A stretch of 63,104 nt of DNA, filler included. It is 7 parts of 7 records of this genome, joined end to end, with 100 filler letters (N's around TTAATTAATTAA, not from the genome) between each part and the next. Parts side by side here need not be neighbours in the genome. Positions count along the whole stretch, not along the records: positions 58,606 to 63,104 come from SRR20825010_1590; 6 more parts are not named here. One strand, given 5' to 3'. Shown here piece by piece: positions 1 through 63,104 of the stretch. The translations under genes and the position numbers were made by a program. Position 1 is the first letter of the stretch, and every line of letters begins with the position of its first letter. Below the pieces are notes generated by a model. It was not told where the DNA came from. It did no database searches and saw nothing but the letters and a program-made list of their open reading frames with translations.

Positions 1-95
1 AAAGAGTTATCAAAAAAGATAAAAGATTTATCAAAATAGGTAAAGGTTTTAGCTAAAAAGATAAATTAAACTACAAGAAAGACACCCAATCCATT

Positions 96-1136
96 TTACA
101 CATCATCAAAATCTACAACAATCGTAGGCGTTGTAGGATGCGCTTGGCAGGTAAGTATTAATCCATCTGCAATTTCAGACTCGGTAAGAATTTGATTTTT
201 TCGCATTTCGGCTTTTCCTTCCTTTAGGCGGGCAATACAGGTACTACAAATGCCGCCTTGGCAAGAATAAGGGGGGTCTAGACCCGCCTCGAGCGCAGCT
301 TCAAGTATGCTTTTGGTTTGTGGCATCACAAAAGTTTCCGCTTCATCATCAAGGGTAATAGTAATGTTGGTGTCGCCATCATGCATTTCAACCAACAATC
401 CTTTTTCAGCAGTAGAAAAAAGCTCGTGGTGTATTTGTTTAGCGTTAATGCCGTTATGCTTCAATGTTGCAGAAACTTCATCAATCATTTGTTCTGGACC
501 ACAGAGGTAATAGGCTTCATAGGTAGTTTCAGCATATTTATTTTTTAGAAAATAGTTTACAATAGAACGGTCTATTCTTCCAAAACGGGCATTTTCTTCT
601 TCTTTTCTGCTAAAAACAAATTCAGCATGAAAACGTTTTGGAAATTGCTTTTGAAGCGCCACAATTTCAGTGTAAAACATGGTTTCTTCAATAGTTTTAT
701 TACCATAAATAAGTAAGAAGGTGCTTTGTGGCATTTCTTCTAATGTACTTTTGGCTAAGGAAATAACGGGTGTAATTCCACTTCCTGCTGCAATGGCAGC
801 ATAGTTTTTTAAATTTGGCTCCAACACAAATTTTCCAGTTGGAGGCATTACTTCTAGCGTATCTCCAGCTTTTAATTGGGTATTTGCATAAACTGAAAAA
901 ACACCTTTTTCTACTTTTTTAACTCCAACTTTTAGCACGCCACTTTTTGGAGAAGAACAAATGGAGTATGCGCGGCGCAAATCTTTTCCGCCGTTTTGGT
1001 GTTTTATAGTTATATATTGTCCAGCTTTGAAAGCAAAAACATTTTTTAAGGCATCTGGAACCTGAAAGCTAAATGAAACAGAATTTGGGGTCTCTTTTAG
1101 TACTTCGGAAATGGTAAGCGTGTGAAATTCGCTCAT
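96..1136 (-). CDS. FAD/NAD-binding ferredoxin reductase with C-terminal 2Fe-2S domain (PaaE-like)
   Basis: RAYSI FAD motif, AAGSGITP NAD motif, YLCGP, C-terminal CQGGICSTC...LTC plant-type 2Fe-2S signature. Confidence 0.9.
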   Translation of the reverse strand: MSEFHTLTISEVLKETPNSVSFSFQVPDALKNVFAFKAGQYITIKHQNGGKDLRRAYSICSSPKSGVLKVGVKKVEKGVFSVYANTQLKAGDTLEVMPPTGKFVLEPNLKNYAAIAAGSGITPVISLAKSTLEEMPQSTFLLIYGNKTIEETMFYTEIVALQKQFPKRFHAEFVFSRKEEENARFGRIDRSIVNYFLKNKYAETTYEAYYLCGPEQMIDEVSATLKHNGINAKQIHHELFSTAEKGLLVEMHDGDTNITITLDDEAETFVMPQTKSILEAALEAGLDPPYSCQGGICSTCIARLKEGKAEMRKNQILTESEIADGLILTCQAHPTTPTIVVDFDDV

Positions 1137-1155
1137 AATCTTAATAATTTTTGTG

Positions 1156-1163
1156 CAAAAGTA
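1156..1163 (-). promoter_or_regulatory. Bacteroidota -7 promoter element TACTTTTG
   Basis: Matches the TAnnTTTG consensus 20 bp upstream of the ATG at 1136. Confidence 0.6.
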
Positions 1164-1330
1164 CGAAGGAATTCAAGGAAACAAAGCTTGATTGACTTTA
1201 AAAGTGGCGCATTTTTTCGACGTTTCCTTAAGTAGATATTAAAAAGAAATGTATTTTTACCGCTCTTTAGCGATTCTACATACTAAAAAAGAACCTTTTA
1301 AGTTAGAATATCATATAAACTGAAAATATT

Positions 1331-3871
1331 TTGAAGGGCACACATAAAATTACACTAATTATTCTTTCTGTTGTTTTGTTAGCAGCATGTTCGCGCAAAA
1401 AAAACACTTTTTTAAATCGCAATCTACAAGCGGTTTCTACAGAATTTAATACACTTTATAATGGCGATCTTGCATTTACGGCTGGTAAAGACCAATTAGC
1501 AGCAGGATACCGCGATAATTTTTGGGAAATACTTCCTGTAGAACGTATTGAAATTGAAGAAGCAGATGTTAAAGCACCAGGTGCTGATAAAAATGGCGAA
1601 TTCAATCGTGCTGAAGAAAAAGCTGCGAAAGCCATTCAAAAACATTCTATGTATATTGATGGTAAAGAATACAATCCACAAATTGATGAAGCATACATTT
1701 TGCTAGGAAAAGCACGTTATTATGACGGACGCTTTATTCCAGCCTTAGATGCATTCAACTTTATTTTGGATCGTTACCCAACTAGTAACAATATTAATAT
1801 TGCGAAAGTTTGGAAAGCAAAAACCAACATCCGTTTAAAAAATGAGGACTATGCAATTGAAAACCTCAAAAAAATGTTTGATGAAGCGGAGCTTGAAGAT
1901 GAAGAAATTGCCGATGGTTCTGCAATGATGGCGCAAGCTTATATAAACTTAGATTCATTAGATTCTGCACTTAAATACATTAAAATTGCCGCTGAAACTG
2001 TAAAAGACAAGGAGCTTAAAGGAAGATATACCTTTATAAAAGGGCAACTTTACAACCGTTTAGACCTTAAAGACAGCGCCAATATTGCTTTTGAAGAAGT
2101 TATTGCTATGAACCGCAAAACATCGCGGGTATATATGATAAATGCATATTTAGAAAAAGGTAAAAATTTCGATTATAAAAATGGCGACCGTACAGCCTTC
2201 TTAGAATTGCTACAAGACCTTGAAAAAAATCGTGAAAATCGTCCTTTCTTAGACAAAATCTACAACCAGTTTGGAGATTATTACCGTAATAGCGACAGTA
2301 TAGCAACTGCGGTTACCTACTACAACAAGTCTATTAAGGCGTTTAAACAAGACAGAATTCTACAAGCTGTAAACTATCAAACCCTTGCGGAAATTAATTT
2401 TGACAATTCTGAATATAAAAACGCAGGCGCTTATTACGATAGCACCCTTACTTTTCTTGAAGAAAATAGCCGCCAATGGCGACGTATCACTAAAAAACGT
2501 GAAAACCTTGACGACGTTATTAAATATGAAGACATTGCTACAGCCAATGACAGTATTTTAAAGCTGACAAAAATGAGCGAAGCTGAACAGCTTGCATTTT
2601 TTACAGATTACACTTCAAGATTAAAAGAACAAGCCATTAAAGATTCGTTGGAAGCTATTAAAATTGAAAAGAAAATAGCAGACAATGAGTTTTATAAAAA
2701 AGGTAAAACAGCGAATGCTCCTAATAAAAACAGCACCTTCTACTTTTATAATACTTCAACAGTAGCTTACGGAAAAGGAGAATTTAGAAAAATTTGGGGA
2801 GATCGAATTCTAGAAGATAACTGGAGACTATCCAATAAAAAATCGTCCCTTGAAACTTTAGATGATGTACAAGTTGATGCTACGCCAATTGCAGAAAATG
2901 AATTGTATAAGCCACAGACATACATTGCGAAGATTCCAACCGATCAAAAAGTAATAGACAGCTTGGCGAAAGATAGAAACTTTGCGTATTATCAATTAGG
3001 ATTGATTTATAAAGAAAAATTTAAGGAGTACAATCTAGCTGCAAATAGGCTTGAAAAACTACTTACGTACAGCCCACAAGAACGCTTGGTGGTTCCTGCA
3101 AAATATAATTTGGTGAAGATTTATGAAATTTTGGAAAACCCTTCTGAAGCAGGTAAATACAAAAACGACGTATTAACCAATCATGCAGATACGCGTTATG
3201 CGGAAATACTTCGCAATCCAAATTCACAACTTTCCACAGACGAATCAAGCCCAGAATTTAAGTACAAACAATTGTACAAAGAGTTTGAAGCAGCTAATTA
3301 TGCCAATGTAATAGAAAAGTGTGATGCGTATATTATGGTTTATAACGGCAACGATATAATACCAAAGTTTGAATTGCTAAAAGCTACTGCAATTGGACGT
3401 CAGCAAGGTTTTGAAGCTTATAAGAAAGCATTAAACTTTGTTTCCTTAAACTATCCTAATAGTGATGAAGGTAAGCAAGCACAGCAAATTTATAGCGGCG
3501 TACTACCTTTGCTCGAAATGAAAAGCTTTGCCCCAGCAGTGGAAACGGATCAATGGAAGTTGGTCTATAAGTTTACAGTAGCAGAAGGCGAAGAAGCGCA
3601 AAAATTGAAAGAAAAGTTAGACAAGGCAATCGAGAATTACCGATATACTAACATGACAACTTCAATTGATTATTACAACCCAGAAACACGTTTGCTAATT
3701 GTTCATGGATGGAACACAAAGATGGGCGCTAGTGGTTTTGGAGCTGTTTTGAAAGAAAATAAAGACTATAAGGTGAAGCGTTCGTTTTTTGAAATTTCGA
3801 CACCTAATTATAAGATTATTCAAATTCATAAAAATTTAGATGATTATCTACAATTAGATGCAACTGAATAG
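1331..3871 (+). CDS. sprE: TPR lipoprotein, gliding motility/T9SS protein SprE (PorW family)
   Basis: Lipobox LLAAC followed by SRKKNT, N-terminal FNTLYNG, multiple TPR-like helices, FYFYN and WGDRILEDNWR motifs, about 850 aa; TTG start. Confidence 0.75.
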   Translation: MKGTHKITLIILSVVLLAACSRKKNTFLNRNLQAVSTEFNTLYNGDLAFTAGKDQLAAGYRDNFWEILPVERIEIEEADVKAPGADKNGEFNRAEEKAAKAIQKHSMYIDGKEYNPQIDEAYILLGKARYYDGRFIPALDAFNFILDRYPTSNNINIAKVWKAKTNIRLKNEDYAIENLKKMFDEAELEDEEIADGSAMMAQAYINLDSLDSALKYIKIAAETVKDKELKGRYTFIKGQLYNRLDLKDSANIAFEEVIAMNRKTSRVYMINAYLEKGKNFDYKNGDRTAFLELLQDLEKNRENRPFLDKIYNQFGDYYRNSDSIATAVTYYNKSIKAFKQDRILQAVNYQTLAEINFDNSEYKNAGAYYDSTLTFLEENSRQWRRITKKRENLDDVIKYEDIATANDSILKLTKMSEAEQLAFFTDYTSRLKEQAIKDSLEAIKIEKKIADNEFYKKGKTANAPNKNSTFYFYNTSTVAYGKGEFRKIWGDRILEDNWRLSNKKSSLETLDDVQVDATPIAENELYKPQTYIAKIPTDQKVIDSLAKDRNFAYYQLGLIYKEKFKEYNLAANRLEKLLTYSPQERLVVPAKYNLVKIYEILENPSEAGKYKNDVLTNHADTRYAEILRNPNSQLSTDESSPEFKYKQLYKEFEAANYANVIEKCDAYIMVYNGNDIIPKFELLKATAIGRQQGFEAYKKALNFVSLNYPNSDEGKQAQQIYSGVLPLLEMKSFAPAVETDQWKLVYKFTVAEGEEAQKLKEKLDKAIENYRYTNMTTSIDYYNPETRLLIVHGWNTKMGASGFGAVLKENKDYKVKRSFFEISTPNYKIIQIHKNLDDYLQLDATE

Positions 3872-3900
3872 ATAACTCCCAATTATAACCAATAAAACCA

Positions 3901-4362
3901 ATGACTATGTTTTCAGATAAAAAAGAGAAACGTGTACCTAATGAACCAGGAACTGCTCAAAATAGAATAAATGAAGGCACTAAGTTAAAAGGAGATGTTT
4001 CCTCAACAGGTTTTTTTAGAATTGACGGCACTATTGAAGGCAATGTAAAAACGCCTTCAAAAGTTGTTTTAGGCAAAACAGGGGTTATAATAGGAACATT
4101 AACCTGTGACAATGCAGATATTGAAGGAAGATTTGAAGGCACGCTTCAAGTTTCAGGAACCCTTTCATTAAGAGCAACTGCAGTAATTGATGGCGATGTA
4201 ACAGTAGGTAAATTGGCAGTTGAACCTGGAGCTACACTAAATGCATCATGTGTTATGCAAGACGGAAAATCGCAAAACACAACTTCAGAAAATAGCAAAG
4301 CACACCCTTTTGATCGTCAGCAACGTGCTAAAAAAACAACGGCAGAACATTTAGAGTCATAG
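3901..4362 (+). CDS. Bactofilin (polymer-forming cytoskeletal protein, CcmA family)
   Basis: I..GT.LKGDV...G..RIDG.IEG.V beta-helix repeats and LAVEPGA motif. Confidence 0.9.
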   Translation: MTMFSDKKEKRVPNEPGTAQNRINEGTKLKGDVSSTGFFRIDGTIEGNVKTPSKVVLGKTGVIIGTLTCDNADIEGRFEGTLQVSGTLSLRATAVIDGDVTVGKLAVEPGATLNASCVMQDGKSQNTTSENSKAHPFDRQQRAKKTTAEHLES

Positions 4363-4380
4363 TCTTTTTATACTTTAGGT

Positions 4381-4593
4381 ATGGATGATGATAAAAAAAG
4401 TGGCGGAAATAAATGGGCAGCCCTTTCTGGTATTGGGTTACAAATGGGGCTAACAATTTTTCTAGGAAATTTACTCGGGAAATGGCTTGATACTACTTTC
4501 AATAAAACTTTTTTAGAACCTACTATAACAATCCTTACTATCTTCATTTCTATTTTTAGCGTAATAAAGGGTGTAAATAAATTAAACAAGTAA
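4381..4593 (+). CDS. AtpZ/AtpI family small membrane protein
   Basis: IGLQMG...G.WLD two-TM pattern; lies upstream of atpB. Confidence 0.8.
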   Translation: MDDDKKSGGNKWAALSGIGLQMGLTIFLGNLLGKWLDTTFNKTFLEPTITILTIFISIFSVIKGVNKLNK

Positions 4594-4594
4594 C

Positions 4595-4990
4595 ATGCTT
4601 CAGAAAAAAATACTCCAGTATACGCTACTTTGCGCTTTAGTTTTAATTGTAGGTTATTTCGTACATTATTCAATACTTACATATTTTCAAATTGAACATC
4701 CTTTCACACTTTGGAAAATTTATCTTTTTCAGGGCGTCGCAACCTTGATTCTTTGTGCTTCATTTGAAGTAATTTCTCAAAAATCTCAAAAATTTAAAGA
4801 CCAAATGGGTTTTTTATATTTGGGGGCAATGGTTCTAAAAGTAATATTGTTTTGTGGCTTTTTTAGCAGCATACTTTTTTCAACCCTTGTATTATCTAAG
4901 CTAGACAGCCTTTCATTATTAATACCGATTTTTATTTTTTTATTTTTGGAGGTTGTAATTATTGTTAAAATCCTAAATAGAAACATCTAA
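4595..4990 (+). CDS. AtpI-like four-TM membrane protein (Flavobacteria DUF6168-like)
   Basis: Four hydrophobic segments, GFLYLG..VLK and FLFLE; between the atpZ-like gene and atpB. Confidence 0.65.
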   Translation: MLQKKILQYTLLCALVLIVGYFVHYSILTYFQIEHPFTLWKIYLFQGVATLILCASFEVISQKSQKFKDQMGFLYLGAMVLKVILFCGFFSSILFSTLVLSKLDSLSLLIPIFIFLFLEVVIIVKILNRNI

Positions 4991-5035
4991 AATATAAATA
5001 TGCATTTGTTATGGGTATTTTATTTAGAAATTCAC

Positions 5036-5043
5036 TAATTTTG
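5036..5043 (+). promoter_or_regulatory. Bacteroidota -7 promoter element TAATTTTG upstream of atpB
   Basis: Matches TAnnTTTG 40 bp before the atpB ATG. Confidence 0.55.
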
Positions 5044-5083
5044 CGCCCAAATTAGACAGGCATTATTTTTTTTAAAAGAAACA

Positions 5084-6515
<1,432 letters not shown>

Positions 6516-6531
6516 TCAACAAAACCCAAAT

Positions 6532-6572
6532 TCACTTTCCTGTAACGGTTGGTTACAGGAAGTGGATTTTTT
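6532..6572 (+). terminator. Stem-loop with T-tract between atpE and atpF
   Basis: TTCCTGTAAC-GGTTG-GTTACAGGAA perfect 10-bp stem, extendable, followed by TTTTTT. Confidence 0.65.
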
Positions 6573-6623
6573 AAAGAAAATTAAAAACATTCACATTTTC
6601 CCCTCAGGGTAATATTCATAATT

Positions 6624-7124
6624 ATGGATCAATTATTAAATGATTTTTCTCCAGGGCTGTTTATAATGCAAACAGTCATTTTACTAGTGCTTATTTTCTT
6701 AATGGTAAAATTTGCTTGGAAACCTATATTAAACTCTTTAAACGATAGAGAAGAAGGTATTCAAGGAGCATTAGATGCTGCAGAAAAAGCAAAGCTTGAA
6801 ATGCAAAATCTTCAAGCAGACAACGAAAAGTTGTTGCAGGAAGCTCGTTCTGAACGCGAAGCAATGCTTAAAGATGCCCGCGAGATAAAAGCGAAAATGA
6901 TTGCAGACGCAAAAGAAGAAGCAAAAACGGAAGCAGATAAAATGGTTGCTCAAGCACAAGCAGCAATTGAAAGCGAAAAAAAATCTGCTATTTCAGAATT
7001 AAAGCAACAAGTAGCAAGCCTCTCTTTAGAAATTGCTGAAAAAGTGGTAAAACACGAACTTTCAGATAAAGAAAAGCAATTGAAACTTGTAGATCAAATG
7101 TTGGGCGACGCCAAATTAAACTAA
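6624..7124 (+). CDS. atpF: F0F1 ATP synthase subunit b
   Basis: N-terminal TM, KFAWKPI...REE.I, long coiled coil. Confidence 0.96.
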   Translation: MDQLLNDFSPGLFIMQTVILLVLIFLMVKFAWKPILNSLNDREEGIQGALDAAEKAKLEMQNLQADNEKLLQEARSEREAMLKDAREIKAKMIADAKEEAKTEADKMVAQAQAAIESEKKSAISELKQQVASLSLEIAEKVVKHELSDKEKQLKLVDQMLGDAKLN

Positions 7125-7130
7125 AATTCA

Positions 7131-7667
7131 ATGAGCAGAGCAGCGATTAGATACGCGAAAGCAATTTTGCATAAAGCAAACGAAAGCAACACAGAAGCTG
7201 TTGTTTTTGGCGACATGCAATCTGTTTACAAAACCATTGAAGGCAGTAGTGAATTGCAATCAATGCTTCAAAACCCCGTAATTAAAGCCCATGATAAAAA
7301 AGAGGCTTTATTAAAAATATTTAGCGGACAATCTGAAGCTACACATTCACTTATCAAAATCTTGGTAGCCAACAAACGGTTAGCATTATTAAGTAACGTA
7401 GCTGAAAGTTATATAAATATTTATAACGAAACACTAGGAATAAAAGCTGCTACCGTTGTAACAGCCGTTGCACTTTCTTCAGAATTAGAAAGTAAGGTAA
7501 TGGCTAAAGTAAAAGAATTAACGGGTAGTGAAAAAGTAACCCTTAAAAGCGAGATTGATCCAGCAATAATTGGCGGGTTTATTCTTAGAGTGGGTGATAT
7601 TCAGTATAATGCAAGTATTGCAAACCAATTAGGAAATTTAAAAAGAGAATTCAGTAAATCAATATAA
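7131..7667 (+). CDS. atpH: F1 ATP synthase subunit delta
   Basis: RYAKA at the N-terminus, IDPAIIGGF..RVGD at the C-terminus. Confidence 0.96.
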   Translation: MSRAAIRYAKAILHKANESNTEAVVFGDMQSVYKTIEGSSELQSMLQNPVIKAHDKKEALLKIFSGQSEATHSLIKILVANKRLALLSNVAESYINIYNETLGIKAATVVTAVALSSELESKVMAKVKELTGSEKVTLKSEIDPAIIGGFILRVGDIQYNASIANQLGNLKREFSKSI

Positions 7668-7685
7668 TAAGGAGATTAGGTTTAG

Positions 7686-7720
7686 TCTAACGTCTAAAAT
7701 CTAGCATCTAATATCTAAAC
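7686..7720 (+). repeat. Five tandem degenerate heptamers TCTAnnn
   Basis: TCTAACG TCTAAAA TCTAGCA TCTAATA TCTAAAC between atpH and atpA. Confidence 0.8.
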
Positions 7721-7723
7721 AAA

Positions 7724-8335
7724 ATGGCAGAAGTAAAACCAGCTGAAGTATCAGCAATCTTAAAGCAACAACTTACAGGCTTTGAAGCAACTGCTTCCCT
7801 GGATGAAGTAGGAACTGTTTTAACCGTAGGTGACGGTATTGTTCGTGCATACGGACTTTCAAACGCTCAATATGGTGAATTGGTAGCCTTTGAAAGTGGT
7901 CTTGAAGGTATTGTATTGAACCTTGAAGAAGATAACGTAGGTATTGTACTTTTAGGCCCTTCAAAAGACATTAAAGAAGGCTCAACAGTAAAACGTACAC
8001 AACGTATTGCATCACTTAATGTAGGTGAAGGTATTGTTGGTCGTGTAGTAAACACTTTGGGTCAACCTATTGATGGTAAAGGTCCAATAACTGGTGAAAC
8101 TTACGAAATGCCATTGGAGCGTAAAGCACCAGGTGTTATTTATCGTCAGCCAGTAACTGAGCCACTTCAAACAGGTATTAAATCTATCGATGCAATGATT
8201 CCTGTAGGTCGAGGCCAACGTGAACTTGTTATTGGTGACCGTCAAACAGGTAAATCTACTGTTTGTTTGGATACTATTTTGAACCAAAAAGAATTTTATG
8301 ATGCAGGGCAACCTGTATACTGTATATATGTTGCA
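7724..8335 (+). CDS. atpA: F1 ATP synthase subunit alpha (3' truncated at contig end)
   Basis: [22 protein letters not shown] Walker A. Confidence 0.97.
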
Positions 8336-8435
8336 NNNNNNNNNNNNNNNNNNNNNNNNNNNNNNNNNNNNNNNNNNNNTTAATTAATTAANNNNNNNNN
8401 NNNNNNNNNNNNNNNNNNNNNNNNNNNNNNNNNNN
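8336..8435. other. Artificial contig spacer
   Basis: 44 N + TTAATTAATTAA (stop in all six frames) + 44 N. Confidence 0.99.
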
Positions 8436-8515
8436 GCTCTGCATCGTTCATGATGGAGAAATTGTACCGACCGTCTGCCATTCAACAAATCATTAATATT
8501 CATCTGGAAGTTGGC

Positions 8516-10009
8516 ATGTATCTCAAAAGTGCGCTCGCCCCGCTGTTGGTAACTCTCTTTTTACTTACTTTGCCTGCATTGCAGGCTGTCGAAAAACAAC
8601 AGGCTGCCAAACCGAATATCCTGGTGATTCTCTGTGACGATCTGGGTTATGGTGATCTGGCCTGTTATGGTCATCCCGTGATCAAAACACCTCATCTGGA
8701 TCAGCTGGCCTCCGAAGGGATGCGGCTGACAGACTGCTATGCCAGCGCTCCTGTCTGTTCTCCGTCGCGGGCTGGTTTGCTGACGGGACGGACTCCGAAT
8801 CGTCTGGGCGTGTATGACTGGATTCCCGAAGGTCATCCGATGCATCTCAAGCGGGATGAAGTTACGGTAGCGCAGTTACTGCAACAGGCCAGTTATGACA
8901 CCGCCCATGTGGGAAAGTGGCATTGCAACGGCATGTTTAATTCCAAAGAACAGCCGCAACCCGGTGACCATGGTTTTCGTCACTGGTTCAGCACTCAGAA
9001 TAATGCCCTGCCTACGCATGAGAATCCCAATAATTTTGTACGAAACGGTGAGCCACTGGGCGAGATCGAAGGGTTTTCCTGTCAGATCGTCGCCGATGAA
9101 GGAATTCGCTGGTTGAGTGACTGGCGCGAAAAAGAGAAACCGTTCTTTCTGCATGTCTGTTTTCACGAACCACACGAGCGGGTGGCTTCTCCCCCGGAAC
9201 TGGTAGAAAAATATCTCGACAAAAGTCTGTATGAAGATCAGGCACAGTATTTTGCAAATGTCGCAAATATGGATGATGCCGTCGGAAAACTGTTGAAAAA
9301 ACTGGATGAGATGAATGTTGCCGACAATACACTGGTATTCTTCACATCTGATAATGGTCCTGAAACATTGAATCGCTATGGAAAAGGTTCACGACGTTCC
9401 TGGGGATCGCCGGGTGTGTTGCGTGGCATGAAACTGCATATCTACGAAGGGGGAATTCGTGTGCCGGGCATTGTCCGCTGGCCCGGGAAAATTAAAGCGG
9501 GCCAGGAGATCGATACCCCCGTCTGCAGTGTCGACCTGCTGCCGACCTTCTGTGAAATTGCTGGTGTCGCAGTGCCCGAACAGCGACCCCTCGATGGTGC
9601 CAGCCTGTTACCTCTGTTTGCGGGGAACAAGATTGAACGAACGACGCCTCTGTTCTGGAATTACTATCGCGCTTACAGTACGCCGCGTGTGGCGATGCGC
9701 GAGGGGGACTGGAAAGTCGTCGCGCACTGGAGTGGCCCGGAAGGCGTCATCCCGCTGGGAGGAAACGTCAATTCCGTTTCGCAGGAGTTCATCAAGCATG
9801 CGAAACTGACTAAGTTTGAACTGTATAACCTGAAAGATGACATCAGCGAACAGCACAATCTGGCCTGGCAGGAACAGAAACGACTGGAAACATTGAAGAA
9901 AAAACTGGTCAAGAAGTATGCGGCTGTTCAGAAGGAAGGGCCCGTCTGGGATACCAGCGAATACGAACAGAGCCGGGAAAAAACGCTGTTTAAAAAACCA
10001 GCGAAATAA
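8516..10009 (+). CDS. Secreted formylglycine-dependent sulfatase (family S1)
   Basis: Signal peptide, PNILVILCDDLG, CSPSRAGLLTGR, GKWH, SDNG; start taken at MYLKS. Confidence 0.95.
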   Translation: MYLKSALAPLLVTLFLLTLPALQAVEKQQAAKPNILVILCDDLGYGDLACYGHPVIKTPHLDQLASEGMRLTDCYASAPVCSPSRAGLLTGRTPNRLGVYDWIPEGHPMHLKRDEVTVAQLLQQASYDTAHVGKWHCNGMFNSKEQPQPGDHGFRHWFSTQNNALPTHENPNNFVRNGEPLGEIEGFSCQIVADEGIRWLSDWREKEKPFFLHVCFHEPHERVASPPELVEKYLDKSLYEDQAQYFANVANMDDAVGKLLKKLDEMNVADNTLVFFTSDNGPETLNRYGKGSRRSWGSPGVLRGMKLHIYEGGIRVPGIVRWPGKIKAGQEIDTPVCSVDLLPTFCEIAGVAVPEQRPLDGASLLPLFAGNKIERTTPLFWNYYRAYSTPRVAMREGDWKVVAHWSGPEGVIPLGGNVNSVSQEFIKHAKLTKFELYNLKDDISEQHNLAWQEQKRLETLKKKLVKKYAAVQKEGPVWDTSEYEQSREKTLFKKPAK

Positions 10010-10166
10010 ACAGACTCTCTTTCAGGTTCATTTACAATCCGCGGCAATTAGCGGGAAATCGATTTCCTGTCTAAATCCCTATTCTCAACCGTCGGCGCGA
10101 CTGTTAAAGTGAAACTCCGCAGTCAATTTGTCCTACCTGTTTTCATGAAACTGATCTGGTACAGCC

Positions 10167-13100
10167 ATGTCTTATTTACGTATTTTCTGTCTGTTGTCTG
10201 TTTTCTCCCTGCAGGCTTTGCCCCAAACAGCTGTGGCGCAAGCTGTTCGTAATGTAGGTTTTGAGCCGACGGCCTTCGCACTGACTGGAGCCCGCGTGGT
10301 CACTCAACCGGGAACCGTCCTGGAGAAAGCGACGGTACTCATTCGCGATGGCCTGATTGAAGAAGTCGGGACGGATCTGAAAATTCCTGCTGATGCAGAC
10401 ATGATCGACTGCGCGGGATTAGTGATTTACCCGGGATTCGTAGATGCCGCTTCCAGTGAATTGCTCAATAAGGATATCAAAGCCCCACAGCCGAGTGAGC
10501 GAAAAGTCGACTTTGGACGCTATGCCCTGGCAGCGACACGCCCCGATAATCGAAATTATCTCAGTCCGGAATTTCTGGCGAATGAAGCCGTTGTTCGCAA
10601 AAAGAACAGTTTCGAAAAATACCAGAAGGCCGGATTCACAGCCGTGCATCTGCTTCCACAGGGAAAGATCGCCAGTGGCCAGGGAACGTTGCTCTCAACC
10701 AGTGAGCTACCGGTCCGGGAAGCGACTCTGGTCAAATCGACCATGAGCGCCTTTCGTCTGTATGCACCCCATGGTGATGTTTATCCCACCACGTTGATGG
10801 GAGCACTCGCCCATTTACGTCAGACCTTATTAGATACACAGCATTACGAGCAGCACTGGGATCTGTATCAGGAACAGAGTGCTTTCATTAAACGCCCGCC
10901 GAGTGATCCTGCCTATGCAGAGTTGAAGGAAGTTCTGCATGGCAAGAAGGCGCCCGTGTTTACGGCTGACTCACGGGATGAGATTTTACGGACACTCGAT
11001 TTCTGTACGGAGTTCAATCTGAAACCGGTGATCTATGGTGGTGATGAAGCATACCTGTGTCTGGATCGATTGAAGAAAGAATCAGGTGGTTTGATTCTGC
11101 GGCTGAACATTCCTGAGAAGCCGGAAGTAAAAGAACCAGAAGATGAGAAAAAACTGACGACCAAATTTGCTGATCCCGTTCGCGTCCAGCAGGAAAAACA
11201 CCGCCTCTGGAAAAAACAGATTCAGGGACTGAGCCAGCTGGCAGAGAGCGGGTTACCGATTGCAGTCTCTTCAGAATCGATGAAAAAACATGTCGAAGAT
11301 ATTCTGCCACAACTGCGAGTCGCAGTGAAAGAGGGCCTGTCAGCAGATCAGGCTTTGCGTTTTCTGACGGTCGATGCAGCGACTCTGCTGGGCATGGAAT
11401 CACGTCTGGGGACAATTGATGCAGGCAAACTGGCGCATCTGACCGTGATGTCCGGTCCCTGGGAAAAGAGCGAAACGAAAGTGCGATACCTGTTTGTAGA
11501 TGGTCTCAAGATGGATTTTGAAGAGAAGAAGCAGGAAGATAAAGAGGACAAGCCTGAATCCGGGTCGAAAGAGAAACCGGAACCTGCGACTGTCGATTTA
11601 GCCGGCCAGTGGGGTGTGGAAATTCAGTCAGCTCAGGGCAAAGTGATTGGTCAGCTGCAGCTCGCGCAGGAAAAGACTGTCTTGCGAGGCACGTTTTCCA
11701 GTGAAAAGGGGGACGGCAAAGTCACTTCCGGTAAAATCGAAAAAGCACAGTTTGAATTCACCGTGGCCATTGGTGCCGGCGAGCATTCGATAGAACTGCA
11801 GTTTAAAGGCGAACTGGGGAAAGAGTTGAAGCCGGAAACGATATCCGGAAAATTGAAGTCGGCTTTCGGGACAGAAACGCAATGGTCGGCCGTACGCAAA
11901 GTGAAAACCGTGGAACCGGTCTCTGAGAATCCGATCCAGCTCTCGCTGGAGGGAATGGACGACGGTGATGGTCTGCTGGCCGATTCTGACAGTGAAGTCC
12001 TGGTGGCAGAAAAACCGGTTTTAAAAAACGAAAACCGCCCCAACCTGCATCAGTTTAATACGGAACTGAAGGCAGACCGCATCAGCCAGGTTGCAAACAC
12101 AGGTGGAAATCTGCTGCTCAAAAACGGGACGGTGATTACTGTTACTGGAGAAACGATGCCGCAGACATCGGTCCTGGTGAAAAATGGAAAGATCGCGGCG
12201 ATTGGCGACGACCTCAATGTGCCTGAGCAAACGACTATCATTGATGTCACCGGTCTGTATGTGATGCCGGGCATCATTGATACACACAGTCATATCATGA
12301 TCACGGAGGGGATCAACGAGTATTCACAGTCGATTGTTCCCGAAGTCCGCGTTCGTGATGTTGTGAATACAGCAGATCCGTCCGAGTACCGGGCTTTAGC
12401 AGGGGGAGTGACTGCCGCGCGATTGTTTCATGGTTCGGCCAACGTGATTGGCGGTCAGGATGCGGTTGTGAAACTCAAGCACGGCAAGTCAGCCCGGGAG
12501 CATATTCTGCACGATGCTCCTCAGGGAGTGAAATTTGCGCTGGGGGAAAACGTCAAATATCGTACTTCGCGTTTTCCCAATACCCGCATGGGGGTTGAAG
12601 CGACGTTGCAACGCGCATTTCTGGAAGCCATTGATTACCGTCGACAGTGGCAGGAGTACGAAAAATTACAGAAAAATGAACCGGACATCAAACGGCTGGC
12701 TCCGCGACGGGATCTGCGGCTGGAAGCGCTGGCAGACATTGTGAACCATGAAAAGTTTATCCATTCGCACTGTTATCGCGCTGATGAAATCCTGATGTTG
12801 TTGCGGGTGGCGTCCAACTTGGGTATTCGCGTCTGGTCGCTGCAGCACGTCCTGGAAGGTTATAAGATTGCACCCGAGATTCTGGCCCACGGCGCCAGCT
12901 GCAGTACCTTTTCGGACTGGTGGGCTTATAAAATCGAAGCCTTCGATGCGGTTCCTTATAATGCGGCCCTGCTGAATGAAGCAGGAATTAATACGGTCAT
13001 CAAAAGTGATGACTGGGAACTGATCCGGCATCTGTATCTGGAAGCTGCCAAGACCGTTCGCTATGGAAACATGTCGTTCAATGATGCACTGCGTACCATC

Positions 13101-14442
13101 ACAATCAATCCAGCCAGGGAACTGGGGCTCGACCAGCAGATCGGTTCGATTGAAATCGGTAAAGATGGTGACTTCGCTGTTTTCAACGGGCATCCCCTGA
13201 ATGCCTACTCGCGCTGTGAGATGACCATCATCGAGGGGGAAGTCTATTTTGATCGCATGCAGCAGCCGACTGCAATGACAGAGTCGGCAGAGCGGCGATC
13301 CAAGACACCACAAGTTTCGATAGCCGCACAGACCGATGCAAAACTGGAATTCCCGGCGGAAGAATTGACTGAGTATGCGATTACGGGCGCGACACTGCAT
13401 CCGATTGATCGGAGTGACATCGTCAAGGGGACGATCATTGTCAAAGACAAAAAGATTACGTATGCAGGGGCTGCCAAAACGCTGCCTGCAGAGATGACAG
13501 TGATTGATGCAGCAGGCTTACATGTCTATCCGGGGATGATTGATTCTGGTTCCACATTAGGATTAACGGAAATCGATAAAGTCCGTGAAACACGCGACTA
13601 TGCCGAAAGTGGTGATCTGCAGCCCGATCTGCGGACCGGAGTGGCGATTAATCCCGATTCCGAACTGTTTCCCGTGGCTCGTGCGGGGGGGATTACGACG
13701 GTGTTAGTCAGTCCGCAGTCTGGTCTGATCTCCGGCCAGGCTTCCCTCGTGCAGACCGCAGGCTGGACTGCACCCGAAATGGTGATGGAACTGGAAGCGG
13801 GTTTGCAGATTGACTGGAGTACCAAACAGGAACGCCAGGATGAACTGAAGGAGTTTATCAAGCAGGCACGCCTGTATCAGAAGCTGAAGCAGCAGACTAA
13901 AGAAAAAGGAACACGGGAGCCGGTGACAGATCCCCGGTATGAAGCGTTGATTCCCTATCTGCAACAAAAGAAACCAGTATTTATCGAAGCGAATTCGCGC
14001 GAAGCGATTGCAGGTGCCCTGCTCTTTGCAGAAGAGGAAAAACTGCGGATTGTGATTACCGGCGGTGCGGCTGCCTGGAAGTTGGCGGATGAGTTGAAGC
14101 AGCGGAAAGTTTCGGTGATCGTCGGGCCTGTGATGCAGAAGCCACAGGACGACTATGATCCTTTTGATGCACCCTATGCGAATCCGGGGCACCTGTATGA
14201 TGCGGGAGTTCCATTTTGTATTCGTTCTCACAGTGCCTGGAATTCGCGCAATACACCGTTTGAAGCAGCGATGGCTGTCGCATACGGCCTGCCTGAACAG
14301 GCGGCTTTGCGATCTGTCACACTTTCTGCTGCGGAAATTCTGGGAATCGACAGTCAGGTCGGATCTCTGACAGCGGGCAAACTGGCGAACCTGATTATCG
14401 CCGACGGTTCGCCGCTGCAACATACCTCACATATCAAAGCGG
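10167..14442 (+). CDS. Large secreted protein with three tandem amidohydrolase-family modules (3' truncated)
   Basis: Signal peptide; three 'PG.ID' entry motifs (YPGFVDA, MPGIIDTHSH, YPGMIDSGS) each ending in a G...GK.A/GN/D/H tail. Confidence 0.85.
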
Positions 14443-14542
14443 NNNNNNNNNNNNNNNNNNNNNNNNNNNNNNNNNNNNNNNNNNNNTTAATTAATTAANN
14501 NNNNNNNNNNNNNNNNNNNNNNNNNNNNNNNNNNNNNNNNNN
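14443..14542. other. Artificial contig spacer
   Basis: N44-TTAATTAATTAA-N44. Confidence 0.99.
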
Positions 14543-14579
14543 ATCGGTTGGGATGCCATGTGGAACATGGCCGCAACCT

Positions 14580-14665
14580 GTGGCACGGCGGTCTCCGCCG
14601 TGAATTTCTCCTCAGCATCCGGCAACGCACCCCTCACGGTCCGAATTCTTGGCGAATTCGGCTAC
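14580..14665. repeat. Two REP-like hairpins (GTGG-headed at 14580-14602 on +, GTAG-headed at 14641-14665 on -)
   Basis: GTGG-CACGGCGG-TCT-CCGCCGTG and reverse-strand GTAG-CCGAATTC-GCCAA-GAATTCGG. Confidence 0.7.
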
Positions 14666-14686
14666 ATCTTTGATCCGGCTGCATCT

Positions 14687-15523
14687 TTATGCGTCCAATC
14701 CATACGCCTTGATCGCGTTGCCGGCGAAGAAGGCTGCTTGTTCGTCTTCGCTCAATTCCGAGGCGAGTTGGCGAACGGTGTCCAGCCATTGTTTGTGGCC
14801 GGTTCTGAGCAAGCACACGGGCCAGTCGCTGCCAAACATCAGACGCTTCGGGCCAAACGCTTCCAGGGCCACGTCCCAGTACGGGCGGATGGTTTCGATG
14901 TCCCAGTCCGCGTCGCGAACTTCAGTGGCGACGCCGGAAAATTTGCAGGTCAGGTGTTCGCGGCGAGCGAGTTCTCTGAAGTGCGGTTCCCACTGGGGAT
15001 CCATCGTGCCGCCTGAGATCGTTGGCTTGGCAATGTGATCGACCACCATCGGCAAACTTGCGTGGCGGTCAGCGAAATCGATCGCAGCGGGAAGTTGTTT
15101 GGCGAAGATCAGAATGTCATAGACCAAGTTGTGTTGGCCCAGCAGCGAGACGCCGTGGTTGAACGCTTCACCATCGAGAAAGCGGTCATCCGGTTCGTCT
15201 TGGACAACATGTCGCATGCCGACCAGTTTTCCGCGTCCCGAGACGGATTCCAACTGAGATTCGATGTCGGGATCCGCCAGTCCGATCCAGCCGACCACGC
15301 CGCGAATCAGGGGCTCTTCGCCCGCGATTTTTAGCAGGTCGTCGGTTTCCTGCATCGACTGGCGAGCTTGAACGCTGACGAAGCCATCGACTCCGCTCTC
15401 GCTGGCAATTTCGCGAAGTTGAGCGGCGAGGAAGTCCTGGCGAAGGACGCTCATGTCGTCGCTGATCCAGCCGTATTCTGCCGGATCATAGGCCCATAGG
15501 TGGTGGTGCGAATCGATCAACAT
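14687..15523 (-). CDS. Amidohydrolase_2 family protein (sugar lactonase, L-fucono-1,5-lactonase-like)
   Basis: IDSHHHLW, GMRH, DHIAKP, KFSG, FGSDWPV; start reassigned to MLIDSHHH. Confidence 0.85.
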   Translation of the reverse strand: MLIDSHHHLWAYDPAEYGWISDDMSVLRQDFLAAQLREIASESGVDGFVSVQARQSMQETDDLLKIAGEEPLIRGVVGWIGLADPDIESQLESVSGRGKLVGMRHVVQDEPDDRFLDGEAFNHGVSLLGQHNLVYDILIFAKQLPAAIDFADRHASLPMVVDHIAKPTISGGTMDPQWEPHFRELARREHLTCKFSGVATEVRDADWDIETIRPYWDVALEAFGPKRLMFGSDWPVCLLRTGHKQWLDTVRQLASELSEDEQAAFFAGNAIKAYGLDA

Positions 15524-15694
15524 GATGATTTTCTCTATAGAGAAATGTGGTGTGGGGAAGGTGTTCGCGTGGCAGAACGCGCGTGAACCACATCCTATCT
15601 CGCAACGCCAGCATGGGAACCTGAAGGCAGGTTGGAGTGTCCTGCTCGAACGGCAGAATGGTCCCTGACGGGCCGCTGCCGGTCCCACGCTCAC

Positions 15695-15718
15695 TTCGGT
15701 GGAGGGCCACCGAGATAC
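15695..15718 (-). repeat. REP-like hairpin
   Basis: Reverse strand GTAT-CTCGGTGG-CCCT-CCACCGAA, nearly identical to 52595-52619. Confidence 0.65.
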
Positions 15719-15878
15719 GGTTGCACTCGTCACCCCATTTGAAAATTGCGTTCGTCTCTGCCGTTCGGGTTGCTCGTTTGTTGGTAGGCGACGAAGATAA
15801 CGGTTCAAAGGTGCGGGAAAACAGAGTCTTTTCTCACCCTCTTTGATTTTCATCCCTTCGCCTGCTTTTGGGTTATCC

Positions 15879-18800
15879 ATGTTGCAAGCCACGTCGACTG
15901 ATCAGCTTCTCGCCGAACTCATCCGCGAACGCATTTTGATGCTCGATGGTGCGATGGGGACGATGATCCAGCGATTGGAATTGGATGAAGCGGCGGTGCG
16001 TAGCGACCGGTTCGCGGACCATCACAAAGACCTGAAGAACTTCTCGGACATCCTTTGTCTGACGCACCCTGAGAAGATCACCGAGATCCACTCCAAGTAC
16101 TACGAAGCGGGCAGCGACATCGTCGAAACGAACTCGTTTGGTGCTTCGCCGATCGGGATGGTCGAGTTCGATCTTCCGCTGGAGCTGGTCAACGAGATCA
16201 ACGTCGCCGCGGTCGCGTGCGCTCGCAAAGCCGCGGATCAATGGACCGAGAAGACACCCGACAAGCCTCGGTTTGTCGCCGGTTCGATTGGTCCGACGAC
16301 GATGCAGCTTGCCATCAGCACCGATGTCGAGGACGCGGCCTTCCGAGCGACCACGTTCGACAAATTGGCCGACAGTTACTACGCCCAAGTGAAGTCGCTG
16401 TGCGAAGCCGGCGTGGACATCTTGCTGCCCGAAACCGCCATCGACACGCTGAACCTGAAGTCATGCCTGTTTGCGATTCAGCGTTACTTTGACGAAGGTG
16501 GTCGGCGGGTTCCCGTGATGGTGTCGGGAACCTTCGACAAGGGCGGGCGAACGTTTGTCAGCGGTCAAAGCGTGGAGGCCTTTGTCACCGCGCTATCGCA
16601 CTTCCCCGTGTTGTCGGTTGGGATGAACTGCGCGCTCGGGCCAGACATCATGCGTCCGCACGTCGAAGAAATGTCCAAGGCGACTGGGCTACCGATCAGT
16701 TGCCACCCCAACGCCGGGTTGCCCAACGAGATGGGCGCGTTTGACTTGGACCCCAAGCCAATGGCCGAGATCGTTGGTGAGTACGCCGACAATGGTTGGA
16801 TCAACATTCTCGGCGGATGCTGCGGTACCACTCCCGATCACATTCGGGCGATGACCGAACGGGTCCAAGGTTGCAAACCCAAGCAAGAAGACAAGAGCGG
16901 TCCGGTTTGGACTCGTTTGTCAGGTCAATTGCCAATGGTGATGCGTCCTGAGATTCCCTTCACGATGGTCGGTGAACGCACCAACGTGACGGGCAGTCGC
17001 AAGTTCGCTCGTTTGATTCGCAACGAAGAGTACGACGAAGCCGTTGAGGTTGCTCGCGAGCAAGTTGAGAACGGTGCGACGATCATCGACGTGAACTTCG
17101 ATGATGCGTTGCTCGATGGTGTCGAAGCCATGACGCGGTTCCTGCGTTTGATTGCGGGTGACTCCGTTGTGGCCGCCGTTCCGGTGATGATCGACAGCAG
17201 TCGCTGGGAAGTCATTGAGGCTGGTCTGCAAAACGTGCAGGGCAAAGCGATCGTCAACTCAATCTCTCTGAAGGACGGCGAGGAAGAGTTCCTGCGTCGT
17301 GCAAGGTTGGTGCGCCAGTATGGTGCGGCAACCGTCGTGATGGCATTTGACGAAGAAGGCCAAGCCGCCGACGAAGACAACAAGGTCCGAATCTGCAAAC
17401 GGGCGTATGACTTGTTGGTCAACGAAGTCCATTTCCCACCTGAAGACATCATTTTTGACCCCAATATCCTGACCGTTGCGACGGGGATGGAGGAGCATAA
17501 CAACTACGCGGTTGATTTCGTCAACGCGGTTGAGCGGATCAAGAAAGAATGTCCCGGTGCGAAGACCAGCGGCGGTGTCAGCAACATCAGCTTCAGTTTC
17601 CGTGGCAACGATCCAGTTCGCGAAGCCATCCACAGTGCGTTTCTGTACCGAGCGGTGAAAGCCGGTTTGGACATGGGGATCGTCAATGCGGGGCAGTTGG
17701 AAGTTTACGAAGAGATCCCGAAGGACTTGCTTGAGCATGTCGAGGATGTGCTTTGGAATCGTCGTGATGACGCGACCGATCGGATGTTGGAATTCGCAGA
17801 GACGGTCAAAGGCAGCGGCAAGAAAAAGTCCGGCGAAGACCTGACTTGGCGAGAGAACTCGATCGAAGAACGGATGAAGCATGCTCTGATCAAGGGCATC
17901 GACAAGTACATCGTCGAGGATACAGAAGAGGCTCGCCAGCACTACGACAAATGCTTGCACATCATCGAAGGTCCATTGATGGCTGGCATGAGCGTGGTCG
18001 GTGATTTGTTCGGCCAAGGCAAAATGTTCTTGCCTCAGGTCGTGAAGTCCGCACGCGTGATGAAGAAAGCGGTCGCTTATCTTGAACCGTTCATGGAACA
18101 GGAAAAAATTGAGTCCGGAACGCAAGATCACAAGGCCCGCGGCAAGTTCCTGATCGCGACGGTCAAAGGCGACGTGCATGACATCGGCAAAAACATCGTC
18201 GGTGTGGTGCTGCAGTGCAACAACTACGAGGTGATTGACTTGGGCGTGATGGTTTCCAGTGAGAAAATCCTGGAGGAAGCCGTCAAGCAAGACGCCGACA
18301 TGATCGGTTTGTCGGGGCTGATCACACCCAGCCTCGATGAGATGGTTCACGTCGCACGTGAGATGAAACGTATTGGGATGAAGAAGCCTTTGTTGGTCGG
18401 TGGTGCAACAACCAGTGCCAAGCACACGGCGGTTCGGATCGCACCGGCTTACGATGGTCCGGTGCTGCATGTCTTGGACGCCAGTCGCAGTGTGGGTGTC
18501 GTGGAGAAGTTGCTCAGCGACGATTCGCGGGATGCATTTTTGGAAGCCAATGTCAGCGAACAAGAGAAACTGGTTAGCAGTTTTCGCGAACGCAAACAGA
18601 CTTTGGTTCCTTATGAACAAGCTCTCGAGAAACGGTTCCAAACGGATTGGGAAACGGTTCGAATCGACCAACCGGAGTTCATTGGAACGAAGGTTCTTGA
18701 GGACTTCCCGCTTGCAACGCTTCGCGAATACATCGATTGGTCGCCGTATTTCATGACTTGGGAACTGAAGGGCAAGTACCCGAAGATCTTCCAAGACGAA

Positions 18801-19583
18801 ACCGTCGGTCCGATCGCAAAAGAGGTGTTCGAGAAAGCGAACAAGATGCTTGACCGAGTCATCGATGAAAAGCTGATCCGAGCCAAAGGCGTGTATGGTT
18901 TCTGGCCAGCGGCATCGGACGGCGATGACATCATCGTTTACACCGACGAGTCTCGCACCGAAGAACGCACGCGATTCCATTGCCTGCGTCAGCAGTGGGA
19001 GCGTCGCGGGCAAAAGGATTTTCGCTCGCTGGCCGACTACATCGCCCCAGTCGATAGTGGTCGCAAGGACTACCTCGGTGGCTTTGCCGTGACCGCTGGA
19101 TTGGGTGCGGAAGAATTGTCGATGCGATTTAAAAAGGAGCTGGATGACGAGAATTCGATCATTGCTTCGGCGGTGGCCGATCGTTGTGCGGAAGCCTTCG
19201 CGGAATACTTGCATCAACAAGTCCGCCAGCAATGGCAATACGGCAAGGAAGAGAACCTGTCCAACGAGGACATGATCGCGGAGAAGTATCGCGGCATTCG
19301 GCCGGCGGCTGGCTATCCTGCGTGTCCCGATCACACGGAGAAGCGAACGCTGTTTGACTTGTTGGAAGCCGAGAAGAACACCGGAATCAATCTGACCGAG
19401 AGCTATGCGATGTCGCCGGGAGCCAGTGTCAGCGGTTTGTACTTCTCACACCCCGATGCCAAATACTTCACCGTCGACCGAATGACGAAGGATCAAATCG
19501 AATCGTATGCGGCTCGCAAGGGCTGGCCGATTTCGGAAGTCGAGCGTTGGTTGTCACCCAACTTGGCGTATGACCCATCCTGA
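15879..19583 (+). CDS. metH: Cobalamin-dependent methionine synthase
   Basis: LDGAMGT, GGCCGT Zn site, [18 protein letters not shown]12-binding motif, [12 protein letters not shown]. Confidence 0.98.
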
Positions 19584-20898
19584 ACGCCGGTGGCTGTGGT
19601 TGGTCAGTGGGAGCATCCTCGCATTTTTAGTGCGAGGTTCGATCGTGCTGGCCAAACTGGATTCGTTGGATGCGGATCCTGATGCTTATCGAGTGATCGC
19701 GGAGACACTGGCCCAAACCGGTACATTCGGTTTGATGGGCGAAAGTGAAGTGGCGACCCCGACCGCGTTTCGACCGCCGTTGTACCCGTGGTTGCTTTCG
19801 TTTTTCGTCGATGCGGATGGCAATTTGGCCTCTGGTTGGGTGGCTGTTTTGCACGTCGTTTTAGGCGTGTTGACGGTTGGTTTGACGTGGGACATCGCTC
19901 GCAGGTGGTGGTCCGAGCGAGTTGCTTGGATCGCAGCGGCACTGGCGACGATTGATCCGATGCTGCTGTGGCAATCGACTCTGGTGATGACAGAGACCAT
20001 CGCTACGGCACTGACCGCGATGGTTTGGTGGTGGTGGGTGGCGAGGATGAACCCCAATCCCGCTGTTGTCACATTGGACGACGGTGACCCAGTCAATTCA
20101 TGTGACCGATCACCTTCGCGACCGATCATTGATGCCGTTGTCTTTGGCGGATTGTTGTCGCTCACCGTGTTATGCCGGCCGACGTTCTTGGTTTGGGCGG
20201 CGATGTTGATTCCGGCGTTGTTTTTCATCGGTCCGAGTTGTCGGACAAGGCGATTGGCCCGTGTCGGCGTCGTGGGTTTGATTCTCGTTGCAACCGTTGG
20301 ACTGTGGACGTTGAGGAATGTGTCACAGCTTGGTCACCCGATTTGGGCGACCACTCATGGTGGCTACACATTGCTGCTGGCCAACAACGATTCGTTTTAT
20401 GACTCGTTGGACAGCTCATCGATTGGATGGAAACCTTGGGAGCGCACGCCGTGGGATCCGTGCGAATTCTTCGCTGAGTACGAAGCTCGTGAAAGGGGGA
20501 TCGACGAGGTCTCGGATGATCGAGTGGCCTACGAGATGGCCAAGTCCACCATCTCGAATCGGCCGGCGATGTTTGCTTGGTCGTGCATCGTTCGGGCGAC
20601 GAGTCTTTGGCATCCGTTTCCTGCTCGCACGCCCAATCGATCGATGATGATCGTGCTGGTGATCGGGCTGTATCAGACGGGACTGTTGTGCATGGCTGTG
20701 TTGGGAATTGCCAAGCACTGGCGTTCGTGGTGGCATCCCAACGCTTGGCCTGCGTTCGCGATGTTGATCACGCTGACCGCGGTGCACAGTGTGTACTGGA
20801 GCAACCCACGGATGCGTTCACCGGTCATTCCCATGTTGGCCGTGGCCGCCGCGTGTTGCATGGTGCCGAGGCAAGCGGATCAAACCAAACCGACGTAG
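19570..20898 (+). CDS. GT-C fold membrane glycosyltransferase (ArnT/PMT-like)
   Basis: [13 protein letters not shown], multiple TMs, MTET, LCRP; start reassigned to MTHPE, overlapping the metH stop. Confidence 0.7.
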
Positions 20899-21116
20899 CC
20901 GGATTCCCCCAGAATACGGGCGCTCAAAATCACAACCCGCTGCGTCAGCAAGGTCGTTCAGTGTCCGTCCGAAATCTGGCGATTCCAGCTACGGTGAAAG
21001 GGGATCGTTGCTCCACTCAGCCGACGGCCGTTAGGCCCGGTTCTCGTCCGGTGAATTCCGGACGATGGCGATCCAGATCGGTTCAAGTGAGGCCTTGCTA
21101 ACGCGGCGGGTTATGA
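20895..21116. repeat. Interleaved REP/REPIN-like cluster between convergent genes
   Basis: Inverted GTAG hairpin pair 20895-20919 / 20969-20992 and inverted pair TCAYAACCCGCYGCGTYAGCAAGG at 20930-20953 / 21093-21116. Confidence 0.75.
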
Positions 21117-21142
21117 ACGGGGGGCCGAGTTCTTTGATTGGA

Positions 21143-22837
21143 TCAGCGTTGTTCGAGCAGCGATCGTTGGCGTTCGTATTTGTAGCCAGGTACGAAGAAG
21201 CACCCCGCTGCAACGATGCCAAAGATCAAGTGAGCAGCGGATGGGAACACCGCCATCGCCACCGAGGTTGCGAGCAAGAGCACGGTTTGAATGTAAAACG
21301 CTCCGCTCAGCATGCCGGCTTTGATCAGGAAGACCATGGCAGTGATCACACCCAACATGGGCGCCAATCGCAGTGGTTCCAGTCCAATCCACCATTCCAA
21401 CGGAAACAGCAAGGCCGTCGCAATCAGGCTGGCGCCCCAGACGTGAGCGACTTGCCGTTCGATAAACGTGACCGGTCCCATGCGTTGACGCAGTTTCCAG
21501 AACACGGCGGCCCAGGCACTCAGCCCGATCACCCACACCGCGATGTAGATCGACCGCTCAGTGATTCCCGCGAGTGCCATTTGCCAAGTCAGCAAACTGG
21601 CAACCAACAGCACCAACGAATGCCACATCCAAAGGAGGCCCCATTTTTCGAGCACGGCCGCATGGTGTGTTTCGCGAAAGACTCTCGCGAGGACTTGGTT
21701 GAAGCGACCGCTGCGAGCGGAGACACGTTCGTCGGCGAGGTAGGCTTCGATGTCGTTGGCGAGGGCTTCCGCGGTCGGGTATCGCAAGTCGGCTGGTTTT
21801 TGCAGGCAACGAATCGTGATCATCTCGAGATCACGATCCAAACTTGGCCGCAAGGCTCGCGGAGGCGTGGGGTCTTGTTCCGTGACCAGCATCACCAGTT
21901 CCATCGGTGATTCCGCGACGAAGGGAGCTCGTCCGGTCAAAGCGAAGTAGAGCACGCAACCAAGGGAATACACATCACTGGCGGGACCGATGTCACCGCG
22001 ACGGCCGCCGGCTTGTTCGGGCGACATGTATGCGGGGGTGCCGACCAACATGCCGGTTCGGGTCAGGTCCATCTTGGCACCGACTTGTTTGGCCAACCCA
22101 AAATCCGTGATCATCGGTCGCCCGTCTTTGGCGATCAGGATGTTGCCCGGTTTGATGTCGCGGTGCAGGATGCCAGCTTGATGAGCCACCGCGACGGCTC
22201 GGGCGATTTCAGCGACCATGCGTGCCGCCTCGCGAGGTGCCATCGGTCCAGATGCAACCCGTTGGGCCAACGTTTGTCCTTCGATGAACTGCATGCTGAA
22301 GAACGGTCGTCCCTCGATGTCGCCGACTTCGTAAACCGGCACAATGCTGGGGTGATCCAAGGATGCGGTTGCCGCGGCTTCGGCCATGAAGCGTTGCAGA
22401 TCCGCGTCGCTCGCCAAGCGACCGCGAAGGATCATCTTGATTGCGACTTCACGGTCCAGCGATCTTTGGCGGGCACGAAAAACCACGCCCATGCCGCCAC
22501 GACCGACTTCTTCCAGCAAATCAAAGTCGCCGATGGTTGTCGGCAACCGAAGGCTACGCCAACGACTCGATGAGTCTTCGGCAATATCGGGGACATCCGG
22601 AACCATGGGTGCTTCATCGTAGGCGGTGCCAGCGGTGTCGGTGACCAACACGGCTCCCCACAATTGTTTCAAGTCATTTGCAAGCGTCGGATGCTGCTCA
22701 CAAATGGCGTGGAAGTCGACGACTTGGCCCTGGCAAACTTTGTCCGTCAGTTCCGCCAGCACATCGGCAAGGTATTGATCGTGCGTCCGAGCTTCATCGG
22801 ATGAGCCGGTGTGCGACGGGTCTGGTGAAGAGGCCAT
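21143..22837 (-). CDS. Hanks-type Ser/Thr protein kinase with C-terminal multi-TM domain
   Basis: GRGGMG, VAIK, HRDIKPGN, DFG, GTPAYMSPE; about six TM helices at the C-terminus; start probably MASSPD. Confidence 0.93.
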   Translation of the reverse strand: MASSPDPSHTGSSDEARTHDQYLADVLAELTDKVCQGQVVDFHAICEQHPTLANDLKQLWGAVLVTDTAGTAYDEAPMVPDVPDIAEDSSSRWRSLRLPTTIGDFDLLEEVGRGGMGVVFRARQRSLDREVAIKMILRGRLASDADLQRFMAEAAATASLDHPSIVPVYEVGDIEGRPFFSMQFIEGQTLAQRVASGPMAPREAARMVAEIARAVAVAHQAGILHRDIKPGNILIAKDGRPMITDFGLAKQVGAKMDLTRTGMLVGTPAYMSPEQAGGRRGDIGPASDVYSLGCVLYFALTGRAPFVAESPMELVMLVTEQDPTPPRALRPSLDRDLEMITIRCLQKPADLRYPTAEALANDIEAYLADERVSARSGRFNQVLARVFRETHHAAVLEKWGLLWMWHSLVLLVASLLTWQMALAGITERSIYIAVWVIGLSAWAAVFWKLRQRMGPVTFIERQVAHVWGASLIATALLFPLEWWIGLEPLRLAPMLGVITAMVFLIKAGMLSGAFYIQTVLLLATSVAMAVFPSAAHLIFGIVAAGCFFVPGYKYERQRSLLEQR

Positions 22838-22844
22838 CGAAGCC

Positions 22845-23516
22845 TCAACCCTGCGAGTCGTTGTCGACGCCGAAGTTTTCCTTGTCTTCTTCAAGCACCG
22901 CTTTCAACCGGCGAACCGCACGCAAGTAACGCATGCTGGCGGCGGGGGGATTCAGGTTGAGAACTTCGGCGATTTCGAGGTTCGAAAGGTGTTCGTAATG
23001 CCGCATCAGGATGACTTCGCGATCACCTTCGTCCAGCTTTTGAATGGCCGCTTCGACCTGCGTGGCAATTTCACGCTGGGTCGCGACCGCGGCAGGAGTC
23101 ATCGCGGGGTCGCACAATTGAATCGCGAGATCGACGGACGATTCATCCACGCGTCCGCCGCCGGCAATCGGTTGCTCGCGGTCCATGTTGCGTTTGGCGC
23201 TGACACGGTGGCGACGGTAGGTGTCAATGATGTGGTCCCAGGCGATTTGCCGGAGCCATAAATGGAACGCCATCACGGGATCGTCGAGGTACTTTTGAAG
23301 ACGCCCGCTGGCTTCGACCAAGACTTCTTGAACGACATCGCTGACGTCCACGCGTCGCTGGACTTTTCGATCCAAACGGACCTCCACCAGTCGACGGATT
23401 GGGCCGCGGTGTCGGTCTAGCAGTTGGTTGACGGCGTCGGGGTCGCCCTGGCGTGCTGCTTGGATCAGCACTTCAGTGTTGTCGCCCGATGGCCATAAGG
23501 ATTTGGTCATGTTCAC
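22845..23516 (-). CDS. ECF sigma-70 factor, planctomycete kinase-associated type
   Basis: Region 2 VDVSDVVQE...WLRQIA...DTYRRH, region 4 REVILMRHYEHLSNLEIAEVL. Confidence 0.92.
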   Translation of the reverse strand: MNMTKSLWPSGDNTEVLIQAARQGDPDAVNQLLDRHRGPIRRLVEVRLDRKVQRRVDVSDVVQEVLVEASGRLQKYLDDPVMAFHLWLRQIAWDHIIDTYRRHRVSAKRNMDREQPIAGGGRVDESSVDLAIQLCDPAMTPAAVATQREIATQVEAAIQKLDEGDREVILMRHYEHLSNLEIAEVLNLNPPAASMRYLRAVRRLKAVLEEDKENFGVDNDSQG

Positions 23517-23564
23517 GCTCCAATCACATGGTAGCGTGTTGGAAATAGGGCAATCGTCCCTGGC

Positions 23565-24302
23565 TCACTTCCATTCGCGAATTTGAATGTTCTTGAACCA
23601 AACTTTCATCGCGGGGCCTTGGTGCAATTGCAACGCGATGACCCCCGAGTCGGCTTTTTTGCCCGGTTGTTGGTCGACCAAACGGATCATCAGGGTTTCG
23701 TTGATGAACTGTTCCAAGTGGTTGTCACGCACCAAAATGCGGTAGTCATTCCATTCGCCCAGATGGATGCTGTTGGCGAGCTCCTCGGCGGTCGCGAATT
23801 GTTCGGTCGTCTTTTCGCCGGTCGCCCAAATCGTGGTTTGTTGTCCGCGGGTGGCCAAAATTCCGCGGCCTTTTTCTTCGTACAGGATCCCCGCGAAACG
23901 ATTGGTCGCATCGATGTCGGCTTGATATCCACCGACGATGAATTTCTCTTCGTCGAGGACTTTGCTGCGATACTGAATGCCCGAGTTGCCGCCAATCATT
24001 TTGAATTGCAGCGTCAGCTCAAAGCTGCCTTTGACCGGGCGATCGAGAATCAAAAACGTGTTTTGCTTGATCGGTGCTTCGTCGGTGGTTTGCCCATGAA
24101 TGGCTCCGTCGTCGACCGACCAAAGGTCCTCACGTCCACGCCAGCCATCAAGCGTTTTGCCATCGAACAAGGTGACGGTTTTGGCACCCTGCATGGTCTT
24201 GGCCAGGACAGCCTTTTCGCTGTCTTGGGCGTTGGCGGGTGAAGCCGCGAAGGTGGCGGCGAGAGTCAGGAAGCAAAGAACGCGGTTCACGGTTGAGCTC
24301 AT
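23565..24302 (-). CDS. Secreted DUF1080 (3-keto-disaccharide hydrolase family) protein
   Basis: Signal peptide, LFDGKTLDGW, NSGIQYR, GYQADI, WN.Y.I, G.IALQLH, FKNI.I; start reassigned to MSSTV. Confidence 0.9.
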   Translation of the reverse strand: MSSTVNRVLCFLTLAATFAASPANAQDSEKAVLAKTMQGAKTVTLFDGKTLDGWRGREDLWSVDDGAIHGQTTDEAPIKQNTFLILDRPVKGSFELTLQFKMIGGNSGIQYRSKVLDEEKFIVGGYQADIDATNRFAGILYEEKGRGILATRGQQTTIWATGEKTTEQFATAEELANSIHLGEWNDYRILVRDNHLEQFINETLMIRLVDQQPGKKADSGVIALQLHQGPAMKVWFKNIQIREWK

Positions 24303-24439
24303 GAGGTGGGGCCGGGAAGGTGTGTTTTGGGCAGGAGAATGCCGGGAGGGGCAGTTTAACCGGAGGAATCTATTGATGTGGGGCATCGGGAAAAATCCTG
24401 TGGCAACCAAACGGCACCCGCACTCAAGAATCCCCGCAC

Positions 24440-25720
24440 TCAAGAATCTTCGCCCAGGTTGAACAGGTGTCGCAACGCCTCCAGCAGGCCTCGCGAGTGC
24501 CCGTCCGCCGCGTCGTCGCGCAGTGACGCCATCGGCGGGTGCAGCAGTTTGTTGGTCAGGCGATCGAATGACTTTTCAATCTCCTTTTGCATGGCCGTGT
24601 CGGTGGATCCATTGAGTTTTCCAAACAGCCGCTGCAGCTCTTCCGCTTTGACTTTGTCAGCCCGTTCTCGAAGCCGGCGAATGACCGGTCCGGTCGCACG
24701 TTGTTGCAGCGATTGAAAGAAGCCATCGACTTCTTCGTCGATGATTTTCTTCGCCTTCGGCCACTGCTTTTCTCGTTCGCGACGGTTCCGATTGCATGCA
24801 GCTTGCAGGTCATCGATCTGGTACAGATAGACGCCGGGTTCGTCGCCGATGACGGGATCGAAATCTCGCGGAACGGCCAAGTCGAGGACCAACATGATGC
24901 GGCCACCTCGTTTGGCATTCAGAGCCGCGAAAGTGGATGCGTCGACAATCGGTTCTTCTGCCGAAGTGGTACCGATTAGCAAATCCGCTTGCACAATTTG
25001 GTCGTGCAGGCTGTCCATTGATTCAGCGTCGGCACCAAATTCGTCGGCCAGCTTTTGTGCTCGATCGAGACTTCGATTGACGACGCATAGATTGTTCGCA
25101 CCGCCGTTTTTCAGATAGCGAAGCGTTTCTTCGGCCATTTCACCGGCACCGCAGAGCACCACGCGTTTGCCCTGCAGGCGGTTGAATACCTCGGGAACAA
25201 CTTCGCCGATCGCAACACTGGGAACGCTCAACCGGCGACGGTGAATGCTGGTCTCAGTTTGAACTCGTTTGGCGGTTCGGTTAGCGGCTTGGAATACGCC
25301 GTGAGTGATTGGGCCGGTGCGATCAGCATCGTTGGCCAAGTCATAGGACTGTTTGACCTGCGATAGGATCTGGGCTTCGCCGACGACCATGCTGTCCAAA
25401 CTGGCCGCGACCAAGAACAAGTGTTCGACGGCTTCGCGGCCTTCCCGAATGATCATGTGGTTGGCGACGAAGTCACGCGATTGGTTCAGGCAGTCGGCGA
25501 CCAAGTCAATCAAATCGTCGGATTGCAGGGAAGCCGGATTGCTCCCGGCCCCGTACAACTCAACCCGGTTGCAGGTGCTCAGAAGAACCAGTTCGGCATC
25601 GGCGAATCGTTGGCCAAACAGTTCGAAGGTGCGATTGATTTCATTCTCGGTGAACGACAACTGCTCGCGAATTTCAACGGCAGCGTCGTGATGGCTGCAC
25701 CCGATCATCTTCAGGGTCAT
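24440..25720 (-). CDS. hemA: Glutamyl-tRNA reductase
   Basis: STCNRVE catalytic Cys, SMVVGEAQI, GAGEM, DLAVPRD; start MTLKMIG in an ATGA overlap. Confidence 0.96.
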   Translation of the reverse strand: MTLKMIGCSHHDAAVEIREQLSFTENEINRTFELFGQRFADAELVLLSTCNRVELYGAGSNPASLQSDDLIDLVADCLNQSRDFVANHMIIREGREAVEHLFLVAASLDSMVVGEAQILSQVKQSYDLANDADRTGPITHGVFQAANRTAKRVQTETSIHRRRLSVPSVAIGEVVPEVFNRLQGKRVVLCGAGEMAEETLRYLKNGGANNLCVVNRSLDRAQKLADEFGADAESMDSLHDQIVQADLLIGTTSAEEPIVDASTFAALNAKRGGRIMLVLDLAVPRDFDPVIGDEPGVYLYQIDDLQAACNRNRREREKQWPKAKKIIDEEVDGFFQSLQQRATGPVIRRLRERADKVKAEELQRLFGKLNGSTDTAMQKEIEKSFDRLTNKLLHPPMASLRDDAADGHSRGLLEALRHLFNLGEDS

Positions 25721-26670
25721 GACTGGCCTCGCGGCGTTGTCATTCCCGGTGCCACTTCGTTTTCGGGCAACTCGATTTCTGAGTCGATGTTTTGGATTGG
25801 CGTTTCGGCGGGTGCGTCGGATTGGTCGGCACCGTGCGAACTGGATAGCACACCGGTCATGGCGAGTGCCAAGAATCCAAAGCTGGCCAGAGTTAAGTAA
25901 GCAACTTTGCGGCCGCGGCTGGCGGGAGCGTAGAAGTACTCGACCAGCGTGGCTGATACCAACCACAGAAACAGCACGCCGGAAAGGATGATTCCGCCGT
26001 CGGTCCATGGGATCACACCCAAACGGTTCCAGTTCATGACGACACCGGAAACCAGGCCCAACCCGACGGCTGCGGTGCTGATGATCAAGCAACTTCGGTT
26101 GAGGTCTTGGAGGGTTTCCAAGGTTGGTAAACGGAGCGATGAGCCAGCCTGCTTGCGTTTCAAACGCCATGATTGGACCAAATACATGGCTCCGGCCAAA
26201 AAACCGATCAGAACGGCAGCGGAACCCAGCATCATGGATGCACCGTGCACGCCTCGCCAAACCTCGACGGCTTCGCTGCGTTCAAATGCGGGCATGTGAC
26301 TGACCGCTCGCGAAAGCGCGATCATGGCGAGGATTGCCGGCAGGAAGAACAATCCGATGATCGTGTCCGGCCGTCTGAGATAGAACGCGAAAAAGGCGAT
26401 TGCCAATCCCAACGCGACCATCAGCGACCAATCGGTCCAAGTTGCCAGACGCCCGACGTTGGCTTCATTGGCAATCGACGCGGCTCGTAATGTCAGGTAG
26501 GTGACGTGGGTGAAAATACCCAAACCCATCATCACGACCACGGCCAAACCGCGACCCGGGACTCGGCCCAGAAAGCGCAACGCTTCTAAAACCAGCACCA
26601 CGAGGTAGCTGGCCGAGAAACACGTGACCGAAATTTGACGCAAAAGATCCATCATGGCTTTATCGTACAC
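25717..26670 (-). CDS. Cytochrome c assembly (CcsA/HemX-like) membrane protein
   Basis: About eight TMs, conserved His (THVTY, VHG), MYLVQ..RLK.K...LP.LE.L, W.D; coupled to hemA. Confidence 0.8.
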   Translation of the reverse strand: MYDKAMMDLLRQISVTCFSASYLVVLVLEALRFLGRVPGRGLAVVVMMGLGIFTHVTYLTLRAASIANEANVGRLATWTDWSLMVALGLAIAFFAFYLRRPDTIIGLFFLPAILAMIALSRAVSHMPAFERSEAVEVWRGVHGASMMLGSAAVLIGFLAGAMYLVQSWRLKRKQAGSSLRLPTLETLQDLNRSCLIISTAAVGLGLVSGVVMNWNRLGVIPWTDGGIILSGVLFLWLVSATLVEYFYAPASRGRKVAYLTLASFGFLALAMTGVLSSSHGADQSDAPAETPIQNIDSEIELPENEVAPGMTTPRGQS

Positions 26671-26704
26671 CGACCTGAAAAATTGTCAGCCTGGAAGGGA
26701 TCGC

Positions 26705-29371
26705 TCACCAGGGTTGTTCAGAGAATGCGTGGATTTGAAGCCCACCTTCGACACTCATTCGCACCCGGATCGCTCCTTCTCGCGATGTCACGTGCACGCC
26801 TCCCCCCGCCGCGGACAGCATTTCGGTGACTTCGGGTTTTGCCGCACGTTGTCCACCGCTGACGATTGTTTCCAATGGTCGGGCCCACTGCAGGACCGCC
26901 TCGGCATCCATTTGCAAACTGCCATGATGAGGTGCCATCATCACCCCGCCGGGTGGCGGTCGAGGCGTGTTGGTCAGCACCGCGGTTCCCGGCGGTTCCA
27001 AATCGCCCGGCAACAGCAACGCACGATTTCCTGAATCGATCCTCAACACCAGCGAATTTGCATTGTCGTTGGCTTCGATTCGTTCTTTGGGCGGGTGCAG
27101 CACCGTGACTCGATCTAGCCAACTGGGGCCGGTATGTCGAACACGCTCGCCCAGGTGAACTTCCAAAACCGGAATCTCGTGCTGGCGGATCGCCTCCGAA
27201 GCCTGAGCCAGCGCAAAACCGTCGCCTTCAAAGAAACCGGGCGGAACAACGATCACTCCGATCGAAAATCGCTTGGCCAGACCCGGCAATGCGTTGAAGT
27301 GATCCGTATCAGCGTGCGAAAGAAAAATCCCATCGATGTGCGTCGCTCCTAATGCCCACAATGCATCCTCGATGTTCCGGCTGGTCGCGTTGGCGTTGCC
27401 CATCCAGCCGCAATCATAAAGCCACACCTCCTTCTCGTCGGGACGCACGATTGTTGCGGTCCCGTGTCCTACATCGACGAAGGTGGCTTCCAACGTTTGA
27501 TCAGGAAGTTCCGATGGGTAGGTTGCCAACCCGTAGGCGATCCCGATCCAACTGACCAACAAACCGGCTTCGATTACACGGCGACGAATTCCTTGGGAGG
27601 TCACCATCGGCCGAATCGCAGCCCACGCAATCAAGCCGAGATAGAAGACGACGATCCAAATCGTCGGCGGCGACGGCAACCAAAAGTGACCGCCGGGCAA
27701 GGTCGCCGCTGAATCGATCATCCACTGCATGATCGAAAGCAACTTGCCGCAGATCCCGCCGGGAATCCACGCCAGTGATGGCAACCACCAACCTGCCAAG
27801 ATTGTCATCACACCGGCTGACAACGCGAGAGCCATCAATGGTGAAAGCATGACGTTGACGATCACGCTGATTGGCGAAACCACATGGAACTGTGACCAAA
27901 CCAACGGCAGAGCCATGAGGGTGACCGCGCCGCTGTACCACAGCACTCGTCCCGTCCATGAAAGGCAAAACGACAACAGCCGTCGCCACGCGGTTTGAGA
28001 TTGGCGAGCCAACTCATCAAAGCGTTCTTCCACGCGAATCGTTTCTGCCGCGGGTGTCAGTGCACTGGAGAAGGGACGTCCGCACATCAACAAGGTAGCG
28101 ACGGCCAAAAAAGACAACTGGACGCCGATGCCGAAAATCTCCGCCGGCATCCAAATCATCAAGATGATCGCTGCCAAGGACAACGAGTTAAGTGGGTGAT
28201 GTGGACGAGCCAGGAGTCGTGCGAGGATCACTGTCGACATCAGGATCGCGGCTCGTGTGACCGGCGGGCGAGCACCCGTGATGGCGACATAAAACAGCAT
28301 CACGATCACAATCAATGTGACCGACCCGGCGATTGGCAGACGCAACAAACCAGCCACCGCACCGGTCAACAAAACGATGATCCCCAGATGCAGTCCGCTG
28401 ACCGACAACAGGTGCGCGGTGCCGGTGACCAGCAAACGTTCATTGGTCGGACGATCAAGGAAATCTCGTTGACCGAGCGTCAGGGCCAACGCGAGTCCAC
28501 GTTGCGAAGGTTCGATTTGGTTCAAAATCGTGTCTCGAGCCGAGGCGGCGCGATCGGCCAACCATCGTTGAAGAGCATTGTCCCACGGCAATGCACCATC
28601 GGTGACTTTGCCAGCTGTTAGCAATTGAACTTGGTCGGCCGAGCCCACTCGCATGCGCGCGTGAATGTTCTGCCGACGTGCTGCGATTCTCTGATCGGTT
28701 TCACCCGGGTTGCTCGGTGGCGGAATCGCGGCGATTCGACCGTACAGTTCAACCGGATCGCCCGGTCGCAAGTCCTCTCGTTCCGCATCAACCATCACCA
28801 TCACTCGACCGGTGAATGGAACTTGCCGAGTGCCACGTCGCATCGTGACCACGCGAACAATCAATCGAGTTTGATACTGCACATCGGATACAACGGCTTT
28901 GTCGGATCGAGCACCATCGAGCCCGGAGGTTCTCGCAACGGTGTTCTCCAGAGCATCCCTTTGCAAACGAACTGGTTCATCGACAACCGCAACCATGACC
29001 GTCGGCTCTTCCTCGTAGGTCAGTACTTCGCGGATGGTCGCCGAAGCGTACTGCCATTCATCCAGCGCGTGTCTTCCCGCAAATGCGAATAGAAGAAACC
29101 CGAACCAGCACGCTGTTCTGAATCGAGAATGAAATTTAAGGCGAGACCTTAAGTGGGCACCCGCGATTTCGGAACGGGCTGGCGTGGCTGCGAACCATGC
29201 CAGGACCCAGGCAACCACCATCGCGATCATCGCCCCGAACCAGACCCGCGGGGATTGAGGCCAAACATGGTTGAGAGTCAGGCCAGCCAGTCCGGTGGCG
29301 GCAAACATCGTCAACGGCTGTCGACTGGGGAGTTCCGTGAGGTGCCGAGTCGAGAGACTGCCTTGCCGCAT
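26705..29371 (-). CDS. comEC: ComEC/Rec2 DNA-uptake competence protein
   Basis: PPSNPGE OB domain, GTAHLLSVSGLH, DVGHG, SHADTDH MBL motif, NANSLV, PHHGS; start uncertain. Confidence 0.92.
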   Translation of the reverse strand: MRQGSLSTRHLTELPSRQPLTMFAATGLAGLTLNHVWPQSPRVWFGAMIAMVVAWVLAWFAATPARSEIAGAHLRSRLKFHSRFRTACWFGFLLFAFAGRHALDEWQYASATIREVLTYEEEPTVMVAVVDEPVRLQRDALENTVARTSGLDGARSDKAVVSDVQYQTRLIVRVVTMRRGTRQVPFTGRVMVMVDAEREDLRPGDPVELYGRIAAIPPPSNPGETDQRIAARRQNIHARMRVGSADQVQLLTAGKVTDGALPWDNALQRWLADRAASARDTILNQIEPSQRGLALALTLGQRDFLDRPTNERLLVTGTAHLLSVSGLHLGIIVLLTGAVAGLLRLPIAGSVTLIVIVMLFYVAITGARPPVTRAAILMSTVILARLLARPHHPLNSLSLAAIILMIWMPAEIFGIGVQLSFLAVATLLMCGRPFSSALTPAAETIRVEERFDELARQSQTAWRRLLSFCLSWTGRVLWYSGAVTLMALPLVWSQFHVVSPISVIVNVMLSPLMALALSAGVMTILAGWWLPSLAWIPGGICGKLLSIMQWMIDSAATLPGGHFWLPSPPTIWIVVFYLGLIAWAAIRPMVTSQGIRRRVIEAGLLVSWIGIAYGLATYPSELPDQTLEATFVDVGHGTATIVRPDEKEVWLYDCGWMGNANATSRNIEDALWALGATHIDGIFLSHADTDHFNALPGLAKRFSIGVIVVPPGFFEGDGFALAQASEAIRQHEIPVLEVHLGERVRHTGPSWLDRVTVLHPPKERIEANDNANSLVLRIDSGNRALLLPGDLEPPGTAVLTNTPRPPPGGVMMAPHHGSLQMDAEAVLQWARPLETIVSGGQRAAKPEVTEMLSAAGGGVHVTSREGAIRVRMSVEGGLQIHAFSEQPW

Positions 29372-29623
29372 TCTGAAGTCAAATCCGAAAGAAAAGATGC
29401 CGCGGTGAATCGCAGGCCGCATAACCCGTACATCCGGCACGGTTCCGCGGTGTTTCAGTTTGCCTGGTCGGCAAACTCACCGGAATGCTCAGCCCGAACC
29501 TAACCCGCGTGCTACTCATTGTACGGCCAAGAACTCTCGGTCACACGCTTCTGGATCTTTGAGGGATCGGACTGAATGTCCACTTCCCGCCTTCGCACTG
29601 TTTCTTATTGCACGAGGAAACCC

Positions 29624-30052
29624 ATGCCAACGACTGCCAAATCATCGCCAAAAACTTCCGCCGCCAACCGCTCCAAGGGTAAGAACGTTGGTGAAGAAGT
29701 GGTGACCATCGATCGCCGTCGTAGCGAACGTCGCGATGGCAACGCCGATGCGAGCGATGCAGGCATGATGGACCAGCCTCGTCGAAAGAAACAACGTCGT
29801 CGTCACATTGATCCAACGACGTGCGAACGCGACTACAGCGACCAAGAAGTCGAGTTCATGAAAGCGATGGACGACTACAAGCGTGACTCCGGCCGAATGT
29901 TCCCAACCTGCAGCGAAGTCTTGGAAGTCCTGCGGTCGCTCAACTACGTGAAGCTGTCCGATGAGCAATTTGAAGAGTTGGGCCTGAACGACGCTCCCGA
30001 AGGCGAAGAAAGCTGGAGCGATGAGGAAGCTGACGAGCTAGCCGAAGTTTGA
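29624..30052 (+). CDS. Hypothetical protein (planctomycete-type conserved protein)
   Basis: [42 protein letters not shown]; coding-like composition. Confidence 0.75.
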
Positions 30053-30096
30053 TCCCAACCGATTCGTACCGATCATTCGATTTCAGGGGTGTCCAT

Positions 30097-30888
30097 TCAA
30101 GTGGACGCCCCTGTTTTCGTAGACTCAGCACTCGATGTGGGCATCCAAATTTCGCCGCGACCATCAATCAGTTGGTCACCGCGACAGACGTCCAGTGATT
30201 GCAGGAAGTCGGGCGTCATCCATTTCGCATCGCAGTTTCCACTCAACAGAGCCAAGAAGGCTGAACGCAGCGGAATGGGCGTCGAAAATCGACGTTCGTC
30301 GAGCGTCGGTGGCTGGCCAAAGATCAATGTCCCCCGCCGCATTCCATAGGCGATCGTTGGCCCGCAAGTTCCGGCCACGCCAATCGTGCCGGCAACCATC
30401 CAAGTTGCCAGACGCGTTCCAACGTTACCGCCAATCCAGATTTCGCCACGACGCATCCGATGGCCCGCGTCATCACCGGCGGATCCTTCGACAATCATTT
30501 GGCCGCCATTCATTCCAACATTGCGTGAACCGATTGGCGAACCCAGGTGATCGCCCGCATTGCCACGCACCACAATGCGTCCACCCGACATGCAACTGCC
30601 CGCGTGGTCACCAACGTTGGACTCGCAAAGGATCTCGCCCAGCTTGTGCTGGAATCCGATTCCCGAAACACGTTGCATGCAGCCATCAAGAACCAGCCGG
30701 GGCAATGACGCCTTGGATTGCACGGAGACTTCAAAGAGATCGCCGATCGCCATCGGGCCAGATCGAGATTGCAACTGGAAGCGTTCTATTTCAAGAGTTG
30801 AAAGTTGGATCCATTCATCCAGTCGGATTCGCGACGCGTCCAGCGACGAGGGCAACTCGGATCGAGGACGCAGTGTGATTTGATTCAT
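30097..30888 (-). CDS. fhcC: Formyltransferase/hydrolase complex subunit C (FwdC-like)
   Basis: GXGXG beta-helix repeats (G..M.GG, G.RMRRG), GD...GRGEI. Confidence 0.9.
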   Translation of the reverse strand: MNQITLRPRSELPSSLDASRIRLDEWIQLSTLEIERFQLQSRSGPMAIGDLFEVSVQSKASLPRLVLDGCMQRVSGIGFQHKLGEILCESNVGDHAGSCMSGGRIVVRGNAGDHLGSPIGSRNVGMNGGQMIVEGSAGDDAGHRMRRGEIWIGGNVGTRLATWMVAGTIGVAGTCGPTIAYGMRRGTLIFGQPPTLDERRFSTPIPLRSAFLALLSGNCDAKWMTPDFLQSLDVCRGDQLIDGRGEIWMPTSSAESTKTGAST

Positions 30889-31889
30889 CGTTCGGCACCT
30901 GAATCGGAGGCCGATGATGCGTCAGCAAGCAATTCGTGCAGCTTGAAATGATGTCGGCCAAGCTTGCCGCCATAGTTACCCGCCGAGACGCTTAGTAACC
31001 CTTCGGAAGCACCCGCTTCGCATGCGGCAGTGATGCCAACTCGCATGGATTCTGCGATCTCATCAAACGACAATCCGTCAATCACCACTTCGATCGCCGC
31101 ATTGGCCTCGGAAGGCAATTCTGATGGCGTGACTTCTCGCAAGGTCGGGCAGAACGAGTCGTTGGTCGACGCAAACAATGCGGCGTATTTCGATCCAACT
31201 TTGGATCCGCTACGAGTTGTTCCGCCGGGGAACGGAGTGATGATGCCAGGTAATTCTCGCATCGCATCAATCGCGGCACGACTGGCAATGGTGACGGACT
31301 GCATGGTTCGTCCGACCAAGATGAAGTTACCACCTCCGATCGCGTCAACTCGACCGACGTCGTGCTGGCAAACGAATTCGCCATCCATCACGGGAATTCG
31401 CCAGTAACGCACGGGGCGGGACCTTCCATCCGCATCCAAGTGCTGTATTTGTTTGCTGATTTGGTTCCCGTCACCAAAGTATCGCAGGGACTTTCCGATC
31501 GGAACGCGTTTGGGATGCACCTCGCGACCACCTGGGATGCCGCCGTACAAAGCGGTTGTGGGACAAGTCAAAACGCACTGACCAGCACGCCGGGGAATTT
31601 GCTTTTCCAGATCTTTGCCCGACATTCCGAACGCCAATATCGCGACGCCTGGGCGGCCGTCGGGTGTCTGCTCGGGCGACAGTGTTTGTTCGACCGCGAT
31701 TTCAAGCCCACAAGCGATGACACTGGTTCCGAACCCGCACATTGCCCTCGCGGATTCATCGCACCAACGCCGATCATCCGCGGTCACGATCAGCCGGGTG
31801 GCCTTCATGTCAAAGGCTTCGGCAAAGGTGTCTTTGATCGAGACGCAGGCAATCGACAATGATTTGGGAGTCGCGGCGGGATCAGCCAT
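30885..31889 (-). CDS. fhcD: Formylmethanofuran:H4MPT formyltransferase
   Basis: DTFAEAF, GFGTSVIAC, TPDGRPG, GQCVLTCPTTA, SGSKVGS, AGNYGGKLG. Confidence 0.95.
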   Translation of the reverse strand: MADPAATPKSLSIACVSIKDTFAEAFDMKATRLIVTADDRRWCDESARAMCGFGTSVIACGLEIAVEQTLSPEQTPDGRPGVAILAFGMSGKDLEKQIPRRAGQCVLTCPTTALYGGIPGGREVHPKRVPIGKSLRYFGDGNQISKQIQHLDADGRSRPVRYWRIPVMDGEFVCQHDVGRVDAIGGGNFILVGRTMQSVTIASRAAIDAMRELPGIITPFPGGTTRSGSKVGSKYAALFASTNDSFCPTLREVTPSELPSEANAAIEVVIDGLSFDEIAESMRVGITAACEAGASEGLLSVSAGNYGGKLGRHHFKLHELLADASSASDSGAER

Positions 31890-33576
31890 CTTGATTCTCC
31901 GGCCACGTTGTTTCGACCAAGCGCGTGCCGATCACATCGTCCATCTCACCTTTGGAAATCTGCAATCTGTCCATCGCGAAGGTTCCCGTCCGAGCATGCA
32001 TATCTCGGAACTTGGGGACGTAAGTGGGATCGACTTCGACCGAGGCGACCAGCGTGCTGTCTCTTCGCGCGGCGGTCGCGGTCTCTACGTTTTGACCTCG
32101 TGAACGAATCCGAACGCCCTGTTTGAATACATCTCGCGGAGTACGGAACATGGTTTCGATGTTGGCGTTTTCTTCGTACACGACCACATCGGCCACGCAT
32201 CCCGGTTGCAATCGACCTCGATCAGATAGTCCCAGAATCGATGCGGGGGCGGACCGAGTCATCACGGCGATGTCGTCGAGCGAATATTCGCGATCGATGC
32301 CGGCGAGTGAGCTGGCGGCTGCCGCGTCGGAATGAATTTCGGAGAGCGCTGTTTCTCGCAGCGAGCGATCGGTGAGCAAGGCGATCAGGTGCGGGTAAGC
32401 CGTGAAAGGACCACCGTTGGGATGGTCGGTCGTCAGGAAAACTCGTGACGGGTTGTCGACCATCAAGAACAACTCCAATCCGATCGCCCATTGCAAACTG
32501 TGCACAAATTCGCGACGTGCGTATTTGAATGGAACCACGCCGCAGCCAGCTTCGCATTCGATGTCCAGCAACACTGACTTGCGAGGTTTCGCGAGGTTGC
32601 GATTGTCGAATTGATGCATTGCGTCCGCACTGATCGTGACGGTTTGGCCAAACTGAATTTGTCCAACGTCCAATGTCACATTGGGGTTGGCTTTCAGAGC
32701 ATCGGCCAACTTCGCCGCCGAAGATGAAAACTTGTAGGGGCCTTCCGTTCCATAGCTGTGGAACTGAGCGTGGGTCAGATGGATGGGATAGCCATCGGCG
32801 GCTCGAATCGTCGCCAGCGTCGAATCGATATTGCCGGGCACACCCAAGTTACTGCAATGAACATGCAACGGATGTCGCAATCCAATTTCGGAAACCGCTC
32901 TGCACAGCACGCGAATGATTTGGCCGGGAGTGATCCCGTATTTCGGATGTTGGGTGTCCACATCCATTTCGCGTTCGTTGAATTTGAATGCGTTGATGCC
33001 GCCTGGGTTCACGACCTTGACCGCGATGCAGCGAGTCGCTTGAACCATCCAAGCCACATAAGCATTGATGACTTCTTGTGGTTCATCGTCGGCGATCAGT
33101 CGAAGCAACACGTCATCGTTGCCGAGCAAGCAGTATCCGCCGGTATCAAGTCCGCGAATGTCGGCCATCTCCGCGTGTGCGGATCGTGCGTTGCAGGGAA
33201 TCACAGCGGGCTCAAAGCATGTCGTGTAGCCCATGTCCAAGTAACGCGACGCCGTCACCGATGCTGACGGAAGAAACTCGCATGAGGCTGCGTCTTTGCC
33301 GTTGACGCGTGTGGCTTCTCGCCAGGGTGGCATTTGGTCGCCCAACAACATGCGAGCCAAGGTGATTTTGCCTCCGCCGATGTGCGTGTGCAAATCGATG
33401 CCACCCGCCATGGTGATGCATCCACTGCCATCGATCGTTTGATCGGCGACGGTTCCTTTTTCAGGAGCCTTGATGAGATAACCATCTCTCCACCAAAGAT
33501 CCGCGATCGTTCCGCCCGGTTTGGTTCCAGGAACCGACGGATCGATCAGCCGGCTTCCTTGAAGAACAGTGAGCAT
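31882..33576 (-). CDS. fhcA: Formyltransferase/hydrolase complex subunit A (FwdA-like)
   Basis: DLHTHIGG, KVVNPGG, HVHCSNLG.PGN, LQWAIGLE, TTDHPNGG; start reassigned to MLTVLQG. Confidence 0.93.
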   Translation of the reverse strand: MLTVLQGSRLIDPSVPGTKPGGTIADLWWRDGYLIKAPEKGTVADQTIDGSGCITMAGGIDLHTHIGGGKITLARMLLGDQMPPWREATRVNGKDAASCEFLPSASVTASRYLDMGYTTCFEPAVIPCNARSAHAEMADIRGLDTGGYCLLGNDDVLLRLIADDEPQEVINAYVAWMVQATRCIAVKVVNPGGINAFKFNEREMDVDTQHPKYGITPGQIIRVLCRAVSEIGLRHPLHVHCSNLGVPGNIDSTLATIRAADGYPIHLTHAQFHSYGTEGPYKFSSSAAKLADALKANPNVTLDVGQIQFGQTVTISADAMHQFDNRNLAKPRKSVLLDIECEAGCGVVPFKYARREFVHSLQWAIGLELFLMVDNPSRVFLTTDHPNGGPFTAYPHLIALLTDRSLRETALSEIHSDAAAASSLAGIDREYSLDDIAVMTRSAPASILGLSDRGRLQPGCVADVVVYEENANIETMFRTPRDVFKQGVRIRSRGQNVETATAARRDSTLVASVEVDPTYVPKFRDMHARTGTFAMDRLQISKGEMDDVIGTRLVETTWPENQDG

Positions 33577-33799
33577 GGTGAAAAACAAACGCGGGAAGTG
33601 GCGAGCGAATGGCGAAGGCTGCCAGAAATGAATGTTCGGCGGGGAATATACGCGAATTCCGATGTCCCTGGTACGATGCTCCCCCTGAACCTTGTGATCC
33701 ATGTTTCGCCATGGAGCGGTCCATTGCAGTCACGGTTGGTCTTCATCGACCATTTATTCTCGTTCTCATCCTCCTCGATCCAGTCTACTTGCGTGTCCC

Positions 33800-35143
33800 A
33801 TGAGTGAATTAATTATCAGCGTCAGCGGTCTTCGCGGCATCTTGGGTGAAACCCTGACACCCGAAGTCGCCGTGCGTTTCGCAGCCGCGTTTTCGGCATC
33901 AATGCCCGAAGGAAAAATTGTGATCGGACGCGACGGACGCACAACGGGACCGATGCTTCGCAGTGCCATCGTTTCCGCCCTGACCGCATCGGGACGCGAC
34001 GTGATCGACGCGGATGTCGCCGCGACTCCCACCATCGGCGTGCTGGTTCGTGAATTGGGAGCCGTCGGTGCCATCGCGATTTCGGCCAGCCACAACCCAC
34101 CGGAATACAACGGCATCAAGTTGTTTGGCGGCGACGGCCGAGTCCTTGACGCTGAATCGGGAGCCAAAATTCGCGACGCCTACTTTGCTGGAACGAACCA
34201 ATGGGCGACGTACGACAAAATTGGTCAGGTGGACTCGATCGAAGATCCCCATGCAGCTCACCTTGAAAAAGTGCTGGCGACGGTCGACGTCGATGCGATC
34301 AAGGCCAAGCAATTTCGTGTGCTGATCGACAGCAACCACGGTGCGGGTGGATTGCTCGGTGTGCGATTGCTCGAAGCGTTGGGGTGCACCGTCGAAGCGA
34401 TGGGCCACGAGCCGACAGGGAAATTCGCTCACACGCCCGAGCCGACGGCTGAGAATCTGCAGGGAATTTCTGCAGACGTGACCGGTCGCAAGTGCGTCGT
34501 TGGCTTTTGCCAAGATCCCGACGCGGATCGGTTGGCGCTGATTGACGAAACAGGCCGCTACATCGGCGAAGAATGCACGTTGGCGTTGTGTGTTAGGCAA
34601 GCGATGGAGACCGGTCGTACGTCGGGCCCAATTGTGATCAACGGAGCGACCAGTTCCATGAGTACCTTGATCGCAAAACAGCATGGCGTCGAGACATTTC
34701 GCAGTGCGGTGGGTGAGGCCAACGTGTGTGATTTGATGATTGCGAAGAAGGCGGCTTATGGTGGCGAAGGCAACGGGGGACCGATCGATCCGGCGGTGGG
34801 CTACGTTCGCGATAGCTTTGTTGGCATGGCTCAAACGTTGGCGCTCTTGGCACGAACCGGGAAACCTCTCAGCGAGTTGGCCGATGAATTGCCGCAGCTC
34901 AGCATTCACAAAAGCAAAGCGGGTGTTTCCGCTGAACAATTGCCGGCTGTCTTCGACAAGTTGGAAGCCAAGTTCACCGACGCGGAAGCGACGCGTGGTG
35001 ACGGAATGCGATTGCAATGGTCGGATCGTTGGTTGTTGGTTCGCGGCAGCAACACCGAACCGATTGTTCGGATGATCGCCGAAGCACCCACCGCGGACGA
35101 GGCCGCTTCTTTGTGCGACCAAGCCGCCGAGTTGTTGGGTTAA
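33800..35143 (+). CDS. Alpha-D-phosphohexomutase (phosphoglucosamine/phosphomannomutase)
   Basis: SVSGLRG, SASHNP, DPDADR, GEGNGG, R.SNTEP. Confidence 0.93.
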   Translation: MSELIISVSGLRGILGETLTPEVAVRFAAAFSASMPEGKIVIGRDGRTTGPMLRSAIVSALTASGRDVIDADVAATPTIGVLVRELGAVGAIAISASHNPPEYNGIKLFGGDGRVLDAESGAKIRDAYFAGTNQWATYDKIGQVDSIEDPHAAHLEKVLATVDVDAIKAKQFRVLIDSNHGAGGLLGVRLLEALGCTVEAMGHEPTGKFAHTPEPTAENLQGISADVTGRKCVVGFCQDPDADRLALIDETGRYIGEECTLALCVRQAMETGRTSGPIVINGATSSMSTLIAKQHGVETFRSAVGEANVCDLMIAKKAAYGGEGNGGPIDPAVGYVRDSFVGMAQTLALLARTGKPLSELADELPQLSIHKSKAGVSAEQLPAVFDKLEAKFTDAEATRGDGMRLQWSDRWLLVRGSNTEPIVRMIAEAPTADEAASLCDQAAELLG

Positions 35144-35149
35144 CTCGCC

Positions 35150-35171
35150 GTAGGCCAGGGTCCCACCTGGC
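35150..35171 (+). repeat. GTAG-headed REP-like hairpin
   Basis: GTAG-GCCAGG-GTCCCA-CCTGGC just after the stop codon, near the contig end. Confidence 0.6.
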
Positions 35172-35249
35172 GATGCTGGCGGGCCGTTACCTGATCGAAC
35201 TTGCGAGGGTTGGTTTGATTGACGCCTCGCTTTGTTCCAAAGCATCGGC

Positions 35250-35349
35250 NNNNNNNNNNNNNNNNNNNNNNNNNNNNNNNNNNNNNNNNNNNNTTAATTA
35301 ATTAANNNNNNNNNNNNNNNNNNNNNNNNNNNNNNNNNNNNNNNNNNNN
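35250..35349. other. Artificial contig spacer
   Basis: N44-TTAATTAATTAA-N44. Confidence 0.99.
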
Positions 35350-36342
35350 GACAATACGCTGGGAGCACATCTGAATGAAGCGTTGCTGATCCAGGATGAA
35401 ACCGGGATGATGAATATGTTTTATCCTCATGCTTCCAGTGAAGCCTTTCTCGACCGTATCGGTGATCTGTTTCAGAATGATCGTGAGCAACTTCTCCGCA
35501 TCTTAAGATATGGGCTCGGGATTTATGCACAGGGACCACCTGTGATTGAACAGGGACTGAGCGGATTTGAGAATCTAGCCGAACTCGAAGACCTGTTCGC
35601 TGATATTGCCCAGCATACCACGGTATTCCCTGCCTGGGTTCTCATCTACATTGAAGCACATCAGATCGATGACCCTGAAGTGCGGTCTCTGGCAGAGCAG
35701 ATTCGCTCTCATTCTCTGTATCCGGTGATCGAACGAAACATCCTGCAGCCTCTGGCGTCTCAGACTGCAGAGAATCTTGGTTTTTCTGAACCGGATCGCG
35801 CCTGTGAGTTGTTTTTGTGGAGTGAGTTGAAAGCAGGAATTGTGACACGCGAACTGCTGGAATCCCGCAATGAAGCAATCAGGGAGGGCAAGCGGTTTAT
35901 TTTCCAGGTCATGGATGGTGAGGAAACATTTCACCTGGTATCTCAGACCGGATATTTACTGACTCGGCTGGCGAAGCAGCGGAAACGTCAGTCCCGCTCG
36001 AATGAAAATGAGCTGACAGGTCAAGTCGCGTGGCCGGGAATTTTTCAGGGGCGGGCGCGGGTAGTGTTAAGCCTGGATGCGTTAGGACTGACTATCTCGC
36101 CTGATGAGGTTCTGGTTTCCATTCAGTCCAATCCGGCATTGATGCCTTTACTGCAACAGTGTGGTGCGATTGTGACCGATGATGGTGGCATTGCCTGTCA
36201 CGCTGCAATTCTGGCGCGGGAGTTGAAAAAACCAACCTTGATTGGTACGAGAGAAGCAACTCTTAAAATCCAGACCGGCGACTTGATCGAAATCGACACT
36301 TACGCTGAGGTCGTGCGAATTCTGGAGAAGAAGCAGTCGTAA
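35350..36342 (+). CDS. Protein with C-terminal PEP-utilising phosphohistidine swivel domain (5' truncated)
   Basis: L.G..A.PG...GRARVV, AIVTDDGGIACHAAILARE; frame open to the contig edge. Confidence 0.85.
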   Translation, partial: DNTLGAHLNEALLIQDETGMMNMFYPHASSEAFLDRIGDLFQNDREQLLRILRYGLGIYAQGPPVIEQGLSGFENLAELEDLFADIAQHTTVFPAWVLIYIEAHQIDDPEVRSLAEQIRSHSLYPVIERNILQPLASQTAENLGFSEPDRACELFLWSELKAGIVTRELLESRNEAIREGKRFIFQVMDGEETFHLVSQTGYLLTRLAKQRKRQSRSNENELTGQVAWPGIFQGRARVVLSLDALGLTISPDEVLVSIQSNPALMPLLQQCGAIVTDDGGIACHAAILARELKKPTLIGTREATLKIQTGDLIEIDTYAEVVRILEKKQS

Positions 36343-36343
36343 T

Positions 36344-36380
36344 AAAAAAGCACTGATACCAGTCAGGCATCAGTGCTTTT
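36344..36380. terminator. Bidirectional intrinsic terminator
   Basis: AAAAAAGCACTGAT..ATCAGTGCTTTT between the convergent CDS and tRNA. Confidence 0.8.
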
Positions 36381-36384
36381 CATA

Positions 36385-36466
36385 TGGGGATGACAGGACT
36401 TGAACCTGCACGCCTTGCGGCACTAGATCCTAAATCTAGCGTGTCTGCCAATTCCACCACATCCCC
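36385..36466 (-). tRNA. tRNA-Leu(TAG)
   Basis: GGGGATG/CATCCCC acceptor stem, D-loop GGAATTGGCAGAC, anticodon arm CTAGA-TTTAGGA-TCTAG, long variable arm, GGTTCAAGTCC T-arm; CCA not encoded. Confidence 0.96.
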
Positions 36467-36607
36467 GGATGGAGTTACTTTCAGTGGGAATACTAACGGT
36501 TTCCGGTAGTTGATACAAATCGCAGGTGAGAAAAAAGTCTGACTTTCAGCGGGATTCCCGAAGATTTCTTCATTCGCTCCCACTGAGTTTGAGATAGATT
36601 GTACGCG

Positions 36608-37135
36608 TTATTCCGTTGAGGAATCCGTCTCAGATGATTCCTGTTCCTCTTCCTGCTCCAGCTTGGAAATCTGATCGCGTAGCGAGGCGGCGGCTTCGTA
36701 ATTTTCTTCCGCCACCGCAGCCGTCAACTCCCTGCGAAGCTTGATCAGATTGTACTGCTGTTGACTGGAAGTTGGTGCCCGCTTGGGAAATTTGCCGATA
36801 TGTTCACAGGCACCATGGATATTTTCCAGAAGCTGAATCAGGGGCTCGCGGAACGCGATGTAGTCATGTGGACAGCCCAGCCGCCCTTCACTGCGAAATT
36901 CCTGGAACGTGATCCCGCAATTCGGGCATTCCAGTTCCTCATCCAGATCCAGGTCCTGTGAATTCAGTTCAATCAGAGTCGCTTCATCCTGAGGTTCCCA
37001 CTCATCAGAGGGGGCCTGGCCGCTGATATATTCCTGGAAATGTTCTTCACAGAAATGGAGTGCCTGCGCCTGGCCGTTTTGAATTTCGGTCAGGTGGTAG
37101 ACGGCGGGTTTGTTACAGACTCTACATTTTTTCAT
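36608..37135 (-). CDS. mcsA: McsA-like protein (CxxC Zn motifs plus UvrB/UvrC motif)
   Basis: CRVC, HFCEEH, CPNCG.TF..FR..GRLGCPHDY, H.GK.P, ENYE.AA.LRDQI. Confidence 0.85.
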   Translation of the reverse strand: MKKCRVCNKPAVYHLTEIQNGQAQALHFCEEHFQEYISGQAPSDEWEPQDEATLIELNSQDLDLDEELECPNCGITFQEFRSEGRLGCPHDYIAFREPLIQLLENIHGACEHIGKFPKRAPTSSQQQYNLIKLRRELTAAVAEENYEAAASLRDQISKLEQEEEQESSETDSSTE

Positions 37136-37252
37136 GGTCGAAACTTTTTGGATAATGGACTGATAAGGTTTTCCTGAACAGGAAACATACCACCTCTACT
37201 CTGATTCTATACGAACCGTTAGCGGGGCTCAATCGCGATTCCCAATTTGATT

Positions 37253-37636
37253 TCAATCCGGATGAGCGGACGGCGATTCGCCGATGTCGATGATGCTGCA
37301 GGCCTGGATGATATTCAAACCGAGTTCGCTGGCCCGTTTGAGTAACTCAGGACTTTCGCTGCCTGGATTGAACCAGACTTCGTCGGCTCCTCTCGCCTGG
37401 ATTTCTTCCAGTAAGCCAATCCCGATCTGTGGTGGAACATACACACTGATCCGATTCAGGTGAGTAACAGGCACCTCTGCCAGACTGCGGTAGACAGTCA
37501 AACCTTCAATGCTCGTTTCGCTTGGGTGAACCGGGAAGACTTCGTATCCCTGTTTGAGGTGAGCGCGGACCGACTTGTTTCCGTATTTCTGTCGGTCCGT
37601 ACTGGCACCAATAATGGCGACTGTCTGCTTTGACAT
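37253..37636 (-). CDS. CoA-binding protein (YccU-like)
   Basis: VAIIGAS....KYGN, PVHP, VWFNPG, C-terminal AC. Confidence 0.9.
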   Translation of the reverse strand: MSKQTVAIIGASTDRQKYGNKSVRAHLKQGYEVFPVHPSETSIEGLTVYRSLAEVPVTHLNRISVYVPPQIGIGLLEEIQARGADEVWFNPGSESPELLKRASELGLNIIQACSIIDIGESPSAHPD

Positions 37637-37638
37637 GC

Positions 37639-38631
37639 CTAGTCCTGTTTTTTCAAAGTAGAGACAAATTCGTCGTAATGTTTCTGGACCTCTGCCTGCG
37701 TCGGAGTTTTTCCCTCGCTGACAATCACCCGGTACTTCATTTCCAATGGTTTGCTTTCATCGAACTTTGTGTCGAAGAAGGCGCCAAAACGACCATAGGG
37801 ACGTTCCGAATAACGTGATGGTTTGGGGACGCTGGGATCTTCCAGATATTCCACGTTATAGCGTTTCCCGTCGATTTCATAGGACATGGCAAACCAGCCC
37901 AGGTTGATGTGACCATTGGGATCCGTTTTGTCAGAGACCTGAAACGCAGTGGGCTGCTGCGGGAATCCTTCGGGACGTACATACGTGGCATTGTTGGATT
38001 CTGCGACATCTTGTGCTGCCCGGTACTGGAATCCGGCATGCTGGCGGTCTCCGTCCAGAACAATTTCGCCTCGCTTGCTTTCCAGTTGCGTCTGCCAGTC
38101 GATTTGCCAGGCAGGGAGTTCCGAGTTAGCGACTTCAATCGGAGTGACGGTTACTTTGCGAGTCTCAATGATCACAGGATTTCCCTGGGCGTCTTCCCAG
38201 CGGATTTCGGAAGTCATCGTGCCCTGTTCCGGTCCACCTTTCATTTCCAGCATTTTTTCATGACGCAGATGCGCGCCATTTTTGCAGTGCCAGAAATCCA
38301 GTTCTGTGCCTTCGAACTTGGTTTTATTCCAGCCGACGTATAAGCCACGGTGGTGTGTGTATTTTCCACCAGGTCCTTTGGTGATGATTTTTTTGCTGCC
38401 TGGGCCGTAGACATGGTGAAAAACCTTGTATGTATCGTGAAAACTCTCTTTCGATGAATCGTCATAGGGATAGACATACTGCAGGACAGGTTTTCCATTG
38501 TAGTACAGATCGGCCACTTTTTTTTCCGGCTGATCCTTCCAGGTGAATCCCGATTTTTCACTGGCATGAACGCCTGCAGAAACAGTTAAACTTGCCAGTA
38601 GAACGAGGGAGGTTGCGATAAGACGCTTCAT
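37639..38631 (-). CDS. Secreted PmoA-like/DUF6807 family protein
   Basis: Signal peptide, K.FHHVY, HHRGLYVGW, HAGFQYR, R.YGRFG. Confidence 0.7.
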   Translation of the reverse strand: MKRLIATSLVLLASLTVSAGVHASEKSGFTWKDQPEKKVADLYYNGKPVLQYVYPYDDSSKESFHDTYKVFHHVYGPGSKKIITKGPGGKYTHHRGLYVGWNKTKFEGTELDFWHCKNGAHLRHEKMLEMKGGPEQGTMTSEIRWEDAQGNPVIIETRKVTVTPIEVANSELPAWQIDWQTQLESKRGEIVLDGDRQHAGFQYRAAQDVAESNNATYVRPEGFPQQPTAFQVSDKTDPNGHINLGWFAMSYEIDGKRYNVEYLEDPSVPKPSRYSERPYGRFGAFFDTKFDESKPLEMKYRVIVSEGKTPTQAEVQKHYDEFVSTLKKQD

Positions 38632-38689
38632 AGCAGTTTCCGTGAATATAAATGATGGGTGAGGTCTTGAGCCTAGATGGATGATTCGT

Positions 38690-38724
38690 AAAAAATCCCG
38701 TATTCCAGTCAGGAATACGGGATT
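38690..38724 (-). terminator. Intrinsic terminator after the oxidoreductase
   Basis: AATCCCGTATTCC-AGTCA-GGAATACGGGATT 13-bp stem with a T-run on the minus strand. Confidence 0.8.
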
Positions 38725-38744
38725 GGGAGAGTCCGATTCAGTGA

Positions 38745-39979
38745 TTAACCAGCGTTGGAATCAGGATTGTTTTTCGGGGGTTTCCCGTCGACCCAGGGAC
38801 CTGCGAGAGTCATGTAGCTGGGCTCTTCCAGCACACTTCCTTTATCGCCGGCTTTCCAGCCTGAAATGTGTTTGGGTTTCTGCCGTGCTTCTGACATGGC
38901 TTCCCATTTTTTCGACCAGCTGCCATCGCCTTCTGTAATGGCATGGGAATCGGCATCGAAGTGGTACACTTTACCATTGCGATAGCTGTTGGATCCCATG
39001 TTGACAACGGCGATTGCTGCCGCACCCAGATCAGGCGGGTTGTTACACTTGCTTTGATCGTTGGCCTGCATTGCTTCGACCCAGTTCTTGAAGTGAGCGT
39101 AGGTCGTGTCTTTGATCGGAGTGACATCGATTCGTTGTTGTTTCAGAGAACTGTCACGGGTGACCTGTGGTCGTTCGGGAATGAAATCATACCCGTCGAA
39201 CCCTTCGCCATTACCAAAGACAAACGAACCATTATGCCCGCGGATGATCTGTTTGATGCGGGTTTCCTGGTTACACATGGTGGCATTGACCAGTCCCTGG
39301 ACCCCTTCATTGAAGTCAGCGGCAACAGTTGCCACGTCGGGAACATCGCGGCCATCATATTCCAGATACAGACCCCCTGCTCCGACAACGCGACCGGGAT
39401 AACGCAGGCCGGTTGCTTTGAGCATAGCTGTAGTTCTGTGGACGAACAGGTCGGTAAACATGCCGGAACCGAAGGGCCAGAATCGACGCCACTGTGCGTA
39501 GACGGCACGGTCGAAAGGCTGGTATTCGGCCAGACCTTCTTTGGTCCCGAGCCAGAGGTTCCAGTCGATGTTTTGTGGATTCATCTCTTTTTTCAGAGCA
39601 TAGTATCTCCACTGACCCATGGAAGAGTTGCGGAAGTATTCAGTCTGGAACTGAAGTACTTTCCCCAATTGTCCATCCTGCAGACGGGCTCGCACGTCAT
39701 CCCAGACAGGGAGGCTGGTGGACTGCACACCGACCTGCATGATTTTGCCGGTCTTCTTCCAGGTTTCGACGACTTCCAGAGCCTCTTCGACTTTCTTGGT
39801 CATTGGCTTTTCACAGTAGACGTTCAGACCAGCGTTCATCGAGTCGATGGTCTGCTTGGCATGCCAGTGGTCGGGAGTTCCGATACAGACGGCGTCCAGC
39901 TTTTCTTTTTCAAGCATGTCGCGGTAATCGACGTAGGATGCCACGTCATTTCCCAGCTCTTTTTTGATATAACTGGCAG
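38745..39979 (-). CDS. Gfo/Idh/MocA family oxidoreductase (5' truncated)
   Basis: DAV.IGTPDHWH, YCEKP, QVGVQ, WRRFW, DLFVH. Confidence 0.92.
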
Positions 39980-40079
39980 NNNNNNNNNNNNNNNNNNNNN
40001 NNNNNNNNNNNNNNNNNNNNNNNTTAATTAATTAANNNNNNNNNNNNNNNNNNNNNNNNNNNNNNNNNNNNNNNNNNNN
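39980..40079. other. Artificial contig spacer
   Basis: N44-TTAATTAATTAA-N44. Confidence 0.99.
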
Positions 40080-40282
40080 GCCGACTGAGGGCCTCAGTCG
40101 GCTACAGGGTGCTGGTCGAGGGGTGCTGCGAGTTTGTTGATGGTTGCAGCGGGTTTGGCGGGCATCGCAAGGCGTTGACTTGATTGGCGACCGGCCTGAA
40201 CTGCCAATTGAGGTGGTCTGTCTATTCGGGCGGGGTTCCGCACCACGAGCAACCAAGTAGCCGACAGAGGCCCTCTGTCGGC
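40080..40282. repeat. Two GTAG-REP hairpins (40080-40105 on -, 40257-40282 on +)
   Basis: GTAGCCGACTGAGGCCCTCAGTCGGC and GTAGCCGACAGAGGCCCTCTGTCGGC, with a compensatory T-A/A-T change in the stem. Confidence 0.8.
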
Positions 40283-40401
40283 ATTAGCGGGCCAGCCATG
40301 TCGCAACATGCGCGAAGTAACCATCGATTCAACCCGAGTCAGTAGGGGCGTATTCGGGAAATCGCTTGATACGGCGTCACTGAGTTGGGCGGCATGGCCG
40401 A

Positions 40402-41898
40402 TCAGTCTTTTTCGGTGGGTGGGAACCGTTTGCGTTGTTCGCTGGGGACTGGTTTGCCGCTTTTGAGGTTCCACCATTCGTGAGCACGCTCGGGATCGTA
40501 ACTCGGGTTCGGAATTGGAGTTCGTGCGAGTACGCTGCTACGCCAGGTTGTCAGCTTGCGTTTCAGATCGCTGGCCCGGCCCTGCTTTTCGGAGGCCAGG
40601 TTCTTCGTTTCGCCCAGGTCATCTGCCAAATTGTAGAGTTCAACGTCGCCGGTTCCGTCCAAGTACTCGATCAGCTTCCAATCTCGTTCCCGAATGGCAC
40701 TGGCGGGACGGTCGTGGTGATAGTGGGGGTAGTGCCAATGCAACGCGTCGCGGTCGAGCGTTTGGGTTGGGGCCGTCATCAGTGGCAGTAGGCTGTGACC
40801 GTCGATGGTTTGATTGATCGGCAATTCGCCTCCGGCCATCTCGACGAACGTTGGGTAGAAGTCATGGCTGATCGTTGGCTCGTCACACACGCTCGCTGAT
40901 TTCACCGTCGCTGGATGGCGGATGATCAACGGAACGCGAATGCCGCCTTCGTGAAGCGAACCTTTTTCACCTTTGAGTGGTGCTTGACTGCTGACCAAGT
41001 CGTCGGCTGATTCGCGGTAGTCGTATCGTTTGTAAAGACCGCCATTGTCGGATGTGAAGACGATCATCGTGTCGTCGGCAATGTCGAGTTGTTCCAGTGA
41101 ATCAACCAATCGACCGACCATGTCATCGCAATGTTCGATCATGGCCGCGTAGACCGGATGAGGCAGCGAGTTGCCGGTTTGCTTTGCCATCGCCTCGTAC
41201 TTTTGAACCTTCTCTGACATCGCGCCCAACGGAATGTGAACCGCAAAGGGGGACAGCATCAAGAAGAACGGTTGGTCTTTGTTTTGACGCATGAAGTCGA
41301 TGCACAGATCGGCTTCGAAATCCGTTCGATACTGGTTCGGTTTGGGCTTCAGGTCCGATTGCCCTTGAACCCGATAACGACCCGGAAGGTGTGGGCCGCC
41401 GATGACGGCGCTGAAGTCGTAGCCTTGCCGATCGGGTTGAAATTCGGGGCCATTGCCGAGATGCCACTTGCCGACGTAGCCGGTCGTGTAACCAGATGCT
41501 TTCAATGATTCGGCTATGGTGACCGTGTCCAGAGGCAAGGCCATGGTGGTTTGCGGCGTGATGACTCGTTCAAACGGGCGCCAGTGACCGGGGATGTGTG
41601 CGGTGATGCCGATACGAGCTTGGTTCTGGCCCGATTGGAGGGCGCATCGAGTGGGTGAGCACACAGCGCCCGATGCGTAGAAGTTGGTGAACCGCAATCC
41701 TTCGGCGGCGAGTTGATCGATGCGTGGCGTCTCAACAAAGTCGTTGCCGTAGCAGCCGATATCCTTCCAGCCTAGATCGTCGATGAAGATCAAAAGGATG
41801 TTGGGTTGGTCGGCTCGCGATTGAGCCGGGGAGCAGCAGAAGATCATCGCGATTGCAATCGCGATTGGACTGACTCGATTTATCACGGCAATTTCCAT
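40402..41898 (-). CDS. Secreted sulfatase (family S1)
   Basis: PNILLIFIDDLG, CSPTR, GKWHLG, SDNGG, WHYPHY. Confidence 0.95.
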   Translation of the reverse strand: MEIAVINRVSPIAIAIAMIFCCSPAQSRADQPNILLIFIDDLGWKDIGCYGNDFVETPRIDQLAAEGLRFTNFYASGAVCSPTRCALQSGQNQARIGITAHIPGHWRPFERVITPQTTMALPLDTVTIAESLKASGYTTGYVGKWHLGNGPEFQPDRQGYDFSAVIGGPHLPGRYRVQGQSDLKPKPNQYRTDFEADLCIDFMRQNKDQPFFLMLSPFAVHIPLGAMSEKVQKYEAMAKQTGNSLPHPVYAAMIEHCDDMVGRLVDSLEQLDIADDTMIVFTSDNGGLYKRYDYRESADDLVSSQAPLKGEKGSLHEGGIRVPLIIRHPATVKSASVCDEPTISHDFYPTFVEMAGGELPINQTIDGHSLLPLMTAPTQTLDRDALHWHYPHYHHDRPASAIRERDWKLIEYLDGTGDVELYNLADDLGETKNLASEKQGRASDLKRKLTTWRSSVLARTPIPNPSYDPERAHEWWNLKSGKPVPSEQRKRFPPTEKD

Positions 41899-41967
41899 GA
41901 GGTGGGGATGGAAGGTGGGACGTCGGATGATAGTCGATTGAGTTCGGCCGATTGCGGTATAGACACG

Positions 41968-42002
41968 AAAAAACTCCCTTCCGATGAATCGAAAGGGAGT
42001 TC
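41968..42002 (-). terminator. Intrinsic terminator after secDF
   Basis: AAAAAACTCCCTTCCGAT..ATCGAAAGGGAGTT hairpin with a minus-strand T-tract. Confidence 0.7.
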
Positions 42003-42044
42003 GTGTGAGCTAACTGATCGTCGCGGATGGTCCGCGGCGGTTGA

Positions 42045-45000
42045 TCAAGCGTTGGCTGCTTTCTTCTCGGCTCGTTCCACCAACCACAAAAGCACGGGGC
42101 TGGCGACGAACACGCTACTGTAGGTACCGACGATGACGCCGATCACCAAAGCAAACGCAAAGGCGTGAATGCCTTCGCCGCCGAAGGCGTACAACAGCAC
42201 GACCACGATCAACGTCGTCAACGATGTCAGCAACGTTCGGCTGAGCGTTTGGTTGATGCTGGTGTTGATCATCTCGCCGGTCAAGCGTGGGGCTTTGCCC
42301 TTCGTTTCACGAATACGGTCAAAGACCACGATCGTGTCGTTGAGCGAGTAACCGATGATTGTCAGCAATGCGGCGACAACCGTCAGCGAGATCTTGAACG
42401 GGTCAATCAGCAAGAAGCCAAGTGCATCGGCGACCCAGTAGCTGATCGCGATCGCACCGAGCGTGATGGCGACGTCGTGAAGCAAGGCGACGACAGCGGC
42501 GAAGCCGTAGATGACGCGTTGGAATCTGAACCAGATGTAACCGATGATGCAAAGCAGCGAAGCGAACAGAGCTCCGAATGCACGGCTGATCATATCGCCA
42601 GCGACGCGAGCACCAACGGCACTGCTGCTGATCCAAACAGGATCGCTGTCGAGTTGTTTTTCCATTTCAGCCATGACCTTGATCGCGTTGTCACCGCCGA
42701 GAGGCAATTGGACACGCCATTTCGGGAACGCCAAGGTCGATCCCGGTGACCAGGCTTCGATGTCTTCACCGAGAGGTTTGACAACAATGCCGTCCTTGTT
42801 GATTGGCACGCCAGCGGATTCGGCAGCGGCCACGATCGAGTCGACCAAGCCTTCTTCGTTTTTGACTGCGACTCCATCGGCACCCTTGATGCCGAGCGAG
42901 ATGTCGGAGGTACTGAAAGCGAGGCCGGGAAATTCACGGGCTTCCATTTTGGGCCCGTCTGATTCCGCAGCGTCTGCTTCGGTTTCCGGAGCTTCTTCGG
43001 CATTGGTTTCTTCAGCAGCTTCTTCGTCGTCTGCTTGAGCCACGACCAGCATCACACCGTTGTCAACCGATTGCCATTGGCTGGTCGAGGTTTCGGATGG
43101 TTCAGCAGGATCGGACGAGCTTGTTTCTTCCGCTTCAGGAGCGGCGTCTTCCGACGTTGCACCTGGCAGGTCTGCGGGGGTGATGTCGACGCTGTAGGTG
43201 ACCAAGCCAACCGATTCGGAGGCAGCGAAGCCTTCTTGGATGACTCGTTTGAGGTCCTCAACTCGTTCAACCGAGGAATCGATTTTGAAGACGGTGCCTT
43301 CTTCGGTTCCTTCCATCGAAACGCCGTTGACCGTGAATTGAACCGAGCTGTTGTCGGAGGCGGCAACGGCTTTGTTCATGATCTCGCGAATTTCATCAGC
43401 CTTGGTCGGTTCGTCGACTCGGAATTGAACCGAGGAACCACCAGCGAAGTCGATGTCCAGGATGCTTTGTCCGCGAGCGAACAAGGCGGCGAGGCCGCAA
43501 ACGACCAAGATGGCCGACAGGGTCAGGGTGACCTTGCCTTTGCTGATGAAGTTGAACTGGCCACCACCGGCGAAAGCCGAGCGAATGCTGTTCACGCCAT
43601 CGGACATTCCAAGCGACAAGAAACCGCGGCGTTCGGCCAAGTCAAAGATCGTTCGTGAAACGTAAATGGCGGTGAACATCGAGTACAGGATGCCCAAGAT
43701 CAACGTGACGGCAAAGCCACGGATTTGGTCGGTACCGATCGCATAAAGAACGATTGCAGTGATCAACGTCGTCAGGTTGGCATCGATGATCGTCGTGGTC
43801 GCTCGAGCGAAACCGTTGCGAATCGCCATGCGAGCCTTCGCGCCTTTGCTCAGTTCTTCTCGGATGCGTTCGAAGATCAAAACGTTCGCGTCGACCGACA
43901 TACCGACCGTCAAAACCAAGCCGGCCAAACCGGGCAGGGTCAACGGTTGGTTGATGAAGACCATCGTGGCCAAGATCATCGCCATGTTCATGATCAATGC
44001 GATGCAGGCGACGACGCCGGCGAATCGGTAGTAGACCAAAATGAAGACGAGCACCAAACCAAGCGAAATTGCGATCGAGTACAGACCTTTTGTCCGGGTG
44101 TCCGCACCCAGGGTCGCACCCACTTCGTTTTCAGCGATGGGTTGCTTGGTAACGGTGGCTGGCAACTGGCCAGCCTTCAGGATTTGAACCAACGAGTCGA
44201 CTTGATCGCGGGTGAAGTTGCCCGTGATGCGACCGTTCTTGTTCATGGGCTCTTGGATCGATGGAGCCGAAAGCAGCTCATCATCGAGCACGATGCCCAA
44301 TTGGCGAGTGCGTGAACCATCGGGAGCGTTGTTGGTTGTCAGGGCGCGGAAACGTCCGGAACCCATGTCGGTCAATGTAAATGCAACTGCAGGGGCTCCC
44401 TTCTCATCGAAGGTGCTGGCGGCGTAAGCAAGGTCTTCACCCAGGATGTCCAGCTTGGGATTGATAACCATCAGGACTTCGATGTTGTCGAAATCTTGAG
44501 TCTGCAACCATCTCGCGACTGAAACGGTTTCATCGCCCACTCGGGCTTCGGCTGGAACGTTCAGGATCGCACCGGTGCGAGGGTTGCGAGCCAGGGCACC
44601 GCTGATTGGAACCATCATCGGGCGGACTCCGTCGGTTTCTTTTTCTTCGAATCCGATGCGAGCCCAGATGCCGTAGAGCGAGTCTTCTGGTGAACCAACC
44701 ATGTCCTTGGTCGCGACGCCGGGCTGAGTCGACTCAGCTTGCTCGATCGCTTCGTTGATCAGCGTTTGGTGGTCAAACTGGTTGGCCAAAATCGCGAAAC
44801 GCAACTGTCCGGCTTCTTCGATCAAACCTTTGATGCGATCGACCGCGTCGGGATCTTTCTCGGGAATGATGATTTCGATCTGTTGTTCGCCATAGGGGCG
44901 AATGACGATTTCTTGCGTGCCCGCGGGGTTGATGCGGCGGGTCAGCGGAGCCACGAGATCTTCACTGGTAATGCGCTGTCCTCCAGCTTCGACACCAGCC

Positions 45001-45335
45001 GCTTGCTTTTCCGGATCCAGTTCGTAAACCAAGATCGTACCGCCTGACAGGTCGATACCGAGGCTGGGGAACTTGTTTGCGAGGGTCACGCCGCTGGCGG
45101 TGATCGCGAGCAAGATGAAACCGAAGCGAGTGCCATAAGTTGGCATCTTCAAGGATTTCGCCAAGAAGTTGCCAACAATGAACGGCAGAATCAGGACGGC
45201 TGCGGCGCAGAGCAGCGTCAAGAACTGTTCGATGCTGATGCCCTTGGAGACTTCGTTGGCAACGGCAGCGTCGGTTTGAGCGAGCCACTGAGCCGAAATC
45301 GATTGGCAAAAATCGGGGAGAGTCGAAAGATCCAT
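42045..45335 (-). CDS. secDF: Protein translocase subunit SecDF (fused)
   Basis: LGIDLSGG, GM.VDANVLIFERIREE, IDFAGG, GYSLNDTIVVFDRIRE; start probably MDLST. Confidence 0.96.
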   Translation of the reverse strand: MDLSTLPDFCQSISAQWLAQTDAAVANEVSKGISIEQFLTLLCAAAVLILPFIVGNFLAKSLKMPTYGTRFGFILLAITASGVTLANKFPSLGIDLSGGTILVYELDPEKQAAGVEAGGQRITSEDLVAPLTRRINPAGTQEIVIRPYGEQQIEIIIPEKDPDAVDRIKGLIEEAGQLRFAILANQFDHQTLINEAIEQAESTQPGVATKDMVGSPEDSLYGIWARIGFEEKETDGVRPMMVPISGALARNPRTGAILNVPAEARVGDETVSVARWLQTQDFDNIEVLMVINPKLDILGEDLAYAASTFDEKGAPAVAFTLTDMGSGRFRALTTNNAPDGSRTRQLGIVLDDELLSAPSIQEPMNKNGRITGNFTRDQVDSLVQILKAGQLPATVTKQPIAENEVGATLGADTRTKGLYSIAISLGLVLVFILVYYRFAGVVACIALIMNMAMILATMVFINQPLTLPGLAGLVLTVGMSVDANVLIFERIREELSKGAKARMAIRNGFARATTTIIDANLTTLITAIVLYAIGTDQIRGFAVTLILGILYSMFTAIYVSRTIFDLAERRGFLSLGMSDGVNSIRSAFAGGGQFNFISKGKVTLTLSAILVVCGLAALFARGQSILDIDFAGGSSVQFRVDEPTKADEIREIMNKAVAASDNSSVQFTVNGVSMEGTEEGTVFKIDSSVERVEDLKRVIQEGFAASESVGLVTYSVDITPADLPGATSEDAAPEAEETSSSDPAEPSETSTSQWQSVDNGVMLVVAQADDEEAAEETNAEEAPETEADAAESDGPKMEAREFPGLAFSTSDISLGIKGADGVAVKNEEGLVDSIVAAAESAGVPINKDGIVVKPLGEDIEAWSPGSTLAFPKWRVQLPLGGDNAIKVMAEMEKQLDSDPVWISSSAVGARVAGDMISRAFGALFASLLCIIGYIWFRFQRVIYGFAAVVALLHDVAITLGAIAISYWVADALGFLLIDPFKISLTVVAALLTIIGYSLNDTIVVFDRIRETKGKAPRLTGEMINTSINQTLSRTLLTSLTTLIVVVLLYAFGGEGIHAFAFALVIGVIVGTYSSVFVASPVLLWLVERAEKKAANA

Positions 45336-45413
45336 CGTGGTTTCTAAGTACGGGTGCGATGTGTCCGCTGCGACCAAAACCAGTCGCTGTGGGAAGGATG
45401 GTTTGGGAAGAGG

Positions 45414-45833
45414 TCAGTCCGACGAATCGTTGTCGGGTTTGTTTTTCGGTTCGCCGACGATTTTGACGATGGCTGACCGATTGACTTTGATGCGTGTCGA
45501 ACCGTTTTCGTCGATCTTCAACGTCACCGTTTCACTGTCTGGTGCTGCTGAAACGATCGTTCCGTGGATGCCGCCGATTGTGACCACGCGATCGTTCTTG
45601 GCCATCGAAGACATCATCTTTGCTTCCTCGGCACGACGTCGTCGTTCCGGGCCGAAGTACGTGACGTAGAAGATCGCTACGACGCCGACAGGCAAAATCA
45701 GAGGGTTTTCGAGAATTCGCTGTAGAATCGACGACTCTCCAGCGGGCGCTGCGTCCTGTGCCAGCAACTGAAAGGCGAGCAAGTTTGCCTGCCGCGGTAG
45801 ATCGGTTAAGAACAGATCGGAAGAGGGCAACAA
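45414..45833 (-). CDS. yajC: Preprotein translocase subunit YajC
   Basis: TM followed by KNDRVVTIGGIHGTI; upstream of secDF. Confidence 0.92.
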   Translation of the reverse strand: MLPSSDLFLTDLPRQANLLAFQLLAQDAAPAGESSILQRILENPLILPVGVVAIFYVTYFGPERRRRAEEAKMMSSMAKNDRVVTIGGIHGTIVSAAPDSETVTLKIDENGSTRIKVNRSAIVKIVGEPKNKPDNDSSD

Positions 45834-45919
45834 GACAGAGGTTCCGGGGATGATGACACTAGCTTGACGCGGCCCCAGCCGTCCTGGCTGGTGGTTGCCT
45901 GCGTCTTTCGCAATGCGGC

Positions 45920-47254
45920 ATGATATGGAAGCAAAAAAATCGCCACAAGCCCAGCCCTAACTTGCCTCGCCATCCTCCTTTGCGTAGCACTGAGAATCCA
46001 TTGGATGTTCCCGCTGAAGAATCGTTCGACGTTGCCTCCGATGGGTGGCCGGCATGGCCGCCAAAACACGCGAAACTGACCATCCAGATCGAAAAATCGG
46101 TCTCAGAAGTCTTAGGCGATGGTCAGTGGGGCACGTATCCCGAGACCACCGCCGCCAAAAGTGAACAAGCCGGCGTCTACGAGCGTTGCCGGAACTCGGT
46201 GAGTCTGGCCGCGGGGGAATGGTCCGCGCCAGACGGAATCACGGCATTCGGGGGCCCCTCCCAAGTCCAGTTGTGTCCGTCAGGATCGTCCGCGATCGAG
46301 TTGGCTCTACGAGCACTGGGAGTTGGACCGGCCGGTACAAAGCGGAGTGAGGCGACTCAGGTGATTTTGTCCGCCTACGATTACCCCGGCAATTTTCGAA
46401 CTGTCGAGTTGCTGGGCGGACGCCCGGTGCTTTGTGACACGCAGCCCACTTCGGGGACGCGGAACGGCCGAACTTCAACGGGAATCTCGCCGTCGCTCGA
46501 GTCGATTGAGCAGATTCAGGCACCGCCGGAGTCGATTTTGTTGGTTTCGCATTTGCACGGTCAGCTTATTCAATCAGAAAAACTCGCCGAGCTGTGCCGG
46601 CATCGCAAATGGTTTTTGGTCGAGGACGCTTGTCAGGCGATGGGTGCGGGACGGATCAAACAAAACGCGGATGGCTCAACGGTTTTCGTGCCGGTCGGTT
46701 CTTTCGCGGATTGGACCACGTACAGCTTTGGCGGCAGCAAGCCTCTGACATGCGGCAACGGTGGCGCATTGGCGACCGAACACGAGGGCAAGTATCAAAA
46801 ATTGAAGGGCATCGTCGATCGCCCGAGCGACACGTTTCCCATGTCGCCACTGCAGTGTGCCGCGTTGTTACCGCAACTGGAATGGTTGGCCCAGTCCAAC
46901 CGAATCCGATGTCACAACGCCCAGCGATTGAGCGAACTGGATTGGGCGTCGGTCGGATGTGCAGCGGTTTGGGACGAGGACCCGAATTTGATACGGGCTC
47001 CGTACAAGTTTCCGGTGCTCGCGAAAAACGCGGAGACCCGAGCGAAGGTGATTCAGCAATTGCGGACAATTCAGCTGCCCTGCGGTGAAGGATTTCGGGC
47101 GATGCATCGAACGAGTGATCGCCGAAGCAGCAAACCGGTTTCGCTTGCCAATGCAGCTAACCTGAGCGAATCGCTGTTGGTCATCGACCATCGAGCCTTG
47201 CTGACGCCGGACGTTGCCGAACGTGTGGCGGGTTGTCTTTTCAAAATGGTGTGA
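45920..47254 (+). CDS. DegT/DnrJ/EryC1/StrS family PLP aminotransferase
   Basis: SGSSAIELAL, VEDACQA.G, SFGGSK (PLP Lys), GNGG. Confidence 0.85.
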   Translation: MIWKQKNRHKPSPNLPRHPPLRSTENPLDVPAEESFDVASDGWPAWPPKHAKLTIQIEKSVSEVLGDGQWGTYPETTAAKSEQAGVYERCRNSVSLAAGEWSAPDGITAFGGPSQVQLCPSGSSAIELALRALGVGPAGTKRSEATQVILSAYDYPGNFRTVELLGGRPVLCDTQPTSGTRNGRTSTGISPSLESIEQIQAPPESILLVSHLHGQLIQSEKLAELCRHRKWFLVEDACQAMGAGRIKQNADGSTVFVPVGSFADWTTYSFGGSKPLTCGNGGALATEHEGKYQKLKGIVDRPSDTFPMSPLQCAALLPQLEWLAQSNRIRCHNAQRLSELDWASVGCAAVWDEDPNLIRAPYKFPVLAKNAETRAKVIQQLRTIQLPCGEGFRAMHRTSDRRSSKPVSLANAANLSESLLVIDHRALLTPDVAERVAGCLFKMV

Positions 47255-47350
47255 GCAAATCCAATCAGGAATGTGGCTCGCGAAGATGTGAGGGTTGAAT
47301 TATCTTCCTCGCCGTTCCTGTCCCAAGTTCCCTTTCGCGGAGATCTCATC

Positions 47351-47629
47351 ATGCAAGTCAACGAATACTTCGACGGCAACGTCACTTCCATCGCCTTCGA
47401 AAATGGCGAAGGCCGTGCGACGTCCGGCGTGATGCTGGTGGGCGACTACGAATTTGGAACCAGCGAAAAAGAGCTGATGAAAATCGTCTCGGGCAAACTG
47501 GAAGCCAAACTTCCCGGCGAACCTGGGTATCGAGCTTACCCAGCCGGATCCGAGTTCCGAATCGATGCCAATCAAAAGTTCCAAGTTCGAGTGATCGAGC
47601 CCACCGCGTACCTCTGCTTTTACAGCTGA
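47351..47629 (+). CDS. ppnP: Pyrimidine/purine nucleoside phosphorylase
   Basis: M.VNEYFDG.V.SI, GVM..G.YEF.T...E.M, AYLC.Y. Confidence 0.92.
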   Translation: MQVNEYFDGNVTSIAFENGEGRATSGVMLVGDYEFGTSEKELMKIVSGKLEAKLPGEPGYRAYPAGSEFRIDANQKFQVRVIEPTAYLCFYS

Positions 47630-48055
47630 GCAAAGCCGTTCTGGCTCGGCGATTCCGGATCTCAGCAGAGATCGAGTCGCCGCGTTCATGCTAGGGAACC
47701 AGCGTGTCGAAACCGCTGCAGCGGGCAGCTCGAAACATCGGTTTGGTTTTGACTCCGGAGTCGATTTCCGGTCTTCCGGATTGTGGAGGCCGTGATCGGT
47801 TTCATTTGGTTGCCCGAATGCGAATCGATCGCATCGCAACTCCATGGACTTCTTGTTGGGTTACAATCAGATTCCCTGTTAGTGAGTGACAACGGGTCTC
47901 AGAGCTTTCTTGTTTCCGGCGAAGGGTGATGCGATCATCCTTGCCCCGGGATCGGGATCTCTAGTTCGACGCCTCCATCGAGTTTCGCGTCGGCTGCCGT
48001 TGTCGTTTCACCCCGCCGGAATCCTCCCACCTGGAACCTTGGTTCTCCCGCTTCC

Positions 48056-51000
48056 ATGAAAAATGATGTCTTGCCGACCACCTCGTGGTCCTGGGTCGCC
48101 GCATTCGCGTGTACCGTTCTCTCTTGGAACATGTTGGCCACCGAGGCCCAGTCCGCCGATGGATCTGAAAAGTCGATCCTGCTGATCGCGGGAAAACCCA
48201 GTCACGGTTATGGGGCTCATGAACACTACGCCGGCTTGAAGGTTCTCGAGCAATCTTTATTGGAAGCGAACCCGAAGCTAAGAACCGAAGTCGTGCGTGG
48301 TTGGCCAAGCGATGCTTCCAAGGTGGAGTCGGCCGACAGCATTGTTCTCTACAGCGACGGGCAAGGCCGACATGTCGCGTTTGATCATCGCGATGAATTG
48401 CGAGCGTTGTTGAAACGCGGCGGAGGCCTGGTTTGTTTGCACTACGCGACCGAAATGTCCCCCGGTGAATCCGGCGATGACATGGTCGAGTTGTTGGGCG
48501 GGCACTTTGAAATTCACTACAGCGTCAATCCGCACTGGATCGCGAAATTTGATTCGTTGCCGGAGCATCCGATCACGCACGGTGTGGATTCGTTCTCGAC
48601 CAATGACGAGTGGTACTTCCACTTGCGTTTTTCGGACAAAGGCAAGCTGACTCCGATCCTGCAGGCGGTTGCTCCCGAGTCAACGATGCGGCGTCCGGAT
48701 AGTGCCCACACCGGCAACCCGCACGCTCGCAAGTCGGTTGCGGCGGGTGAACTGCAGACGGTCGCTTGGGCTTATGAACCCGAGATCGGCGGTCGCAGTT
48801 TTGGATTCACCGGCGGACACCACCATTGGAATTGGTCGCACGTTCCGGTCCGGCGATTGGTGACCAACGCGATTCGCTGGACGGCTGGTGATGATCCGAC
48901 AACCGAGGCCGGTTCGCTACAGCCAATCCCGGCGGAACAGTTGATGGCTGATCAAGACTTCGAACCACCGAAGAAGTTTGATCTGAAAGCGGTTGCGAAA
49001 GAATTCGACATTCCTTTGAACGACGTTCCGTTGAACACAGAGACTAAATCAAAAGACGGATCGAAGAAAAAGCAACCGTCAAAGCAGTCCACTTCGGCGG
49101 TCACGCCCCAACTGCTTCACGTCAGCCCGCTGGTGACAACGGCAACGCCGGACCATCGCGTTTCGATCGAGGTGGACTTGAGCGGAGTTGATGAAGTCGC
49201 CAGACGCAAATTGTTTTTGGTGGTCAGCGAAGGAGGCAACGACTATTCCTGCGATCATGTTGCTTGGTTGGATCCAACGTTGCATGGTGCAAATGGAACG
49301 TCGGACTTGGTTGAACAAGGCTGGGTGACCGCGCGAGCGGGATGGGGCGAAGTTCGCAAGAATGCCAACTGTTCCGGTGGCCCGGTGCAGGTCCAAAATC
49401 AGCCCGCAGGCACGACATCGATTGGGACGCATGCTCCCAGCGTGATCGAATTCGATGTGCCGCCGGGCTTTGACAAATTGACCGTGACCGGGGCGTTGGA
49501 AAGTGGCGGCACGAACCAGCAGAACGGGAACAACACCAGCGTTCGTTTTGCCGTCTATGCCGGAGCCGACCCCAACGATCTGAACGAGGTCGATGCGAAA
49601 GCGGTTGATCAACAGCGTTTGCCCGAACAAGCCGTCGCGGGTTTGGAGGTGGCCGAAGGTTTGGAGGTGACGTTGATGGGAAGCGAGCCGGATTTGTCCA
49701 GCCTGACCAATCTCGACATCGATCATCGCGGTCGCGTTTGGGTTTGCGATGTCATGAACTATCGCCGCAACCAAGGGGCTCGTCCTGAAGGCGATCGGAT
49801 TTTGATTTTGGAAGACACCACGGGCGACGGCAAACTCGATCACATCCACACCTACTACCAAGGCCGCGACATTGATTCGGCAATGGGGATTTGCGTGCTC
49901 GGAAATGAAGTCATCGTTTCCGCCTCGCCAACGATTTGGAAATTCACGGACACCGACGGCGACGATGTTCCAGACTCGAAGGTTGCCTTGTTCACTGAAA
50001 CGGGGCAGCCTCAGCATGATCACTCGGCTCACTCATTCTTGTTCGGTGATGACGGCATGCTTTATTGGAACTTCGGCAACACTGGGATGCAGGTCAAGGA
50101 TGCTAACGGCGAAACGGTCGTTGACATTCATGGTCGAGCCGTCGTCGACGATGGAAAGCCGTTGTTCGGCGGGATGCCATTTCGATGCGACCTGGATGGT
50201 TCAAACTTCGAAGTCCTCGCTCACAACTTTCGCAACAATTGGGAAACCACCGTCGACTCGTTCGGCGCGTTGTGGCAAAGCGACAATGATGATGATGGCA
50301 ACCGTGGGACTCGTATCAACTTTGTGATGGAACAAGGCAACTACGGCTACCGAGACGAACAAACCGGTGCGTCTTGGCGAGCCGATCGAATCAATCTGGA
50401 GGATGAGATTCCGCTGCAACACTGGCACTTGAACGACCCAGGCGTCGTTCCCAATGTTCTGCAAACCGGCGCTGGGTCTCCGAGTGGTATTTGCATGTAC
50501 GAAGGTCGCTTGTTGCCGAAGCGATTTTGGGACGAAGTGATCCACTGCGATCCGGGACCCAACGTTGTAAGGGCCTATCCAATGAAACCGGATGGTGCTG
50601 GGTATTCGGCGACCATCGAACCGTTGGTCACCGGAACGACCGACAATTGGTTTCGTCCCGCGGATGTGTGCGTGGCTCCCGATGGATCGTTGTTCGTGAC
50701 CGATTGGTACGATCCCGGCGTTGGTGGTCACCATCAAAAAGACAGTGATCGCGGACGACTTTTTCGGGTGGCTCCGCCGGGCGTGAAGTACTCAGTGCCG
50801 AAGTTCGATTTGTCGTCGGTCGATGGAGCCATCGCGGCGATGAAAAATCCGAACCGTTCGGTTCGTTATCTTGCGTGGCAAAAGCTGCACGCGATGGGTG
50901 CGGAAGCCGAAGATGCGTTGCTTTCGCTTTACCAAGACGAAAACCCTCGCTTTCGGGCACGGGCGTTGTGGTTGCTCGGCAAGATCGATGGACAAGGTCG

Positions 51001-52564
51001 GAAGTATGTAAAAAAGGCTCTCGGCGATGAAGACGTCAACATTCGTTGCACCGCCATTCGGTTGTGTAAACAACTCGGTCTCTCCGTCGCGAATGTTTGC
51101 GGCGATGCGGCTGGTGATTCTTCCGCTGCGGTCCGGCGTGAGCTGGCGGTCGCATTGCGGTTTGATGAATCCGATGCGATGCCGAACGTTTGGGCAAAGC
51201 TTGCTGAGCAATACGACGGAACGGATCGCTGGATGCTGGAAGCTCTTGGCATCGGAAGTGATTTGCGAGCGGAGGAAAGCTTTGCATCTTGGATGAAGTC
51301 CAACGGAGGCGAATGGAACACGCCTGCGGGTCGAGATTTGGTTTGGCGTCTGCGAACCGACGATGCGGCCGCCAAAATGGTTGAGTTGTTGGCTGGTGGA
51401 ATGTCCGGTGACGAAACCAAACGTTATTTCCGATCGCTGGAGTACCATCCCGATGCCGTTCGTGGATTGGTTCTTCGTCAGTTGTTGCCTGATGAAAACA
51501 ACGGGGAAGAAGTCGATCCGCAGGTTCTGGTTCGCACCGTGAAGCGGATGCCCGATTTCGATCCGGTGAAATTCCCGAAGACGCAATTGGCGATCACGGA
51601 TTACATCCGCAGTCGCGCGGATGAACCGGACTTTGTCGAGCTGGTAGATCAGTTTGAAATTCGCGACATGGATGATCAGCTCATCGCAACGATGCTTCGT
51701 CAGGGAGACGACAATCTGTCGCTATCGGCATTGCGTTTGTTGTTGAAGCGAAAGGACGGATGGAACCGGTTCGTTAGTATTTTGGACAAAGACTCGAAGT
51801 ACGATCATGGCCAACTCGGACGCGTGGTGTCGTTGCTTGGGTCGCTTGGCAACGGACGGGCGATCGGGTTGTTGGCGAAGACCGCAGGCGACGCAGAGAT
51901 GGACTACGGACTGCGTAGTGCTTCCGTGCGTGCCATGGCCAAATCCAACGGTGGTGCGGAAGAATTGTTGAAGATGACGGAAGAGAAGAAGCTGCCCGCT
52001 GACACTCATTTGTTGGCAGGTGGTTTGCTTGGACGCAGTGCCAACGATGAGATAGCCAAACGTGCTAGGAAGTTGTTGCCGCAGCCCGCGGCGGCGGACA
52101 GCAAGCCTCTGCCACCGCTGGACGAGCTGGTGCGTTTGAGTGGCGACTCAAAGAAGGGCATGGCAATCTTTCGTGGCGTCGCAACGTGTGCGAACTGCCA
52201 CATCGTGGATGGATTCGGAAAGCAAGTCGGCCCGGACTTGTCCGAGATCGGTTCGAAGCTTTCGCGTGAAGCGATGTTCACGTCGATTTTGGCACCCAGT
52301 GCCGGCATCAGTCACAACTACGAAAACATGATCGCGCTGACCGAAGATGGCCGCGTGGTCAACGGTGTTCTGGTTTCCGAGACGGATGAGAAGCTCGTTC
52401 TGCGAACGGCGGAAGCGATTGATTTGGAGTTCGATCAGGATGAGATCGTCGACGTTAAAAAGAGCGAGAAGTCGATCATGCCTGAGAACTTGCATCACAC
52501 GACCGACCAACAAGGTTTGGTGGACGTTGTGGAGTATCTGATGGGGCTGAAGAAAAAGTCATGA
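48056..52564 (+). CDS. PVC-type membrane-bound dehydrogenase: ThuA-like, NPCBM, beta-propeller, HEAT and cytochrome c domains
   Basis: SHGYGAHE ThuA-like start, GTHAPS NPCBM motif, D.RGRVWV / HNFRNNWE / DWYD propeller, CANCH heme motif, GPDLS, S.MP. Confidence 0.88.
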   Translation: MKNDVLPTTSWSWVAAFACTVLSWNMLATEAQSADGSEKSILLIAGKPSHGYGAHEHYAGLKVLEQSLLEANPKLRTEVVRGWPSDASKVESADSIVLYSDGQGRHVAFDHRDELRALLKRGGGLVCLHYATEMSPGESGDDMVELLGGHFEIHYSVNPHWIAKFDSLPEHPITHGVDSFSTNDEWYFHLRFSDKGKLTPILQAVAPESTMRRPDSAHTGNPHARKSVAAGELQTVAWAYEPEIGGRSFGFTGGHHHWNWSHVPVRRLVTNAIRWTAGDDPTTEAGSLQPIPAEQLMADQDFEPPKKFDLKAVAKEFDIPLNDVPLNTETKSKDGSKKKQPSKQSTSAVTPQLLHVSPLVTTATPDHRVSIEVDLSGVDEVARRKLFLVVSEGGNDYSCDHVAWLDPTLHGANGTSDLVEQGWVTARAGWGEVRKNANCSGGPVQVQNQPAGTTSIGTHAPSVIEFDVPPGFDKLTVTGALESGGTNQQNGNNTSVRFAVYAGADPNDLNEVDAKAVDQQRLPEQAVAGLEVAEGLEVTLMGSEPDLSSLTNLDIDHRGRVWVCDVMNYRRNQGARPEGDRILILEDTTGDGKLDHIHTYYQGRDIDSAMGICVLGNEVIVSASPTIWKFTDTDGDDVPDSKVALFTETGQPQHDHSAHSFLFGDDGMLYWNFGNTGMQVKDANGETVVDIHGRAVVDDGKPLFGGMPFRCDLDGSNFEVLAHNFRNNWETTVDSFGALWQSDNDDDGNRGTRINFVMEQGNYGYRDEQTGASWRADRINLEDEIPLQHWHLNDPGVVPNVLQTGAGSPSGICMYEGRLLPKRFWDEVIHCDPGPNVVRAYPMKPDGAGYSATIEPLVTGTTDNWFRPADVCVAPDGSLFVTDWYDPGVGGHHQKDSDRGRLFRVAPPGVKYSVPKFDLSSVDGAIAAMKNPNRSVRYLAWQKLHAMGAEAEDALLSLYQDENPRFRARALWLLGKIDGQGRKYVKKALGDEDVNIRCTAIRLCKQLGLSVANVCGDAAGDSSAAVRRELAVALRFDESDAMPNVWAKLAEQYDGTDRWMLEALGIGSDLRAEESFASWMKSNGGEWNTPAGRDLVWRLRTDDAAAKMVELLAGGMSGDETKRYFRSLEYHPDAVRGLVLRQLLPDENNGEEVDPQVLVRTVKRMPDFDPVKFPKTQLAITDYIRSRADEPDFVELVDQFEIRDMDDQLIATMLRQGDDNLSLSALRLLLKRKDGWNRFVSILDKDSKYDHGQLGRVVSLLGSLGNGRAIGLLAKTAGDAEMDYGLRSASVRAMAKSNGGAEELLKMTEEKKLPADTHLLAGGLLGRSANDEIAKRARKLLPQPAAADSKPLPPLDELVRLSGDSKKGMAIFRGVATCANCHIVDGFGKQVGPDLSEIGSKLSREAMFTSILAPSAGISHNYENMIALTEDGRVVNGVLVSETDEKLVLRTAEAIDLEFDQDEIVDVKKSEKSIMPENLHHTTDQQGLVDVVEYLMGLKKKS

Positions 52565-52594
52565 CATGAGTTCTGCCACGTCGACGCCAAACCT

Positions 52595-52619
52595 GTAGCT
52601 CGGTGGTCCCCCACCGAGA
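52595..52619 (+). repeat. GTAG-REP hairpin at the contig end
   Basis: GTAG-CTCGGTGG-TCCC-CCACCGAG. Confidence 0.7.
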
Positions 52620-52719
52620 NNNNNNNNNNNNNNNNNNNNNNNNNNNNNNNNNNNNNNNNNNNNTTAATTAATTAANNNNNNNNNNNNNNNNNNNNNNNNN
52701 NNNNNNNNNNNNNNNNNNN
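52620..52719. other. Artificial contig spacer
   Basis: N44-TTAATTAATTAA-N44. Confidence 0.99.
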
Positions 52720-53100
52720 GCCGGCAAGTTTTCTGACTGGTCATCGTGCGACCCATTGCAAGTTCAGCTCCCCATTCAACCGGCCAACGCCTCTCCACCA
52801 CCGAGTCATTGAAGGCTGCGTTCAAAGCCCTATCGACACTGGCGAATCTCCCTCACCAGGCAACTCACGGCTGGTTTCATCGCCCAATCGGCGGCGGTGT
52901 TTCGATCGTCTCGCCTTCAAGAAAACCTGCCCTTTCGTGCCGAGCAATCGGAACCCAAGCCGAGTGGGCGATTAAAAAGCTGCGAGAGATTGAAAATCGT
53001 GTGCAGTGGCCCGACAAAGAGGCTCGCGTTATCGGAACCCAAGCTGGTTGAGCTTAAACCCTTTACACTGTGCGCATTGAATTCAACGCAGCAACACACC

Positions 53101-53967
53101 ATGCCCAAACTCAAGAAGAATCCATTGGACGCACTGGAGCTAAAGCCCGGTCAGTCAATCGAATTGCTCAAGGCGCTTCACATCGTGACGCGTGAGGGTG
53201 GGATCAACCAGGACAGTCGAAGAAAGTTAAAGCAGGTGTATCACCTGACCCATTTTATTGAGCCTTTGATTGATGAAGTCAGGAAGGCCAATGAGGGGCA
53301 ACTTTATTTGGTGGACCACGGTGCGGGCAAGTCGTATCTCGGGTTTATTCTTTACGATCTTTACATCAAGCAGAGCCCGGAAGGCGCGGTGGTGGCTGGT
53401 GTGGAAACCCGTCAGGAGTTGGTGGACAAATCCAGCACGCTTGCCAGGCAATTGGGCTTTGGTCAGGGCATGGCATTCATTAACCTGCCAGTGGCGCAGG
53501 CCACGGAACACCCGGATTTGCCTGCACAGGTGGACATTGTGACGGCATTGCACGCGTGCAATACGGCCACAGATGATGCAATTTCATTTGGTTTGAAAAA
53601 GCAGGCGAAGTTCATGGCTTTGGTGCCTTGTTGCCAAGCCGAGGTGGCCACACACTTGCGCAAAAACAAGGCCAGCCAGTTGGGCAAAACCAGCTTGGTT
53701 GAAATGTGGCGTCACCCTTTGCACACACGAGAATTTGGCAGCCAGTTGACGAATGTTTTGCGGTGTTTGCAACTGGAGGCCCATGGTTACCAAGTGACTG
53801 TGACTGAGTTGGTGGGCTGGGAACATTCCATGAAAAACGAGTTGATTATTGCGAAAAAACACCAACGCTCAAACCCCAAAGCCGCGCAGCGTTTGCGCGA
53901 CATGCTGGCAGAACTGGGATTGGATGGTGATGAGGGCTTGCAGCAGCGTTTTCATGTGCCGCTGTAG
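53101..53967 (+). CDS. Class I SAM-dependent methyltransferase
   Basis: DHGAGKSYLGF, ALHACNTATD, VPCCQ, HSMKNE; start reassigned to MPKLK. Confidence 0.88.
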   Translation: MPKLKKNPLDALELKPGQSIELLKALHIVTREGGINQDSRRKLKQVYHLTHFIEPLIDEVRKANEGQLYLVDHGAGKSYLGFILYDLYIKQSPEGAVVAGVETRQELVDKSSTLARQLGFGQGMAFINLPVAQATEHPDLPAQVDIVTALHACNTATDDAISFGLKKQAKFMALVPCCQAEVATHLRKNKASQLGKTSLVEMWRHPLHTREFGSQLTNVLRCLQLEAHGYQVTVTELVGWEHSMKNELIIAKKHQRSNPKAAQRLRDMLAELGLDGDEGLQQRFHVPL

Positions 53968-53983
53968 TTAGGTGCTATAAAAG

Positions 53984-54583
53984 TTAGTGGCTTCGCAAAC
54001 CTTGCCATTCAGTGCGCGGTACGTTCGGCAGGCCCAGTAGCTGCAGGGCATGCTGGGCGGTGTCGGTGACCATGGCGTCGATGCTGTCGGGGCGTTGGTA
54101 CAAGGCAGGCACTGGTGGCATTACGATGCCGCCCATTTCGGTCACGCTGACCATGTTGCGCAGGTGTGCCAGGTTCAAAGGGGTTTCGCGCGGTAGTAAC
54201 ACCAGGCGGCGCCTTTCTTTCAGTACCACGTCGGCGGCGCGGGTAATCAGGTTGTTTGACAAGCCATGTGCCACAGCGGCCAGGGTGTGCATGGAACACG
54301 GTGCTATCACCATGCCCATGGACGGGTAAGATCCGCTTGCGATGCAATTGCCCACTGATTTGGGCGAATGCACCACGTGGGCTTTTGCCTCAATTTCTTC
54401 TTTGCTTGAGTCGCTTTCACTGGCCAGTGTTAGCCAACCCGAAGGTGATACGACCAAGTGAATTTCCGTATCGCCACGCGCGCGAAGCAGATCCAGAATT
54501 TTCAGACCAAACAAGGCACCGCTGGCCCCTGTGATGGCCACGGTGATGGATTGTTTGAATTGGACTGGAAGTGTGCTGCTCAA
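53984..54583 (-). CDS. ubiX: Flavin prenyltransferase
   Basis: ITGASG, ASGS, PCSM.TL, RAADVVLKERR, RETP. Confidence 0.95.
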   Translation of the reverse strand: MSSTLPVQFKQSITVAITGASGALFGLKILDLLRARGDTEIHLVVSPSGWLTLASESDSSKEEIEAKAHVVHSPKSVGNCIASGSYPSMGMVIAPCSMHTLAAVAHGLSNNLITRAADVVLKERRRLVLLPRETPLNLAHLRNMVSVTEMGGIVMPPVPALYQRPDSIDAMVTDTAQHALQLLGLPNVPRTEWQGLRSH

Positions 54584-54591
54584 GTTAAGAA

Positions 54592-54936
54592 TTACTCGGA
54601 CTTGGACGGTGCGTTGGTGGACGCATTGGCCGCAGCGATAAGCGCCCGCAGTTCGCCGTTTTGGTACATCTCGGTCATGATGTCGCAGCCACCCAGGAAT
54701 TCGCCGTTGACGTACAGCTGGGGAATGGTGGGCCAGTTGGCGTAATCTTTGATGCCCTGGCGAATTTCGGGGTCATCAAGCACGTTCACGGTGACCACTT
54801 TTTCGGCTTCGCAGGCTTTCAGGATTTGAATGGCGCGGCCAGAAAATCCGCACATGGGGAACTGGGCCGTTCCTTTCATGAACAAAACCACGGGGTGGCT
54901 GGTGACGGTTTCGTGAATGGAATCGCGAGCGCTCAT
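54592..54936 (-). CDS. grxD: Monothiol glutaredoxin Grx4
   Basis: FMKG, CGFS, WPTIPQLY, GGCDI. Confidence 0.96.
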   Translation of the reverse strand: MSARDSIHETVTSHPVVLFMKGTAQFPMCGFSGRAIQILKACEAEKVVTVNVLDDPEIRQGIKDYANWPTIPQLYVNGEFLGGCDIMTEMYQNGELRALIAAANASTNAPSKSE

Positions 54937-55039
54937 AAAAACTTCCTTTCAATAGGGTGAATTGCTACAACCCTGTAGTGTAATGGATATGGGTATAAAA
55001 CGCTCGTTTTCAATGGCTTGCGAGGGTTTTCATTGCACA

Positions 55040-55903
55040 TTAAATGTGGGCAAATACAAAGCGTGGTGTGCCGGCCAGGTCGGGCAGGCCTTGTACGTGC
55101 AAATAAGGCGCTATCGAAAACAGTGCTTTAACCGCCTCTTGCTGGTCGTGGCCATGTTCAACCAGTACGCCGCCGCCGGGGCGAAGCAGGGTGGGGCTGT
55201 AGCGGGCAATGTCCCGGTAGAAGCGCAGGCCGTCGCCGCCGTCTGTCAAGGCGAGCGAGGGCTCAAACCGCAAGTCGCCCTGTGAAAGGTGGATGTCACC
55301 TTGTTCAATGTAGGGGGGGTTGCTGCAAATCAAGTCGAAGGCCAGCGCAGGCGTTTGGTTCAAAAGCCCGGCGAACAGGTCGGATTGAATAAAGCGCACG
55401 TTCTTGGCGCCCAGTTGATTGGCGTTGTATTGGGCAACCCACAGGGCATCCGCCGAAACATCGGTGGCACTTACTTCAAGAATGGGGTTTTCAAGTGCAA
55501 GTGAAATGGCGATGGCCCCGCTGCCGCAGCCAATGTCGAGTACGCGGGTCAACAGGTTCTCGGTGGATTTGTTTTGCAAAAAGCCCAGGGCGTGTTCCAC
55601 CAGTTCTTCGGTTTCCGGGCGGGGTATCAACACGCGCGGATCGACAAAAAAAGGGCGGGAATAGAATTCTTTTTGCTGCACCAGATAAGCAATGGGTTCG
55701 CCGTGTTTCCGTTTTGCAGCCAGCGACTTGAATGCGCTGAGCTGATCCATGGGCAGTGCCCGATTGCCTTTGGTGACCAGGCCCACGCGGTCAAACCCGG
55801 TGATGTGTGTCATTAATATACGAAGTTCACTGGGCGGCAGGCCGGTTTCTTCGCGTGTTTGTTGCAACACTGATTCAATGGTGGGCTGGGGCAGGGTGCT
55901 CAT
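55040..55903 (-). CDS. prmC: Release factor glutamine methyltransferase
   Basis: [26 protein letters not shown]. Confidence 0.96.
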
Positions 55904-56982
55904 TCTTTGGCGGTGATTTCGGCCAGAAGTTCCGCTTCGTGAAACGCGGTCAGGCCACTCATCAGGTCGGTCAGGTCTCCGTCCATGATGTAGTCGAGTT
56001 TGTAGAGGGTCAAGTTGATTCGGTGGTCGGTCATGCGTCCTTGCGGGAAGTTGTAGGTACGAATGCGTTCCGAGCGGTCGCCAGAACCCACCAAACTGCG
56101 GCGTTCGCTGGCCTCGGCGGCCTGGCGTTCCCGGTCAATTTTGTCCTGAAGGCGCACATTCAGCACCTTCATGGCTTTGGCTTTGTTTTTGTGCTGGCTG
56201 CGTTCGTCCTGGCATTCCACCACCAGGCCTGTGGGCAGGTGGGTAATGCGCACGGCAGAATCGGTTTTGTTGATGTGCTGCCCACCTGCACCGCTGGCGC
56301 GGTAGGTGTCGATGCGCAAATCTGCGGGGTTGATTTCAATTTCTTCGGCTTCGTCGGGTTCGGCCATCACTGCCACCGTGCACGCTGAGGTGTGTATGCG
56401 ACCCTGGCTTTCGGTGGCTGGAACACGCTGAACGCGATGTCCACCCGATTCGAATTTCAGGTGTTTGTACACGTTCTCGCCGGCAAGGCGAACAATCACT
56501 TCTTTGTAGCCGCCCAGTTCGGATTCACTGGCGCTCATCACTTCAATTTGCCAGCCCTGGCGTTCAGCGTACCGGGTGTACATGCGAAACAGGTCGCCTG
56601 CAAACAAGGCAGATTCATCGCCACCTGTGCCTGCCCGAATTTCAAGCATGGCGTTGCGGTGATCGTTGGGGTCTTTGGGCAGCATCAGGCGCTGTAGGTC
56701 GGCCTCGATCTGCAGTAGTTTTGCTTCGTTTTGCGCAATTTCCTCGCGGGCCATGTCACGCATGTCGGGGTCTGAAAGCCATTCGCGCGCGGTGTTCAGG
56801 TCGGCTTCAATGTTCCGGTATTCTGCAAAACGTTCAGTGGCGGGCAACAGTTCGGATCGCTCACGCGTGATGGCCTTGAACTGCACCATGTCATTGGCGG
56901 CGTTCTGCGAGGATAAAAAATCTTCAAGGTCGGCCAAGCGTTCTGTAAGACGCGTGAGCCGGGCCCGCATGCTGTTGTTCAT
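55900..56982 (-). CDS. prfA: Peptide chain release factor 1
   Basis: VP-AT-E (PxT) motif, GAGGQH, RIRTYNF. Confidence 0.97.
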
Positions 56983-58251
56983 CTATTTGTCGGTGTTTTT
57001 GATGTTGAAAAGCTGGGGAAGCCACTTCAGGAGTGCTTCGCGCTCAGCGGGGGTGGCTTTGTGCAGGGCTTGCATTGGGCCATGCATGAATTTTGCACCA
57101 ATGCGGTGGGCCATCAGTTGCAGTACTTCGTCTGCAGGTATGCCTTTGGCAAGTTGTTTGCGGGCGTGCTCCAGTTCAAGCTGGGCAATGTCGTCGGCTT
57201 TCTGGTGTATTTCCTGAATGGTGGGCACCAGTGACCGTTCGTTCATCCAGCGCATGAAGCCCTGCACCTGGGTTTCTATGATGGCTTCTGCTTGTTCTAC
57301 GGCAGCGGCGCGTTGCTCGCGACCTTCTTGAACAATCTGGCTAAGGTCGTCAACGGTGTACAGAAATACATCGTCGAGTTTGCTGACCTGTGCTTCGATG
57401 TCGCGGGGTACCGCCAGATCAAGCATGAAAATCGGTTCGTGTTTGCGTTTTTTGCAAGCTGCTTCGACCATGCCCAAGCCGATCAAGGGCAGGGTGCTGG
57501 CTGTGCAGGAAATGACGATGTCCGATTTCGCCAGTTGCTCCGGTACCTGGGCCAAACCAATCACGTTGGCATTGTGAGCCAAGGCGAGCTGGTGGGCGCG
57601 TTCTGCGCTGCGGTTGGCGATGGTGATGCTTTTCGGTTGCTGGGCTGCGAAGTGGGTGGCGCACAGCTGGATCATTTCGCCCGCGCCGATGAACAGCACA
57701 TTGCGTTTGCTTAGATCGCCAAAAATTCGGGTGGCCAGTTTGACTGCCGCCGAGGCCATCGAGACGGAGTGCGCGCCAATTTCGGTGTGCGAGCGGACTT
57801 CTTTGGCCACAGAGAAGGTGCGCTGAAAAAGTTGGTGCAGCATTTGACCCAGGGTGCCCGCTTCTTCTGCGGTGCGGGCGGCTTGCTTCATCTGGCCTAG
57901 AATTTGGGCTTCACCAAGCACCATGGAATCCAGCCCGCTGGCCACGCGGAATGCATGGCGCACCACTTCCTGCTGGGGCAGGATGTACAGGTGGGGGCTC
58001 AGTTCTTTGGGGGATATGTTGCGGTTGCTGGCCAACCAGTCCAGTAGCTCGCGCTCCAGGTGCGCAAGGTCGCTGCTGGCGCAATACACTTCGGTACGGT
58101 TGCAGGTGGACAATATGGCTGCTTCCGGGGCCTGTACCCGGTGGGCAAGGGCGCGCAGTGCTTCTTGCAATTGTTCGGCCGGAAACGCCAAGCGCTCGCG
58201 AAGGGCGAGCGGTGCGGATTGATAATTCAGGCCGACTGCGAAAAGCTCCAT
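56983..58251 (-). CDS. hemA: Glutamyl-tRNA reductase
   Basis: [30 protein letters not shown]; classic hemA-prfA-prmC order. Confidence 0.97.
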
Positions 58252-58305
58252 AATACCTACTGGGCGGGAAACCCTTCATTATAACCCGTGATGCCGGGGA
58301 TGCCT

Positions 58306-58505
58306 TCAGTCGTTTTCTGCGAGCTGCCTTTTGATTTTCGCGAGGTCGGCAGATTTCCCTTCGTGGTCCACTTGTTCCAGTTTGTAGCCAAAGCCGTAAA
58401 CGGGTGTCAGGCGAAAACCTTGTTCCGGACGCAAGGCCAGTTTGGAGCGCACCCGCGATATGTGGGTGTCCATGGTTCGCGAGGGCAGGTCGGTGTCGCG
58501 ACCCC
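58306..58505 (-). CDS. OmpR-family response regulator, C-terminal winged-helix fragment (not in the ORF track)
   Basis: Own translation: GRDTDLPSRTMDTHISRVRSKLALRPEQGFRLTPVYGFGYKLE...*. Confidence 0.85.
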
Positions 58506-58605
58506 NNNNNNNNNNNNNNNNNNNNNNNNNNNNNNNNNNNNNNNNNNNNTTAATTAATTAANNNNNNNNNNNNNNNNNNNNNNNNNNNNNNNNNNNNNNN
58601 NNNNN
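58506..58605. other. Artificial contig spacer
   Basis: N44-TTAATTAATTAA-N44. Confidence 0.99.
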
Positions 58606-58606
58606 C

Positions 58607-58678
58607 TGGCATGCCTATCGCGGCCTGATCGACACTGAAAAGGCCGAAGCCCGACGCCTGCGGCGTGTGGTACCATAA
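58607..58678 (+). CDS. C-terminal fragment of a probable DUF2189 membrane protein
   Basis: Own translation WHAYRGLIDTEKAEARRLRRVVP*; WHAYR is the typical DUF2189 C-terminal motif. Confidence 0.55.
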   Translation, partial: WHAYRGLIDTEKAEARRLRRVVP

Positions 58679-58765
58679 CACCCGCCAAATAGCATTTCAC
58701 ATCGGCGCAAGGATGCCTGAAACCAGCCTTGCGCCTTTGTTTTTGCCAAAAGAAACCCGGCAAAA

Positions 58766-58779
58766 CTAACCCGTGTTAG
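58766..58779 (+). promoter_or_regulatory. Putative Crp/Fnr box CTAAC-CCGT-GTTAG
   Basis: Perfect 5-4-5 palindrome; dyad 29.5 bp upstream of the T (58802) of TGcTAAACC. Confidence 0.65.
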
Positions 58780-58858
58780 CCAACCCGGATATCCCATGTG
58801 CTAAACCCTTCGATAGCTTGGCGGAAGTTCCGCCGGGCATTGTTTAAGGCACACGCGC

Positions 58859-59239
58859 ATGACACAGAAAACTGTCGAAGCCGACAAAACGGCCACCTCA
58901 ATTCCCGCGCCCCTTCTCGAAGTTTTTAACGGACCGCTTGCATCGACGGTTAAAAACAATTCCGAAGCCATCGCCAATAGCATGCAGGTCGTTCCTGCAA
59001 AGCTTGGGGAATTTGTCGCAGGCCGGATCAAGGCCAATGTACAGCTTTACCAGACGTGTCAGGAATGTACGGATTGGTCGGACCTGATGGATGCGCAGCA
59101 AACCTGGCTAAAAGACACCAATGCTGCATTCGCCGATCAGACCAATACCATCATCGCGATGACCCAGTCCCTTTTTGGCCAGATCGAGGTCCCCAAAGGC
59201 AACCCGGAAACAAAAGTTTCCGATAAAGCGCACAAATAA
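58859..59239 (+). CDS. Phasin-like helical protein
   Basis: EF...RI..N......CTDWSDLMDAQQTWL pattern resembles the phasin family; 126 aa. Confidence 0.55.
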   Translation: MTQKTVEADKTATSIPAPLLEVFNGPLASTVKNNSEAIANSMQVVPAKLGEFVAGRIKANVQLYQTCQECTDWSDLMDAQQTWLKDTNAAFADQTNTIIAMTQSLFGQIEVPKGNPETKVSDKAHK

Positions 59240-59291
59240 GATCTGACAACATTGACGACCTTCAATGTTACAGACATCGGAACGCATCACG

Positions 59292-59333
59292 AAAAAGGGC
59301 GGGATTTTGCGCGATGCAGGATCTCCGCCCCTT
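59292..59333. terminator. Putative terminator between convergent genes
   Basis: AAAAAGGGCGGGAT...ATCTCCGCCCTT imperfect hairpin with a minus-strand T-tract. Confidence 0.5.
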
Positions 59334-59393
59334 CATGTCGGGATATTGAATATTTCCGCCTGAAAAGCATTTGCCGAAAACCGTTACGCCCGA

Positions 59394-59633
59394 CTAAGCG
59401 GGATGCCGTACCGAATTGCCACCTTTGATGATTGCTTTGATCAGATCATGAACGGCCTGATGATGGTCGTTCACTTCCCCCCCGGGTTCGCCGGTGACAT
59501 GCCCATTGGCTGCATCTTCAAGAATACCGATAATATCCTTGTCCGTCATAAGGCCCATATCTCCCAGACAAAGCAAGAGAGACTCACAAATCGAAAGGGC
59601 AGCAGCACCTTGAACTTTGTATTTATCATCCAT
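59394..59633 (-). CDS. Small hypothetical protein (79 aa)
   Basis: AAGGA RBS; amphipathic helices; AALSICESLLL and GGNSVR motifs. Confidence 0.75.
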   Translation of the reverse strand: MDDKYKVQGAAALSICESLLLCLGDMGLMTDKDIIGILEDAANGHVTGEPGGEVNDHHQAVHDLIKAIIKGGNSVRHPA

Positions 59634-59722
59634 GTTGCTTATCCTTTAAATAATCTTGGATTTATCGCATCTATGTTGCGAAATATGACCAAAAGATTTA
59701 TCATCATGTTTCACAACCAGCG

Positions 59723-59736
59723 TAAACACAGATCAG
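59723..59736. promoter_or_regulatory. Putative Crp/Fnr box shared by divergent promoters (CTGAT-CTGT-GTTTA on -)
   Basis: Identical 14-mer to 62091-62104; dyad 29.5 bp from TGaTAAATC (minus, T at 59700) and from TAATTT (plus, T at 59759). Confidence 0.65.
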
Positions 59737-59777
59737 GATTTTGAAAATATTGGCATAATAATTTTTATTATTTTGTC

Positions 59778-60527
59778 ATGAAAGAAAAATACATGATTTC
59801 GTCTACAAAATTTGTTGAAAAAAAGCTGAAATCTTTCATCGATCTGACAGATAATGAAATTTCTACATTTTCTTCGATGCCCAGCAGATTGATCACACTT
59901 TCTGCCGGGCGCGAAATTGTTCACGAAGGACAGCGGGCGCACAATGCCTTTATCCTGCTTGATGGCTGGGTCGCGTCTTACAAACTGCTGCCCGATGGCA
60001 CGCGCCAGATCATCGATTTTCAAATTCCTGGCGACTTCCTCGGCTTGCGCAGCCTGTTGCTGCGGACCTCGGATCACAGCTTCGAAGCGATAACCGAAAT
60101 CACAATCGCCGAAGTATCAGCCCAGAACATAAAATCCACCTTCGCGAAATCCCCCCGTCTGGCAAGTGCCATTCTCTGGGCAGCGTCGCGCGATGAGGCG
60201 ATGGTTGTCGAACATCTGGTAAATATCGGCCGCCGGTCTGCGATTGTGCGCACGGCCCACTTCCTGCTGGAACTGGGGACCAGATTGAATCTGATCGGGG
60301 TCGGCACCCCAAACAGCTACCCCTGCCCGCTGTCACAATACCTTCTGGCCGATGCCTTGGGCCTAAGCGCGATCCATATCAATCGCGTTCTGCGTCAATT
60401 GCGCGAACAAAAACTGATGACCTTCCAGAAGGGGATCGTGCATTTCAACAATCTTGAAAAGCTGATCGCCCTTGCCGATTTTCAGGTCGGCTACCTTGAT
60501 CAGGACGAGCCCATCATCCGGCATTGA
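59778..60527 (+). CDS. Crp/Fnr family transcriptional regulator
   Basis: cNMP-binding fold (G.RQI..F.IPGDFLG), R.AHFLLE, HTH LSQYLLADALGLSAIHINRVL; no FNR Cys cluster. Confidence 0.93.
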   Translation: MKEKYMISSTKFVEKKLKSFIDLTDNEISTFSSMPSRLITLSAGREIVHEGQRAHNAFILLDGWVASYKLLPDGTRQIIDFQIPGDFLGLRSLLLRTSDHSFEAITEITIAEVSAQNIKSTFAKSPRLASAILWAASRDEAMVVEHLVNIGRRSAIVRTAHFLLELGTRLNLIGVGTPNSYPCPLSQYLLADALGLSAIHINRVLRQLREQKLMTFQKGIVHFNNLEKLIALADFQVGYLDQDEPIIRH

Positions 60528-60562
60528 TCCGGCCATACCGGGCATCGATCACCCCCGTACGA

Positions 60563-60781
60563 TCAAAAAACCTTGCCTGCCATCCACGCATCGACATCCT
60601 TTGTCGCCTGCTCTTCGGACAGGCTGGCGCGGACTTTGATCATATTGCAAAACTGCCCCTTGGTCCGGATCGTCGACAGATCATAATGCGTCAGGAATTT
60701 CCAATGCTTCTGCGCATCCCTGAGGTAACCCTTTTTGCGGGTCACGGCTTCGGCTGTTTCGCCACCCTGGAAACCAAACAT
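60563..60781 (-). CDS. Small CsbD/YjbJ-like protein
   Basis: CAGGAGAG RBS; W.FLT..DL..I....Q....IK.R..LS.EQA.KDVD.W resembles CsbD helices. Confidence 0.6.
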   Translation of the reverse strand: MFGFQGGETAEAVTRKKGYLRDAQKHWKFLTHYDLSTIRTKGQFCNMIKVRASLSEEQATKDVDAWMAGKVF

Positions 60782-60827
60782 TTACACTCTCCTGTTTGTG
60801 ATATTATTGAATTTCAAAATGAAATGG

Positions 60828-60841
60828 ATAATCCAAATCAA
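60828..60841 (-). promoter_or_regulatory. Putative Crp/Fnr box TTGAT-TTGG-ATTAT
   Basis: Dyad 28.5 bp upstream of TAATAT (60806-60801), upstream of the CsbD-like gene. Confidence 0.5.
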
Positions 60842-60912
60842 CCGGGCAAACCGGGCGATATCGCCCGGCCCGTTGATCGGATCAAAATGCCTTGGTCGCA
60901 GATATCGGGATG

Positions 60913-61293
60913 TCAGCGAATAACCATCGCAAAGGGTGATCTGGCAGATGAAACCCGGCTTGCACGGTGTATTTCGCCCACCAAATGCAATTCCTGTTCG
61001 GAAATATCGGCATCAAGAAGGGCCAGCTCTTCTTCCGCGATCTCGTCCATCACCAACGCAAGATCAAGTTCTTCAAGGCTGACCAGGATCGAAAGCCGCG
61101 CCGCATCGGAAGTCGGCGTCCCATTGATATGCAAAAGCGACAGGACCGGCTGATAGGTGACAAAACTATCGCCCTCCGCCAGCTCTTCGTATGTCTCTAC
61201 ACAATATGTACCGGCTGGCAGATTTCGTGTACGGCCTGTCAAATTGAACGGATGCTTGAAACGGTAAATATTGCTGATCGTGCGGACACTCAT
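60913..61293 (-). CDS. Hypothetical protein, paralog of 62417-62782
   Basis: AGGAGG RBS; F.HPF.L.G....PAG.Y.VET.EE..EG.SFV.Y motif. Confidence 0.8.
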   Translation of the reverse strand: MSVRTISNIYRFKHPFNLTGRTRNLPAGTYCVETYEELAEGDSFVTYQPVLSLLHINGTPTSDAARLSILVSLEELDLALVMDEIAEEELALLDADISEQELHLVGEIHRASRVSSARSPFAMVIR

Positions 61294-61347
61294 GGAAGCC
61301 TCCTGTGTACTCAGGTGAAATCCTGCTGTTGCGTCATGGCCTGTTTG

Positions 61348-61380
61348 AAAAAAACCATCCCGACGAAACCGCCGGGATGG
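61348..61380 (-). terminator. Intrinsic terminator after the 67-aa gene
   Basis: Minus strand CCATCCCGGCG-GTTT-CGTCGGGATGG-TTTTTTT. Confidence 0.8.
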
Positions 61381-61410
61381 AAGATGTCAATAGGGGTAGG
61401 ACATCAAAGT

Positions 61411-61614
61411 TCAGTTCAAAGCTTTGGTCGCTGCGTCGAGCGATTTGATACATTCAGGATCGTTTTTGGCCTTTTGGGCCGTTTCGGCAGCCTGATAATG
61501 CTTCAACGCCGCTTCTTTTTTCGGACCGGAAGGTGCCTTGTCCCAGGCAGCCTTGACAGTCTTCATTTTCTCGGCAGCGGACTGCCCTGAACTCTGTTGT
61601 TCTTTCATAGCCAT
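61411..61614 (-). CDS. Small Ala/Lys-rich helical hypothetical protein (67 aa)
   Basis: GAGGT RBS, own terminator, helical-bundle-like sequence AAWDKAPSGPKKEAALKHYQAAE. Confidence 0.75.
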   Translation of the reverse strand: MAMKEQQSSGQSAAEKMKTVKAAWDKAPSGPKKEAALKHYQAAETAQKAKNDPECIKSLDAATKALN

Positions 61615-61777
61615 TGACCTCAGGTATTGGTTTCGTCAAGTCAACATAGGGGGGACTTGCCGGGGGTATCGGGGGGTCCGATTATGGGCGACAAGGATTG
61701 CCCTGACAAAACCGAGTTTGAATAACTGAACATTCAGTATTCATGATTACTTTTAGCCGAACTACCAAGGCAAAGAA

Positions 61778-61791
61778 CTAACCTGTGTTTG
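61778..61791. promoter_or_regulatory. Putative Crp/Fnr box CTAAC-CTGT-GTTTG
   Basis: Dyad 29.5 bp from the minus-strand GCTAAAAG (T at 61755). Confidence 0.6.
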
Positions 61792-61822
61792 TATCCGGCA
61801 AAGTTTTTATCTTGGCATTACA

Positions 61823-61993
61823 TTAGAAAAACAGCTTCACATCATTTGTGAATGATACGCCCGCAATAACGACAATCATCACAAGTATGATCGAACATGG
61901 GTAATAGCCCCACCTGCGGCTAAAGGACCAGATTGGCATGGTCACGACAAATATCGATCCCAAAATCATCAGTATCAGGAATGTAAGCGACAT
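61823..61993 (-). CDS. DUF3309 family small membrane protein
   Basis: TM-P.W.FSR.WGYYP-TM signature; GAGGG RBS before MSLTF. Confidence 0.8.
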   Translation of the reverse strand: MSLTFLILMILGSIFVVTMPIWSFSRRWGYYPCSIILVMIVVIAGVSFTNDVKLFF

Positions 61994-62090
61994 GATGCCC
62001 TCGTTCAATCGAGTGGCCGCCAAGATAAAGAACCTATCCAAACGGAAAAAATTCATTCTTTCATGATTATACAAATTTGAAACCCGTGCA

Positions 62091-62104
62091 CTGATCTGTG
62101 TTTA
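62091..62104. promoter_or_regulatory. Putative Crp/Fnr box CTGAT-CTGT-GTTTA
   Basis: Exact copy of the 59723 box; dyad 29.5 bp from TAGAAC (plus, T at 62127) and 28.5 bp from TAATCA (minus, T at 62069). Confidence 0.65.
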
Positions 62105-62416
62105 TTTATCCATCAAAAAACAAAAATAGAACATTCGATAAAATAACCTGATCAGCGTACAATAATATTCAAAACAAAATGAAACATGTGAAATGAAATG
62201 AAAACATCTTCGAACAGGATACTTCACATATCCACGGCACAATCAGAATTTCCGCTTGAAGGCTGTCCGTTCAGCACACCGGTTCCCTTGCCAAAAAAAG
62301 AACCGGACGAAGGATATCCGCTGCGCTCGTAAAATGATTTTGCCCTCCCCGCCGAATGTCCCGCGCACCATCGGACAGGGTCATTGCCGGGGCCACCGCA
62401 AAAGGAGCCTCATGAC

Positions 62417-62782
62417 ATGACGACCATCAGAACAATCCAGAAAACATACGCCTTCCACCACCCTTTCCACCTGAAAGGCTTCGATCACAGCTTCCCGGCG
62501 GGCTCGTACAATGTTGAAACCGAAGAAGAAATGCTCGAAGGGCTGTCTTTCGTTTCCTACAAGCGGACCGGAACCACACTGCATATGATCCGCACGGCAA
62601 CCACCATCATTGAACCAAAAATATTCAATATCGACCCGCGCGATTTCGACCTTGCCGTGCTTCGTGATCGCCATCAATGTGCAGAGGAAACCGAATTGTC
62701 AGACGCGCCATCGATGATGTCGCGCGTCGACAAACTGGCAATTGAAAGAGGCGAAAACGAAGGCATGACGCCCCGTAAATAG
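62417..62782 (+). CDS. Hypothetical protein, paralog of 60913-61293
   Basis: AAGGAG RBS; FHHPFHLKG...PAGSYNVETEEEMLEGLSFVSY; C-terminal AIERGENEGM. Confidence 0.8.
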   Translation: MTTIRTIQKTYAFHHPFHLKGFDHSFPAGSYNVETEEEMLEGLSFVSYKRTGTTLHMIRTATTIIEPKIFNIDPRDFDLAVLRDRHQCAEETELSDAPSMMSRVDKLAIERGENEGMTPRK

Positions 62783-62827
62783 GGACACAAAGGCACCATC
62801 TGCCGCGCCTCTGAATACGCCCAAAAG

Positions 62828-62863
62828 GCAAAACACCGCCCAGTGATACGGGCGGTGTTTTGC
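62828..62863. terminator. Bidirectional terminator
   Basis: GCAAAACACCGCCC-8nt-GGGCGGTGTTTTGC between convergent genes. Confidence 0.8.
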
Positions 62864-62899
62864 TTTGTGCAGGCCATAGTCGAAACCGGCATTTATAAT

Positions 62900-63104
62900 C
62901 TAGCTGGTCGCCGATGCCCGACGATCCGATGGGCGTGCGGGCCGCACAAGGAACGTCCCCGCCACCACACAAGCCAGTGTCACGATCAGTTCCGGCCGCA
63001 ATGTTTCCCCCAGAAGCAACGTGCCCCCCGCAAGACTGGTCAGCGCCATGACATAACCGATCTGGCTGAGGAATACCGGGCCTGCCACACGCTGCAATTC
63101 GAAA
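62900..63104 (-). CDS. DMT/EamA family transporter, C-terminal fragment
   Basis: AGPVFLSQIGYV...G..LLGE.L terminal EamA motif. Confidence 0.8.
   Translation of the reverse strand, partial: FELQRVAGPVFLSQIGYVMALTSLAGGTLLLGETLRPELIVTLACVVAGTFLVRPARPSDRRASATS

Follow-up and report, generated by a model that had tools for sequence, protein, structure and literature searches.

Few bacterial activators are as well understood as the Crp/Fnr proteins. Among them, FixK2 is a class II-type activator with a redox-sensitive cysteine, Cys183, and CRP binds a box of the form TGTGA-N6-TCACA, unlike the box described here. In the portions available of the respective reports, the FixK2 box consensus is TTGANCNNGATCAANG (PMC4999443) and FnrL sites are TTGAT-N4-ATCAA (PMC2908626). 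In this study, we analyzed a stretch of 63,104 nucleotides (hereafter the window), whose last 4.5-kb piece, from a Thalassospira strain, carries a FixK-like Crp/Fnr regulator gene surrounded by genes for small proteins. Well understood as the superfamily is, the subfamily of this regulator bears only generic names in the sources, and a literature search found no published description of it. The layout of regulator and box is common to many marine and soil alphaproteobacteria, and the arrangement of regulator plus local regulon is apparently undescribed so far.

A FixK-like regulator and its divergent partner

Two divergent genes form the centre of the locus.

59778..60527, + strand: FixK-like Crp/Fnr regulator with cNMP_binding and HTH_Crp_2 domains
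59394..59633, − strand: p79, a 79-aa protein predicted to form a three-helix bundle, divergent partner of the regulator

The true start of the regulator is probably the ATG at 59793; its Thalassospira orthologues have 244 aa. Both superfamily domains scored over their cut-offs (PF00027, E = 2.1e-15; PF13545, E = 8.3e-12), and FixK2 (4I2O) is the nearest solved structure (E = 1e-17). The models of described groups scored below their cut-offs: FixK equivalog, 64 bits versus 300; FnrL equivalog, 44.8 bits versus 300; Fnr subfamily, 49.4 versus 228; CRP, 28.7 bits versus 266; and FtrB, far under its curated cut-off. A protein search with the regulator returned 5867 matches, wider Crp/Fnr relatives among them. 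The translation has a single cysteine, C183, just before the HTH, which is also the only invariant cysteine in an alignment of 76 orthologues, and neither the translation nor this alignment contains the Fe-S cysteine cluster of FNR, FnrL, and FnrN. The recognition helix reads LSAIHINRVL, compared with LTLETVSRAL in FixK2. The E--SR signature with which FixK and FNR read TTGAT was not found at the aligned positions, which hold I/V, H, N, and R, so that the Arg alone is kept and the Glu and Ser are replaced. This change fits a box in which the GAT core is kept and the outer base is changed. The regulator is a member of a large unnamed FixK-like Crp/Fnr subfamily.

The p79 gene was found in 79 of 80 orthologous loci: it is directly divergent from the regulator gene in 77, lies 1.1 to 1.8 kb away yet near a family-type box in 2, and is absent from 1. 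This strict pairing had gone unremarked in the preliminary description of the locus. p79 has no Pfam or NCBIfam match, and a comparison of its structure model (pLDDT 79.5) with the PDB gave no matching fold at E ≤ 0.001. There are 627 representative relatives, and the 150 listed range from 57 to 158 aa.

A conserved box with fixed promoter geometry accompanies the regulator gene

In 73 of the 80 loci, a box with the consensus CTGAT-N4-A(G/T)CAG was found just 5′ of the regulator gene, with the same orientation in 71 of these 73. Another 95 boxes scoring at least 14 bits were found in the loci, compared with 3 to 7 in shuffled sequences, and they lie mostly less than 2 kb from the regulator. 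Overall, the box is approximately 20-fold enriched around the regulator gene, and the co-occurrence spans several orders.

For 93 boxes other than the autoregulatory one, 186 directions were compared. In 45 of them a TA begins at a distance of exactly 29.5 bp from the dyad centre, whereas the mean per position is approximately 4.4, and 31 of these 45 hexamers also have T at position 6 (TAnnnT). On the p79 side of the autoregulatory box, a TAnnnT pattern was likewise found, with A at 29.5 in 76%. Class II dyad geometry, which places the T of the −10 hexamer 29.5 bp away from a centre at about −41.5, is therefore present in the family, and it was found in the window as well. At the level of sequence comparison, the box is thus linked to the regulator gene and to its putative targets and stands in a fixed phase to candidate −10 elements.

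Boxes in the window

The window contains the following sites, among which boxes 1 to 5 had been proposed from the bare sequence; all five 14-mers were located at exactly the positions and on the strands reported. L001 denotes the locus of Thalassospira xianhensis, which is 88.6% identical to the window at the nucleotide level.

58766..58779, unstranded: box 1, CTAAC-CCGT-GTTAG, a perfect dyad 5′ of the 126-aa gene, with TAAACC at 58802 (+29.5)
59723..59736, unstranded: box 2, TAAAC-ACAG-ATCAG on the + strand, between the divergent p79 and regulator genes
60828..60841, unstranded: box 3 of the preliminary description, TTGAT-TTGG-ATTAT on the − strand, not in the directional motif
61381..61394, unstranded: decayed box AAGATGTCAATAGG, 5′ of par126, with two substitutions and a 6-bp deletion compared with L001
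61778..61791, unstranded: box 4, CTAAC-CTGT-GTTTG (CAAAC-ACAG-GTTAG in gene orientation), whose centre is 29.5 bp away from TAAAAG at 61755(−)
62091..62104, unstranded: box 5, CTGAT-CTGT-GTTTA, identical to the 14-mer of box 2, with TAGAAC at 62127(+) and TAATCA at 62069(−)

Boxes 1, 2 (read on the − strand), 4, and 5 match the pattern CTRAYCYGTGTTWR, which occurs 4 times in the 63-kb window, always in this 4.5-kb piece and 0 times in the other 58 kb. The expectation was 0.30, and at least 4 matches were reached in 0 of 100 shuffles, a circular comparison since the pattern was derived from these sites. A non-circular statistic on 1374 bp of spacers, which adds up the matches of a site to the three others that fit it best, gave a value of 36 for the box family. 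This value was reached in 0 of 100 shuffles (maximum 35), and a terminator inverted repeat also scored 36. These four boxes exceed chance. By our own arithmetic, approximately 5 loose dyads (YTRAY-N4-RTYAR with one mismatch) are expected per 4.5 kb; box 3 as such a dyad is therefore within chance, and it is probably a chance match.

Five Thalassospira loci were compared in all. Boxes 1 and 2 are identical in L001, whereas box 4 has one change, located in its spacer, and forms a conservation island within diverged flanks. Box 5 reads CTAACTTGAGTTTA there, with four changes that include CTGAT to CTAAC (a valid half-site), again between diverged flanks; its −10 candidates, TAATCA among them, were not conserved in L001. 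The anticipated conservation in an orthologue was thus borne out for boxes 1, 2, 4, and 5 and failed for box 3, which was not conserved in L001. At the site of the decayed box, L001 has a canonical CTGATGTCAATCAG about 93 bp 5′ of its par126 orthologue. The spacer box of L004 and L005 is weak. Two other Thalassospira loci, L002 and L004, carry CTAACCT[A/G]TGATGT in a divergent spacer between CsbD-like and par121-like genes, the same CTAACCTGTG core in another spacer. Box 2 shares place and orientation with the family box and is identical at 11 of 14 bases to CTGACACAGATCAG of locus L023, including all of the right nine bases, ACAGATCAG. With a matrix built from the non-Thalassospira boxes, the window boxes scored at most 6.6 bits, whereas unrelated window pieces scored up to 15.8. 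Support for the window boxes comes from where they lie, from their internal repetition, and from their conservation in one close relative. Aligned with the family box, the Thalassospira boxes are a diverged variant of it.

The seven TA hexamers proposed earlier were also confirmed: of the 10 box directions, 7 have a TA at one of the two offsets, 2 of them at 28.5 bp and 5 at 29.5 bp. By chance, TA is expected at 0.091 per direction in the spacers of this piece, which gives a binomial P of about 5e-6 for offsets that were picked post hoc. The four supported boxes have 8 directions, 5 of which show TA at 29.5 bp, including both sides of box 2 (TAAATC at 59700(−) and TAATTT at 59759(+)). The −10 candidates of the window mostly lack the −7 T and are sited in AT-rich DNA.

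Candidate target genes

The remaining features of the piece are as follows.

58859..59239, + strand: 126-aa protein, weakly phasin-like (Phasin_2, E = 0.0053), candidate target of box 1
60563..60781, − strand: 72-aa protein, weakly YjbJ/CsbD-like (PRK10428, E = 0.0077)
60913..61293, − strand: par126, 126-aa protein, paralogue of the 121-aa protein at 62417 (tblastn cross-matches)
61411..61614, − strand: p67, 67-aa protein, putative target of box 4 from the family box position
61615..61745, − strand: structured 5′ leader of p67, with a short hairpin, then a U run, then a long hairpin ahead of the ribosome-binding site
61823..61993, − strand: small membrane protein with a DUF3309 match (E = 1.4e-7), 56 aa long if started at the ATG at 61993
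62198..62332, + strand: p44, 44-aa conserved small ORF, 64% identical in L001
62417..62782, + strand: par121, 121-aa protein, paralogue of par126 (tblastn cross-matches)

The p44 gene, the par126/par121 paralogy, and the structured p67 leader were not part of the preliminary description. The names "phasin-like" and "CsbD-like" used there are based on matches that fall under curated cut-offs: the 126-aa protein at 58859 scored 17.4 versus 24.9 for Phasin_2 and 18.9 versus 99.7 for TIGR01985, and the 72-aa protein had no Pfam match at E ≤ 0.01 and scored 16.2 versus 113 for PRK10428. Among the 80 loci, the gene at 58859 was found in L001 only. The CsbD-like gene, also named earlier as a target, lost that standing in this strain, as box 3 is not conserved and a family-type box was found at 0 of 5 orthologues.

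The p67 gene is present in 27 loci, mostly just 3′ of the regulator, and a box lies 149.5 to 180.5 bp 5′ of it in 19 of 28 copies (170.5 bp in the window). Folding of its leader gave z = −3.8 in the window and −4.4, −7.2, −5.7, and −2.3 in four orthologues; the consensus of 12 sequences has 30 pairs, 10 of them with compensatory changes, and one block of 45 bp shows 100% conservation in L001. No Rfam match was found for the leader. A family box was found 5′ of 11 of 17 copies with par126 as the query and 16 of 27 with par121, a protein without a Pfam or NCBIfam match. The differences of p44 from L001 sit at third codon positions, and p44 is probably the first gene of a p44-par121 operon that would be driven from box 5. 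The DUF3309 protein scored above the Pfam cut-off (31.9 versus 22.3), and such genes adjoin boxes in L023 and L027, but an insertion of roughly 90 bp separates the gene from the box in L001; its place as a target of box 5 is ambiguous.

Proposed mechanism and alternatives

We consider it likely that the regulator acts as a FixK-like dimer that drives a local class II regulon through variant boxes. The dimer would bind CTRAY-N4-RTYAG dyads (family consensus as above) located 41.5 bp 5′ of the transcription starts, where it would stand in for the −35 element and bring RNA polymerase to −10 hexamers of the form TAnnnT. Sitting between the divergent genes, one dimer would serve both p79 and the regulator's own gene, and three further boxes would serve the 126-aa phasin-like gene, p67, the p44-par121 operon, and perhaps DUF3309. 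That the regulator binds the box, whether it activates or represses, and where transcription starts are what we infer from this arrangement.

Just 5′ of the family autoregulatory box, an extended −10 motif, TGnTAtgcT, is conserved family-wide on the regulator-facing strand (T(−18.5) G(−17.5) n T(−15.5) A(−14.5) t g c T(−10.5)). It puts the start at about −3.5, and activation of the own gene is uncertain because transcription would begin inside the box. The regulator could therefore mainly repress or act both ways, its box overlapping the start of a constitutive promoter in negative autoregulation while p79 and others may still be activated. We regard this as unlikely, since on its regulator side the same alignment has a run of T and, in 71% of loci, A at +30.5, as at other boxes, the window is without TAnnnT at −15.5, and the sharp TA spike at 29.5 over the 93 other boxes fits activation.

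It is improbable that the four window boxes are non-functional, as a short repeat or decayed remnants, with only canonical boxes working in Thalassospira (e.g., CTGATGTCAATCAG in L001 or CTAAT-N4-ATTAG in L002, L004, and L005). Their low family-matrix scores, the decay of the canonical par126 box in the window, and the left half of box 2 (TAAAC, 4 of 5 positions off CTGAT) point that way; but box 2 occupies the place of the family box and keeps the right nine bases, boxes 4 and 5 are conservation islands in diverged spacers, box 4 lies at the family-typical distance from p67, the 29.5-bp TA recurs as described, and L002 and L004 share the CTAACCTGTG core. A very small chance is left for binding by another genomic Crp/Fnr protein (FnrL, FixK, or a Dnr-type paralogue), of which the neighbouring regulator would be merely one target. 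The 5-N4-5 FNR layout with its GAT core and, in the available portion of PMC2908626, the CTGAT half-sites among FnrL ChIP sites of Rhodobacter sphaeroides agree with such a binder. Against it, the outer box positions are C (94%) and G (100%) rather than the T and A of FnrL, the window half-sites CTAAC and GTTTA are 2 to 4 of 5 positions off TTGAT, and the box tracks the regulator gene across orders in 73 of 80 loci, which weakens the original concern about a genomic FixK or FnrL as the true binder.

Action of the neighbouring regulator through a variant FNR-type class II box, on itself and on adjacent small-protein genes, is backed by the comparative evidence; judged from sequence, the system is real, largely as first proposed, and conventional in mechanism. 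A more speculative extension, to which we give rather low credence, is that the regulator has p79 as its obligate partner, with p79 serving as a small co-sensor or anti-activator, perhaps via its near-invariant Cys16 and His45 and the invariant Cys183 of the regulator. The pair would then be a two-protein Crp/Fnr switch of a sigma-independent small-protein stress module in many alphaproteobacteria, with the p67 leader RNA as a second control layer.

From the comparison come a consensus for the operator, a partner gene that is conserved, a promoter geometry exact to one base pair, and a list of targets almost all from families with no known function (p79, p67, par121/126, an unnamed 136-177-aa family, DUF3309, DUF883, DUF3185, and DUF1236). 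These small proteins become experimentally approachable, as one regulator knockout or inducing condition should shift all of them together; Rhodobacter capsulatus, Ruegeria, and Paracoccus are examples of tractable carriers of the module.

Comparison with known systems

The genes near boxes encode DUF3309, DUF883, DUF3185, and DUF1236 proteins, an OmpA/glycine-zipper lipoprotein, a HisKA_2 kinase, and a YjbJ/CsbD-like protein. The alphaproteobacterial EcfG general stress response and RpoS regulons in E. coli typically include families of this kind, and the kinds of box-bearing genes suggest a possible stress, hypoxia, or stationary-phase role. The EcfG and RpoS regulons are under sigma-factor control, whereas control here would be by a transcription factor, and no GGAAC-N15-18-CGTT promoter was found in this 4.5-kb piece. 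The proposed promoters resemble class II promoters of CRP, where a dimer with its centre at −41.5 takes over from the −35 element. FNR, FnrL, and FnrN belong to the same superfamily as the regulator and are like it in the geometry of their dyads and in class II promoters with a centre at −41.5, but they have a four-cysteine [4Fe-4S] ligand set, whereas the regulator has one Cys. The closest likeness is to FixK2 of Bradyrhizobium and the FixK group, which have a cNMP-like barrel and HTH without an N-terminal cysteine cluster and a box of the same 5-N4-5 layout. The invariant Cys of the regulator aligns two residues before the FixK2 position, its recognition helix has A-(V/I)-H-(V/I)-N-R in contrast to E-T-V-S-R, and its box ends in C...G, whereas that of FixK ends in T...A. 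Unlike FixK, the regulator has no fixLJ context and is always paired with p79.

Boxes of the window and their conservation

The window consists of seven pieces (GC 0.346 to 0.569) joined by linkers, and it may derive from a draft genome or from a mixed bin; the pieces adjoining the last one in the window have no physical linkage to the finding described here. The regulon was assessed within the 4.5-kb last piece (58606-63104, GC 0.498), which is collinear with Thalassospira xianhensis MCCC 1A02616. Identity to the corresponding T. xianhensis locus (L001) is 88.6% over 3.4 kb and, for the regulator protein, 97%.

8336-8435, 14443-14542, 35250-35349, 39980-40079, 52620-52719, 58506-58605: linkers, N44-TTAATTAATTAA-N44
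58766: box 1
58859-59239 (+): 126-aa gene, weakly phasin-like
59394-59633 (-): p79, 79-aa gene divergent from the regulator
59723 (-): box 2
59778-60527 (+): regulator, a Crp/Fnr-type protein
60563-60781 (-): CsbD-like gene (weak similarity)
60913-61293 (-): par126
61411-61614 (-): p67, 67-aa gene
61615-61745 (-): p67 leader
61778: box 4
61823-61993 (-): DUF3309 gene
62091: box 5
62198-62332 (+): 44-aa ORF
62417-62782 (+): par121, 121-aa gene

All coordinates of the preliminary description were correct when re-checked on the sequence. Boxes 1, 2, 4 and 5 share the directional pattern CTRAYCYGTGTTWR, which has four matches in the window, all on the last piece, against 0.30 expected in what is a circular test. 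The earlier neighbour-count statistic (14-mers within 2-3 mismatches) was non-discriminating; a pattern-free sum-of-matches motif statistic, used instead, was 36 on 1374 bp of spacers, a value reached by none of 100 shuffles. The terminator inverted repeats after par121 (62838-62865) and the 126-aa gene (59293-59310) resemble each other (sequences GGGCGGTGTTTTGC / GCAAAACACCGCCC, and GCAAAATCCCGCCC) and reach the same value of this statistic as the box family.

Boxes 1 and 2 are identical in L001. Box 4 shows one change there, with diverged flanks, and box 5 passes from CTGAT-CTGT-GTTTA to CTAAC-TTGA-GTTTA, one accepted half-site replacing another. The 14-mer at 60828, formerly proposed as a further site, is not kept in L001 and does not exceed chance. 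A GC-rich hairpin followed by ATTGTTT (58816-58838 (+)), terminator-like and kept in L001, lies directly after the start predicted from box 1, ahead of the 126-aa gene.

A family box and a divergent partner gene

Relatives were collected by a scan with the regulator, one genome per species, and the best 80 loci of 564 were kept; they come from Thalassospira, many Rhodobacterales, some Hyphomicrobiales and an Oceanicaulis. A box lies 45-130 bp upstream of the regulator start in 73 of the 80, in the same orientation in 71 of these 73. Its consensus is (G/A)A-CTGAT-(C)(C/G)A(R)-A(G/T)CAG, also written CTGATCCAGAGCAG, and its outer C and G are 94-100% conserved; rarer half-sites are CTAAC, CTGAC, CTGAG, GTTAG, ATTAG and, once (L006), GTTTA. 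The half-sites of the window belong to this set except TAAAC and CAAAC, and boxes 2, 4 and 5 each combine one good half with one poor half (GTTTA or GTTTG). A family matrix built from non-Thalassospira boxes does not recover the window boxes, which score at most 6.6 bits, like unrelated DNA; the Thalassospira sample comprises only five loci. Across the 80 loci, the exact pattern of the type first read in the window was found only in L001 (two sites) and L070 (one site) and, in that form, is therefore specific to close relatives of the window.

The p79 gene is present in 79 of the 80 loci and directly divergent from the regulator in 77; in the other two, L031 and L041, the two genes are 1.1-1.8 kb apart and p79 has a family-type box nearby. 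It is missing from L003 (Thalassospira sp. HF15) alone, a locus that may represent a paralogue or a copy in decay. This locus has an AT-rich upstream region, and a crude N-terminal reading contains a stop codon. A p79 profile matched 627 representative relatives at E ≤ 0.001, with lengths of 57-158 aa among the 150 matches listed; C16, E17, D40, H45 and the C-terminal GGNSVR are among the residues of p79 that are near-invariant. No match to p79 was found in Pfam or NCBIfam, and the protein atlas held only 'hypothetical protein' clusters. Its predicted fold is a three-helix bundle (pLDDT 79.5), for which a PDB fold search gave nothing at E ≤ 0.001 and only generic helical bundles; the predicted complex of regulator and p79 scored 0.01, which is evidence neither for binding nor against it.

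Promoter geometry and sign of regulation

The preliminary description proposed class II spacing (dyad at -41.5) from TA-starting hexamers near the boxes. These hexamers were where it had put them, with TA at 28.5 or 29.5 bp from the dyad centre in 7 of 10 box directions, where the chance per direction is 0.091. Family boxes, in which TAnnnT recurs in fixed phase at 29.5 bp, support the idea most strongly: among the 186 directions of 93 further boxes, 45 have a TA starting at exactly 29.5 bp from the centre (mean 4.4 at other positions), and position 6 of the hexamer is T in 31 of these 45. A TAnnnT in constant phase is the hallmark of activation at class II promoters. At the autoregulatory box, the regulator side carries a T run from +20.5 to +24.5 and an A at +30.5 in 71% of loci, and the p79 side reads T, A (76%), n, n, n, T (67%) from 28.5 to 33.5. 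Because both sides show this -10-like spacing, one dimer is predicted to sit approximately 41 bp from both divergent starts.

The regulator may repress itself, since the family has a conserved TGnTAtgcT immediately upstream of the autoregulatory box, from which transcription would begin within that box. EcfG-type promoters (GGAAC-N15-18-CGTT) were absent from the last piece, and the three found elsewhere in the window correspond to chance (3.5 expected).

Putative regulon genes

A further 95 boxes scoring 14 bits or more occur in the loci, mostly less than 2 kb from the regulator, compared with 3-7 in shuffles. One recurrent neighbour is p67: of its 28 copies, 19 have a box, in each case 149.5-180.5 bp upstream; box 4 of the window, at 170.5 bp from the p67 start, agrees with this distance. 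Another is the family of the paralogous par126 and par121, which is without a Pfam or NCBIfam model, occurs in one to three copies in many related loci and has a box upstream in 16 of 27 copies. The remaining neighbours include an unnamed family of 136-177 aa (16 loci), DUF3309, DUF883, DUF3185, DUF1236-SH3, an OmpA/glycine-zipper lipoprotein, a HisKA_2 kinase, a fatty-acid desaturase, a zinc alcohol dehydrogenase and ornithine carbamoyltransferase with a DcuC-type carrier.

In the window, box 1 stands ahead of the 126-aa gene and box 5 ahead of the conserved 44-aa ORF and par121. This ORF, missing from the earlier gene list, is a real small gene, kept in L001 with third-position changes. L001 carries an insertion of approximately 90 bp that separates box 5 further from the start of DUF3309 (window 61994-62060), so the distance between the two is not conserved. 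A canonical CTGATGTCAATCAG lies approximately 93 bp upstream of the par126 orthologue in L001 (~7540-7553); the window site (61381-61394) differs from it by two substitutions and a 6-bp deletion, and because of this decay par126 may have left the regulon in the window strain. The CsbD-like gene, also put forward as a target, lacked a family-type box in all five loci. L002 and L004 contain CTAACCT[A/G]TGATGT between divergent CsbD-like and par121-like genes, approximately 80 bp upstream of the former (CTAACCTATGATGT and CTAACCTGTGATGT, respectively), and these sites resemble box 4 of the window in sequence (11 of 14 bases for L004).

Ornithine carbamoyltransferase is preceded by a CTGAGGCAGAGCAG or CTGATGCACAGCAG box in L060, L067, L069, L074 and L079, approximately +2.9 to +4.1 kb from the regulator, and a separate box stands ahead of the DcuC-type carrier in four loci (L019, L057, L060 and L079). 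The sequences hint that arginine fermentation genes belong to the regulon of this regulator or of a paralogue.

A structured leader ahead of p67

The leader, which lies between box 4 and the start of p67, contains a short hairpin with a U run, which is terminator-like, and then a long hairpin preceding the ribosome-binding site. In five organisms its folding is stronger than that of shuffled sequences, and counterparts include L034:4350-4462 and L076:7000-7122. RNAalifold gave a weak result on 18 diverse sequences (8 pairs); on a subset of 12 sequences the consensus had 30 pairs, of which 10 show compensatory changes. The covariance model found 13 strong and several weak places and did not find the Thalassospira leaders (those of the window and L001). 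Within the diverged spacer of the window, a 45-bp block (61714-61765) is 100% identical to T. xianhensis and holds the palindrome CTGAA-tg-TTCAG, which forms hairpin 1 of the leader at the position where relatives have CCGAAT.TCCGG. The leader had no match in Rfam, and it may be an attenuator or other cis-regulatory RNA. A sub-threshold Rfam hit to the rnk leader on the last piece (23.8 vs 55) was dismissed.

Comparison with known regulators

The regulator, named in the source databases only as 'Crp/Fnr family transcriptional regulator', combines a cNMP-like barrel with a Crp-type HTH and scores far under the curated cut-offs for FixK (64 vs 300), FnrL (44.8 vs 300), Fnr, FtrB and CRP. It has a single cysteine and so lacks the FNR-type iron-sulfur site. 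The closest solved structure is FixK2, whose Cys183 is redox-sensitive; the invariant Cys183 of the regulator, which adjoins the HTH, is reminiscent of that residue but aligns two positions before it. The recognition helix, nearly invariant in 76 orthologues, reads LSA(I/V)H(I/V)NRVL, whereas that of FixK2 is LTLETVSRAL; its sequence showed no clear link to the box variant, SAIHINR and SAVHVNR being independent of box type.

The conserved outer C and G set the family box apart from the FnrL box, given as TTGAT-N4-ATCAA in a ChIP table (PMC2908626), and from the FnrN/FixK consensus as quoted in PMC4999443. Literature searches on the box strings, on Crp/Fnr with small proteins in Rhodobacter, on DUF3309 with a Crp regulon, and on Crp/Fnr motifs or autoregulation in Rhodobacterales returned no description of the subfamily, box or partner. 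The mechanism is a conventional one; the novelty lies in the subfamily, its predicted operator, its strict pairing with p79 and the candidate set of small target proteins.
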